The notes under the pieces were generated by a model that was not told the DNA's origin, searched no databases, and saw only the letters and a program-made list of their open reading frames with translations. From Eledone cirrhosa (taxonomy: Eukaryota), in NCBI GenBank assembly GCA_964016885.1, contig OZ024742.1, positions 145,452,001 through 145,516,000 on the forward strand: 64,000 nucleotides of DNA, given 5' to 3'. Shown here piece after piece: positions 1-64,000 of the stretch (its first letter is position 1; every line of letters starts with the position of its first letter). The translations under genes and the position numbers were made by a program.

Positions 1-1751
1 ACACTCCTCCGAGTATCTGCTGAGATGTCTATGCTCCTCTGGAATTTGTACAAATAAATATTCCTCTAGTGCTGTCTTCTTTCATGGTTTTCTTTTTAGT
101 GATCCACATCACAGCTGAATTACCCATAACTGAAAGGTTTTGCTGGAATATAAACTCATACCACAAATGTTTCCACATTACTATTTTATCTAGCCAAGTT
201 CATTTTCCTTATCTATTTTCATGTTGTTTTCTATTTCATTCACCCATTTCCTTCTTTCTTTGTTTTCTGGAGTAATTTGTCATCCACTGCTTGACAACAG
301 CTTCACCAGAACCGTTTCAAGGATGGAAATTATTGCTCTACTTTATCTGTTAACATACATCAACCACGATAAGAATGGAAAGCAGGTTTGGAATTTGGGA
401 AGCAAAGGTTTTATAGTGCAACTAATTTGCTTCAACAAGATGCAGTACGGGTTTCTGCCAGGATGAGATACATCTGATACCCTCTACTTTCACAAGCAAT
501 GCAGTGGGATTATAGGCATGCTGATAGAGAAGAAAGACTTTTCATATAGAGCAGCAGTAGTGGTAGCACCATATAGATTCATTAGATGCTTATGTTTTGT
601 TATTACTAACATATCATTACTTTTCATATGAATTCTTCTCATACCAACCTGTCTGAGACCACTTATAACACTTTAATTCAATCCTACCTATTTTTAAATA
701 TTTTTTTAGTTTCAAATAAAACCTTCCATCATAGTTTTATGTAAGAACCTCTTGTTAATTTCCAAATACAAGCTTAATATATTATACAAAAAATGCAAAA
801 TATTTTCATAAATTCTTTCAAATTCCTGATTATTTTCAAATGTATTGAAAATATGGTTATGAAATAGTTATAATTTGCTGGCAACAAAATACAACCATGA
901 TGTTTTCAATTTATTATTTTGTTTTTTTTTAAATGAAACCTCTTTTGACATTGATTTTCTTAATACCTCTCTGCAAGAGATATTTCCAACAATTAATATG
1001 CTTTAATCTTTTTGATACCAACCCAGCCAAAAATTGCCTTGCTGTTTAAATTAAAATCTCCTTACATAATTTTATTTAATTAACCACTTGTTAAGTTACA
1101 GTCTTAGTAATGAATAATTGATAATTTTAATAAATAGGGGGAACACACTTTTGTATTTGAACTTCATTTAACCTGTTGTGAAGCCAAACCTTCTCAAACA
1201 TGATCGTAAGTTTCATACTGTGTGTCCCTTTATTATTGTCTACAGCAAATTCCTTATTTCTACTGCAACAAGATAGATATCTATGGTGATATCTACCTGT
1301 CTCTCACACAGTCTCTCTCTCTCTTAACATTTCATGTCGGAAAAGAAGTTTTGGTTTACAAACATTTTGGGTGACAATTGGCTTTCAGGAATGAATTAAG
1401 TTTGTGAAATGAGGTCCATTGTGTATGTATATATATATATATACATATATATATGCAGTGGCAGACTAATCAGATCGTCAGCTTGCCTGATAGCAAGTGA
1501 GCACCTCTGGGCCCCACAGTAGTATTTTAGGGGCCAATACAAAAGATTTGCTTTCAAAGAATATATCAGAAAGTCCTGTAAAAAGAATAAAGATTAAAAA
1601 AATGAAATAAAACAGTTAAGCAAATCACTTGGTCAAACAATTCCCCAGGGAATTACTAGAAATCAAACTATATACTTAAGACAGCCAGAATCAATGCATA
1701 CATACAAAAAAATACTTGATTTGACCTACACAAACGAAATTTTATTTATTT

Positions 1752-1830
<79 letters not shown>
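1752..1830. repeat. (CT)n(TA)n microsatellite, left flank of the HHR tandem array
   Basis: Direct reading: ctctct... followed by tatata... Confidence 0.95.
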
Positions 1831-1833
<3 letters not shown>

Positions 1834-2009
1834 AGTATGCATGTATACGTACATACATATATGTATACAGACGTACAGTAGCATGCACATATATATATAT
1901 ATATATACATATATACATACATATGCATACAGGTACACATACATATATGCACGTATCAGTTTAGCGGCGCTAACGTCGCTTTGTTCGTTTGTAAACAAAC
2001 TGAACAGCC
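1829..2009 (-). repeat. Inverted partial copy of the 468-bp unit at the 5' end of the array
   Basis: Reverse complement of 2284-2464; joins the first unit through a GCC microhomology at 2007-2009. Confidence 0.9.
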
Positions 2010-2176
2010 ATACTAAGAGTGAGAAATGAAATTTCGTTTTCATTTTGTTTCAATTTATCGTTTTCGGTATGCCTGACCGATTTAACTCACTCAATATGCA
2101 AATTAGGCTGCTCAGCCGTTAATTTTCATAAGGAAAGTATATACTTTCGAACGTTCAACTATCTGGCAGATGGGTA

Positions 2177-2221
2177 AACGGTGCTGATGATAGCTAACAA
2201 GCTTGAAACTAGTACATCGTT
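2177..2221 (+). ncRNA. Minimal type I hammerhead ribozyme, array unit 1
   Basis: AACGGTG-CTGATGA-T-AGC(TAACAA)GCT-T-GAAA-CTAGTA-CATCGTT. Stem I AACGGTG/CATCGTT, intact CUGAUGA/GAAA core, palindromic ACTAGT stem III, GUA cleavage triplet ending at 2214. Confidence 0.88.
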
Positions 2222-2644
2222 CCTGTGTCAGTGTTGAACAAAAAGGTGACGTGGTTGCCTTAACACCGTATGGCATAAATTCAGGCTGTTCAGTTTGTTT
2301 ACAAACGAACAAAGCGACGTTAGCGCCGCTAAACTGATACGTGCATATATGTATGTGTACCTGTATGCATATGTATGTATATATGTATATATATATATAT
2401 ATATGTGCATGCTACTGTACGTCTGTATACATATATGTATGTACGTATACATGCATACTTACATTTAAGTAAGTGCCATACTAAGAGTGAGAAATGAAAT
2501 TTCGTTTTCATTTTGTTTCAATTTATCGTTTTCGGTATGCCTGACCGATTTAACTCACTCAATATGCAAATTAGGCTGCTCAGCCGTTAATTTTCATAAG
2601 GAAAGTATATACTTTCGAACGTTCAACTATCTGGCAGATGGGTA

Positions 2645-2689
2645 AACGGTGCTGATGATAGCTAACAAGCTTGAAACTAGTACATCGTT
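2645..2689 (+). ncRNA. Minimal type I hammerhead ribozyme, array unit 2
   Basis: Identical to 2177-2221 (+468). Confidence 0.88.
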
Positions 2690-3112
2690 CCTGTGTCAGT
2701 GTTGAACAAAAAGGTGACGTGGTTGCCTTAACACCGTATGGCATAAATTCAGGCTGTTCAGTTTGTTTACAAACGAACAAAGCGACGTTAGCGCCGCTAA
2801 ACTGATACGTGCATATATGTATGTGTACCTGTATGCATATGTATGTATATATGTATATATATATATATATATGTGCATGCTACTGTACGTCTGTATACAT
2901 ATATGTATGTACGTATACATGCATACTTACATTTAAGTAAGTGCCATACTAAGAGTGAGAAATGAAATTTCGTTTTCATTTTGTTTCAATTTATCGTTTT
3001 CGGTATGCCTGACCGATTTAACTCACTCAATATGCAAATTAGGCTGCTCAGCCGTTAATTTTCATAAGGAAAGTATATACTTTCGAACGTTCAACTATCT
3101 GGCAGATGGGTA

Positions 3113-3157
3113 AACGGTGCTGATGATAGCTAACAAGCTTGAAACTAGTACATCGTT
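3113..3157 (+). ncRNA. Minimal type I hammerhead ribozyme, array unit 3
   Basis: Identical to 2177-2221 (+936). Confidence 0.88.
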
Positions 3158-3580
3158 CCTGTGTCAGTGTTGAACAAAAAGGTGACGTGGTTGCCTTAAC
3201 ACCGTATGGCATAAATTCAGGCTGTTCAGTTTGTTTACAAACGAACAAAGCGACGTTAGCGCCGCTAAACTGATACGTGCATATATGTATGTGTACCTGT
3301 ATGCATATGTATGTATATATGTATATATATATATATATATGTGCATGCTACTGTACGTCTGTATACATATATGTATGTACGTATACATGCATACTTACAT
3401 TTAAGTAAGTGCCATACTAAGAGTGAGAAATGAAATTTCGTTTTCATTTTGTTTCAATTTATCGTTTTCGGTATGCCTGACCGATTTAACTCACTCAATA
3501 TGCAAATTAGGCTGCTCAGCCGTTAATTTTCATAAGGAAAGTATATACTTTCGAACGTTCAACTATCTGGCAGATGGGTA

Positions 3581-3625
3581 AACGGTGCTGATGATAGCTA
3601 ACAAGCTTGAAACTAGTACATCGTT
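3581..3625 (+). ncRNA. Minimal type I hammerhead ribozyme, array unit 4
   Basis: Identical to 2177-2221 (+1404). Confidence 0.88.
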
Positions 3626-4048
3626 CCTGTGTCAGTGTTGAACAAAAAGGTGACGTGGTTGCCTTAACTCCGTATGGCATAAATTCAGGCTGTTCAGTTT
3701 GTTTACAAACGAACAAAGCGACGTTAGCGCCGCTAAACTGATACGTGCATATATGTATGTGTACCTGTATGCATATGTATGTATATATGTATATATATAT
3801 ATATATATGTGCATGCTACTGTACGTCTGTATACATATATGTATGTACGTATACATGCATACTTACATTTAAGTAAGTGCCATACTAAGAGTGAGAAATG
3901 AAATTTCGTTTTCATTTTGTTTCAATTTATCGTTTTCGGTATGCCTGACCGATTTAACTCACTCAATATGCAAATTAGGCTGCTCAGCCGTTAATTTTCA
4001 TAAGGAAAGTATATACTTTCGAACGTTCAACTATCTGGCAGATGGGTA

Positions 4049-4093
4049 AACGGTGCTGATGATAGCTAACAAGCTTGAAACTAGTACATCGTT
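4049..4093 (+). ncRNA. Minimal type I hammerhead ribozyme, array unit 5
   Basis: Identical to 2177-2221 (+1872). Confidence 0.88.
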
Positions 4094-4392
4094 CCTGTGT
4101 CAGTGTTGAACAAAAAGGTGACGTGGTTGCCTTAACACCGTATGGCATAAATTCAGGCTGTTCAGTTTGTTTACAAACGAACAAAGCGACGTTAGCGCCG
4201 CTAAACTGATACGTGCATATATGTATGTGTACCTGTATGCATATGTATGTATATATGTATATATATATATATATATGTGCATGCTACTGTACGTCTGTAT
4301 ACATATATGTATGTACGTATACATGCATACTTACATTTAAGTAAGTGCCATACTAAGAGTGAGAAATGAAATTTCGTTTTCATTTTGTTTCA

Positions 4393-4426
<34 letters not shown>

Positions 4427-4721
4427 CATCAATACACTACCAATGATGAGTGGTCAGTTCTACAGTCAAAGTCCCTATGGAAAATGACAGGAAACAGAAT
4501 TCTTGTACAAGCTGAAAACAATTTATATATATATATATGTCATTTCTGAATTTGTTTAGCAAGATTCTTTATCTGAAAACGTGTGTTGAAACCGATATTG
4601 TTATACTCTGGGAGGGTCATGTTGCCAATAAGAAACACATGCACCAGTTGCTTTCACTTCAATTTATTATAAATTTCCGGTTGGTTGGTTGGTTCCACAA
4701 CCAGATGATTGTTCATATATT

Positions 4722-4764
4722 GTCAAAGTTCTTTCGTCACACATTCTGTGACCACTTCAGTGAC
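4722..4764 (-). ncRNA. Hammerhead ribozyme family C, core-mutated copy
   Basis: Reverse complement of 5319-5361, but the core reads CTGAAGT instead of CTGAAGA. Confidence 0.55.
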
Positions 4765-4926
4765 TGGGGATTCTTTTCTTTGTTTTTGTGCCTCTCCTTT
4801 GTTCTGTCCTACGCCATCTTGTTTTTGTGTGTGAACACACATGAATGGACCTGTTATTTTTATCTAAAGACATTTTTTCCAATTCCAGCTCGCCCGTCTC
4901 TTCAATCTATCTATTTTCTCATTCTT

Positions 4927-4962
4927 TCTTCTGATGAAGGACTAGTGTCTGAAACGTCAAGA
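4927..4962 (+). ncRNA. Minimal type I hammerhead ribozyme, family B
   Basis: TCTT-CTGATGA-A-GGAC(TAGT)GTCT-GAAACGTC-AAGA. Stem I TCTT/AAGA, stem II GGAC/GTCT, palindromic ACGT stem III, GUC triplet. Confidence 0.8.
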
Positions 4963-5114
4963 CCCTCTTCCTGCTATTTCAAGTGTTCCTTTCATATACT
5001 ATACTGATTGTGTTGTTATTTCTGTTTACCTTTTACATACATATATGTGTGTGAGCGTGAATTTAATAAACATTTATCGTACTGCCTCTCTGTTCTGTCC
5101 CTGTTCAATTTTTC

Positions 5115-5160
<46 letters not shown>

Positions 5161-5318
5161 TATATATACATATATATATGTTGTTTTACTTTGGGAGGGT
5201 CATGTTGCCAATAAGAAACACACGCACCAGTTTCTTTCACTTCAATTTATTATAAATTAAATTTATAAATTTAGGAATTTATAAAGGAGAGGCACAAGAA
5301 CAAAGAAAAGAATCCCCA

Positions 5319-5361
5319 GTCACTGAAGAGGTCACAGAATGTGTGACGAAAGAACTTTGAC
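5319..5361 (+). ncRNA. Minimal type I hammerhead ribozyme, family C
   Basis: GTCA-CTGAAGA-G-GTCAC(AGAATGT)GTGAC-GAAA-GAACTT-TGAC. Stem I GTCA/TGAC, 5-bp stem II, CUU triplet. Confidence 0.75.
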
Positions 5362-5534
5362 AATATATGAACAATCATCTGGTTGTGGAACCAACCAACC
5401 AACCGGTAATTTATAAATTCCTAAATTTATAAATTTAATTTATAATAAATTGAAGTGAAAGCAACTGGTGCGTGTGTTTCTTATTGGCAACATGACCCTC
5501 CCAAAGTATAACAACATATATATATGTATATATA

Positions 5535-5564
<30 letters not shown>

Positions 5565-5566
<2 letters not shown>

Positions 5567-6263
5567 GATAGATATAGATAGGTAAATATACACGGGTGTG
5601 TATGATTGTGTATAGAAGATTATATTAATAAGAGGAATTCCAACTTTGTCTGATTTACTCGTTTTATTTACAATCCTTTAAAATATATATAATGGTATTA
5701 TAATGAAATAGTATGATAGAATATTAAATTCTAAGTGTTAATTGAACAAGTACTTTCATGCTTTCGCAATCTTCAGGTTCATGATATGTGGTGACAGTCG
5801 AGTTTGCAATTTTCAATTGTAATGAGATGGGTAAATTTCCTACCTTTTATACATTTTATACAGAGAAAAGTGGCTCCAGAATGCAAAGCCCTGTAAACTG
5901 TATTTCGACCAATCAGTGTGTAGTTTCACTGAATTACTACAGCTGATTGGTTTAAGCGTCACGGCTGGTTGAGCATGCTAACGACCAATAGTCATATCCA
6001 ACGTATCAATTGTTTTGCTTTTTGAAATGATGAAAATAGCATTTTCTATTAATCATCACCATCAACATCACTTTTATTATTATTATTATTGTTGTTGTTG
6101 TTGTTAGTGGTCGTGGTCATAGTGGTAGTAGAAGTAATACCCCTAGGCGTTATTATTGTTCATTTAGCTTGGGTTTGAATTTATCAATAAAATTCTTTTC
6201 TTTGATTTTTCTCTTGATTTCACTTGGGCTGTGTAATTTGTAGAATGGGAATATTATAAATAT
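5565..6263 (-). repeat. 3' pseudo-LTR of the PLE
   Basis: Near-identical to 9766-10471 (offset 4199 before a (GTT)n length difference; few substitutions seen). Confidence 0.92.
5743..5781 (-). ncRNA. Minimal type I hammerhead ribozyme in 3' pLTR (family A)
   Basis: Minus strand TGAAC-CTGAAGA-T-TGC(GAAA)GCA-T-GAAA-GTACTT-GTTCA. Perfect 5-bp stem I, GNRA-capped stem II, palindromic AAGTACTT stem III, CUU triplet. Confidence 0.85.
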
Positions 6264-6845
6264 TCCCTGACCACATGTTGCCAGGTGGCCGCTTAGGGGT
6301 ATCTGACGGACATTTGGGTCTCTGATTTGTTGACGGTGTACCCGTGCACGTTCCGATAGTGCATTTCCAGTTTGACCGACATATAGTTCTTCACAATTCG
6401 GGCATTTAATGCAGTAAATTAGATTTCTGCTTTTGCAGTTCATATTTGCATTTGGGAATATTTTTCCAGTTTTTGTTTTCATATATTGACCGGCGTGTAT
6501 GGATTGACATGTGCCGCATCGATTATCATTGCATTTAGATACAGTGAATGATTGGTCTTTGTTGTTAAGGTCAAACTTTGCTTTTGTTAGCAATTGCTTC
6601 AAATTTTTTGGCTGTCTTTTACTAAGAGTCAAAGATCGATCTGTGATTAAGCCTTTTAATTCATTACTTTGAGCAATGATCGGTAGGTTTGCTTTGGCAG
6701 TGTTGAAGATATTCTGGTGACATGGGTTGTGTGTCATTATAAATGGTATGACCAGTTCTTGGTTTCCTCTTCCTTGGGTTGTTCTAAGTTGTTGTATAGG
6801 TATTTTTATAGCCCGCTGTATGCCATTTTCTATAAGTAGAGATGG
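6153..6845 (-). CDS. PLE linker Zn-finger plus GIY-YIG endonuclease (in-frame continuation of the RT after a TAG at 6846-6848)
   Basis: SKCNDNRCGTC linker; NCKSRNLIYCIKCPNCEELYVGQT (GIY-YIG with Cys motifs); ERARVH, GH, E...IDKFKPKLN. 36 open codons connect it to the RT frame. Confidence 0.9.
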   Translation of the reverse strand, partial: PSLLIENGIQRAIKIPIQQLRTTQGRGNQELVIPFIMTHNPCHQNIFNTAKANLPIIAQSNELKGLITDRSLTLSKRQPKNLKQLLTKAKFDLNNKDQSFTVSKCNDNRCGTCQSIHAGQYMKTKTGKIFPNANMNCKSRNLIYCIKCPNCEELYVGQTGNALSERARVHRQQIRDPNVRQIPLSGHLATCGQGIFIIFPFYKLHSPSEIKRKIKEKNFIDKFKPKLNEQ

Positions 6846-8481
6846 CTATTTTTGTTTGAGCAAAAATTCTCTTAGTTCTGTTAGGCGTTTGTACCTGGTA
6901 TTCGTATCTTCTACAATGGTACAAATTCTTCTGGCTAGGCAGTATGGGATGTTGTGTTTTGTATGAGGTGGATGGCACGACTTAAAATTCAGATATTGAT
7001 GGGTGTCTGTGTGTTTATAATATATATCCGTGGTAATGGTGGTGTCGTTTTTGATTATCATTATATCTAGGAATGGTAATTTGGTCCTACTCATCTCTTT
7101 TGTGAATTGGAGAGATGGGTGTAGGTTATTGAGGAGGATATTGAACTCATCCAGAGTATCTAGAGATTCTGTCCAGATGATGAAACAGTCGTCAAGGTAT
7201 CTCTTCCAAGATTTTTCAATGTACTTTCTAAAGTCAGTACTATATTTTTCCTCTATTTCTTGGTAGAGTTGTTGTTCTAAGTATCCCATTACAGAGTTCG
7301 CGTAAACGGGAGCAAACTTCGTTCCCATCGCTGTGCCTCTAATTTGGATGTAATTCTTTCCATTGAAGAAGAAAGTGTTGTTTTCCAGAATAAGTTTAAC
7401 TGCGTCTAATATAAATGGCGCTGTGAATCTAATGGGAATCACTTCTCTATGTTTTTCCACCCAGTATTTAACCGCCTTTATTCCTAAATCATGTGTAATG
7501 TTGGTGTAAAGGCTTACCACATCAAAACTGAGTAGAAGTGAATTCGTTTCCGTGGTTTTGGGAAGATGGGACAGGAAGTCGATATCATCCCGGATAAAAC
7601 TGGGTATGTGAATACATAGTGGTTTCAAAATACTGTCAACAAAATTGCTTAGACGGTGAGTGGGGCATGTTGGACCAGCTATAATAGGTCTAAGTTTTAA
7701 GTCTTTTGGGTGTAATAATTTAATGTACTCACTGTTTTGTTCTCTTACTGCCAGTTGTATTTCTTTTGACTTATGAACTTTCGGTAGGCCATACAGGTTG
7801 CTGGGTTTCGGCTCAAAATTGGTGATGTAGTCTCTTTCCTTATCAGTAAATGAGTTGTGGTATTTTGAAGCCAGGTTGTTGATCTTCTTCATGATGTTGT
7901 GGTCTATATTTGACGGTATTTCATGATAGAATGTTGTGTCTTTCAGTTGTTCCTCAACCAAATCCTTGTAGTATTCAGTATCCATTATAACAACTGCACC
8001 CCCTTTATCTGCTTGTTTAATTATTATTGTTTTATCATTTTGTATACGTTTAAGTGCAGACATTTCTGATTTGTTAATGTTTGGCCTAACATTAGTATTA
8101 TGTCTAAGAGGAAATTTAGACAGGATGTCAATGTATTGGTCGAGATAGATATTTCTTCCTTTTGGCGGAGTGAAATTTGATTTATTCTTTACTAGTGATT
8201 CATCACTCTCATTATTTTTATCAGCGAAGAATTCTACAAGACGTAATTTTCGACAGAATTCTTGGGTATCCTCCTTCAGTTCTTGGTGGTTGACTGTTGG
8301 AGTCGGTGTGAATTTCAGTCCTTTTTGACAGAATTTGCATTTCATCATTGTCGAGATCTCTTTTAGATAAATTAATTATTTTAGGATCTACGTCTACAGC
8401 TGTTTTGGGTATGTTTCCTCCTGGAGTTTTTCTTTTTCCGGTTTTTGTTGTCCTGACGTTAAAAAATGAATTTTTCTCTGT
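6846..8481 (-). CDS. PLE reverse transcriptase (apparent 1-nt insertion at 8322-8326; nonsense codon at 6846-6848)
   Basis: KQADKGGAVV, YGLPKVHK, LRPII, FDVVSLYTNI, QIRGTAMGTKFAP, RYLDD, LPFLD, YYKHTD, SCHP. Removing one A restores the N-terminal IINLSKRDLDNDEMQILSKGLKFTPTP motif, and that frame is open back to a TGA at 8482-8484. Confidence 0.93.
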
Positions 8482-9737
8482 TCAGGATTTATATTCCTGT
8501 TGGTGTTCGCTTGATGAACTTTTGGTCGTGATATTATATTTGGTTTCGTTATGTATTTTGTCCTATTTTTGGTATTCTGTATATTATTTTTCTTCCTGTT
8601 AGCATTATTTTTAACAATCTGGGAAAATGACCTAGGTTTGCTTTCAGGTTTAGATCGTTTTTTCGTCCAGTTTCTTGTGGGCAATCTCTGTTGAGATCTT
8701 GAGAGTGATCTGGTTATTCTACGTTTTGTTTCCACATTCCTTGTTGGTAGTCTCTGTTGAGATCTTGAGAATGATCTCCTGGTTTTACTACTTCTCATGG
8801 TCTGGTCAAAGGAATACCTATCGTGTTTGTGCTTTTTGTTCATGTTGTGTGCGATAGGGTGTTTTTGTAGAAAAAGCGAAGAGTTATTACCGTAGTTCTT
8901 CTTTGATTCAAGGTAAGGTGAGTGTTTGTGTTGGCACGTGTTCTGGCGTATGTTGTGTTGATGAGATTGTCCACTTTTAATGCTTTTTCTCAGGGTTCCA
9001 GAGTCTTTACCGTAATTTGCAGCATATTCATCGAGAAATAATTGTTTCTGCTGCCATACCTTTCTTGATTTGTTTTCTTCTTTTGAGATATCTCCGATCC
9101 ATAGTTCTCGTAGTTTTTCAGCTATAATACCAGTCGTTAGCTTTGAAATTTCAACTTCAATTTGGTCATCAATAGCTTCATATTTGGCTTTGTAGCGGGA
9201 TTGTTTACATTCAGAAATGGAGATGTCGGTCCTGAATTTTGTCAATGTAAGTTCCCATCGGAGTTTTGTTTCTTCTTCTGGTTCTCCTGCAATTTCTGTA
9301 ATTAGGTATTTACGAGGGAGTATGGGTGCCGTTAGAGAGAGCCATTTCGAATGTGTTTCGACATATTTTTCGCATCTGTATGCTTTCCAGAAATTTTGTT
9401 TTCTTATGTTAAGGAATTTTTTCCATGTCTTCCACATTTCTTTTCTTATTCGATGTGTTTTGTTTTCCAAATTTCTTTCGTTTATTTCTGACATCCAAGG
9501 GGGTTGTGGTAGGCTTTCTCTTGTATCTTTGATAACTGTTGGTATAATTTCAGCTAAATTCTTAATTTCAGAGTTTATATGTTCAGTTATAAGTTTTCCG
9601 TCTGTAGATTGTTTTTCTATTTCCTTTAAAATAGAGGATTGTGTGTCCATCATCGTGATAAGTGTTGATAATTTCGATGATATCTCCTTTAGAATTCTTT
9701 CTGATTCTGTTGGTTTCATTTGTTGCTTTCCAGACAT
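8394..9737 (-). CDS. PLE ORF1, 447 aa: predicted helical/coiled-coil N-half, very basic low-complexity C-terminus with a 22-aa duplication
   Basis: Intact ATG-TAG ORF between the 5' pLTR and the RT, overlapping the RT frame by ~90 nt; no domain recognised by eye. Confidence 0.8.
   Translation of the reverse strand: MSGKQQMKPTESERILKEISSKLSTLITMMDTQSSILKEIEKQSTDGKLITEHINSEIKNLAEIIPTVIKDTRESLPQPPWMSEINERNLENKTHRIRKEMWKTWKKFLNIRKQNFWKAYRCEKYVETHSKWLSLTAPILPRKYLITEIAGEPEEETKLRWELTLTKFRTDISISECKQSRYKAKYEAIDDQIEVEISKLTTGIIAEKLRELWIGDISKEENKSRKVWQQKQLFLDEYAANYGKDSGTLRKSIKSGQSHQHNIRQNTCQHKHSPYLESKKNYGNNSSLFLQKHPIAHNMNKKHKHDRYSFDQTMRSSKTRRSFSRSQQRLPTRNVETKRRITRSLSRSQQRLPTRNWTKKRSKPESKPRSFSQIVKNNANRKKNNIQNTKNRTKYITKPNIISRPKVHQANTNRNINPEQRKIHFLTSGQQKPEKEKLQEETYPKQL
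8460..8466 (-). promoter_or_regulatory. Candidate -1 ribosomal frameshift slippery heptamer U_UUU_UUA
   Basis: ORF1 codons CAT TTT TTA (H-F-L); a -1 slip enters TTT TTT AAC GTC..., the RT frame. Confidence 0.7.
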
Positions 9738-9941
9738 GTTGGCATATACACAATAGGAATATATATATAGATATAGATAGGTAAATATACACGGGTGTGT
9801 ATGATTGTGTATAGAAGATTATATTAATAAGAGGAATTCCAACTTTGTCTGATTTACTCGTTTTATTTACAATCCTTTAAAATATATATAATGGTATTAT
9901 AATGAAATAGTATGATAGAATATTAAATTCTAAGTGTTAAT

Positions 9942-9980
9942 TGAACAAGTACTTTCATGCTTTCGCAATCTTCAGGTTCA
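9942..9980 (-). ncRNA. Minimal type I hammerhead ribozyme in 5' pLTR (family A)
   Basis: Identical to 5743-5781. Confidence 0.85.
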
Positions 9981-10043
9981 TGATATGTGGTGACAGTCGA
10001 GTTTGCAATTTTCAACTGTAATGAGATGGGTAAATTTCCTACC

Positions 10044-10188
10044 TTTTATACATTTTATACAGAGAAAAGTGGCTCCAGAATGCAAAGCCCTGTAAACTGT
10101 ATTTCGACCAATCAGTGTGTAGTTTCACTGAATTACTACAGCTGATTGGTTTAAGCGTCACGGCTGGTTGAGCATGCTAACGCCCAAT
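10044..10188 (-). promoter_or_regulatory. Putative Pol II promoter in pLTR: two TATAAAA boxes and three CCAAT boxes
   Basis: TATAAAA on the minus strand at 10044-10050 and 10053-10059; CCAAT/ATTGG at 10108, 10145, 10184; placed upstream of the HHR and ORF1. Confidence 0.5.
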
Positions 10189-10286
10189 AGTCATATCCAA
10201 CGTATCAATTGTTTTGCTTTTTGAAATGATGAAAATAGCATTTTCTATTAATCATCACCATCAACATCACTTTTATTATTATTATT

Positions 10287-10319
<33 letters not shown>

Positions 10320-10475
10320 CGTGGTCATAGTGGTAGTAGAAGTAATACCCCTAGGCGTTATTATTGTTCATTTAGCTTGGGTTTGAATTTATCAATAAAA
10401 TTCTTTTCTTTGATTTTTCTCTTGATTTCACTTGGGCTGTGTAATTTGTAGAATGGGAATATTATAAATATATTA

Positions 10476-10523
<48 letters not shown>

Positions 10524-10528
10524 TATAT

Positions 10529-11394
10529 ACACATATATGTATGTAAAAGGTAAACAGAAATAACAACACAATCAGTACAGTATATGAAAGGAACACTTGA
10601 AATAGCAGGAAGAGGGTCTTGACGTTTCAGACGCTAGTCCTTCATCAGAAGAAAGAATGAGAAAATAGATAGATTGAAGAGACGGGAGGGCTGGAATTGG
10701 AAAAAATGTCTTTAGATAAAAATAACAGGTCCATTCATGTTGACATCTCTTGGAAAACTGTTGGTGCTGGCGTTTTGAGTATGATTTATTTTTTTTAGAA
10801 AAATGGATGATTGAGCGCGTCTACCTGAAATGGAAAAAAAAACGTTTTGTAAAAAGAGTTATACTTGTCCACATGCTTAAGCATGTGTGTGTGTTATTAA
10901 ATGTCCTTACGAAGCTAAGAAGAAATGTGTGTGTGTGTGCTTGTAAGTACGAAGCTATGAGCAAAAGTATGTAAATAAAAGGGTGTGTATGTGTGTATAC
11001 AGAGCAGTGAAGGGAAAAGTGGAGTGTGCATATTTTGTCGGCCTGTATTAGTTGTAAGAAAATATGTTTATGATCATGAGAGAGTGATAGGAATCTAGGA
11101 ATGAATGTACAAGTGCGTGTGATATTAAAGAAATTGGGGAGGTGAGTTGTGTCCAAGAAGGGAATAGGACCTAAGGCAGTGAATCAGGCTCTGTTCTGTC
11201 CTGGTACGCATGGCCTGTGATCCATGATGAAAAAGGACACCCAAGACTGAGACATGTAAGGAAGAATGACCAGGAGAACAGAAATGATGGGCGACAGGAG
11301 TATCCAAACCGAGTCGTATGTCCCTCAAATGCTCTGCAAAATGGTCCGCCATTATATATATACATGTGTTGAGTGTCAAAGGCCAACAAAGCAC
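10529..11394 (-). mobile_element. 5'-truncated second PLE (family B): GIY-YIG C-terminal remnant plus HHR-bearing 3' region
   Basis: ORF 11125-11394 reads DHFAEHLRDIR...TPVAHHFCSPGHS...RTRTEQSLIHCLRSYSLLGHN (PLE GIY-YIG C-terminus); 10529-10740 is an inverted near-identical copy of 4839-5050. Confidence 0.78.
10617..10652 (-). ncRNA. Minimal type I hammerhead ribozyme, family B
   Basis: Minus strand TCTT-CTGATGA-A-GGAC(TAGC)GTCT-GAAACGTC-AAGA. Confidence 0.8.
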
Positions 11395-11542
11395 ATGACA
11401 GATTTTTTGAAAATTTTATTTTTTCATTTTAAAAATCAAATGACAGTTATTGTAGTTGTAGGTGGGCCCTTTTGTCTCCTCCTAGCAACCAATATTTTTA
11501 TACCCAGTCCACCACTGTGTATATAGACGTATATATTATATA

Positions 11543-12399
11543 CTAGCCGAATTACCAGCCCGCTGCTGCATTTCACACATTTTTTTTGTAAGAAAATGGT
11601 GATTGATTTTATATCAGTGATATAATTTATGGAGAAAAACTCTGCATTTCAATATTATGTAAAATGTAATGCATGAAAAATTGGAAAACATTATTTTTTA
11701 TAATATATCAAATCAAAATTACATTATTAAATCTTATTCTTATTTTGTTTCTTGTAAATAATGTTTTTCAAAATATCAATTCAAAACTTGATAATTTCAT
11801 TTTTGTCTAAAGCATTATTTTCAAATTGACAACAGCTTCACCAGAACCGTTTTAAGATGCCCTACCCCCATCCCAGGATGGAAATTATTGCTCTACTTTA
11901 TCTGTTAGCAAGGCAGATTTGGAATTTGGAAGGCAAAGGTTTTATAATGCAACTAATTTGCTTCCACAAGATGCAGTACGGGTTTCTGCCAGGATGAGGT
12001 ACATCTGATACCCTCTACTTTCACAAGCAATGCAGTGGGATTCAAAGTTCCAATACTCAAGTTATGGGCTTCCAAAATGTTCACTATAGGTATCATATCG
12101 TGTCATTTACCTATGGTTTAAATTTCATATAAATCAAAGGGAAAACATTTTCAGCAGGGGTTTGTGCTCCCGGGGAACCCTTTGATTAAAATGAAATATA
12201 CTTATTCAAATACCCTGGGCAATGTAGTTTCAGAATATATACGGTTATGGGGGTCTATCCCCAAAACCATAGGAGGAGTTCGTGAACAAACAAACAGACA
12301 GGAACTACAATTTTTTTTTTTTCTTCAAAACCAATGAAATGTATGTTCCTGGTATGGCTCTGTTGTAATAACTGGCTTTAATAATCATATATATATGGA
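11543..12399 (-). mobile_element. Probable non-autonomous Helitron-type element
   Basis: Minus-strand 3' end ...GCGGGCTGGTAATTCGGCTAG|T; (TGTT/TGTC)n tract near the 5' end; the 5' boundary is uncertain. Confidence 0.45.
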
Positions 12400-12921
12400 G
12401 TGTTCTTAGTTTCTACCGTTTTAATTTGATCCATGTAGCATAGCTTTCATCGATGAATGAATAAATTATATTAGTCATTGACTAATATCATTTTTCCTCA
12501 TCCCCTATTTATTTCTAGTTAGGTTTTTAATGCTCCTTACATTAACTATGTTAACACAAACTTAGCTATGTTCTATGTACATTTATGTCTGTTCGTGGAG
12601 GTCTTATAAGATCAAAACATGTTTGAAGTTGCTGCCTGTATTTGTCAAAATACTTAAAATAATATTTGTCAATTACTAATATCGTTTTTCTTCTCACTGC
12701 CTAAATATTGACAGTTATTTTCTTATATTCCCTGCCACTAAATATGTTAACACCAATTTAACTGTTGGTGTATGAAGTTTACTCTAATGCATATGTATTT
12801 ATATGAACTGAATATTTGTACAAGTGTCAATTCATATTGTTCTTCCTGTTAGCAACCTATACCAACCCTATTCCTTGTTTTCATGTTTCATTATTTAATA
12901 ATATTCTCTTTCCTATTTTAG

Positions 12922-12982
12922 GGCTGGTAAGCCTCCATCAGGGCTCCATCTAGATGTACTCAAAGAAGGGAAAATGATTCAG
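12922..12982 (+). CDS. PPP1R8: Nuclear inhibitor of protein phosphatase 1 (NIPP1), first visible coding exon
   Basis: AG|...|GT; (W)AGKPPSGLHLDVLKEGKMIQ matches the NIPP1 N-terminus WAGKPPPGLHLDVVK. Confidence 0.9.
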
Positions 12983-14388
12983 GTAGGTACACTTCGTATT
13001 TAAACTTTTGTTATGCCAGTTTTGATTATTTTTGTCCGTACTTTACTGTGTTTTCAACAAATATACAAATATATGGCTTATTAATTTTGCTTAGAAAGAA
13101 CATTCTGTTTCCAAAAGTCCATTTGCAAATATCCAAATCTACATTACGTGTAAAAAGCATGTGTATAGAACTGATTATATATAGGAATATAACACTTGTG
13201 TGTCATATTACTATATAGGTAATTGGAATATTGGCTGTTAATTTATAATTATATACTACTGAGTAATAAGGCAAGGTATTTCATTTATTTGTATTGAATA
13301 CTCCCTGTAATTGGCTCATACCATCATCATCATTCTTACGTCTGCTTTTCCATGTTTGCATGGGTTTTCTCCAGTACAGCTTCCTTTCACTCATCACATT
13401 CCTTCATCCTCTCTGTTTCATTCAGCATTCTAAGATTAGCTCTCACCTCTTCTGCCCAAGTTTTCCTGGATCTTCCTTTCTGTAGCTTCTTTTCACTTTG
13501 AATTCTTGACACATCTTCACCCAATGATCATCATCAATATACATCACATGTCTACACCAATGGAATCTTCTTTATTGTATACTACAGCTGATCCCTCTTA
13601 AGCCTAGTTTTTTCTTTCACCTCATCTGTTCTTCGGTGTTCACACACACACTAACATTACACATCCAATGCAGCATTTCTTTCTAACACTTGCACATCTT
13701 CTACATTCAATGCCCATATCTAACTACCATGCAACATTACACTTTGTATGCAGGCATCATATATTCTACCATTTATTCAGAGAGAGAATCTATTTGTTGC
13801 CAGCAGAAGTAAGTACTCAAATATAGGTTATTACAGTTTTGTTGATAGGCTATCCTGAAGAGAAATTTTAGTTTGTGGGATGCAGATGTGGTAATCTTTA
13901 TATATTGAGGCCACCAAAAGAGGAGACCCCTTCAATGTTGACCATGGGTTTGCACCTAGAAAGTTCTTCTCTGCGGTACAAATTCTGGCAAGGTATATTT
14001 GTGGAAGACCAGTAGTCACCCATGCATGCCAAGGGAAAGATAAAAGTTAATACAGCCTGGTACTAGTAGAGTCGCAACTCATTTTTTCCAGCTGAGTGAA
14101 CTGAAGCAACAGGAAATAAAATGCCTTGCTCAAGGACACAACTCACCATCTGGTCCACAATTTTGAGCCCACCACTAAACCACCAAAACAGATCATCCCA
14201 AATTATTAATGCCTAGCCTCGGGCTATTTGGGAGTTCAAATATAGGCAATGTTCAAGAGTGTTTCTTTGATATTTATTGCAATTGTAACTTGATGTTGTT
14301 AGAGAAGACTAAATTGTTTTCAAGATCATTGTTCATCATTAATCAGCCCATGAACTTTTCAGCCAACCCTCATATGTATATATATATG

Positions 14389-14729
14389 GAGGCACATGGC
14401 TTAGTGGTTAGAGCATTGGCTTTGCAATCAAAAGGTTGTGAGTTCAATTCTCAGACCGGGTGATGTGTTGTTTCCTTGAGCAAGACACTTTATTTCACAT
14501 TGCTCCAGTTTACTCAGCTGTAGAAATGAGATGATAGGGACTGGGGTCCATATCATTCCACTGCAAAGTGGTCATAGAGGTGCCATGGCAAAAAAGCACC
14601 CAGCACTCACTGTAAATGAGGTTGGTGTTAGGAAGGGCATCCAGCTGTAGAAATCAAGCCAGAATCAGTTCCCGTCCCACCCTTGCAAGCAGGGAAAAGC
14701 GGACGTAAAATGATGATGATGATGATGAT
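14389..14729 (+). mobile_element. tRNA-derived SINE (V-domain-like core, RTE-derived 3' tail, (GAT)n end)
   Basis: A box TGGCTTAGTGG, B box GAGTTCAATTC, CCTTGAGCAAGACACTT core; tail shared with the RTE end at 23340-23400; more copies at 43.3 and 44.1 kb. Confidence 0.85.
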
Positions 14730-14754
14730 ATATAAAACTTGATTTTCTTTGCAG

Positions 14755-14908
14755 AAATTGATGATTGATGAGAAAAAATGCTATTTTTTTGGCCGCAACA
14801 AACAGCTGTGTGACTTCTGCATTGACCATGCTTCCTGCTCTCGTGTACATGCTGCTTTAGTGTGGCATAAACACCTATCCAGACCTTTCATTATGGATCT
14901 TGGCAGCA
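14755..14908 (+). CDS. PPP1R8: NIPP1 exon (FHA domain)
   Basis: KLMIDEKKCYFFGRNKQLCDFCIDHASCSRVHAALVWHKHLSRPFIMDLGS; CAG| and |GTAAGT; phases consistent. Confidence 0.95.
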
Positions 14909-15021
14909 GTAAGTAGACTTCTTCTTTTTTGTCTATTCTTCAAGAAGCTATAGAATATATTAAGAAGATTAATTTTGTGTTTGTTCAATATGATTTTGTT
15001 TGTTTTCTTATCATTTCATAG

Positions 15022-15242
15022 CACATGGTACTTTTATTGGTCACATACGGTTGGAATCTAAAAAACCACAGCAAGTTCCTGTCGATAGTGAAATCCATTT
15101 TGGTGCCTCAACTCGAATATACATTATTAGAGAACGTCCACAGCCAGTTAGTAACCTTGGTGGTTCTGAAGAACTTGAAAAAAGGAATGACGACATTGAA
15201 GGTGGACTTTTAGGTCTTCCAGAATCAGAAACAGAACTTGAT
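15022..15242 (+). CDS. PPP1R8: NIPP1 exon (end of FHA domain)
   Basis: THGTFIGHIRLESKKPQQVPVDSEIHFGASTR...GLLGLPESETELD; TAG| and |GTAAGT. Confidence 0.95.
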
Positions 15243-15844
15243 GTAAGTTTACTGTGCACCTCATTATCTAACTAAATTTATGATGTGAAAGAATTGAAAG
15301 TCAGTATTAATTGCAGATTTGTTCTCAGAAGCTAAATTATATCAGCTATTATTTTCTAAGGCTCAAACAGTGAGTTAGTCCAAGTCAACAAATGTTAAGT
15401 TAATTAGAGATTTTTTTTAGAGAACTTTATTCTACTTGCCACTGCCATAATTGAAACTTAAGAGTCAGTCCAACATCCTGTAATGATTCAACAGAAAATA
15501 TCTAAAAGTGGTTTTGTTAATTCAGATGTTTATAGTATCTTTATTAGTAGAGATCATTGCAAACATTTGCTGTATTATAATAAAGACTTAATTTTTTAAT
15601 GTGATACAGTCATAGTGCTGTTTTGTATTTTTCAAGAATGTCTTGCTAGTGTGATTTCATGCAGTACAGAACATTACGAGTTAAACTACTCTCATTACCT
15701 TCATGACTATGAAATGTAAGAAATAGTGTCTAAATTCTCCTCAAATCACACTCTACCATCTTAAAAGGGAAGGACACACTTGATAATGTAGTCCTGGATA
15801 CATTGTCTTCTTTTCTTTTTCTTCTTCTTCTTCGCCCACTTAAT

Positions 15845-16215
15845 CCTAGGAGAATTGTGGGGGCAGAGCCCGCAAACACTCCTTCTAGCGGATCATGTCA
15901 GAAGCAACTGATCCGGCTGGATCCCCAAGCGAGACCAACCAACTATCTTGCTTGGGGTCTACAACTGGGTTTCCTGCCTGTTGGTTTTGGCCTTAAAATC
16001 TGTCCAGCAATTCTTCCCTGAGACATTCTAACCACATGCCCATAGTATCGAAACTGTGATCTCTCAATTCGGAGAAGTAGCAGCTCTACTTGAAGTGACT
16101 CTCTAATCTCCGAGCTACGCTCTCTGTAGAGTAACGTTACTCCAAAGACACTTCGGAGGAACTCCATTTCTGCTGCTTGTATTCGAGATTGTATTCTTTC
16201 AATCATTACCCAAGA
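15845..16215 (-). mobile_element. RTE-clade LINE 3' fragment
   Basis: RIQAAEMEFLRSVFGVT...IERSQFRYYGHVVRM...RIAGQIL. Confidence 0.75.
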
Positions 16216-16836
16216 TAAGTAAGGATTGGCACGAATACCGGATACATTGTCTGAAAATAAAAAAGGATGGTCATGGTTGGAATACTTTGATCATACGTAT
16301 AATTGTTAAACAACAGCAACAAACTTCATAACCTTCTCTCTACTTCTATGTTTCTAAGCAGTTTCTATCTTTACTTTTTTTTTTGTATTACTCTGCTTGC
16401 TTTAGTTTATCTGGATGACAAAAGGTTTCAGTTCTATTTGACAGTTGAGTTGCTAGCAAGATAAATCAGCAGCAAAAATAATCACTCCCAAAAGATCCAA
16501 ATTCTCAAGAATCTTTCTACTTTTGTCACTAAAGAGTAATTGATGTAGAATAGAAAAGAATGCTTATTAATTATTAGATGTTTTAAAATGTAAATATACA
16601 AAGTATATATCATCATAATCATCATCATTATCTAATGTCTTTTTTCCCAGCTAGCAAGGGTTGGATATGTTGAGACAGACTATGTGTATTTTATCAGGTC
16701 AAATGTAATATGTAAAGGTTCCTAAATTGATTTGCATTTTTTTATGGTTATCTCTTAAGAAATGTAATGTGAAGTTATTATCATTGTTATTAGGGATTTG
16801 ATTCTTATTTTTAATTTTCCTTTTTGTTTTGGTCAG

Positions 16837-16981
16837 AACTTAACAGAATTCAACACAGCACACAACCGTAGAATAGCCTCTCTTGTTGACATACCTGACC
16901 ACTCAGTACCAAACCCTTTAAAAAGGAAACGGAAAAGTGGCCATGTTTTATTCCGAGATGAAGATGAAATCATCAATCCTG
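16837..16981 (+). CDS. PPP1R8: NIPP1 exon (central PP1-binding region)
   Basis: NLTEFNTAHNRRI...KRKRKSGHVLFRDEDEIINP; CAG| and |GTAAGT. Confidence 0.95.
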
Positions 16982-18151
16982 GTAAGTTTTATAATCATCA
17001 TCATCATTATCATCTATAGTATTATCATCATTTTATAACATCATCATCATTTTTATAACTATCAGCATAACTCTTCATTATGCCACTTACCAGGACTAAT
17101 GAATAATCCAATTCTGAGGGTTGATTTAATTGATAAATATCTGGCCTTATGTCAGTGTAAAAAATCATTAAATTAATTGAGACGGTTAAACTCCCTAAAG
17201 TTAGAGGTAAATAAATTTATTCCAAGTAAAGAAACAAAAATGACAATGTGTGAGTGTGTGGGTGTGTGTGTGTGTAAAACATTGGTAAATTGGAAATGAA
17301 TGATTAGAGATGGCAGAGTAGATTTTTGACATACACAATGCATATGAGAAATAATGAGATGGTGAACTGGCAGAATTGGTAGAGCATTGAACAAAATATA
17401 GTGTGGCGTTTAGCTATGTTCCTTTACATTTTGAGTTTAAATCCCACCCCAGTCAACTTTGCTTTTCATTGTAGGTCAGTAAAACAATGCCAGTTAAATA
17501 CAGTCATCACTGTAATCAACTTAACCTTTAACCCTTTTGACATCAACCTGGCTGTGACTGCCTCTTGTTTTATTATACAAAACTGCCCATTTTAAAATGT
17601 TCATATTTTGATTAAACTCACAAATTTCACAATATTTCAAATAACCACTTTCATACATCACCTGTAATCAACCAGCTTCACCCAGTTATAATTGCACATC
17701 TAATAGTCTGTTGTTTTGATGTTCAGTCTCATATATGTATTTATGGTTATTATGTTACCTATTAACAACCACAAAGTTACATTTCGGTCTCAGCCTCATC
17801 ACTATCTAGCCACATATTAACTTCTCTTTCCATGCATTTTATGAACAGTAGCATTATTGCTTACAGGTTTCCAACAGGCCAGTCTCTGGCTCACTGCATT
17901 TCTGATGGCGAGTGTAACCAGGGAGAGTGTGCAACTCATGTGGATCAAATACCACAAGGTATTTTGTTCAAAAGCACTGATTTATTGGTTCTGATGGTCA
18001 CATATTTAGCTGATACACATCAGTGCAAGACAAAACAAAACATAGACTTGTATATACATATTCAATGGACTTCTGCACAATTTCTATCCAACAATTTCCA
18101 TCTAACAAAGCATTGGTCAAATTGAGACTATGGTATAAGCCATTTGCTTAA

Positions 18152-18475
18152 CCCTTTAGCATTTACATTACTGTAATGGCAAGACAAGGTCAGCTGACCG
18201 GACACTGCCCACAACAGGACAACTCGTCTAACCCATGCTAGTGTGGAAGAACGGACGTAAAACGGTGATGATGATGATGATATACTATTGTATTTTTGTA
18301 GTAAAGGCTTTATCTTACATAATTATCTCACATAATATCAAATCTATGAGATTTTGATGTTATCTATTTTGAGAACAATACCTTAATGTCGGTATGAGCG
18401 GCCTGTTACAGCCAGTTTGAACAAAAAGAGGCAAGAGAATTCTGAACGGATATGTCCGGTTTAAATGCTAAAGGG
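18152..18475. mobile_element. TTAA-flanked MITE (piggyBac-type) containing a nested (GAT)n-tailed retroposon fragment
   Basis: TTAA|CCCTTTAGCATTT ... AAATGCTAAAGGG|TTAA; same family as 61272-61492. Confidence 0.8.
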
Positions 18476-20711
18476 TTAAAGTACTGCATTGTGCATCCAA
18501 GCCTGGAAGCACATGGCTGTATAGCAATCTTCTTAGAAATCCTACATGCCCAATAGCAGAATTTACTTTTATGTGATCAAGCTAGTTAGTTCACTCCTCC
18601 ATCTCACTTTGAATACACAACACACATGAATTAATTCCCAACGTAACATCTCAATTGCCTAGTTGAAAAAGTATAATCTCACAAACTTAGCAGCCTTTGT
18701 AGCAACAAACTATCTTTTCTAAATACAGATACACCACTGGTTTTGTGAAAGCCTTGGTTCCAGACTGGTGACAGATTATGTTTTGTTTGACTGTATAATA
18801 GTTTAGTAGAAACATATTTCAAAGTCAGAAACACTCTCCTTCACTCTCATCTATAATAATAAATGTTTCTAATTAATTCTAATATCATACAGTAACCTCC
18901 TAACGTGTATTAACTAGTCTGGTAGATTAGAGGAGGTTTCGGTGTCTGCCAGTTATTATATTAGGTGATATGATAATATGCATCCAGTCCCATCTGCAAA
19001 GTGGTGGTGGGGCTGGTGTCATGAACAAGGCACCTAGTACACCCTGTAAGGCAGTTAACATTAGAAAGGGCATCCAGCCATAAAAACCATGCCAGATATG
19101 GAATGTTATGAGCAAAATTTGTCATTCTGATTTGTCTGGTCTTCGACCATGACAACCTGTCCAACCCCTGCCAGCATGGAAAGTACAAAAGCAATCATAT
19201 CAAAGAAAACCCCAGTATGGACTAAATTCATGCAGAATCTTAGACAAAAGGTAAATCAGATTTTCTAAGACAACCACCACCCTTTAGACAAAGAAATAAA
19301 CTAACAAGAGGAAGTAACATATCCCAAAATTGGGTGTGCATGAATAATTCAGAACAATAATATTTGTGTGTTGTAGTTATTTTTTTTTAATAGCTAAAAA
19401 TGACCTTCCCACAATTCTATTGATACAATGCCAAACACACACACACACACACAGATCAAAGCCATTTGCAAAATAACTAGTTTTAAAATATAAAATATAT
19501 GTGTAAGTGTGCATATATATATATACTTCAATGAAAATACAAGAAGGCTGGATTTCAATATCTTCCATTAATGTTGCACAATTACATAATATATATTTCT
19601 GTGGTTCGCTTACATCATCAGACGATGGAGCAAGACAGTATGCAATATCATCAGATATAATGAACATAAAAGGATTAGTTTAGTAATCCCTACTGGGTTT
19701 CAGCAAAATATAACAAAGAATTGATATGGAGGCAACCCAGCTAGTGATGCCATCACTACGACAGACAGCTTAAACAAAATCTTTTATGTTTTGATAATGT
19801 CGTTGATTGTCTTTCATCATGGTCCGATGAAATAAGCCAGCCACAGAAATATGGATTATGTAATTGTGCAACATTAAAGGAAGATATTGGAATCCAGCCT
19901 TCCTGTATTTTCATTTAAGTATTTAACTCCGTTCCTCTACCAACCACAAGACACCACATCTCTGATAGAAGTTACGCATAACATCGAGTACTTTTGCTTA
20001 TTGCATCGTGGTCTGCTAATCTGAATAACTGGATCACAAACCCAGTTACCTATTAGTTAAACCTTCCAGCGTAAACAGAATATATATATAGTGTAGGTAG
20101 TACAGTGAAGTACTGGTGTTGTTACCAAATCAAGCACAGGCAGAGTGTATATAATATAAAAAATCAGGAAGTTTTGTTTACATATGAAAAATAATTATTG
20201 CGTATGGACCTGTTACGCACGTTTCGCAAAGGATTGGCTCAAGGTGACCCATAGGAGTTATGGACCTGACTCCAATATCGATCTGCTCCTCAGACTGATG
20301 ATGCGACAAAAGATTTTTTTTTTCTCTATTATATATATATATACACACACAAACACACATTTATACTGCATTTTTTTCAAATTTTTTATGTATATCCTTC
20401 AGCCATTTTCTTTGTCCTTTTTGCTTGTGCAACTCTTGGGCAATTAGTGAACCACAATTAGCTCATCATGGCCACCCTATTGGAGCTGATGTTACTTGAT
20501 CACGGTTTCAATGAAGGAACTGTTGGCTTGCTTCAGCATGCTGTGCTTATACATGTAATTGCTGCTGTATTATTGAATTATTCTTTATTTGATTTCTTCA
20601 CTGGCTGTAAAAACATTACTTCGAAATGTCCCATCCAACCTTTGCTAGCTTGAAAACATTAACATAAAAATGATGTTGATCATGATGATGATATATTTTT
20701 TTTTGTTACAG

Positions 20712-20776
20712 AGGACATTGATCCAAGTATTGGTAAATTCCGGAATCTTGTGCAGACAACTATTATTCCTAGCAAG
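20712..20776 (+). CDS. PPP1R8: NIPP1 exon
   Basis: EDIDPSIGKFRNLVQTTIIPSK matches NIPP1 EDVDPSVGRFRNMVQT; CAG| and |GTTAGT. Confidence 0.93.
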
Positions 20777-21599
20777 GTTAGTAGCTAACTATTAACACTT
20801 GGTCCTATTAATTAATTTTATATCTGTGCGTGGTTAAAGTACTTTGGTGAGTGGGATCTTTGCCTAATTGTTGGATGACCATCTTTTAAATACACATGTT
20901 TGTGTAGCAGCAACAGCACTATTTCATTATATATGTAAACAGTACTCTATTGTGTAGCTTACATGAGCTTTATAGTCAGTCATTAACTGATCAGAGCTGT
21001 AGTTTTTCTTGGTTCTAAAGAGGAATTCTACCTATCTTTGTTATGCCAAGAAGAGAAAGTATGCACAGTCCGCAAAGTGAGAGAAAAAATTGTTTGTTTG
21101 GACATAAGTCCCATATATACAAACACAACAGAGAGAGAGTAAGTGAGAAAAAGAAAGAGAACAGAGGACACAGGCAGAAGGTAAAGTGTTCATATGGATA
21201 TGAATCCTATATATACAGACACAATGGTCAGAGAAAGTAAATGAAAAAACAAGAGAGAAGAGGACAGAGAATGCAGGCAGTGTAAAGTTAAATACATATC
21301 CATTTGAAAAAGTTACCTGCATGGCTAAAATCATACAAAGAATCAAAAAGGGTGGGCAAAGACAATGGTAAAACGGACCAAACACAGTACACTCCCTTCT
21401 CTTTAGTCGACTGCTGGTGGTCTTCGATACCACTAATGCCAGGATGATTGGTTTTTCGACTATTTACAAAAAATAAAATTTGCTACAAACCAATGTGCTG
21501 CAACTACAATAAAGAAATAGAATATATATATATAAGATCAGAGGCGTGCGGTGTTCCACATTGCAAGGCAGTGTGTCAATGCAAATCAGGATGTTGTTG

Positions 21600-23400
21600 G
21601 AGATAAATGTGTCCGGGATGATGCCGGTGTACTTAGTGTCACGAATGATCAGAAAAAGGAGGCCTGGAAATGACATTATGAGAGACTGATGAATGGGAGA
21701 GAGAGAAATTACCCTTGGTAGATCCGACAGAGGGACCAGCTATTGAGATTGACGAATATAGGGTCCAAGAGGCGATTAGAGAAATGAAAAATGGTAAGGC
21801 TGCCGGACCATCGGGAATAGTTGCTGAGATGCTGAAGGCATCAGGGGACGTAGGCACTAAACTGGTTGCACGCATCATCAATCAGGCTATATATGGTGGT
21901 GTCATACCCAAAGACTGGTGCAGCAGTATTCTCATAAATTGCTACAAGAGTAAAGGGGATGCTTTGGAGAGGAGCAATTATAGGGGTATAAAACTGATAG
22001 ATCAGGTTATGAAAGTGGCAGAAAGGATTTTAGCACAACTAATTAGAGAAAGGGTCAAACTAGATGAGATGCAGTTTGGTTTTGTGCCTGGGAAGAGTAC
22101 AGCAGATGGTGAGATAATTGCAAGAGAGGTTCTTAGAGAAGAATAAGCCACTATACTTAGCCTTTGTTGACCTAGAGAAGGCCTTTGATAGGGTACCCCG
22201 ATCTGTCATCTAGTGGTCCCTAAGGAAGCTAGGTGTTGAAGAATGGCTTGTGAGGACAGTGCAAACTTTGTACAGAGCTACTCTCAGTAAAGTCAGGGTA
22301 GGAATGGAGTTTAGTGAGGAATTCCAGATACAAGTAGGAGTACATCAGGGTTCGGTCTTCAGCCCGCTCTTGTTCATTATAGTCCTCCAAGCCATAACAG
22401 AGGAGTTTAAGACTAGCTGTCCATGGGAACTTCTCTATGCTGACGATCTGGTTCTTATAGCAAAATCAGTAGAGGAGCTAGAGAATATATTCTGGCTATG
22501 GAAACAGCAGTTGGAAGCAAGAGGACTGAGAGTGAATCTAGCTAAGACAAAAGTGTTGATGAGTAAAAAAGAGGACAAAACCCTGATTCCATCAGGGAAA
22601 TGGCCATGTTCGATATGCAGAAAAGGAACTGGCATAAATTCTATAAAATGCACACAATGCAGATCCTGGGTACACAAGAGATGTAGCGGGATAGCAGGCA
22701 AACTAACGGGTAGGGAGAAATATGTATGCAGTAGATGTACAGGGAAATTAGACAGTAGAAGTCGCATTGATAGACACATTTTTCAAATGCAGGAGGGTGC
22801 TATAGAAGTGGTGGATAGCTTCCGGTACCTAGGAGATCAGATTAGCATGGGAGGAGGGTGTTCCGAGGCCATAGTATCTAGAATAAGGACGGGTTGGAAG
22901 AAGTTTAGGGAGCTGCTTCTTCTGTTGACGAAGAAGGGTTTCTCCCTGCGTACGAAAGGCCGGTTGTATGATATCTGGTAGTGAGACATGGGCAGCAACT
23001 GCAGAGGATATGCGACGGCTGGAGAAAAATGAGGCAAGCATGCTCCGTTGGATGTGCAGTGTAAATGTGCGTGAACGACCCAGCATAAATGTGTTGAGAG
23101 AGAAACTGTGTCTGAGAGGGATAGAATGTAGTGTACGGGAGAGGAGACTGAGGTGGTATGGACATGTGATGCGCATGGAGGATGACCGATGGGTGAAGAA
23201 GTGCCAGGAATTGCCAGTTGAAGGAAGACGTGGTAGAGGTAGACTACGAAAAACATGGGCGAAGGTGGTGAGAACAGACCTCAGATCATTGAAGCTCACG
23301 GTGGAGATGACGAGTGGAGAGATGCTGTGCTGAAAAAGACCCGTCCCACCCTTGCAAGCAGGGAAAAGCGGACGTAAAATGATGATGATGATGATGATGA
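21600..23400 (+). mobile_element. RTE-clade LINE, 5'-truncated and decayed: RT, Cys-rich PHD-like insert, (GAT)n tail
   Basis: KAAGPSG, NYRGIKL, QFGFVPG, GVHQGSVFSPLLF, LLYADDL, FRYLG, LRWYGHVMRM; several frameshifts and stops. Confidence 0.92.
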
Positions 23401-23569
23401 TTCAGTTACAACAGTGACATATGCAGATACTTAAGTTTCATTGGGTTATTAAGCCTACTCATTCAGTCTGCTATATTGTGATGGAATACTTCCAAGAAGA
23501 TTCTTGGTAAGATAGGAGAGCTCTAAGGGCAGGGAATCCTTACAAGTCCGAGTTCAGTTTTGGAAGGGT

Positions 23570-23896
23570 TTATGTGTCTATAGGTTGGTTTGTAAGTGAA
23601 TTCATCCTTGTGATCCTTAATTGTAATGTAAGTGTCTCTCCAAGCCAAGCATTTTGACATGTTGTGTGTGTGGAAAAAATGTTAGTGACTAGATTAAGAA
23701 GATCGGCCTTAAAAGAATCGAAGTCATTTACCTTAGGTGAGTAATTCCTAGATTTTAGGTTAAAAATATCGGCTGAACTTGATAGTTTTCTGTTGAAGGC
23801 CAGTGCCTGCCATCTCAATCGTTTGACTACATCTTCAACTTTGTGAAGGAAGAACTTCAAATAAGTCTGATTAGATGGAGTTGCTATATTTTTCAA
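23570..23896 (-). mobile_element. Fragment of another PLE lineage (resembles the N-terminus of Hydra-clade PLE proteins)
   Basis: LKNIATPS...YLKFFLHKVEDVVKRLRWQA...FNLKSRNYSPKV..FDSFKADLLNLV; recognised from memory only. Confidence 0.5.
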
Positions 23897-24702
23897 TAGT
23901 AATCAATCTTTCAGAGGAAGGTACTCGGATATATAGCATGCTCAACAGGTTATGGTGGGTTGCTAATCATACATGTGTGTAGGAATCTGCTAGTCGCAAT
24001 AAGTTCTTGGAGCTATATTATCATGTAAGGTACTCAGATATATTGAGCACTCAACAGATTAAAATGGGTTGCCAATTATGCCAATTATACACGTATGTAA
24101 AAATCTACTACTCACAATAAGCTCCTTGTTTATCATGTGTATCCCAGTTTTTAGAATAGGTACATTATATCCCTACATGCAGTAAGAGGCTACTCAAAGG
24201 GAAGGATATATCAGTGTAAAACATTGTCTCAAAACATCTCATCTAACCCATGCCAGCATGGAAAAGTAGACATAAAAACAATGATGATGATGATGTTAAA
24301 TACCATGAAAATCAGGATAATTTTAAGCATAGTGCAGCACCATCTGATAGTGGTAGTGGAGTAACAGTGCCAGATTACTGGGAACATCCTTATCTTTAAT
24401 CTTTCTAGGGTTAATAATAAAAAATACCAGTAATGTCCTAGGTCATTAATTTTGTGACAATGTTGTAGCCTAGGCAGTGATGTAATTTCAACCATTCCCT
24501 AACCCCACTTTCTCTTACTATTGAATTTTTTTCTCTTTCTTTTTTGCTTTTCTGTTTTAATATGCAAGCATTGATAAATTGTAAATATTCTTCTATAATA
24601 AAGTTTTCTTTGGTTGGAAAAATGTTTGTAACCAATATTAGAAATACTTATTTTACCATATTTTCTTTGATCTAATGTTAGCTTTGTTTAATATTTTTTC
24701 AG

Positions 24703-25050
24703 CGAAACAAACTAGAATCCAGTACAGGGTCTTTAAATATGGGAGTGGAGCCAGTAAAACGCTCAGCCAACTTTCCGTTCAATGCTCCCAGTTTGTATGG
24801 AGATCTGCCTCCAGGTGGCGCCAGCGATGGTCAGAGTAGCATTGGAAGTTCTTATAGCATAGCAGCCAAACTTGGTCTACCAATCCCGAACTTGGCACCA
24901 AGTCTTGAAGAAGAAGAAACAGTGGTGCCGGCAGTGAAAGCAAACCCAGTGGTGATTAACCCCGAAGATGCTGCCAAGGAACCAAAAAAGAAGAAATATG
25001 CAAAGGAAGCTTGGCCTGGCAAAAAGCCATTGCCGACATTGCTTGTGTAA
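24703..25050 (+). CDS. PPP1R8: NIPP1 last coding exon
   Basis: CAG| in frame; SLYGDLPP, LGLPIPNLAP and the C-terminal EPKKKKYAKEAWPGKKPLPTLLV* diagnostic of NIPP1. Confidence 0.96.
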   Translation, partial: RNKLESSTGSLNMGVEPVKRSANFPFNAPSLYGDLPPGGASDGQSSIGSSYSIAAKLGLPIPNLAPSLEEEETVVPAVKANPVVINPEDAAKEPKKKKYAKEAWPGKKPLPTLLV

Positions 25051-25096
25051 GGACTGTAGTGTGTATATTTATGTATGTGTGTATGGATGGACTATA

Positions 25097-25127
<31 letters not shown>

Positions 25128-26381
25128 AGTATGTCTTATGAACAGATAGACTTTGCTATTTTGGTACTGTGGGCTCTGTGTGGACAGTAACTGACAAAAA
25201 GAAAGTAATGTGTGTGTGTGTATGTATATATATATATATATGTGTGTGTGTTTGTGTGAGGTAATGGCATTGTGTGAGGGGTGGGAGAGAGAGTAAGAGA
25301 AATAGCTCACGTGGAACTGTTCCCTGAACCACTCTGTAACTGCTGCACTTGTTACTACTACTATTACTACAACTACCACCACAACCACAACTGTTAAAGT
25401 TTCTATTTCTACTATTATATTACTACCATTGTCACTGGACTACTAGTGACCTACTCTGATACAAACAACACTGTCAATGATACCAATACGTCCACTCCTA
25501 ATTTCTACTACAATTGTCAACAACACCACTACTACTACCACCATCATCATCAACAACATTCACAGAACACTACCACTTCTGTTATCGGTCATTAATATTT
25601 TATTTTTATCAACACTACTACTGCAGCTACTACTACCATAATTATCAAGTACTCCTACATCTAACATTGCCACCATCAGAACTATTATTGTTATTTCTTT
25701 CAACTGTACTACTACTAAAGTAGTTAACATTGTTACTATTTCTACATGCACCATTACTACCATCAGCATCAGTATTCATTATTCACCATCACCACACCAA
25801 CCATCACAATTATGACCTACTACTGCTATTACTATTACTACTACTAATACTCTTGTTCCTGATTTGTGTACTACTTTAACCCATACTGTAAATTCTACAT
25901 AAAAAAGAGCTGCAATTACAGATTTTTATACAAAATGTGTACATATGATTATTTATGTATGCGTATATGTGTGTGTGTTACTTACATGTCTATGATACAA
26001 GTCTGAGAACTTGTATGCATTTGTAAGCACCCAGCACTCACTGTAAATGAGGTTGGTGTTAGGAAGGGCATCCAGCTGTAGAAATCAAGCCAGAATCAGT
26101 TCCCATATGAGCAAGACAAGGTCAGCCGACCGGACACTGCCCACAACAGGACAACCCGTCTAACCCATGCTAGCGTGGAAGAACGGACGTAAAACGGTGA
26201 TGATGATGATGATGATGATGATGATGTGTGCATTGATGAGCATATGCATGTCTATTTGTGAACGTGTTTGTGTGTGTGTGTACATTTAGATGTAAAGAGA
26301 AGAGAAAACTTCACAATACATGTGGTAGTTTAGCTATAGTGAGATATTGAAACGTGTACTTTAAATAAATGAATGTATGTT

Positions 26382-26420
<39 letters not shown>

Positions 26421-28121
26421 AAACGATCTATTTTTAGAATCATTGAGCAATAGAAAGTTTGTGAATTTGAAAGAAGTGTCAATGTTGTTTGACTATGAAA
26501 AATAGTTTAAGTTGGGCATATAAAACCTGAAGATGGAAAAATTTGTACAGCAGGGTGCTATTAAGTTAGACCTGGCCTGGGCCAATACTGGCCAAAACCT
26601 ATCAAAGTTAAGTTATCGTTCATTTTCAGGGTTTATATGCCCAACTTAGAATATTTTTCATAGTCAAACAATGTTGACACATCTTCCAAATTCACAAAAT
26701 ATATATATTTGGAGATATGTTTGAATGTATGATTTTGGTTGTGCTTGTTCATAAATATATATATATATATATATATTGAAATAGCTCCTAATCTAAACAG
26801 TGGTGGACATAACTGGACCCCCCAAAACCTAAGGTTGTGCATACATTATACTAAATAAGCTCTCTAGCAATAGATTGAGCATTATTTTCTTTGGCTTTTT
26901 ATCTACAGATATCCTGCACACACATACACAAACAGACAAGTTGATAGATAGGTTTGAATCTGCACACATATGTATGATTATAAATATGAAACTTTGTGTG
27001 GTTGTAATGTGTTTATTTTTGTGTAGCAGCTGGTATTTTCCCTTCAAGTTTATTGGATATTATTTATGAATGTTGACTGTCTTGGAGGAGTTAACTAGTC
27101 TGATAGATGGATAAAGACAAACAGATGGAAGAAGGCTAGATAGAGAGGAGTAGAGGAACAATAAAGAAGGAATAGGAAAAAAGAGTCATCATCATTGTTT
27201 AACATCTACTTTCCCTGCTAGCAAGGGTTGGAATGGTCTACGTAGACCAAGTCAGTACTAAAGTAAGGCTACTGACCCCCCAGACAGCCTGGGGTGTCTG
27301 CATCTTACTTGATGTACAGTCTTACATTCTATTGAGTGCACAGGGGAGCTGGTCATGTCTTTGACACAACTAAAGGGTTTCTACAGATGAATGCCCTTCC
27401 TATCACTGACCACTTTACATCATGTACTGGGTGCATTTATCATGTAAATCATCAACACTAGAGAGGCTGTCATGTCCTTGACATGACTGAAGGGTCTACC
27501 CAACCCTTTGTTTGGCAATCTTTCTATGGCTGGATGCTCTAGAGAGGATCTCACACTGCATCATGCCTGAAGGGTCCTCTCAATCCCCCCCTCCCTTTCT
27601 TTATAAGCATGATTTCTACATTGGGGTGCCGATTTTACCCTTGTCCCAATGGGAGATCCTTCTCTGCTCAGGGAAGAGGGATAGGCAGCAGATATGTGTA
27701 AAATTATGACAATGTGCTGTGATTTGATAGGGCAATAAGTGGGGATCATGGATGGTGGTCATTAGTGCTGAGGTGCCTACAATCCCAATACACCTCTTGT
27801 GTACTCACACCTTACATTGAGTACATTGCATAGAGTTCCTATCTACCCCTTTTTTTATGTATTGAGCATGGCTATTTACTTGGTGAGATCAACGCTTAGT
27901 CCTCTTTCTCACTAAAACTTTGGTCTTTGCTAGGCTTACTCTGAGCCCTTTTAATAATTCTTAGTTCTGTTATAACAACAGGAATGTTTTCTCTAGCTCT
28001 TCCATAGATTCAGTTATAAAAACTGGGTCATCAGCATACAGAAGTTCCCATGGACAGCCGGTCATAAACTCTTCTGTGAGCCAAGGACGGCTCCCTGATT
28101 GTATTCATCACTAAACTCATT

Positions 28122-28257
<136 letters not shown>

Positions 28258-29469
28258 CAATTAGTACTTACCGTATATACTCATATATGCCGAGAAATAT
28301 ATGACAAAGAAAATTGAAGGCAAAATGGGGGTCAGCTTATATTCAAAGTCAATATATTGCAGATTTTCACAAACTTCAAATTCTACATAAATGAGGTGTT
28401 TCTTCGCTTTGGAAGTGAATATTACACCAGTTTTACGTTGTTTTTTATTTGTTTGAATGAATATGGCCTTTCAAATGGTCAGAAATTGGTAAAGAAAAAA
28501 ATCATTACATAATGGAGTTGTGAAATAAAAACCAAACTCTAAACGACACTTAAAATATTATAAATATCAAAATATTAAAACTTCATAAATATATTCTCCA
28601 CTCATAAGAATTTCAAAACTGCACCATTTAAACATAATGTGTTGATGAGATGCTGCAGCTTTTACATACAGTTTGGATTTTTGCCCACTTCTCAGAGATA
28701 AAATAGGTGATCTGCTTATATTCAGATCATTTATATAAAAAATTCTTAACCGTTAATTTATAATTATTCATATTATTGGGGTTATTTTTTTTTTGTACGT
28801 ATTGAATTGGAGTGTGTCACTTTGTTATGTTAGGTAGTAGTAGAATACTACATAACTACTAGAGGCTGAAGGGACCACAAATTATATGAAAAGTAAATGT
28901 GAAGATGTTATTGTTTAGCCCCAAGTCATTCCTGTTGAGGCGATCCTATGATCAAAGGCATAGCAGTCATAATCATTCCACCTTATTTTCATACATATTG
29001 CATCAAAAACCTCATTATCCAATGTTTTCTTTTCTAAGGAGGTAGTGTGTGATTTGAGAGATATTTGGCTGCAATATGTAGCAGATCAAATGACCTCATA
29101 GATTTTGTTAATGTATATTTATTTTTGGAGCTAGAAGTGTTAGTTTATACCAGTAAAACATCTATAGCCTAATTTGACAGTGCTCTGTGGTGTAGTTGAT
29201 AACATGCTTGATCAGAATGTGATAAATATGAGGTTTCAAGTCATGGAGTGTCAGTTAGTTTTCTATTCTGAGTTCTTGTGTATGTTTGTGTATACATACA
29301 TGTATGTATATGTGCATATATGTATATATACATTTGTATGTGTAGATACACATTCTTCATTTTGTTGCCAAAAGGATTACATGAGATGTGAAATTCTAGT
29401 TAGTAATGGTATGAATTATCAACATCAAAAGAATATCATCACCATCATCATAATCAACATCAACATTTT

Positions 29470-30420
29470 TACATTGTTTTCTATTTGTATGGATTAAATG
29501 AGACCTTTCCAGTAGAGTATCCCTCCACATGTCTCTTTCCTTTGTCATTACCTTTGTGAGGTTCAGTATCTTGAGATACACTTTCACACAATATGCCCTT
29601 TGCTCAGAGAAAGAATCCCTTTGCTGCCAACAGTTAGTAGCTTTCTGAATTTGTTCCACCCTGTTTTTATTCTGGGTACTTAATATGTTTGGAGCACTTT
29701 CCTCCACTTCAATTTGGTCACATAAATGACAGAAGCTATCGACTATTTCTTTGGAGTCTTCCTTGGATTGGAACATGTACTGGTGCTCTTACTGCTAACA
29801 TCTGTGCATCTGCCACAAAATCTCTTTTCTCTGTTAGCCTGCTTGAGATACAACTACACCCCTTGTGCACCTATAGTTTACAATAGGCCCAAAGTATGGA
29901 GTTTCTTCCAACTCTTTTTCTGTATATCAAGCACAGCCATTTCCCTGATAGAAGCAGAGTCATGTCTTCTTTCCTACTTACTGAGATTTCAGTCCTTGTT
30001 AAATTTATTCTGGGGACTTCTCTAAATTTGCAGATTCAGCTATAAATAGGCCATCAGCATATAGAATCTCTCAGGGACAGCTGGTCTTAAACCCCTGGAG
30101 AAATAGTAAACAGGTATGGGCTGAAAACTGAGGTTTGATGGTCACTGACTTGCTTGCACTGCTCTCACAAGCCATTCATCTACACAGTTTTCTTAAAGAC
30201 AACCAGATAACAAATCATAGTACTCTATCAAAGGCTATTTCCAAATCAACTAAAGCTTATAAGGGCTTACTCTTAGCTAGGAACTTTTCTTGCTGTGTTT
30301 CACTAAGAAAAGAGCATCAGTGCTACTCCATCTTCACATAAATCCAAACTGCATCTTATTAAATCTAATTGTGTTACAACTCTTTTTGTTACTTTTCTAA
30401 CTTGATCAATCAGTTTGATG
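29470..30420 (-). mobile_element. Heavily decayed RTE LINE fragment
   Basis: Remnants such as IVDSFC, MTKERDMWR and the CPWE/YAD region on the minus strand. Confidence 0.5.
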
Positions 30421-33400
30421 CCTGTGGCTGTGATAAATTTTGAAACATTGAGCATATTTGAAAAAGTAAAAAACAGCTTTAATTTTTAAATTGATGGTTA
30501 AGATTTGTTTGATAAGACTTATATTTTAATTATTTTTTCAAAAAATCTATGTGGTTTTAAATTTTACTACTCCATAGGTTTAGAATTACAAATTTAAAAA
30601 AAATTACAAAATTTGTTCAAATTTGTGAGTCCAAGGTTTTTTATAGCATTAAGTTATGATGGGAAAGTGACCAAATTTGTCACATATTAAAGGAATGCAC
30701 ATTGTTCAGCTACATAAGTAAGATGTTTGTTTCTGAAACATCACATTTTATCTGAATTACAGTAATTCTTTTGTGAAGGTTATTATCACCTATGTAGACA
30801 CTGGCAGCTATCATGACATTACTAGAAGTGGCAGACCATTAACGTGTTTGATAGCAACCTACCAAAAAACTGCTTCTTGTTCTATGAAACAACTCAACCG
30901 ATAGTAAAGGGTTCATATTTAAATTACAATCTCCCATCATAATTTGATAGAACCGTTTCTTATGTTACAAATACCATCTTAATAAAGAAACAAATAATTT
31001 TAGCAAATCATTCTAAATTCTTCATTAATTCAAATACAGTGTATTTCATTAGAAATAAAGTCCCAAAGGGGTTTTTGAATGTTGAAGACAGTCATTGACA
31101 GTCTAACAGATAAACTACAAAATAACTACAGAGGGCATAAAGCAGAGATTTGATATACACAACAGACTTAGACTGTCTATAGATGGCTCAAGTGAGTAAG
31201 ACAAAATTTCATGTAAGATGACATTTTCATAAAGAACTGAAAAGAATGTCAGAGCTCTTGCTACGCAGATTCTTGTTAAAATCCAAGTTCAACTAGCTCG
31301 AATTTGATTGCAGGATGTATTGCATAGCATTGTTTTCATAAGAAACTGAATATCTGCTGTTTTCAGACAGCAGATATTCAGTTTCTGAATAACCTGAAGC
31401 ACACCACACATTTTCTCAAACAATTCATTTCTGATTTTAAAAATGTTTAAATCTCTAAAATGAAGTCAATCATGACATCAGAGCTCAAAAACTAAGGAAT
31501 TTAAACAATATGTTCAGTGTGAACAAAGAATCATCATTTTACATTGACTTTTTCATGCTGGTGTAGGTTGGAGAGGACTTTTAAAGGTAATATTTTATGG
31601 GCAAACACCCATTTAGCTGCTTCTTATGACATGCATGAACACAGTGTCCATATTCTAAACCAGATCTGGGAACAAATTCTGATACGTGTTACCTGAATGA
31701 ATCACATGTTGTAAAGTTGATGAGAGAAAAAGATACAACACTGGATAATAATATGTCTTAAATATTTTTCAATAAGGAACTGTTGTTTGTGTTAAACTTT
31801 TTCATGCCAAACCACCCCTTATTCTATGATTAAAAAAAAAAGGTTTATTTAAAACTTATATTTTCCTAAAAACCTTTCATTATAATAACTTTGCTTTCAA
31901 CCTTACGGGGGTTGATAAAATAAAGTACCAGTAATGTACTAGGTAATTGCTGGCCTTGTGCCAAAAGTAGAAACAATTATAATAATGTATGAACCTTTGT
32001 TAAGTTATGTTCCAAACATCAGTTTAATAATGAAAAAGTTAGCTATTTTACTAAACCCCTCCCAATTCTTCATTATTTTCAAAATTATTAGAAAATCATA
32101 GGCAGTGTCTTTCATTAGAAATATGATAACAAAAGGGTTAATAATACTGTTTTCATATCTGGTTTGAAATATATGGCATTTTGAACAGCTTGGCACCAAT
32201 GACATTGCAACTAATTTCTACATCTGAGTGAACTGTAGCAACATGAAATAGTGTTTTGCTCAAGAACACAATGAACTGCCAGGTTCAGAATCCAAATTCA
32301 CAATTTTACAATTGCGACCTCAACCCTCTAACCACTAAGCCAATCACCACAATATATAGAATGAAAATTAAAGAACATTGAAATAAAGACATTTCAATAT
32401 ATACAGTGATAAGATTTTGAAAAAAAGTTAAATAATATACATTTAATTTGCCCATTTGCTTCATAACACTACAATTTTTTTATAATCATTTCAATGAATC
32501 TTAATATATAGCAGTTACTAGCAGGGAAAGCGGATATTAAACAAGGATGATGATGAGGTGTGTGTAGTTAAGGGTAATCCAGTGACCCATTATTCTGAAG
32601 TTTCCTTGCTTGCTACAGGTTCCTGAAACAGTTAAAGACTGGACAGTCTCTAACTCTTTGAAGAAAGTAACATGCCACCAATTCAGCCTTAGCTAATTTC
32701 TACTATGGTAGTGAGTACTCTTTCTCCCATTATCTAATACTCAACCATCTTCATAAACCATGATTATATATATATATCAGATAATTGTGTGTTTTTTATC
32801 CTGTAACTCCTGAGGGAGTTACAGGAGAGCTGTATTGGCTTACTGTATTTCTGGAGCATTTTTTTAAAACCTGGCAGGGCCCATCTCCTCTCCAGGTCTG
32901 ACTACAGTTGATTTCTTCCAGAGAAGGATGGAAGTGAAAAAGAAATTTAGAAGAAGAATTGCCCCCAGTATTAAACTGGGTTTTTTTTTTATCGACTATG
33001 AATGGATGAAAGGCAAAGTTTACTTCAGTGGGATTTGAACTGAGAGGGCAGAGAGCCAAAATGAGTACTACAAAACATTCTGTCTGACATTCTAATGACT
33101 CTTCCAATTCGCCACCATCAGATAATTGTAGAGGTGCTCAAAACATTAGCATATAGTACTAAATAAGGGTATCTTATATGGCTTCCCTCTTCTCACTTTT
33201 AATCCTGTTAGAATTGTATTTTCCTCTCCCATATCTGTAGCACACTGGGATCAATTCAATTGAATATGCATCTTTAATATGAAAGTTGACTTTTTACATA
33301 TTCAAAATAAGTTATTGTTTTATGATTGCTGACATATCTATTTATGTATCTAAACAATTTAAAGGTCTGTATAGAGCTAGTAAGCCATGACTGACTAGGG

Positions 33401-33896
33401 GAAGTAAGTATCTAGTACTTACAATTGAGAATTTAAAAAAAAACATGATAGAGAGATAAGTAAATATAAAAATAAAAGAAAATAAAAATTTAATTGGGAA
33501 GACCAACAGAATTGCTGTACAATTTTCTTATACAACTTTCTCGGATTTGATATTGTACTTCTTCCAGTTTCAAAAATCTTGGACATCTAAACTCATGGAA
33601 ATTTGTGAATTTTATAAAAACATTAGGCTTCATTTAATTACATGTCAATGATGGATCAAAATCACACAAATCTCATTTAATCACACATTTTCTAGGAAAT
33701 GTTAAGCTGCACTATAGACCATAGATACATTTCTTGTCAATGTGTTTTCACAGAATCTCTGAGTGTTATGTCAAATTATAGAACAGTGGTTGGCAGTTTA
33801 TTTAATTTGGCATGTCAGACTAACAACTTTTATGACACTGGCAGGCTAAGTCTGAATTAATTCAATCAAGTGTTCATGTGTTGACTATAGACTTTC

Positions 33897-33965
<69 letters not shown>

Positions 33966-34705
33966 TTCTTCCATATAATTAAACTATTTGTACTATTTTA
34001 AAGATATAAAAAATAAACCATTTTTAGAAAATTGTTTGTCTTATATCAATACATATTCAGTTGTTAATAAACTTTAAGTCTCTTTGTTTCTGTAAAAGGA
34101 TATTCAGTTCAACATTGTGAACTACAATGGTTAGAAGGGCTACTGGACTACTAACCTCATGGTCATGGGTTCATATCTTACTGCTGTCATTGTGTAGTGC
34201 TCATGAACAAAGAACCTCACTCAGTCTGCACCACTTGCCTAAAACAACAGCTTCCATTCCTAATTTAATGGTTGAGTGATTATTAATTATAAAGTGTATT
34301 CAGCTATGAAAACAATTACTTCAACAAATAAATAATCTCACTTATTCAAGTATTAGAAAATTAATATAAAACTAAATATAACATCCCCTCCCACATACAT
34401 GCTTTGATGGATGTGCAATGTTAATGTGTGAGAAGGACAAAGCTTGGATGAACTGAGAGAGAAACTAGGTATAAGAGGAATCAAATGTAGAGCACAGGTG
34501 AGGAGACTAATGCGTAAGGCGGGGTGATCGTTGGGAGAAGTGCCAAGTAATCCCAGTAGGGGAAAGACCTAGCTGAAAGAGGTAAGAGCTGATCACAGAG
34601 GAAATGTTAAAATACATGAAAAATATCTAACGTTCTCATATTTCACATGGCAAAAATGTTTAGTATATCAGTATTAGTACATTCTATATTTATGTTTTAG
34701 TTAGA

Positions 34706-34910
34706 GAGGGCAGATGATTGGCAGTATTGAATGCTTTGCAGCATTTTGTTACTACCCTTTACTTTCTGAGTTCAAATCTCAACGAGGTTAACTTTGCCTT
34801 GCCTTTCATCCTTTCAGAGTCGATAAAATAAAGTACCAGTAACTTACTGAGGTCGATTTAATCGACTTCTCTTCCAATTGCTGGCCTTGTACCAACATAG
34901 AAACAATTAT
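34706..34910 (+). mobile_element. tRNA-derived SINE, second family (Meta-domain-like core)
   Basis: GAGTTCAAATC B box; GCCTTTCATCCTTTCAGAGTCGATAAAATAAAGTACCAG core; same family as 63033-63224. Confidence 0.7.
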
Positions 34911-36267
34911 TTAGTTGGAGACTGTATTCTGAGTCCAAATACCACTTTACATTTTACCCGTCTGTGTCAGTCAAAGGAAAGGCTTGACCTTTGAAAATCT
35001 GGTAAAATAATATCTTTTCTAATTACTTTTGCTCCCTATGGAGCATTAGGTGGCGAGAGATGTCCACCAAAGCCCAGTCACAAGCCTGCTCTCCGATCCG
35101 CCATTCATTTAAAATGAGAAGAAAAAAATAAATAAAGGGAAGTCAATCTAACTAATTTTCTTTTAGTTACTATGTAAAGTTGTTTCCCTTCCTTCGATTC
35201 TCTTTCGGAGTTACGGACTTCCGACCGCCCAGTATTTCTAAACATACCCCATTACCCATTGTTATAAATTATTAGGGATATTTATAAATTCCATGAAAAG
35301 TGACAAAAATCAAGTTGTCCACGGCTGAAATTAAACTTTGAATTTTACATACGTCCATGTTATCTAATTTGAATAGAGCCTCTATGCAGTCACCCAACCT
35401 GTTAGAAATAACAACCAAATTGCTCTGAAATCATATACTACTGTTTTAAAAAGTGGGTGATAAATATTGTGGGCCTGTGTGCACCATGCCTAGATAAAAG
35501 ACAGAACAGCTACAGATGAAACGCCTTCAATCATGGTCTGTTCGATAAACAATAACAAGCATTTAATATAAAAGGGTTGGGGATTGAGACCGATAAAATA
35601 AAGTACCACAATGGCCTCAAATATGAAATTTTGAAAGTATGGAACGGTGAAGTAAATAAGGTAATACTAGTACTGATAATTATAAGAACTCTAGGATATG
35701 TAACAGATAATCTATCTAAAAATTTGTAACAAATTGGATTTTATCTTAATATAGAACCTGTGTAAAAATCATGCCTACATAGCACTGCCAGAATAATTGG
35801 AAGAGCAGAAAGCAATTCTTATTATCTTCTTAAGCTCTTAAATGAAGCCTGATGGTAAGAAGAACAATACCAGTAGTTAATATCAACTGTCGAAATTAGG
35901 CATGTGGGTTTTCACACTGAAGGGTTCAGGTTTGTCGTTGATCTTTAGGATGTTGGTAATCTGTTTGCCTTGGGTGTTGATTTCATTGAGTGCATTAACA
36001 TCGATGTTAAGTCCAAATAGAATACGTATTTGGTATATATAAATTATACCGTGTTTCTTGTACGATATATGGCTCTTTCTCTTTATATATATACACATAT
36101 ATCTTTTCATGGCCATTTGAAATTACATGGCAACAATAGCATATTAAAATGTAATAGTACCACTGAGAAAGAGTGAATCTGAATAATTAACCAACCAAAT
36201 TTTTAACACTTAAAAACAATGTAACTAATTACATCATCATAATTAAATATATCATTTATAGTAATAT

Positions 36268-36753
36268 AGGGTAAGAACGGGATGGAAGAAGTTTAGGGAA
36301 CTACTACCACTGCTAGCTGCAAAAGGCTTCTCCCTCAGAATGAAAGGCAGACTGTATGATGCGTGTATCCGAACAGCGATGTTGCATGGTAGTGAGACCT
36401 GGGCGCTGAAGGTGGAAGACTTACGTAAATTAGAGAGAAACGAAGCCTGCATGCTCCGATGGATGTGTAACAGTAATATACGTGAACGACAAAGCATAAA
36501 TGAATTGAGAGAGAGACTGAGCATAAGAGGAATCAAATGCTGTGTGCAGGAGAGGCGGTTGCGCCACGAAAAAGCACCCAGCACTCACTGTAAATGAGGT
36601 TGGTGTTAGGAAGGGCATCCAGCTGTAGAAATCAAGCCAAATCAGTTCCTGTATGAGCAAGGCATGGTCAGCCGACCAGACACTGCCCACAACAGGACAA
36701 CCCGTCTAACCCATGCTAGCGTGGAAGAACGGACGTAAAACGGTGATGATGAT
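36268..36753 (+). mobile_element. RTE LINE 3' fragment joined to a SINE-type tail
   Basis: KGRLYDACIRTAMLHGSETWAL...ERNEACMLRWMC; then SINE 3' region and (GAT)n. Confidence 0.8.
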
Positions 36754-37496
36754 AGAATGTGCACTAAAATGTTTAGAACACATGCATCATCTATGACTTT
36801 CTATGACTAACTTATTGAAATCTTTGTGGTGACAATACCTTTAAAGGAACACTTATAAAAATGTTATGCACAAATATAAGGTGGTGAATAGACAGTCATT
36901 AGAATGGCAGAGTGCTTTCTACCAGTTCTGGCTCTTTGCTTTCACGGATTAAATCCTGCCGAGGTACTTTTTTTCCTTTCATTCATTCAAGGTCAATAAA
37001 AAAAATCTACCAGTCTAGTACTGGATTCGATTCTTCCTCTATACCTTTTTTACTCATTCTCTGGCCTTCTCTGGAAGAAATCTGCTGTATTCAGGCCTGG
37101 AGAGGAGATGGGTTCTGCCAGGTTTTTTAAAATGCCCTAAGAAACGCTATATATCAATATAGTACCCCTACGATTCCTTCAGGAGTTACAAGTCCATACC
37201 ATACCATATCAACACAAGCACAAAAATATATTGGAAACTGATGTTCTCTTAAAGATTATATTGATGTGTAAGCTAATCCATATCTGATTGTGGTTTTATT
37301 CATCTTAGTTATTTATATGCACTTATTTCAACGTTTATAGAAATAAGCTACAAGACACTGATACAGGTAAAATTTTAATTTTATTTACAAATCTTATTTA
37401 ATGAAAAATTATGTTTAAAATGAAATATTTCCCTGCAAAAATCAATAAAAACACAAGTAATAAAATGAAAATAAATATATTAAACTAAGATTTGTT

Positions 37497-37726
37497 CTAG
37501 TGTGTTTGAATGTTTTTAACTCCAGCAGGTATTCCAGAACCATATGTTAACATCAAGTCTGATAGCCAGACAGGTAGCATTCGTAACAATGGTATAATAA
37601 CATTTGCATCATAACCAGCTTTGTACCTATACTTCGGATATTTTGCTGTGATTGCATGTAAATAACAAAAGACCACTCGCTGGAGGTTTGAGTCAGCTTT
37701 ATTGAGCACTTGAAGTGATGAGAGAA
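37497..37726 (-). CDS. SDR (retinol dehydrogenase / HSD17B6-like), coding exon 4 (last)
   Basis: TTTGCAG| in phase 1; VVFCYLHAITAKYPKYRYKAGYDA...LPVWLSD matches the RDH-type HALTAxHPRTRYSAGWDA...LP motif; TAG stop. Confidence 0.88.
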
Positions 37727-37801
37727 CTGCAAATAAGGATAGAAAAACATTTACTATTATAGCAAGAGAAAAGAAAAGAAGAATTAATATTTGATTAGAA
37801 A

Positions 37802-37837
<36 letters not shown>

Positions 37838-37840
<3 letters not shown>

Positions 37841-38745
37841 AGCTGTACCTTGAGATAAAAAGGACAGATCCTGAACACTATAGATCTTGTTTGCAGTCTG
37901 ACCTGGACACAATGCAACAATGGATCTCAGACTGGCAACTCAAGCTAGCTGTGGACAAGTGCACCACCATGCATTTTGGGAGTAAAAACCCAGCGTCCAC
38001 ATACTCCCTCCACAGCACTAATATCAAGAAGTATTCCTGTGAACGTGACCTGGGCATTACGGTCAGCAGCGATTTGCGTTGGACGAGGCACGTCTCTAAA
38101 ATTGTCAAGAAGGCCGAGGGTGTCTTAGCATCACTCAGCAAGATCTTTGTCAGTCGCTCTCCAGATATCTATTTAAGGCTGTATACAGCTATGGTGCGAC
38201 CACACTTAGAATTTGCATCACCAATCTGGAACCCCTATCTTGCTCAGGACATTCACCGCCTGGAAACTGTTCAGAGATGTGCAACCAAGCGAATACCCTC
38301 CATCAGGCATCTACCATACTCTGAGCGCCTTGCTTCCCTGGGCATGGATTCATTGAAGCTCCGACGCCTGGCAACTGACTTGGTAAACACCCACAAAATT
38401 GTTAACCATGTTGCCAACAACAACCCTGAGTGCCTTTTCGATTTCCATGTGTCTAACACACGTGGACATGCCCACAAAGTAAGAAAACAGCACAGTTCCC
38501 ATGACTTTCGGAAACATTTTTTCACGCTCAGAGTTGCTGAAGCATGGAACAAACTACCTGCATCAGTTGTTAGCTGTCGAGACACTGCATCCTTTAAAGC
38601 CTCCATGCTTCCCGAGATCCGCCAACACTACAGCTAACACATACACACATGTACTTCCCTGACATTTGTGTATTATTCTATGTACTATATTGACGAGTTG
38701 TGGTGCACCTGAGCACTTTACACAATAATTTCATTATTATTTTTC
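37838..38745 (+). mobile_element. CR1/L2-type LINE 3' fragment with an uninterrupted frame, in SDR intron 3
   Basis: LQSDLD..QQW..DWQLKL..DKC..MHFG, ERDLGI, LYTAMVRPHLEFASPIWNPY, TRGH, FFTLRV..AWNKLP; flanked by (TA)n. Confidence 0.9.
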
Positions 38746-38747
38746 AT

Positions 38748-38781
<34 letters not shown>

Positions 38782-39065
38782 GTAGAACACTGGAAGGTAA
38801 TATCCATAGTGGTAGAGCACACTCAGTCCATGGCACGAGTTAGGTAGAAGTGTAACCACTTCTATATATATATATATATATAAGAGAGTATTGAAGTTTG
38901 CTTGAAGTATTGTGGAATAATAGGTAAATATCTTTAAGTCATCCTTCTACACATCTTATACACACCACGCATCTCAACGTACACCCACTTACATCTCTCT
39001 CTCCACCACCGGATCTTGTTACCCGGAGATTTACCCATTTGCATTGTCGAGGCTTCCAAACGACT

Positions 39066-39107
<42 letters not shown>

Positions 39108-40858
39108 TAGAAAGCTTACGAAACAAAGGGTTAGGAGGACCCTTCAGTTGCTTCAAAACCATAACAACCTTCTTGTGCTCTAAGTAGAACGTGGGATTGG
39201 ACGTTAAACTATGACAATGATGATGTATATAATATATATATATATATCATCATCATCATCGATTAACATCTATCTTCCACCCTAGCATGGGTTAGACGGG
39301 TTTGTCCCATTTAGAGGATATATATATGTATATATATATACATAATCATCATCCTTTTACACTCGTTTTCCATGCTTTCACGGGTTGGACAAGTCTTTTG
39401 CAGCACAATTACCCTGCAGAAGGTTTCTTTTAAATCAAAATGTGCATTCTTTAATTTTCCTTTATCAATATTGTAGATACTGAAGTTTTCTCACATTAAT
39501 ACTTTCTTCATAACATTTTTAAAATTGGAGCAATTCAATAGACCTTCATTCTAATTATTTGATGACAGCTAAATCAAAGCTGCCTAAAGAAATAAATCTA
39601 TAGTGAAAAGTTTTCATGCACTATAGATTCTTGTGCTAAATACTTAGACTATATATAAGTATTTGCCCTTAGACAAATGGTAGATGCCTCATATAGGATG
39701 CCACTTTCTGCAACTCTTTTACACTCCAGCTTACATGTTGAATGATGTGGTAGTGGTGACTGTTACTGCATGCATAGTTAAATAGAATAAGATATTGAAA
39801 TACCATAATTTGTCAATGAATTACATTTTTCAGTATATAGTATTTGAGATGTTCAGGAAGGAGTGGGGATGCTGACAATGGAATTTTTGTCAACATTGGC
39901 AACTTGTCTTTCTATAGCACTGCACATGTCGGCTCTTTTTTTTCTGGCTCATTTTTGTTCCTATTGTTTGCTTTGTTGATTGTATATCGTGGACCAATTG
40001 ACTAGAATCATTTTGTGTGCAAAGATGCAATTCTATCTGACTCAAAAGATGTAAAAAAATATATTAAAAAGATGTTGTTGAGTAATCAACAAACCTGTTT
40101 CTGGTAAAAACCTACCATTTTTAGTAACATTAAAAAAAGTATTTTAAAATCTGTATATAAAATAAAAAATGACTGCATAAAATGCTTCTTTTACAAGCCA
40201 TCATGAAAAGGATGATAGTCTTTTTACTTATAATCCTGCTCAGTGGCCTCAATAGCTTGATTAGAACATTCTCAATAATGAACCACTTGATTCCATTTCT
40301 AATATCTTTTTATTCTCTTCTTTGTAAATAGGGTATCATACTTTTTTTCTTTTATGTACCTTTTTTATATTTCAAATTTATACACAGCTACTGAAATAAA
40401 TAATAAGAAAAAAGAAAAAGGAAAACTGATATGATTTGGAATAATTTGCTAAACAAAAATGTTTCATGAAATCTAATTACGAACTGAAGTTAAGCATCAC
40501 ACTTGAACTCATGTCATGGTAAACAGAATAATATTATTGTAAAGTAGTAGTACTGGTACCACAATATAAAGCATCCAGCCCACCCTGTAAGGTGGTAGTG
40601 TTGGAGTCACAATAAAATACACCCAGTACATTCTGTAAAGTGGTTGGCACTAGGTAGAGCATGAAGCCATAGAAACCAAGTGAAAAATGGAGCATATGAG
40701 CAAAATGTAATCACCTGACCAGTCTAGCCTCAGTACATGACAACCAATCTAATCCTTGCTAGAATGGAAAATAGACATTAAATGATGAAAATGATGATGA
40801 CTGCATAGTCATTGAGTGCATGTCAGATATGATTAGTATGAATTAGCTGTTTACTTAC

Positions 40859-41022
40859 AGGTTTCAAAACATCTTTTTCCATAGTATTTTTGAACCACAA
40901 TGGGAGAAGCCTCAAAATCTCGGCTTGATTTATTTTTAAGTGTTTCACATGATGTCAGGTTTGTTACAAAAGCTCCTGGCTGAACTATATGGACAGATAT
41001 GTTTTGTTTTTTTAAAGAACAC
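40859..41022 (-). CDS. SDR coding exon 3
   Basis: CAG| ... |GTAAGT; ISVHIVQPGAFVTNL...QKYYG. Confidence 0.92.
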
Positions 41023-41537
41023 CTGGAGACAAAAAATGTTTTAAATATTATACACACTAAATAGTGTTGTTACATTCATGAGGTGAAGTGAAAATTAATT
41101 GTTATTTGAAAATATAGTCACCACAATGCAGGTAACTATGATTAATAGGTGAATAAATCAGGCAAAGTACTCCTGGAGATGGAAAAAAGTGGACTGAGAT
41201 ACACTGTCTTCGAGGGTACTTTACTTACTTATTCAACAACTAATTATGGTTTTTTGCACTGTGGCAGCTATATTTTCAAATTCCACTGTTATGTTTTATT
41301 GTCTTGCTATATTCGTACTTTAAACATTTTAGAAGTATACTAAAACAATCTATTGTTTGAATAATGTAAACTCCATCACCTATTAATATTTTATTGAAAT
41401 GTAAATCCATTTATTTTTATTTTGTGATTTGAATATTTAAAATTATGCAAATTGCTTTCTTGAAATAACAGAACTTGCTTTACAAAAACAAAAAATTCAA
41501 AATTCAAAGAAAGTATTTGAAAATTGTGTTCATTTAC

Positions 41538-41799
41538 CTAAGACCATTTGAATATGCTTCCACGGCATGTTTTGATATGCAGTATGGTATAAATATAGGT
41601 GGCGTAATTTTTCCCAAGACACTAGACATATTAATAATTCTTCCCTTTGCCATACGCAACAATGGCAAGAAAGCGGTGGTGACATCTATCATTCCATATA
41701 CATTTACATCCATAACTGCATTATAATGTTTTCGTGTGTAACAATCAGGGAACAAAAGTGTACCCATAACACCAGCATTGTTAACCAAAGCCCACAAAC
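41538..41799 (-). CDS. SDR coding exon 2 (NNAG and catalytic YxxxK)
   Basis: GLWALVNNAG...DVNVYGMIDVTTAFLPLLRMAKGRIINMSS...YCISKHAVEAYSNGLR; canonical splice sites. Confidence 0.95.
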
Positions 41800-42025
41800 C
41801 TGAAGTAGAAATCGATCGTTTAGGCCAACAAATTTGGGGAAAGGGGAAAGTTTATTAAATCAACCCCAATATTTGACTGGTACTTTATTTTATTGAGCAG
41901 AGAAGAGTAATTATTGAGAACAAGAACTGCACACACTCAGATACACATGTCTATACACCATTTTAAGAACTCACAGATGACAAAAACAGAATTGAAAGTA
42001 AGGATAAAATTATAAAGTTCTTCAC

Positions 42026-42362
42026 CTGTATTTTTTGGAAGTTTAGATTTGATCAATATTTTAGCCTTTTCAATATCTTTCTGTTTAGTAATATCCATCA
42101 AAAATGCTTCTAGTCTTTGTGTGCAGCAGCATTGGAGGTCAAATATTGCCTGTTCAGTCAGACAACAAGCAAATACATTAAAACCAAGTGCATCCAGCTG
42201 TTTAGCCAGAAGGTTTCCAAAACCAGTATCGCAACCAGTAACTAACACATATTTCCGATGAAATTCTTTAACTGTAAGTTTCCCAAGATACCATTGAATG
42301 AAAAGATAAGGAACTATCACAGCTAGTACAACAGGAATTGTTTCATATATTGTACAAAACAT
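42026..42362 (-). CDS. SDR coding exon 1 (hydrophobic N-terminal anchor, TGxxxGxG cofactor motif)
   Basis: KYVLVTGCDTGFGNLLAKQLD; the four exons sum to 993 nt = 330 aa + stop with consistent phases. Confidence 0.95.
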
Positions 42363-42409
42363 CTTGTTATTTTGCTGAAAATAAATAAATAAATTTATTT
42401 ATTAACAAT

Positions 42410-42605
42410 AATAATTGTTTCTACTTTTTCTACTTTTAGCACAAGGCCAGCAATTATCCCAGTGTATTACTGGTACTTTATTTTATCGACCCAGTAAGGA
42501 TGAACGGCAAAGTTAACCTCTGCGAGATGTGAACTCAGACCATAAAGGACTGTAACTCTTTGCTGCAAAGCCTCTACCGTCCAACCCTCTACCGATACTG
42601 CCAAA
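42410..42605 (-). mobile_element. tRNA-derived SINE, Meta-like family
   Basis: Reverse-complement match to 63033-63224. Confidence 0.75.
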
Positions 42606-43243
42606 TGGTTTCTTTTTAGGCACAAGGAAGAGGGGAAAATCAATTAAATTATCCTCAGTATGTGACTGGTACTTTATATTATCATCCTCCTTACAGATAA
42701 AAGGCAAGGTTAATTGTGGCTGGTTTAAACTCAGGATAAAGAACAAAAACAAATATATTTATATATATATCATTATTATCATCATCATCATTACGGGGGT
42801 CGATAAAATAAAGTACCAGTAATACACTGGGATAATTGCTGGCCTTGTGCCAAAAGTAGAAACAAATATTATCATCATCATCATCGTTTTAATGTCCGCT
42901 TTCCCTACTAGCAAGGGTTTTATATATATATGCAAAAATGGCGTGCTGCGTTGTTGCAAATGGGATACATATGAATAAAATTAGAGCAAGAAGACAGGAC
43001 TGTCCATCATCAGTGATCTTCCAGCCATCATCGGTATTTCTTCACATTAAAGACCATATACCTCAGGCTGGTGCGAGCAATAACTAAAAAAAGTTATTGG
43101 GACAGGTAGAATTGGGTGGAGAAAGCGAGACATGTAAACAAACAGAGATGGTAATGCAACAGAAAGAGAGGAAGATGAGAAACAAGTCCGTGATATCTGT
43201 GAACTTAAGCTCGAGCAAATCATGGACGAGGAGAGAAAGACGC

Positions 43244-43292
<49 letters not shown>

Positions 43293-43295
<3 letters not shown>

Positions 43296-43640
43296 TCATC
43301 ATCATCATCATTTCATTTTACGTCCGCTTTTTCCCTGCTTGCAAGGGTGGGACGGGAACTGATTCTGGCTTGATTTCTACAGCTGGATGCACTTCCTAAC
43401 ACCAACCTCATTTACAGTGAGTGCTGGGTGCTTTTTTGCCGTGGCACCTCCACGAACCACTTTGCAGTGGAATGATATGGACCCCAGTCCCTATCATCTC
43501 ATTTCTACAGCTGAGTAAACTGGAGCAATGTGAAATAAAGTGTCTTGCTCAAGGAAACAACACATCACCCGGTCTGAGAATTGAACTCACAACCCTTCGA
43601 TTGCAAGGCCAATGCTCTAACCACTAAGCCATGTGCCTCC
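43293..43640 (-). mobile_element. tRNA-derived SINE, V-like family
   Basis: Near-identical reverse complement of 14389-14729. Confidence 0.85.
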
Positions 43641-43936
43641 ATATATATATATATCAAAGCACCCAGCACTCACTGTAAATGAGGTTGGTGTTAGGAAGGG
43701 CATCCAGCTGTAGAAATCAAGCCAGAATCAGTTCCCGTCCCACCCTTGCAAGCAGGGAAAGAGCGGACGTAAAATGAAATGAGAAAATAAAAAATATATA
43801 TATATATGTATGTATATATATATATTGCTCAAGGAAACAACACATCGCCCAGTCTGAGAATTGAACTCACAACCTTTTGATTGCAAGGCGAATGCTCTAA
43901 CCACTAAGCCATGTACCTACACGTATATATATATAT

Positions 43937-43972
<36 letters not shown>

Positions 43973-43986
43973 CTACACACACATAC

Positions 43987-44060
<74 letters not shown>

Positions 44061-44062
<2 letters not shown>

Positions 44063-44455
44063 GTACATGGCTTAGTGGTTAGAGCATTCGCCTTGCAATC
44101 GAAAGGTTGTGAGTTCAATTCTCAGACCGGGTGATGTGTTGTTTCCTTGAGCAAGACACTTTATTTCACATTGCTCCAGTTTGCTCAGCTGTAGAAATGA
44201 GATGATAGGGACTGGGGTCCGTATCATTCCACTGCAAAGTGGTTGTGGAGGTGCCACGGCAAAAAAAGGACCCATCCCACACTGTAAAGTGGTCGTGGAG
44301 GTGCCACGGCAAAAAAGCACCCAGCCCACACTGTAAATGAGGTTGGTGTTAGGAAGGGCATCCAGCTGTAGAAATCCAGCCAGAATCAGTTCCCGTCCCA
44401 CCCTTGCAAGCAGGAAAAAAGCGGACGTAAAATGAAATGATGATGATTATGATGA
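44061..44455 (+). mobile_element. tRNA-derived SINE, V-like family, with an internal ~50-bp duplication
   Basis: Match to 14389-14729; the AAAGTGGT..TGGAGGTGCCACGGCAAAAAA segment is duplicated. Confidence 0.85.
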
Positions 44456-44463
44456 TATATATA

Positions 44464-44576
44464 TATTAAAATAACAGATTAAAGTTTAAGCAAAGAATCG
44501 CTGCTTTCACCCTTAACGGGATCTTAAGGGTGAAAGCAGCGATTCTTTGCTTAAACTTTAATCTGTTATTTTAATA
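44464..44576. repeat. Perfect palindrome, 53-bp arms, 7-nt spacer
   Basis: 44464-44516 is the exact reverse complement of 44524-44576; spacer CGGGATC. Confidence 0.95.
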
Positions 44577-44677
44577 AATATTTGCTCTACGGTTCTCTTA
44601 TATATTTGATATATATTTATCCTTATCGAGCCCTCTTTGGATTTTAGTCTTCAAATTTATTATTATTACTATATTAT

Positions 44678-44747
<70 letters not shown>

Positions 44748-44924
44748 CATCATCATCATCAACATCATCATTACATCCATTTTTCTACACTGACATGTCT
44801 TTTTGATGGTGGAGGGGGGGGGTCCTTTTCAACACAACGTCTATCCACACATAATGATCCTTCATCATGTCCACTGTTAGTTTCAGTGGTTTAAGATCAA
44901 CTCTCATTGTCTCAGCCCAGATCT

Positions 44925-46255
44925 ATGAAGACAGGTAAAGCAACTGGCCTTTCGGAGAGAGTTGCCGAGACGCTGAAAGCGTCTGGGATGGTGGGTCATG
45001 CCTTAACCACCCGTATTGTAAACCAAGTAATACAAAATTGTGTCATACTCAATGACTGGCGTAACAGCATCATCATCAACTGCTAGAGAAAACTAAAGAG
45101 GAATCAAGATGATGGACTAGGTCATGAAGGTCACAGCTGATTAGGGACAAAGTTAACCTCAATGAGATGCAGTTTGGATTTGTACCAGGTAAAAGTACCA
45201 CTGATGTTCTCTTCATTGTGAGGAAACTACAGCAGAAGTACCTAGCTAAAAGTAAACCCCTCTTCTTGGCTTTTTTTACCTGGAAAAGTCTTTTGACGGA
45301 GTCCACCATTCCATTATTTAGTGGGCTCTTAGAAAAATAGGAGCAGATGAGTGACTTGTGAGGGCAGTACAAGCCATGTATTGAGGAACTATCAGCAAGG
45401 TTAGAATTAACAATAACTATAGTGAAGAATTTAATATGCAGGTAAGAGTCCATTAGGTTACTTAGCCTTTTTCTGTTTATTATCATCCTACAGGCTAAAA
45501 CAGAAGAGTTTAAGACTGGCTGCCCATGGGAACTCCCGAATGAAGATGATTTCACCCATGTAGCAGAATCTATGGCAGAATTAGAGAAGAAACTACAAAC
45601 CTGGAAGCATGGTCTAGAGTCAAAAGGTCTTAAAGTTAACTTAACAACTAGACTAAGTTCTAGTATGTAGAAAGGAAAACTGGCCCCATGCTCCCTCAGG
45701 AAAAAATGGCCTTGCTCAGTGTACAGGAAAGGAGTAGGTAGAAATTCCGTCCTTAATACAAGCTATAGGTACACAAGAGATGTAGTGAGATCTCAGGCAG
45801 GCTAGCAAAGAACATAGGTTTTATAGGTGGTCGATGCACAGGAGTAAAATGAGAGTCAGCTTTCATGAAATCACTAAATGAGGTTTATTTTTCAACATAG
45901 TTCCTAGAAAGAAACCATGCAGTTATTAATAAGAAGAGATGAAATTAATGCATAGAACATTTCACAGCTCTAGCATCACTCCTTCATAGTAAGCCTATGA
46001 ACTTTTCAGCTGACCCTCATAAGTAGCAAGAGCTCACAGGATACTAGCTCCTTTAAATGTCCAGAGGACTCTGTAGAAGTAATTGATAGTGTCTGTTACC
46101 TGTGTGACTAAATTAGCAGTGGAGGTGGGTGTTCTAAAAGTACAGTAGCCAGAGTGAGAACAGGATGGAAAAAGTTCAGGGACCAACTACCGTTGCTAAA
46201 TACAAAACATTTTCCCCTCAAAATGAAGGGCAGATTGTATGATGCATGTGTAATG
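44925..46255 (+). mobile_element. Decayed RTE LINE fragment, interrupted by an insertion at ~45850-46035
   Basis: EMQFGFVPGKSTTD, FKTGCPWEL, RTGWKKFR, KGRLYDAC remnants. Confidence 0.75.
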
Positions 46256-48166
46256 GAACTACGTCGCACCTCGCAATACCAACATTTTCATATGCAATAG
46301 GTCAAACTGACCAATGAGAAGTTGCGTATGAATACATGGTCAATCTCACTTTTGCTCTCTGGTGAAAAACCTCAGACAGCACAAAAATTTTAACACCACA
46401 AAATCAAAGCATGTTTTTTTTAATGTCTAAAATGACCCTTCCATGATGTATCTATATATCTGTGTTGATTTCACTACCCTCTCTCTCCCTCTTTCCCTAC
46501 TTCTCTTTCTCTCTCCCTTTCTCTTTCCCCTTCTCTCTCTCTCTATGTATGCCCAACTATTTTGTTTTCATATCTTTCAGTCTATGTTTTCTCTTTTGTT
46601 TTTCTCACACATCTGAGAAAAATCACACACTTCCCTGATTTCCTATCATCTGGTTATCTATAAGGCAGATATAAAGATTCATGATAATTCTTTTAGCACA
46701 AGGCCAGTAATTTACGGGTAGTGGAATGTCAATTTTATTGACCCCTATACACAGAGGTGTATCTAGGATGGCAAGCATAGGTGCCACTTAAAATAATGTA
46801 CTACCTGAACTAGGTGCACTCTCTATTAAAGTTAGATAAGCTATCGTCAGAGAGTGAAAAAAGAAACTTCTTCAGATGTATGATCTTCTCTTTGATTATC
46901 ATGGGTGAGAACACTATTATGGCTGGATCATTAAACCATTTATAAAAATTATTAGGCCCATAGGTAAAAATACAGTGGTTGGAATGACATGACCACATAG
47001 ACATACCGCATAGTATGATTTGTCAAATATTTTAATAGGGTTTTGATATTTGTCAAAGATCAGTATTACAAAGATCACTCCTTTTAAATACACTAACACT
47101 TTTGCCAATACTTTATGTATACTTAAGTGTAAAGAATACCTGTAGAACAAATGAAAATGCAGTTAAACACCCTAAACCCTCATTTATTTAAAACTGCGCT
47201 GTCAATCCCATTGTCTAACATTACTATATAGCTTGCTGCATGGGCAGGGGCACAATTTCAATGTTTGCCATAGGTGCTATTTTCCTTTGTTACACCTCTG
47301 CCTATACATGACTAGTACTTTTTTATTGACCCTGGAAGAATGAAAGAAAATATTGACTTTGGTGGAATTTGAACACGATATCAGACACCCAGTACACTCT
47401 GTAAAGTGTGTAAATTTATGTGTGTGAGAGGTATAGGCATTCCCCAACCCATTTGAGAAGTCAGTAATACGGATTAAGTATGAACTTGTCCGGGACAACC
47501 CATCCAACCCTTGCTAGTAGGGATAATGGACAGATATTAAATGAAGATGGTGTTGATGATGATGATGATGATGATGATGAAAATAAAGAGTACTAAATAA
47601 ATACCATAAGGTACACCACATGGTATTTATTTAGTACTCTTTTGTCTGTCACTTTAATAATAGTATTGGAACTGTGATCTCTCAATTCAGAGAGACACTA
47701 ATTCTCTGAATTGAGATATCACAGCTTCGATACTATGGGGATGTAGTTAGAGTGTCTTAGGAAAGAATCGCTGGACAGATTTTATGAGCAAAACCAAGCA
47801 GAAGAAGACCCAATGATAAACCCGAAGCAAGATGGTTGGATAACATCCATGAAATTGACTAGTCTCACTTGGGGATCCAGCCCGATCAGTTGGAGATGGT
47901 TGCTTCTGACAAGACCTGCTGGAAAGAATGTTTGAAGACTCTGTCCCCACGACCCTATCAGGAATAAGTGGGCAAAGAAGGAGGACGAGAAGAAGATCAG
48001 ATATATACAATACAAAGCATGCCTGGAAAGGTGTTCTAATAAAACATATTTACCTGTAAAATCTATTCAACTGTATTATGCAACTTCCAAACACCACAAT
48101 ATTTGAGTAATGGTGTTGTAAAGGAGACAATGACACAGACAGTATAACTATATTAATTAACTACTG

Positions 48167-48208
<42 letters not shown>

Positions 48209-48654
48209 ATACTGCTGCTGCTGCTGCTGCTGCTACTACTACTACTACTACTACTACCACAATCACACCCCAACTGCCACCATCACAACCACCACCACTA
48301 CTACTACTACTACCACAACCTCAACCGTCACTACCACCACCAACACTACTACTACTTCTAAATCCTATATCAGTCTGAGATTATTCAGTATTGTATTTGA
48401 AAGTATAGCATTAAACATTTTTGTAATATATAGGACAATTTGTTTAACCTTAAAAATTGCATGATTTTAACTTTATTTCCATACATTTTTAATTTTATTG
48501 ACAGATTTTAAACTAATGTTAACCTTATTATTAATAAATTGATAAAAATTAGGGAGTTCACTCTAGTTTTGATTATTTTATGATACATTATCAAAACAAT
48601 TTTTTTTAAATAACTATTGCAGAAATTTATTATAGTACAATATGATATAATTGT

Positions 48655-48838
48655 TTTGGCACAAGGCTTTTGGCACAAGGCCAGCAATTACCCAGTACAT
48701 TATTGGTACTTTATTTTATCGACCCCGTAAGGATGAAAGGCAAAGTTAACCTTGGCGGGATTTGAACTCAGTTCGTAAAGGGACGTTACTGTGCTGCAAA
48801 GCATGGCGTCTGACCCTCTACCGATACTGCCAATCCAT
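48655..48838 (-). mobile_element. tRNA-derived SINE, Meta-like family
   Basis: Reverse-complement match to 63033-63224. Confidence 0.75.
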
Positions 48839-48849
48839 AATGCTTTATA

Positions 48850-50150
48850 TTTCTAGACCAAAAATTCCTGTCTTTTGCAAGGATATTTTTCAGCATGGAA
48901 AAACTGTGTTCTACAGTAGCTGATGTTGCTTGGCATTATCTCAGGTTTGCATATTTCATGGGTAAAACTTTGGGGTTCATTAGTTGAAATATCGAATTGA
49001 TTTTGTTTTTATTGAATCTAAAATCAATGAAATTCATGATCTAACAAGAGTCTTTATTGAATTTCAATTCTTTGAGCTTTTTGTAAGCACCATAGATGGT
49101 GATGGCTGTTGACTTAGCTTTCAAAATCAACTCTTTCAACTGCAGATAGTTTGAACAGAGTTTTAGTGAGGTTAGTCCTGATCTCAGCATTTCGCAGCTT
49201 CTTTCATTCTCTGCACCAAAATGCTTTTTCCTCAAAACTCTCAACAAATTCAGTAACTTCTACAAGATTTTTGGCATAGTAATTGCTGGCATCCAACCAG
49301 CTACCCCACCTAGTCACAATTGGCTGAGTGTTCTGAATTCTTCTCAACTGTTTGGTTTTTACAGTAGCAGTCTTGATGGTGGCAATCAATCGATTGCAGG
49401 ATTGAAAGCCTTTATTTTTAGAGCACAGTTTTGCAGTAGGTGGAGGAAGTAGGTTACATGGAAGAGCTTAGTTACATAACCTGAAATGTTTCTCCAGCAG
49501 CTGCTATATACCAAGCAGCCTGAGACAATAGTAGGAGAAAATCTTCTTTTGGAACTGCTATACTTCTTAGAAAATCATTGATGATCTGAGCAATGACTGC
49601 AGCAGTTAGAGCTGATTCAAGTGGCAAACTCTATTAAGAACGTTTTTTGAGAATTTTTAACTGAATCAATAAGCACATTAACAATTTTTTGGTTATGGAT
49701 CTCACTTTTGTCAACAATTTTTAATTCATCAACAATTAAAAATACATTTTGATCAGCCAGGCATCTCTTGCAATTTTCAACCGTGCTTGTACTTAAGCAT
49801 CTCAACATATTTTTGGCACGTAGATTGAGATGGCTGTGGTTTATTGATAGAATCAAAGGGACCACTTAAACTTGGATTTGTGAGCTTATGCAAATGAATG
49901 TTGGCCTCAAGAAACACTTTGGTAAACATTGCACCTCAAGATTTAACGTTTTTGGTAAATTCAAATGATTTGACAGATTGCTGCTCAATTTTAGTGTTTT
50001 TTTTTAAAGTTTTGATGTTTTGAGCTCATTCTATGCAGCTCAACAAAATTCCTTTTATCACATTTGACATGAGAGACAGAGTCTATAGTGCAACTGGTTA
50101 TTGTGAGTCAATACAAATTCTTTTGAGAATTTTTCTGTAAATTAAATGGT
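48850..50150 (-). pseudogene. Decayed hAT-superfamily (CGGBP-like) transposase
   Basis: VFLIVDE (first catalytic Asp region), PIVTRWGSWLDASNYYAKN, and a ATSATVEHSFS-like dimerisation remnant near 48900-48930; many stops. Confidence 0.65.
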
Positions 50151-50179
50151 ATTCTCTAGCTGATTTGTGTGCCAGGTGA

Positions 50180-50610
50180 CCTGGTTCTCTGGAAAGGCAC
50201 CTAAGCAATGGCAATTGGGATTTATAATCCCAATTTTCAATAAGGGAGACAAGAGAGATTGTTCCAATTACAGAAGTTGTTAAGCCTCCCTGGTAAAGTG
50301 TATGCTAAGCGTGTGGAAAGAGATGCAGGGAGATTGTTGAGTCTAAGCAAGCTGATGAAGTGCAGTTTTCACCTCGGATGCAGCACAGCCAACCAAATAT
50401 TCACATTGCGGCAGGTTTTTGAGAAACCATGGGAGTATTGCCAGGAGGTATGTTCTTGTTTTGTCAACCTTGAAAAGTTATATGACTGTGTTCCTCAGGA
50501 CCAACTGTGGAAGGTAGTGCAGGAGTATGGGATTGAGGGTCAACTTCTTGCTGCTCTTATTTCTCCATACAATGCCCAAGTATTTGTGTTTGGATAAATG
50601 GTGTTGAATT
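50180..50610 (+). mobile_element. RTE LINE RT fragment
   Basis: LLSLPGKVYAK...STANQIFTLRQVFEKPWEY...CFVNLEKLYDCVP..LWKVVQEYGI. Confidence 0.75.
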
Positions 50611-50974
50611 TTGTGTATATAACATATTCCTCTGGCTGAGTCAGTGTGGCACAATGTGATAATGTTAGACCTTTTAATTACAGATGTGGATTAGTGCTTA
50701 ATTTATTGGCCTCCAAAAGGATGAAATTCAGTTTATCTCAGTAAAATTTGAACTCAGAGTACAGAAAGCCAGAAGAATACTTTAAGTCATTGTATTCTAT
50801 GCTCTAATAATTCTACCAATTGACTAATACAAAGTATCATACAATATTTTGCCTTACCTCTCTCTCTTACTAGACAAATAATGAAGAAACACCCCCACCC
50901 CCATCACCACTATTACTACTATTACCACCACCACCAATAAGTTTGAGTTCATTCAAGATTATATTTAGGTGTTC

Positions 50975-52072
50975 ATCATCATCATCATCATCGTTTAACG
51001 TCCATCTTCCAGCATGGGTTAGACGGTTTTGTTCCATTTGATGCGGGAATGGTCAGAAGACCATGTCTCGCACAGAAGTGTCTCTGGCAGGTTTTTTTTA
51101 CAGCTGGATGCCCTTCCTAACACCAGCCACTTTTACAGTGTGGACTGGGAGCCTTTTTACTGTCTCCTACCAGGCTATCTTACAGTGTGGACTGTTGTGT
51201 CATCAACACAATGGACAGAATGGGAGAGGGAGGGTGGGGTAGGGTGTACATTGAGTTAAGAGGTGCCTACTGACTGTAGATTTGTATGCAAGGGAAGGCG
51301 GGTCTTCTGTACAACTGCATGGTGCCAAAGATCTCAATCCAGTGACATTGTCTTAGAGAGGTGTGAGCAAGGTCAGTTTTTATCACCTCATCCCAGGTTT
51401 TTCTTGGTCTACCCACTTGGTAGCATCCATCAATTTTCATTGTTCGACATTTGGAACATAGAATGGAATTTCTACCTACTCCTTTCTTACACACTGAGCA
51501 TGGCCATTTCCTAGAGGGCACTTGTGCCCTATTCTCCTTTCTATATACTAGAACTTTAGTCTTAGACAAGTTAACTTTAAGGCCTTTTGATTCTAGGCCA
51601 TGCTTCCATGTTTGGAACTTCTTCTCTAGTTCAGCCATGGATTCAGCTATGAGAATTAGATCATCTGCATATAGAAGTTCCCATGGGCAGTCAGTCTTAA
51701 ACCCTTCTGTTATAGCCTGTATGACAAAAATAAATGGGGGGGGGGGGCTAAGGACAGAGCCCTGGTGAACCCCTACTATTACACTAAATTCTTCACTATA
51801 TTCATTGTTAATTCTAACTTTGCTGACAGTTCCTCTATACATGTCTTGTATAGCTCTCACAAGCCATTCATCTACTCCTAGTTTTCTAAGAGCCCACCAG
51901 ATTAAGGTGCGTGGGACTCTGTCAAAGGCTTTCCCCAAGTCATCAAAAGCTAAGTAGAGGGGTTTACTTTTAGCTAGGTACTTCTCCTGTAGTTGCCGTA
52001 CAAGGAAAAGAGCATCCGTGGTGCTTTTACCTGGCACAAACCCAAATTGCATTTCATCCAGATCAATTTGGT
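50975..52072 (-). mobile_element. RTE LINE fragment with 3' UTR and (GAT)n tail
   Basis: DEMQFGFVPGKSTTD...GVHQGSVLSP...LLYADDL...WPCSVC; same family as 21600-23400. Confidence 0.85.
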
Positions 52073-52089
52073 CTATATATATATATATA

Positions 52090-53000
52090 TATGCAAAAAG
52101 TAAACAGAAAGCAAATGACACAGTACAATGAAGAAATATATTAATTTTATGCTTGAGACAGTAGGAAAAGAGTCTTAATGTTTTTGATGCTAGTCCTTCA
52201 TCAGAAAATAAAATGAGAAATTAAAGAAGAAATAAAAAGAGGAAAAGATAGTAGTCAGAAAAGAATAGTGGAGAAAAAGTGGTAGTTAGTTGCGGTATAT
52301 TGGTGTAAGGCAAAAAGCAATGAGAAAATCCAGTGATCAAAAAAGATATCCAAATGGAAGTTCAGGTAGAGTCCAGATAAAAATCCAATGTAGGAATCCA
52401 ATGAATTTGAGGGTCCGTGTAAGCATCAAGCACACACACACACTCTTTTACTTACATATACACACACATATCCTCTTAGCTTCGTACAGACGTATAACAA
52501 CACACACACATATAGCTCTATATACAAAACGTCTTTTTCCATTTCGGGTAGATGCGGTCCATCATCCACTCTTCTAAAAAAAGTATATCATACACAAAAC
52601 ACCAGCAACAACAGTTTTCCAAGAGATAGTAACATGAATGGACCTGTTATTTTTCTCTACAAACATTTTTTTCTGATTCCACTCCGCCCGTCCACTCTAT
52701 CTTTCTAATTTCTCATTCTTTCTTTTGATGAAGGACTAGCATCCGAAACGTTAAGATCCTCTTCCTGCTATTTCAAACATTAACCAAATATATTCCTTCC
52801 ATATACTGTACCGATTGTGTTATTTCTGTTTACCTTTTATATATATATATGTATGCAAAAGGTAAACAGAAATAACAAAGCAAACGACACAGAACAATGA
52901 AGAAATATATTAGTTTGACACTTGATATAGTTGGAAAGTGTCTCAATGTTTCGGACGCTAGTCCTTCATAACAAAAATAGAATGGGAAATTTAATTTCTT
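52090..53000. mobile_element. Family-B PLE-derived element: alternating inverted HHR-bearing segments
   Basis: 52500-52840 resembles the reverse complement of 10540-10870; inverted partial copies at ~52090-52250 and ~52850-53000. Confidence 0.7.
52721..52756 (+). ncRNA. Hammerhead ribozyme family B, C3U variant
   Basis: TCTT-TTGATGA-A-GGA(CTAGCA)TCC-GAAACGTT-AAGA. Confidence 0.55.
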
Positions 53001-53237
53001 ACATGTGGTATGCTTGCTGTGTGCATATAAAATTATAAGATTACTTCATGGAAAAGTATCAATATTCATAAAATTACTAGTTATACCAACAAGAAGACAA
53101 AAATTAACTAAATAGTAAGTATGCTTGTAGCACTGCATATACTATGGCTTGGTTTTTGCATTGATACAGTTACTGTTCTGCATGAATACCTACATTTAAT
53201 TAAGTGATTTCTTGACAAGAACAATTTATGACTAATA

Positions 53238-54044
<807 letters not shown>

Positions 54045-56310
54045 TCATATTCCATAATCTTTCATCTCTCACCAGAATATACAAGCATTTTTCTTCTTTT
54101 CGTTTTTATATTTTATTCCTAACAAATATTTCTACTGCAGTATTTCCATCAAGACAACATCGTAAGATGCTACACACTCCTTAGTAAATTTGTCCAAGTT
54201 TAATGTGAAAACATCTTGTACACATTCCAGACAGTGTAGCAGAGAAATGTTGTTAATAATCTCTGTTCCAGGCAAATATTTCACTCAAATATTTCACGCA
54301 AATATTTCACTCAAGCAAGAATCTACATACACAAGGTTACATCTCTTCTGTATACCATCTTCCTTTAGCCATTAAAAGATGATAAATATTAATGATCTGT
54401 CTGGTGTCAAAATTCTTTTCTAGCAATGTCATCTGATATTCTGAAATAATAAAAAATATTATAGGGTATAGAAGATACTTAAAAAGTAGACATTCAACAG
54501 AAGAAATTTTACTTTTTTATTTGTTATTAAATGCTTTGTGGAAGTGCTCCAGCTTTCTGCACTCAAAGTTCACATCCTACTGAAGTTAACTTTGCCTTTC
54601 ATCTCTTTGGAAATAATAAAGTTCCAGAAAGATGAATTGGCTGAATTGTTAGAGCTTTTAGACAAGCTACTTTGCATGATTCATAGGTTGGTTCAATTAG
54701 AAGGTAAGTTATTTAAAACCGATTACTTGTACTAAAGTACAATTACAACCTGAAACTATGATATAATATTTATGAGTAAAAAATAATATTTAAATGAAAC
54801 AACAACAAAAAATGAAAGGGAAATCAGAAAAAGAAAGAAAAAAATCAACGAAAGAAAGAGGGGGGGGGGGGTTGACTCTACCTATGACACCAACTAAAAA
54901 TCAAAACACGTAGAATATCAGGTATTATGAAAAAAACGGTGATGAATAAAGTTTACTTTGTATCAGTTCACAATTATATATGACTTTTACTAATTGAACA
55001 TTATAATGCTGATAAAAATCAATTTGTATACCATTTCCTTCTAGTTTATTTTTTTATTAAGACCCTAGAATAAATTAAGGTCAGAAAAATATTTATATAT
55101 TATATTTATATATATTAGTGCTTAGTGTGTCTTGTCTGTTATGATAGTAATAAAAAAAAAGTGAAAGTAAATATTATAACCAGAAGGAAACAAAGAAAAG
55201 CATAACGTGCTGATATTAAACAAAATAAAGCAAAATTAATATATTTTATATAATATTATATTTTAGACAAATTTAAGTTAAAATATAATATTGATTTAAA
55301 TTTTATATAACATGACATTTTAGACAAATTTAAGTTAAATTGTAATTTTGTTTTATTGAAGAAATAATTGTTTCTACTTTTGGCACAAGGCCAGCAATTA
55401 CCCAGAAAGGCAAAGTAAACCTCGGCGGGATTTGAACTCAGGCGAACATGTGTTCACGATTGTTGAATTTATTTCTTCGTGTGTTAATATAGTGGTTACA
55501 ATGTGAATAAAGTGTCACTTATGTTACATTGCCGTCGAATTGAATATGTCCATATTAATCATGTTTCATTAGTCTACTTATGAACAATTTTGTTATTTGG
55601 ATCTACAAAATTGAGCGAATGGTTTACAATTTCATGTTCCAGTTCATAATCCTACATAAGAAACACAACTATCGGAGATCAAATGTGTACATGGTAGGGT
55701 CCACATATACTTTCGATATTTAATACTTACAAAAATGTTTTATAATAGATATTGTTATGATATGAACGTATCTAGTAATTGATAAATATCAACATAGAAT
55801 CAATCAAAATTAGAAGATCTCAAAACATAAACAGGAAGGTATACATACGGCGCATGCGTATAGATGTGATATAACAAAACTCTAAATATTTTTTATAGCT
55901 TTGTCAACAGAAAATTAAAATATTTTTGGAGATTTAGAAAAACTGGCCTCAACTAATAAACGTCTTCTTGTTGCAGGTGTAACCATTCACGAACACACTG
56001 CTTCCTTACTCATTCAGCAGGATTTTTGCAAAGATAGATTCATCAATCCCAATATTTTCACGACTACGTTTCCATAAATTACCCATACCAACATGAAAAA
56101 TAGACATTCAACGATTTTCCTCATCGTCGTCGTTGTCATCATTGGGATCGTTTAACACCGGCTTTCCCTCTAGCAAAGGTTTGACGCATCATCAGCATAC
56201 GGAGTTGGTTCTCAAGATGTATAGCAGGTCGAATGCTAGGACGAATGGTTGTGTTGTGTGTGTGTGCTCACTTGTGGATTGTTCATTGGTGTGTTCACTG
56301 TTGTGTAGAG

Positions 56311-56602
56311 CAGGGGTTCTCAACCTTTTTTTCGCTGTGGACCACCAAAATAAGTAATTTTTTCCTGTGGACCACCTAAACTTTTAAATCTTTTGTAATA
56401 GAACTGCTAGAGACATTCTAACCACATGCCAATAGTATCAGAGCTGTGAACTCGAAATTTTCAAATATAATGGACATGTGTGTAATTAAACAAAATATTA
56501 TATTAGTTACATTTTTGTGAAATGGCTACGAATTCTCTGTGGACCACTAGAAATGCTATGTGGACCACCGGTGTTCCACCTGGACCACGTTGAGAATCAC
56601 TG
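56311..56602. mobile_element. hAT (Charlie-like) MITE
   Basis: TIRs CAGGGGTTCTCAAC / GTTGAGAATCACTG; perfect 8-bp TSD GTGTAGAG (56303-56310, 56603-56610); internal GTGGACCAC repeats. Confidence 0.88.
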
Positions 56603-56982
56603 GTGTAGAGTGTATGAAAGAGAAGCTTGATGTGACTGATACAGTGTGACCAGATATTGCGGGTGTGCAAGTAGGTCAGTAACAGTGTTCATTATCACGA
56701 TGCTGATATGCTGGTTTCTAGAGTAAGTAATTTACCTTGATTATATAGGTAACGAAATATAAAAACCACAATAATACAAAGCCGCTGGGTTACTAATTTA
56801 TTAAATATAACTTTGCCGAAGTTATATGACAATACACGAAGAACAAATAACCACAGATGTTATGTGTCAGGATGAATTGTGTATGCGTGTTTGTTTGCAA
56901 AGGTATTATTTAAAATGTATTTACCAAACTTCTGTTGATGGGATGAATTTCACTGGCTTGGCCAAAGAGAGAGAGTAAGACC

Positions 56983-58917
56983 TGTAGCAGAAGTTGCCTC
57001 CCTTGTTGTGACACTCACATCACCAATAGATTAACGCTCTCTAGATAGGAAGTAGAACCCTTACTGTAACTTCCGTTCCAACCCTATAAAGGGAATAACT
57101 TTCAGCTCCCTATCTGTCATTTGCCTTTTCGGCGCGTTCGCCTGGCAACCAAACGGTAACTAATAACTTTGCTTCATTCTCTCATCTATTCATTGACATG
57201 TTAACTATATTGTTCTATATATCCACAAATTGTTAATTAAATATTATACACACAAACCACGTCTCTTGTTATACTTATACAACACAGTATTCTGTCATAA
57301 GTGGTGACCCCGAAAAAAATTAAAAAATAGCAGAATCTGGTGTTGTGTGAGTAACATTACGAATACGCAGCAAATTTTATTGACAAACTATGAAAATACG
57401 CAGACACAGAAACGAACACACACACATGTGAAATTCTCGTTCAGACAGACTCTTTTTCTCTCACGTATCAACTAACTGTCGCATTTCACTGTATATATAT
57501 GTTTTTCGTTTCTTCTTACAACGAACGCTTTAAAAACAAACAAACAAAAAAGAAATTCGATTTTTTTTTAAACATTTCAACATGAACATTTATGTTCAAT
57601 GAATCTCAACTATTGCTTTTTTTCATCGTTTTCTCATCGTTCAAGTTTTTTTCATCGTTCACAAAAAAAAAAAAAAATTGAACTCGCTATATTTGTTATA
57701 CTAAGTGAAGCCTTTCTTTCTTTTTCATCATTGTCACTTTCACACACACATTTTTTCAAAATGGCTGCCAACGACCTGTTGCACTATTATTTTCTCGCGC
57801 ATTAGAAATTTTTTTTTTTTCAACTTAACCTTGTTTTGGCACGTGTAGGCAGCAGAATTCTCGACTCACGGAGATAACCACACGCCAGAGATAACGTTTC
57901 TCGCCAAGGATTCTCTAGCCTTATTCTCCTATTTGCTGGTTTAAAATTTTACCACGTAAATTTGCCGTTGAAAACTGCACATTTATTCAGAATGCTTATT
58001 TCTTTGGTCACTGGCCTCTTGACCCTTTCAGGTCAACGCATTCTCAACATCGACCATTAACTTCGGCTGTTATTTCTAGCACTTTGCGCAACTCATTTTT
58101 TCTAAAAAAAATTTTTTACTGTGAATTAAATATCGAATACGCTCACTCCGCGAGACAACAACATCAACAGCAACACAGCTTCATCAACAACCAAAACCAG
58201 CAGAACAAGCCAGAGAATTTATTTTTGCAGCACTCTTCCTGTGAGAAAATCCATTCGGAGGTTGGAAATTTCACGTTATACCACATTCATTCTCTGGAAC
58301 ACTTTCTTTCCTGCTGTCATGTGATTGCACACCTGTAATCAAAGTAAGAGAAGAGTTCAAATGTTCATTACATTGTATCTTTGGGTGATGGATAGATAGA
58401 TGTCCAGTCGTTCTCTGGCCAAGAGCGGTTGGCTACCTTGATATCTATCATTGATTATTGCAAACATTAGTTTTTTCGTAATTTTCATGCCTGTTACAAC
58501 ATTTTCGCCAACTTACTGCATACATATTTCATTCGATTTTTATATTTTAAAAATCTGGCGGGGGATAATGTAGCAGGAGTTGCTTCCCTTGTTGTAACAC
58601 TCGCATCACCAATAGATTAACGCTCTCTAGATAGGAAGTAGAACCCTTTCTGTAACTTCCGTTCCAACCCTATAAAGGGAATAACTTTCAGCTCCCTATC
58701 TCTCATTTGCCTTTTCAGCTCGTGGCCTTCGGTCAGGCGTCTTCGGCCAGGCGCGTTCGCCTGGCAAACCAAACGGTAACTAATAACTTTGCTTCATTCT
58801 CTCATCTATTCATTGACATGTCAACTATACTGTTCTATATATCCACAAATTGTTAATTAAATATTATACACACAAACCACATCTCTTGTTATATTCATAC
58901 ACTAGTATTTTGCTATA
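56983..58917 (+). mobile_element. Non-autonomous LTR retrotransposon (Gypsy-type signals): LTRs 56983-57299 and 58569-58917
   Basis: Two ~320-350-bp direct repeats starting TGTAGCAG; PBS TGGTGACCCCGA at 57302-57313; purine-rich GGCGGGGGATAA before the 3' LTR; flanks GACC/GACG; TATAAA in LTR; no gag/pol ORF. Confidence 0.85.
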
Positions 58918-59995
58918 GACGCACGGGGTCTGTATAAAGCAGTGGACTACATTTTAAATCTAATCCTTAGAATTCCCTTCTGCGACTAACCTGGCTGACT
59001 CTGGGAGTAGGTTATTTATGAATCTCGTTTCCTCAGACATTGGCAACTCGAAAACCCATGCAGAATGTAAACTTATCTATGAAGCCAAATAGGTCAGCTT
59101 CTTGGTCGCCGATTTGATTTTGCGAAAGTAACCCTGTTGAAAAGAGTAACAAATTACTGCTACAAATGTACTGACCCCATGGTGAACCAGGAGCATGCAT
59201 TGCATTTATGTTCTTGTATTCTACTGAGTGTTCAGATGGGCCAGCAGGCCATGACTTGCTTATATACAATCCCGGGCACAAGCAAGTGCATTTTATCGTG
59301 ACACTGGCATTAGGAAGGTTGTCATGTCTTTGACACATCTTGATTCTTCGGTCAGTTTTCTTTGATGATAGTAATGAAGCATTGCAATATTAGTTCTTCT
59401 AAACAAGACTTCTATTCTTAGGCAGTATTATAACCCATGTCTAATTCATGACAGGACTGCGTTTGCTCATCAACTTCACATACCCATAAATAAAGAAAAA
59501 GATTTATTTTACAGTAAACGGGTATGTTGAAATAATAGTTTCTTTCCATATACTAATCTCTTTGAGGCAATTTCTTGTTGAATTCAGTTGGCAAATATAT
59601 TCAGTCATAAGAGTAGATAATGCCAAATAGGTTAATGGAAGACACATTTTCAAGGCAGTTAGCTTCCAGTCATTAGATGTGTTTTCATGCTTGGCATATG
59701 TGTACATGGTGGAGAAACTACTCTGAGAACTTGGACAAAACGAATTTTTAAATTTGGTAGAAATCTGCTTAGCAAGAGACAAAAAGGTAAGGTGAATATT
59801 TCAGAAATTATCTTTCACATATAGTCTCATCAACAGACAAAAATTGCCATAATTCAGTTATTTTATTCCACAAAGAATAAAATGTATTATATATAACATG
59901 TGTTGCAATGTTTGTTCTGGATATGAATGAAAAAAATGTTACATGTAGGTTTTAATATTTAACAGAGATGAAATACAAACAACAGGTATCACATC

Positions 59996-60225
59996 TTAAC
60001 AGTGCTAGAGATTAAACTGGTTGTATCTGGACAGAATTCTCTCACCTCTTTCTGTTCAAACCGACTGTAACTAGCCACTCATACTGATGTTAAGGTATTG
60101 TTTTCAAAATAAATAATATCAAAATCTCATAGATTCGATATTATGTGAAATAATTATGTGAGATAAAGCTTTTACTGTGGGAATAGAATAGTAAATATAG
60201 AGTAATGTAAATGCTAATGGGTTTG
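59996..60225. mobile_element. Degenerate copy of the TTAA MITE
   Basis: Internal sequence matches 61272-61492. Confidence 0.65.
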
Positions 60226-61271
60226 TAGAAGATCATGCCACCTAGCGTCGACTTTGGAGGCAGTCGATTAACTGCCCTTAGTTCTGACGTCAGTAGCTGA
60301 AACAACTACTCTTGGACGGTGGTACCTCGAAGTGAACAGACGTGTTTCCACACAGCGACATCACTAACCAACCTTGGAGCACTGATGTGTTAACCGTATT
60401 ATAATTTGCTCTAATTAAAATGTTCACGTAACGTAATCTTGAGGCATGTTCTTTTTTGATTGATGATGTGCCAGCCAGTATATTATATCCAATTAGACGG
60501 GATGTCTGACTGTCCCGCCTAAAGGTTAATGTACAAAGTGATCCTATTGTTTAGTTCTCATTCATTGCATGATAGCCTCTAATATACAGTATTTAGTATC
60601 AATGGATGTTTAAATAATTATATAACTTCAAAGTAGCAGTTATTGAAGATGGAATTTAGAGAAATGTGCAACTTTCATCATACATTAATCAAGCTTGTGA
60701 GTTATGTTGATTATGGTAGGGTCAGTACAGGTTCTGGTTAGATATCATCATCATCATCATTGTCGTTATTATGTCTGCTTTTCCATGCTTGCATCGGTTG
60801 GGATGAGAATAATTTTGAAGTAAATAGGCTTTATTTAAATTTCTGTATATTATTCATAACGAATGAGGGAGTCTGAACATAGGATTCTGGGCCTCACAGT
60901 TGAAATAGCAGAACAAGTGAGCTACAAATAAACACTAATTCACCTGCTATTGAAACTGTTACATTATGGAAGAATTAGTGAGCCAATAAGCATTAATTTG
61001 CTGCGAATGAAAGAGCTAGATACAAAGGAAGAGTTAACTGTAAGCCACTTTACCAAACAAAAACTTGTCAGTGTTAGATACCTATGTAAAAGTTGAGATG
61101 AACACATTGCTGTATTGTTTATATTTTGTTAACTGCACACACAAACTTGTCCACCAACTAAAATGAAAATGCTGTGAACACCTTGCAGAAATGCAAGAAA
61201 ATGATTGTATATGTGGGGAAAACTTGTCGATAAAATTACGATAAATTATAATAACTTAATTCTAGGTTTAA

Positions 61272-61492
61272 CCCTTTAGCATCTAAACCAGCCATATCTG
61301 GCCAGAATTCTCTCACCTCTTTCTGTTCAAACCAACCCTAACTCGCCACTCCTACCGATGTTAAGGTATTGTTCTCAAAATAAATAATATTAAAATCTCA
61401 TATATTCAATATTATGTGAGATAATTATGTGAGATAAAACCTTTACCATGAAAATATAATAGTAAATATAGAGTAATGTAAATGCTAAAGGG
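61272..61492. mobile_element. TTAA-flanked MITE (piggyBac-type)
   Basis: TTAA|CCCTTTAGCAT ... ATGCTAAAGGG|TTAA. Confidence 0.85.
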
Positions 61493-61547
61493 TTAATCAA
61501 TATATATAAAATATGTATTGATAAACTTCTGTTCAGATCATCAATAA

Positions 61548-62431
61548 TCTATATATATAAAACTGAGGATGTCTGTCTATGTGTGTGTGAGCTTGAATCC
61601 CTAAAACTAGAGAAGCACCCAACCGACTGTTTTCAAACTTTACACGTGTAATACTTATGTTTCAGGGAATGTTCTGAGCAATTCAATGCCCTAGGGACCG
61701 CATTAAGCGATTTAATGATCTCTCTATAATTCTTTCTCTTTTTAGATAAATACATACATATAACGTCGCGCCCTTATAATATCTGTCTGTATGTCTGCAT
61801 TACGTCACTTCCCTGAAGATGTCTGTGTGTGTCTATGAGTTTGAATCCCTAAATGTGTCTATGAGTTTGAATCCCTAAAACTCGAGAAGTACCCAACCGA
61901 TTCTTTTCAAACTTTACATGTGCATTACTTATGTTTCAATTTTTTGATCTCCTAGGGCCCGCATTAGGTGAAAAACTGCGTTTTTTTCAGGTTTTTAGGG
62001 GTTATTTGAGGCGTTACGTCAGACCGATTTCCTTGAAATTGTAACTATATATTAGTCAGTCTCTTCATACCGTGAGCAAAGAAAATCCAACTTTTTTTAT
62101 GGCCCAGGGCCCGCATTAGGTGAAAAACTTCATTTTTTCAGCCTTTTAGGGCTTTTAGGAGGCGTTAAGTCTAGCCGCTTTTCCCGAAATTTCAAGGCAT
62201 ATTATGCACATAAAAAAATTTATTTTCTTGATCCCCTAGGGCCCGCATTAGGTGAAAACCTGCATTTTTCCTGCTTCACCAAGGAAAATCTTAAAGATTA
62301 TCCAGCCATCAGAGTATTCGGTTTATTTTCTTTACATATTGTCCAGGCATACAGTTTTTCCACGATTAGGTCTGTTGGCAGCCCACGTTCCAAAATACCA
62401 TATCCCGTGCAACGCCAGGTACCACTGCTAG
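61548..62431 (+). mobile_element. Non-autonomous Helitron with internal subrepeats
   Basis: A|TCTATATATATAAAA 5' end; 3' hairpin CCCGTGCAACGCCAGG then CTAG|T; repeated AGGGCCCGCATTAGGTGAAAA units. Confidence 0.8.
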
Positions 62432-63032
62432 TATAATATAACTTTAAACGATATATTGGGATATATCAATTGAGAAACTAACTAGTATTTAATACATATA
62501 TACATATACTGAAAATACAATTTTAGATGTTAAAGAAAAACATTACTCACATATTCATTATATCATATTTAAATGGCTGTACTTCCAAATATGACCATCC
62601 AATCTCAGACAGATCTGTTTCTGAGAATCAGAGAATATTGAATGTTACCATCGAAATTAGTATCGATGACCAATTATCGATTAAGGTGAACCTCAATCAA
62701 GACCATGAAACTTGTCATCAGTATGTTTAAGTCTTCACTAAAATACAAGGTTAGAGACTAGAATTTTAATACAGTGTGAGATATATATATATTTTAGTAG
62801 CATCAATGTAAAGTGATAATTTATTAATTATTCTTATCAATTATTTAATCTGCATGCTGGTATAGGTTGGTATGTCTGTCATACAAGATATCACATTTTC
62901 TCAATCTTTTGCTATACCAACTGTGAGATCCAAAATATCAAGTTCTAACCTTGTCACATTTTGTAAACATTCTTAATAACAGAGTATAAATAAAGCTGAT
63001 TTTCTCATAAATTATTTTCTTATTTAATATTA

Positions 63033-63224
63033 GCGCGGTGGATTGGCAGTATCGGTAGAGGGTCGGACGCCATGCTTTGCAACAAAGAGTTACGGCCCTT
63101 TATGGTCTGAGTTCAAATCCCGCCGAGGTTAACTTTCCCTTTCATCCTTACAGGGTCGATAAAATAAAGTACCAGTAATGTACTGGGTAATTGCTGGCCT
63201 TGTGCCAAAAGTAGAAACAATTAT
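63033..63224 (+). mobile_element. tRNA-derived SINE, Meta-like family
   Basis: A box TGGCAGTATCGG, B box GAGTTCAAATCC, core CCTTTCATCCTTACAGGGTCGATAAAATAAAGTACCAG; at least 5 relatives in the window. Confidence 0.8.
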
Positions 63225-64000
63225 TTAATATGCCAGCATTGAAAAGTAGACATTAAATGATGATGCTGATGCTGATGATGGTGACAATGGTGATTATGAT
63301 GATGATGATGAATCATCGTTTAACGTCTATCTTCTACGCTAGCATGGGTTAGACGGGAGTTGTCCCACTTGAGGCAAGATTGTCTCGCTCGTATAGGACT
63401 ATCTGGCAGGTTTTCTATGGTTGGATGCTCTTCCTAACACCACATTTACAGGGACTGGGAACTTTTTACCGTGTTACCTACATGGCCACATTACAGCGTG
63501 GACTGTGTTTTTATTGTCGTGACACCTACACAATCTCGATCTCATTAGTTTGGACTGGATGTTGTGGTACCAACATAACTTTACAGAGAAAGGGTGGTGT
63601 TGGTGGGAGTGGGAGGATGGAGTAGGGGTAAAGGGTTGGGGTGTATATTTGGTTAAGAGGTGCCTACTGACTGTAGGTTTTGCTTTGTACATAGGCAAGG
63701 CGGGTCTTCTGTATTATTGCGTGGCGCCAACGATCTCGGTCCAGTAACATTGTCTTAAACTTGTGCTGTCACAAGCATTTGCTATAGAATTCAGAGACTT
63801 GATCAATGTATGGTAATAAATGTTACAAATTTCTTATAACTGGTACTTTTAAAGTGTGTTACCTTTTCATTGTCATCACCATGCTGACATGGATTGGACA
63901 GTTCTTATTCAATTTTCTGCAATTAAAGACCTCTTCTTGTTCATACATCCTATTTTTGGCATGGTTTCTATAGCTGGATACCCTTCCTGTTACCACCTAC

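Follow-up and report, generated by a model that had tools for sequence, protein, structure and literature searches.

Introduction

Metazoan non-LTR retrozymes, in the accessible parts of their descriptions (Cervera and de la Pena 2020, PMC7229834; Li, Clavereau and Pollet 2026, bioRxiv 10.64898/2026.07.22.740005), are non-coding, low-GC tandem units of 150-450 nt, mostly fewer than seven to an array, each with a type I hammerhead ribozyme. In amphibians, stem III is short and cleavage is dimer-dependent. A PLE origin and mobilisation in trans have been proposed, and it has already been argued that retrozymes are non-autonomous PLE derivatives (bioRxiv 10.64898/2026.07.22.740005). So far, the movement of retrozymes by PLE enzymes and the formation of PLE tandems from RNA circles have been argued from co-occurrence and sequence trees.

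EN+ PLEs of the Neptune-like kind form partial tandems with 5' truncation, and their insertion signature is a tail at one end only, 30-40 nt long, plus an inverted 5'-truncated copy; palindromes at inversion points and a bias towards (TA)n are also described (PMC8557442, PMC3846280, in the parts available). Their minimal hammerheads have a palindromic stem III and a highly conserved G10.1-C11.1 pair, such motifs cleave weakly, and a circular template has been proposed tentatively (PMC4209133, in part). Non-autonomous tandem PLEs are known from Chlamydomonas; those of the Chlamys clade, such as MRC1, insert as multicopy head-to-tail elements, match an autonomous partner at the 3' end and belong to a clade without canonical hammerheads, as far as the available text of PMC8557442 describes them. 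For the coding element PAc (Poseidon, Anolis carolinensis), the available part of PMC11167929 reports that in vitro RT starts at two neighbouring internal sites, downstream of the hammerhead, and that this produces the tail; both strands of AT-rich targets are cut and extended.

Here we analyse a tandem array in a 64,000-nt stretch of Eledone cirrhosa DNA, hereafter the window. The array is one young insertion of a dispersed, high-copy, non-coding family. Judged by sequence, the unit would be classed as a metazoan non-LTR retrozyme, and its insertions have the features of a non-autonomous PLE; it is a known kind of element and an unusually clear example of it. None of the papers found by literature searches deals with this family.

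Results

Five near-identical units and an inverted arm

The array and its flanks comprise the following features.

~1777-1828, no strand: left (TA)n microsatellite, the target; a target-site duplication is unreadable inside (TA)n
1829-2009, minus: inverted arm, unit positions 278-458 by sequence comparison; the fixed 'no-tail' terminus forms its outer end
2007-2474, plus: unit 1, 468 nt, non-coding
2475-2942, plus: unit 2, same as unit 1
2943-3410, plus: unit 3, same as unit 1
3411-3878, plus: unit 4, single substitution at 3669
3879-4346, plus: unit 5, same as unit 1
2170-2226, plus: type I hammerhead motif from pattern scan, recurring every 468; predicted cut after 2214
2096-2103, plus: octamer ATGCAAAT, a putative element
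2133-2148, no strand: 16-bp palindrome with TATATA core; in some copies, inversions fold back close to it (unit 127, 146)
2339-2456, plus: TA-rich segment, variable in length and predicted to form a long hairpin, directly upstream of the no-tail terminus
4337-4398, plus: tail of ~62 nt between both fixed termini, with a predicted stem-loop inside; its end (unit position 52) meets (TA)n
4396-4425, no strand: right (TA)15

The five 468-nt units (GC 0.36) start at 2007, 2475, 2943, 3411 and 3879, and a single mismatch (3669 A>T) is found in all of them together. A window ORF scan revealed no stop-free frame of at least 120 aa overlapping the array. The inverted arm, which has no hammerhead, is the reverse complement of 2284-2464; it shares 3 nt of microhomology (GCC, 2007-2009) with unit 1 at their junction. 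These data confirm the first-pass annotation of five near-identical non-coding units with an inverted partial copy at the 5' end and (TA)n at both flanks. The 3' extension of ~50 bp that it described corresponds to the 52-nt start of a sixth unit (4347-4398), but the true tail, measured from the second fixed end, is ~62 nt. The unit is longer than those of the retrozymes introduced above, and the tail is longer than that of EN+ PLEs.

The units are near-identical and the count of five comes from the assembly, as would be expected if a single unit had been expanded during assembly. However, arrays of 2-17 units are found at many other loci, where alleles and microsatellite lengths differ from locus to locus, and unit 4 has its own substitution, so that such an artefact is scarcely credible.

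The octamer and the palindrome had also been singled out, and both lie at the positions given. They are kept only partly in subfamily B (defined below): ATGCAAAT is retained in subfamily A and replaced by ATGCATAT in 9/28 subfamily B copies, and the palindrome is not retained in most subfamily B copies. The octamer occurs 9 further times in the window outside the array. This degree of conservation is not enough to count as evidence of function for either element. Some 30 nt before the extended stem I begins there is a TATATA (window 2138-2170), which might be a putative promoter resembling that of a pLTR. At L018 and L031, inversions fold back at or beside two palindromes of the unit, of 16 and 8 bp (unit positions 127 and 146), which suggests self-priming as a second route to an inverted arm.

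A dispersed, high-copy family

The assembly searched comprises 3.0 Gb in 1,796 contigs. Exact hammerhead matches numbered 10,122 for the 40-mer of subfamily A and 8,152 and 2,439 for two variant patterns, which are mutually exclusive by the base at 2181; reversed-pattern controls gave 0. The genome-wide presence of other copies, which the earlier annotation had made a check on its reading, is thus established by at least 20,713 exact matches in three subfamilies. Scaled up from the initial 70 Mb of a single contig, subfamily A would have ~5,300 insertions. The unit of subfamily B is 422 nt, with an identity of 76% overall, 89% across the hammerhead region and 61% just downstream. The window haplotype is 0% divergent from several other loci, and therefore the window array is among the youngest members.

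The first 100 subfamily A matches listed form 52 clusters with 1, 2, 3, 4, 6 and 8 copies (26, 14, 8, 2, 1 and 1 clusters, respectively). Classification as satellite DNA was rejected: long clustered arrays are not the rule, as 48 of these 52 clusters have 1-3 copies, and only a few arrays are long. Arrays have grown to at least 17 units (L188) or are two-unit periodic (L069, L191), and these three appear to be small satellites forming from insertions. The family occupies several Mb of the genome and seeds small satellites. At L069:7250-9400, an array of the main family is adjoined by an unrelated 310-nt hammerhead tandem family of 7 units with a fold-back head, a U.U-closed stem II and a 6-nt palindrome.

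Additionally, the unit was present at very high contig depth in run X2, which may be the assembly's own sample, and at low contig depth in X1, X8, X3, X6 and X7, which are labelled as other organisms. Our guess is that the low-depth copies are carry-over, and horizontal transfer is not claimed. Raw reads of X23 (X8's organism) gave 0/12.8 million records, a figure that counts as no test of the unit's presence. In X12 (X2's organism) depth was uneven and rose near 2175; contigs are uninformative on starts or levels. No run recorded as RNA was among those listed with the unit, which speaks neither for nor against its transcription.

Two fixed termini of PLE type

Of the terminal tails, 41/43 end at about unit position 52, where (TA)n follows. 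A second fixed end, without the tail, lies at about unit position 458 and is also joined to (TA)n. The family thus has two fixed 3' ends ~60 nt apart, and its 5' truncation is variable. Across 50 loci, 13 have the tail end only, 8 the no-tail end only, 1 neither and 28 have ends on both strands. One of these 28, L067, consists of two converging insertions. The other 27 are two-armed insertions, and all 27 combine one tail and one no-tail end, facing outward (2 with an extra tail end nearby); none (0/27) has two ends of one kind only. The coding PLE families of this genome have the same two end types, with tails of ~37 and ~64 nt.

The fixed ends lie ~250 and ~312 nt downstream of the predicted cut, and the ribozyme cut therefore does not define them. 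Evidently, reverse transcription starts at two fixed internal sites and not at a ribozyme-made end, an arrangement like that of PAc (PMC11167929, in part). The proposed origin of the array by PLE-type reverse transcription is supported by its PLE-type insertion ends; the two internal start sites had been overlooked. With its partial tandems, 5' truncation, inverted truncated copies, tail at one end only, palindromes at inversion points, (TA)n bias and a hammerhead whose stem III is palindromic, the family matches EN+ PLEs, and we conclude that it is very probably a non-autonomous PLE. Two fixed termini, inverted arms and (TA)n targeting are absent from the available parts of the retrozyme descriptions compared. 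A target-site duplication of more than 4 bp, a retrozyme trait, would be masked here, as both flanks are (TA)n.

Three other readings were set aside. Random twin-priming was rejected because the inverted arm has a fixed outer end. A MITE was rejected because the length of the inverted arm varies, the arm is absent from many copies, and there are no fixed terminal inverted repeats. A Pol III SINE-type element was set aside by inference, since transcription of several units in a row would be stopped by the T4-T8 runs of the tail.

No coding sequence joined to the unit

Queries with the PLE proteins of the window and of seven further loci found a match in 3/122 loci that contain the unit (partly overlapping) and in 0/18 additional ones. 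At L047, the only same-strand case, the unit is inserted in (TA)n after another family's own pLTR; at L125 and L142 it is likewise separated by (TA)n from another family's own end. The family is non-autonomous, with no examined copy joined to coding sequence. Unlike in an autonomous or EN+ PLE, the RT plus GIY-YIG ORF between pLTRs is absent from the loci examined.

Because every end feature is PLE-like, the units might be pLTR fragments of an autonomous PLE outside the sample. The GIY-YIG sample (PF01541) is small (10,596 first-look candidates, 150 scored, 50 loci read), and the 50 loci read contain no pLTR resembling the unit. This explanation is nevertheless very improbable: no ORF is joined to the unit in the 122 and 18 loci above, the three near cases are split by (TA)n from another family's own end, and the tail passes straight into the next unit. 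Moreover, where G or T comes directly after the tail (73 tails), TA-like or unit sequence follows in every case. Searches with tail-continuation patterns, stem II variant patterns and widely spaced pairs found no helper sharing unit sequence, and against two coding PLE families the tail gave only short T-rich likenesses that were not significant (blastn E>=0.14). In contrast to the Chlamys elements, which match an autonomous partner, the family thus has no partner match found and does have a hammerhead; and, unlike EN+ PLEs, it has no sequence match to any sampled pLTR.

Coding PLEs are plentiful in the genome, some with frames of 938 and 1,096 codons, and a full-length one lies in the window itself at 5565-10458 (minus strand). 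It encodes an RT with a C-terminal GIY-YIG domain and a CxxxxCxxC linker, is Neptune-like, and has (TA)n flanks and two near-identical pLTRs with hammerheads (predicted cuts 9947 and 5748; U.U-closed stem II); its frame is split by in-frame stops. The earlier proposal of a PLE RT acting in trans is therefore supported by coding PLEs in genome and window and by the PLE-type ends, but an autonomous PLE with the unit was not found. Window positions 4595-5517 and 10545-10740 hold fragments of two other hammerhead-bearing PLE-type families, one arranged inverted, with hammerhead motifs at 4931, 5323 and 10648 (minus strand).

A type I hammerhead with an atypical stem II

Pattern scanning detected a type I hammerhead in 5/5 units, with CUGAUGA at 2184-2190, GAAA at 2205-2208 and the palindromic ACUAGU at 2208-2213. 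Cleavage is predicted after 2214 and at the equivalent positions 2682, 3150, 3618 and 4086. Stem I has 7 bp including one G.U pair and, beyond a 2-nt bulge, 5 further pairs. Stem II is closed by a U.U mismatch, followed by A-U, G-C, C-G and U-A, and lacks the conserved G10.1-C11.1 pair. A U.U mismatch also closes stem II in the coding PLE of the window. Compared with the minimal hammerhead consensus of PLEs, the palindromic stem III / loop 3 is present as ACUAGU, whereas the G10.1-C11.1 pair with an extra nucleotide after A9 is missing; the closing U.U likewise sets the unit apart from metazoan non-LTR retrozymes. Rfam gave no hammerhead match at the gathering threshold, nor in the best 150 of 173 rows at E<=10; its miRNA matches to the array were rejected as TA-repeat noise. 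The description of an intact minimal type I hammerhead in each unit thus stands for motif, 7-bp stem I and palindrome, but not for the closure of stem II, where U.U takes the place of G10.1-C11.1, nor for a match in Rfam.

Folding gave pair probabilities of 0.90-1.0 for stem II and 0.18-0.79 for stem I. The double-hammerhead fold was predicted 5.1 kcal/mol above the free minimum, with an inter-unit stem III probability of 0.00 in the ensemble. The unit also has a strong circular fold (z -9.4), which we discount because alternating TA/TG sequence pairs with itself.

Comparison of the three subfamilies showed that pair 2181:2217 is G.U, U.G or A-U, depending on the subfamily, and that the distal stem I helix changes from AUGGG/CCUGU to GAAGG/CCUUU. 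The common change in the hammerhead core falls at the free position 7. For 18 hand-picked lineage representatives from 73 distinct variants, 88.9% of cells pair, and the covariation score is equalled by 1/500 shuffles; two of the five measures, both of pair type, were no better than shuffles, and the sequences come from three related lineages. The outermost pair of the 7-bp stem I is missing in 17/18 representatives. Conservation of the core is partly built in, since subfamilies B and C were found via hammerhead patterns. Covariation of stem I between subfamilies argues for a functional ribozyme.

Variant hammerheads were also observed in coding PLE families: the pLTR hammerheads of L131, L132, L134, L142 and L149 have a U3-A8 core variant, and the L143/L127 family has GCGCAACCGGUA in place of the expected GAAA.

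One unit as the probable template of each insertion

Junctions of 5' ends to (TA)n were found 9 times at the cut and 9 times at one control site. Of 66 mapped 5' starts, a single one was no more than 5 nt from the cut, where 2.5 would be expected; as the loci of this count had been selected for an intact hammerhead, a pile-up is less likely to be seen in it. Between units, 168/168 cut-site junctions have no indel. Because there is no 5' pile-up at the cut and the junctions are seamless, linear cut monomers are unlikely templates.

Lineage alleles were fixed in all units of an array in 136/144 cases, 9/21 arrays had private shared alleles, and 33 haplotypes were found across 45 loci. Divergence was 0.40% within an arm (median 0.30%), 0.52% between arms (median 0.30%) and 4.0% between loci. 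Thus each insertion, with both arms, descends from one unit. The data point to a single unit as the template. A circle would be the likeliest form of that template, as the simplest account of one haplotype per insertion, and this is a weaker step than the identification of the family as a non-autonomous PLE.

The rolling-circle origin proposed earlier fits the single-haplotype arrays and the seamless cut-site junctions, but an uncleaved multi-unit transcript fits the junctions too. The same non-autonomous PLE, primed at two sites, could copy an uncleaved read-through transcript of a freshly homogeneous array, with the hammerhead dispensable or serving only to trim the 5' end. Such a template equally predicts the lack of a pile-up at the cut, long donor arrays exist (L034, L188), the hammerhead is atypical with an active fold that is not the predicted minimum, and PAc used unprocessed RNA in vitro (PMC11167929, in the part available). 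However, the 136/144 fixed alleles and 33 haplotypes at 45 loci would need repeated single-unit bottlenecks: a new allele would have to be carried by one unit and then amplified again until all units and both arms had it. The covariation of stem I also speaks against it, and we regard this template as rather unlikely.

Alternatively, about one unit would be inserted and the tandem would grow later by unequal crossing-over or slippage between terminal direct repeats, the birth of a satellite from a pLTR-like unit. The 52-nt terminal repeat is a possible seed, the dimer-periodic variants at L069 and L191 and the array of 17 or more units at L188 are of the kind expected, and such growth has been proposed for retrozymes (bioRxiv 10.64898/2026.07.22.740005, in part). 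Against this, divergence is similar within and between arms, and hence units are about as old as the insertion. Both arms are multi-unit in L033 and L034, and half of the 52 clusters from the first 100 matches listed are already multi-copy. Later growth as the source of the tandems is therefore improbable.

Discussion

Taken together, we consider it rather probable that the window array is one recent insertion, made in trans by the RT/GIY-YIG protein of a coding PLE that copied round a hammerhead-cut, single-unit circular RNA. Read-through transcription of an array would yield a multi-unit RNA, which would be cleaved via a double hammerhead formed through ACUAGU, perhaps with the assistance of a protein; here, dimer dependence like that of amphibian retrozymes is a prediction. 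Ligation of the 468-nt monomer would give the circle. Both strands of a (TA)n site would be cut, as they are in the AT-rich targets of PAc, and priming would occur at unit position 52 from one strand and at ~458 from the other. Copying would continue for a variable number of rounds, and the two cDNAs would be joined head-to-head by microhomology or fold-back. Some arrays (L069, L188, L191) have grown afterwards at the DNA level.

Published results count against this explanation, in the parts of the sources available: minimal hammerheads of PLEs cleave weakly (PMC4209133), 8/9 Xenopus retrozyme dimers showed no cleavage in vitro (bioRxiv 10.64898/2026.07.22.740005), and uncleaved RNA served PAc as its main substrate, with insertion left normal by mutation of the hammerhead (PMC11167929). 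The lack of the G10.1-C11.1 pair, the inter-unit stem III probability of 0.00 and the long and dimer-periodic arrays also speak against it. PAc is a coding element with a hammerhead dispensable in vitro, whereas a non-coding unit and an inferred circular template are at issue here.

More tentatively, and with less confidence than for the explanation above, we hypothesize that the family is a circular-RNA parasite, still active, which exploits Neptune-type PLEs without sharing sequence with its helper, RNA structure being the sole means of recognition. Unit circles would be made by a double hammerhead closed by U.U and assisted by a protein, and a dimeric PLE enzyme would copy one circle from both cut strands at the two fixed sites. 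If true, insertions in the thousands would be the first direct genomic record of rolling-circle reverse transcription behind tandem and inverted PLE insertions.

In this family, the end signature of PLEs is seen directly on a unit of retrozyme type, and there are near-identical young members. Moreover, the 468-nt unit suits the existing in vitro PLE assay as a substrate.

Other sequences in the window

Further repeats were observed elsewhere in the window. Two tRNA-like copies in opposite orientation (43850-43913 and 44062-44129) lie around a TA repeat and are probably SINE-derived. A C2H2 zinc-finger array of nine 84-bp repeats occupies 53238-54044 (minus strand). LINE-type reverse transcriptase fragments, which we take to be RTE- and CR1-like, are present at 21682-23400, 37795-38637 and 51267-52220.
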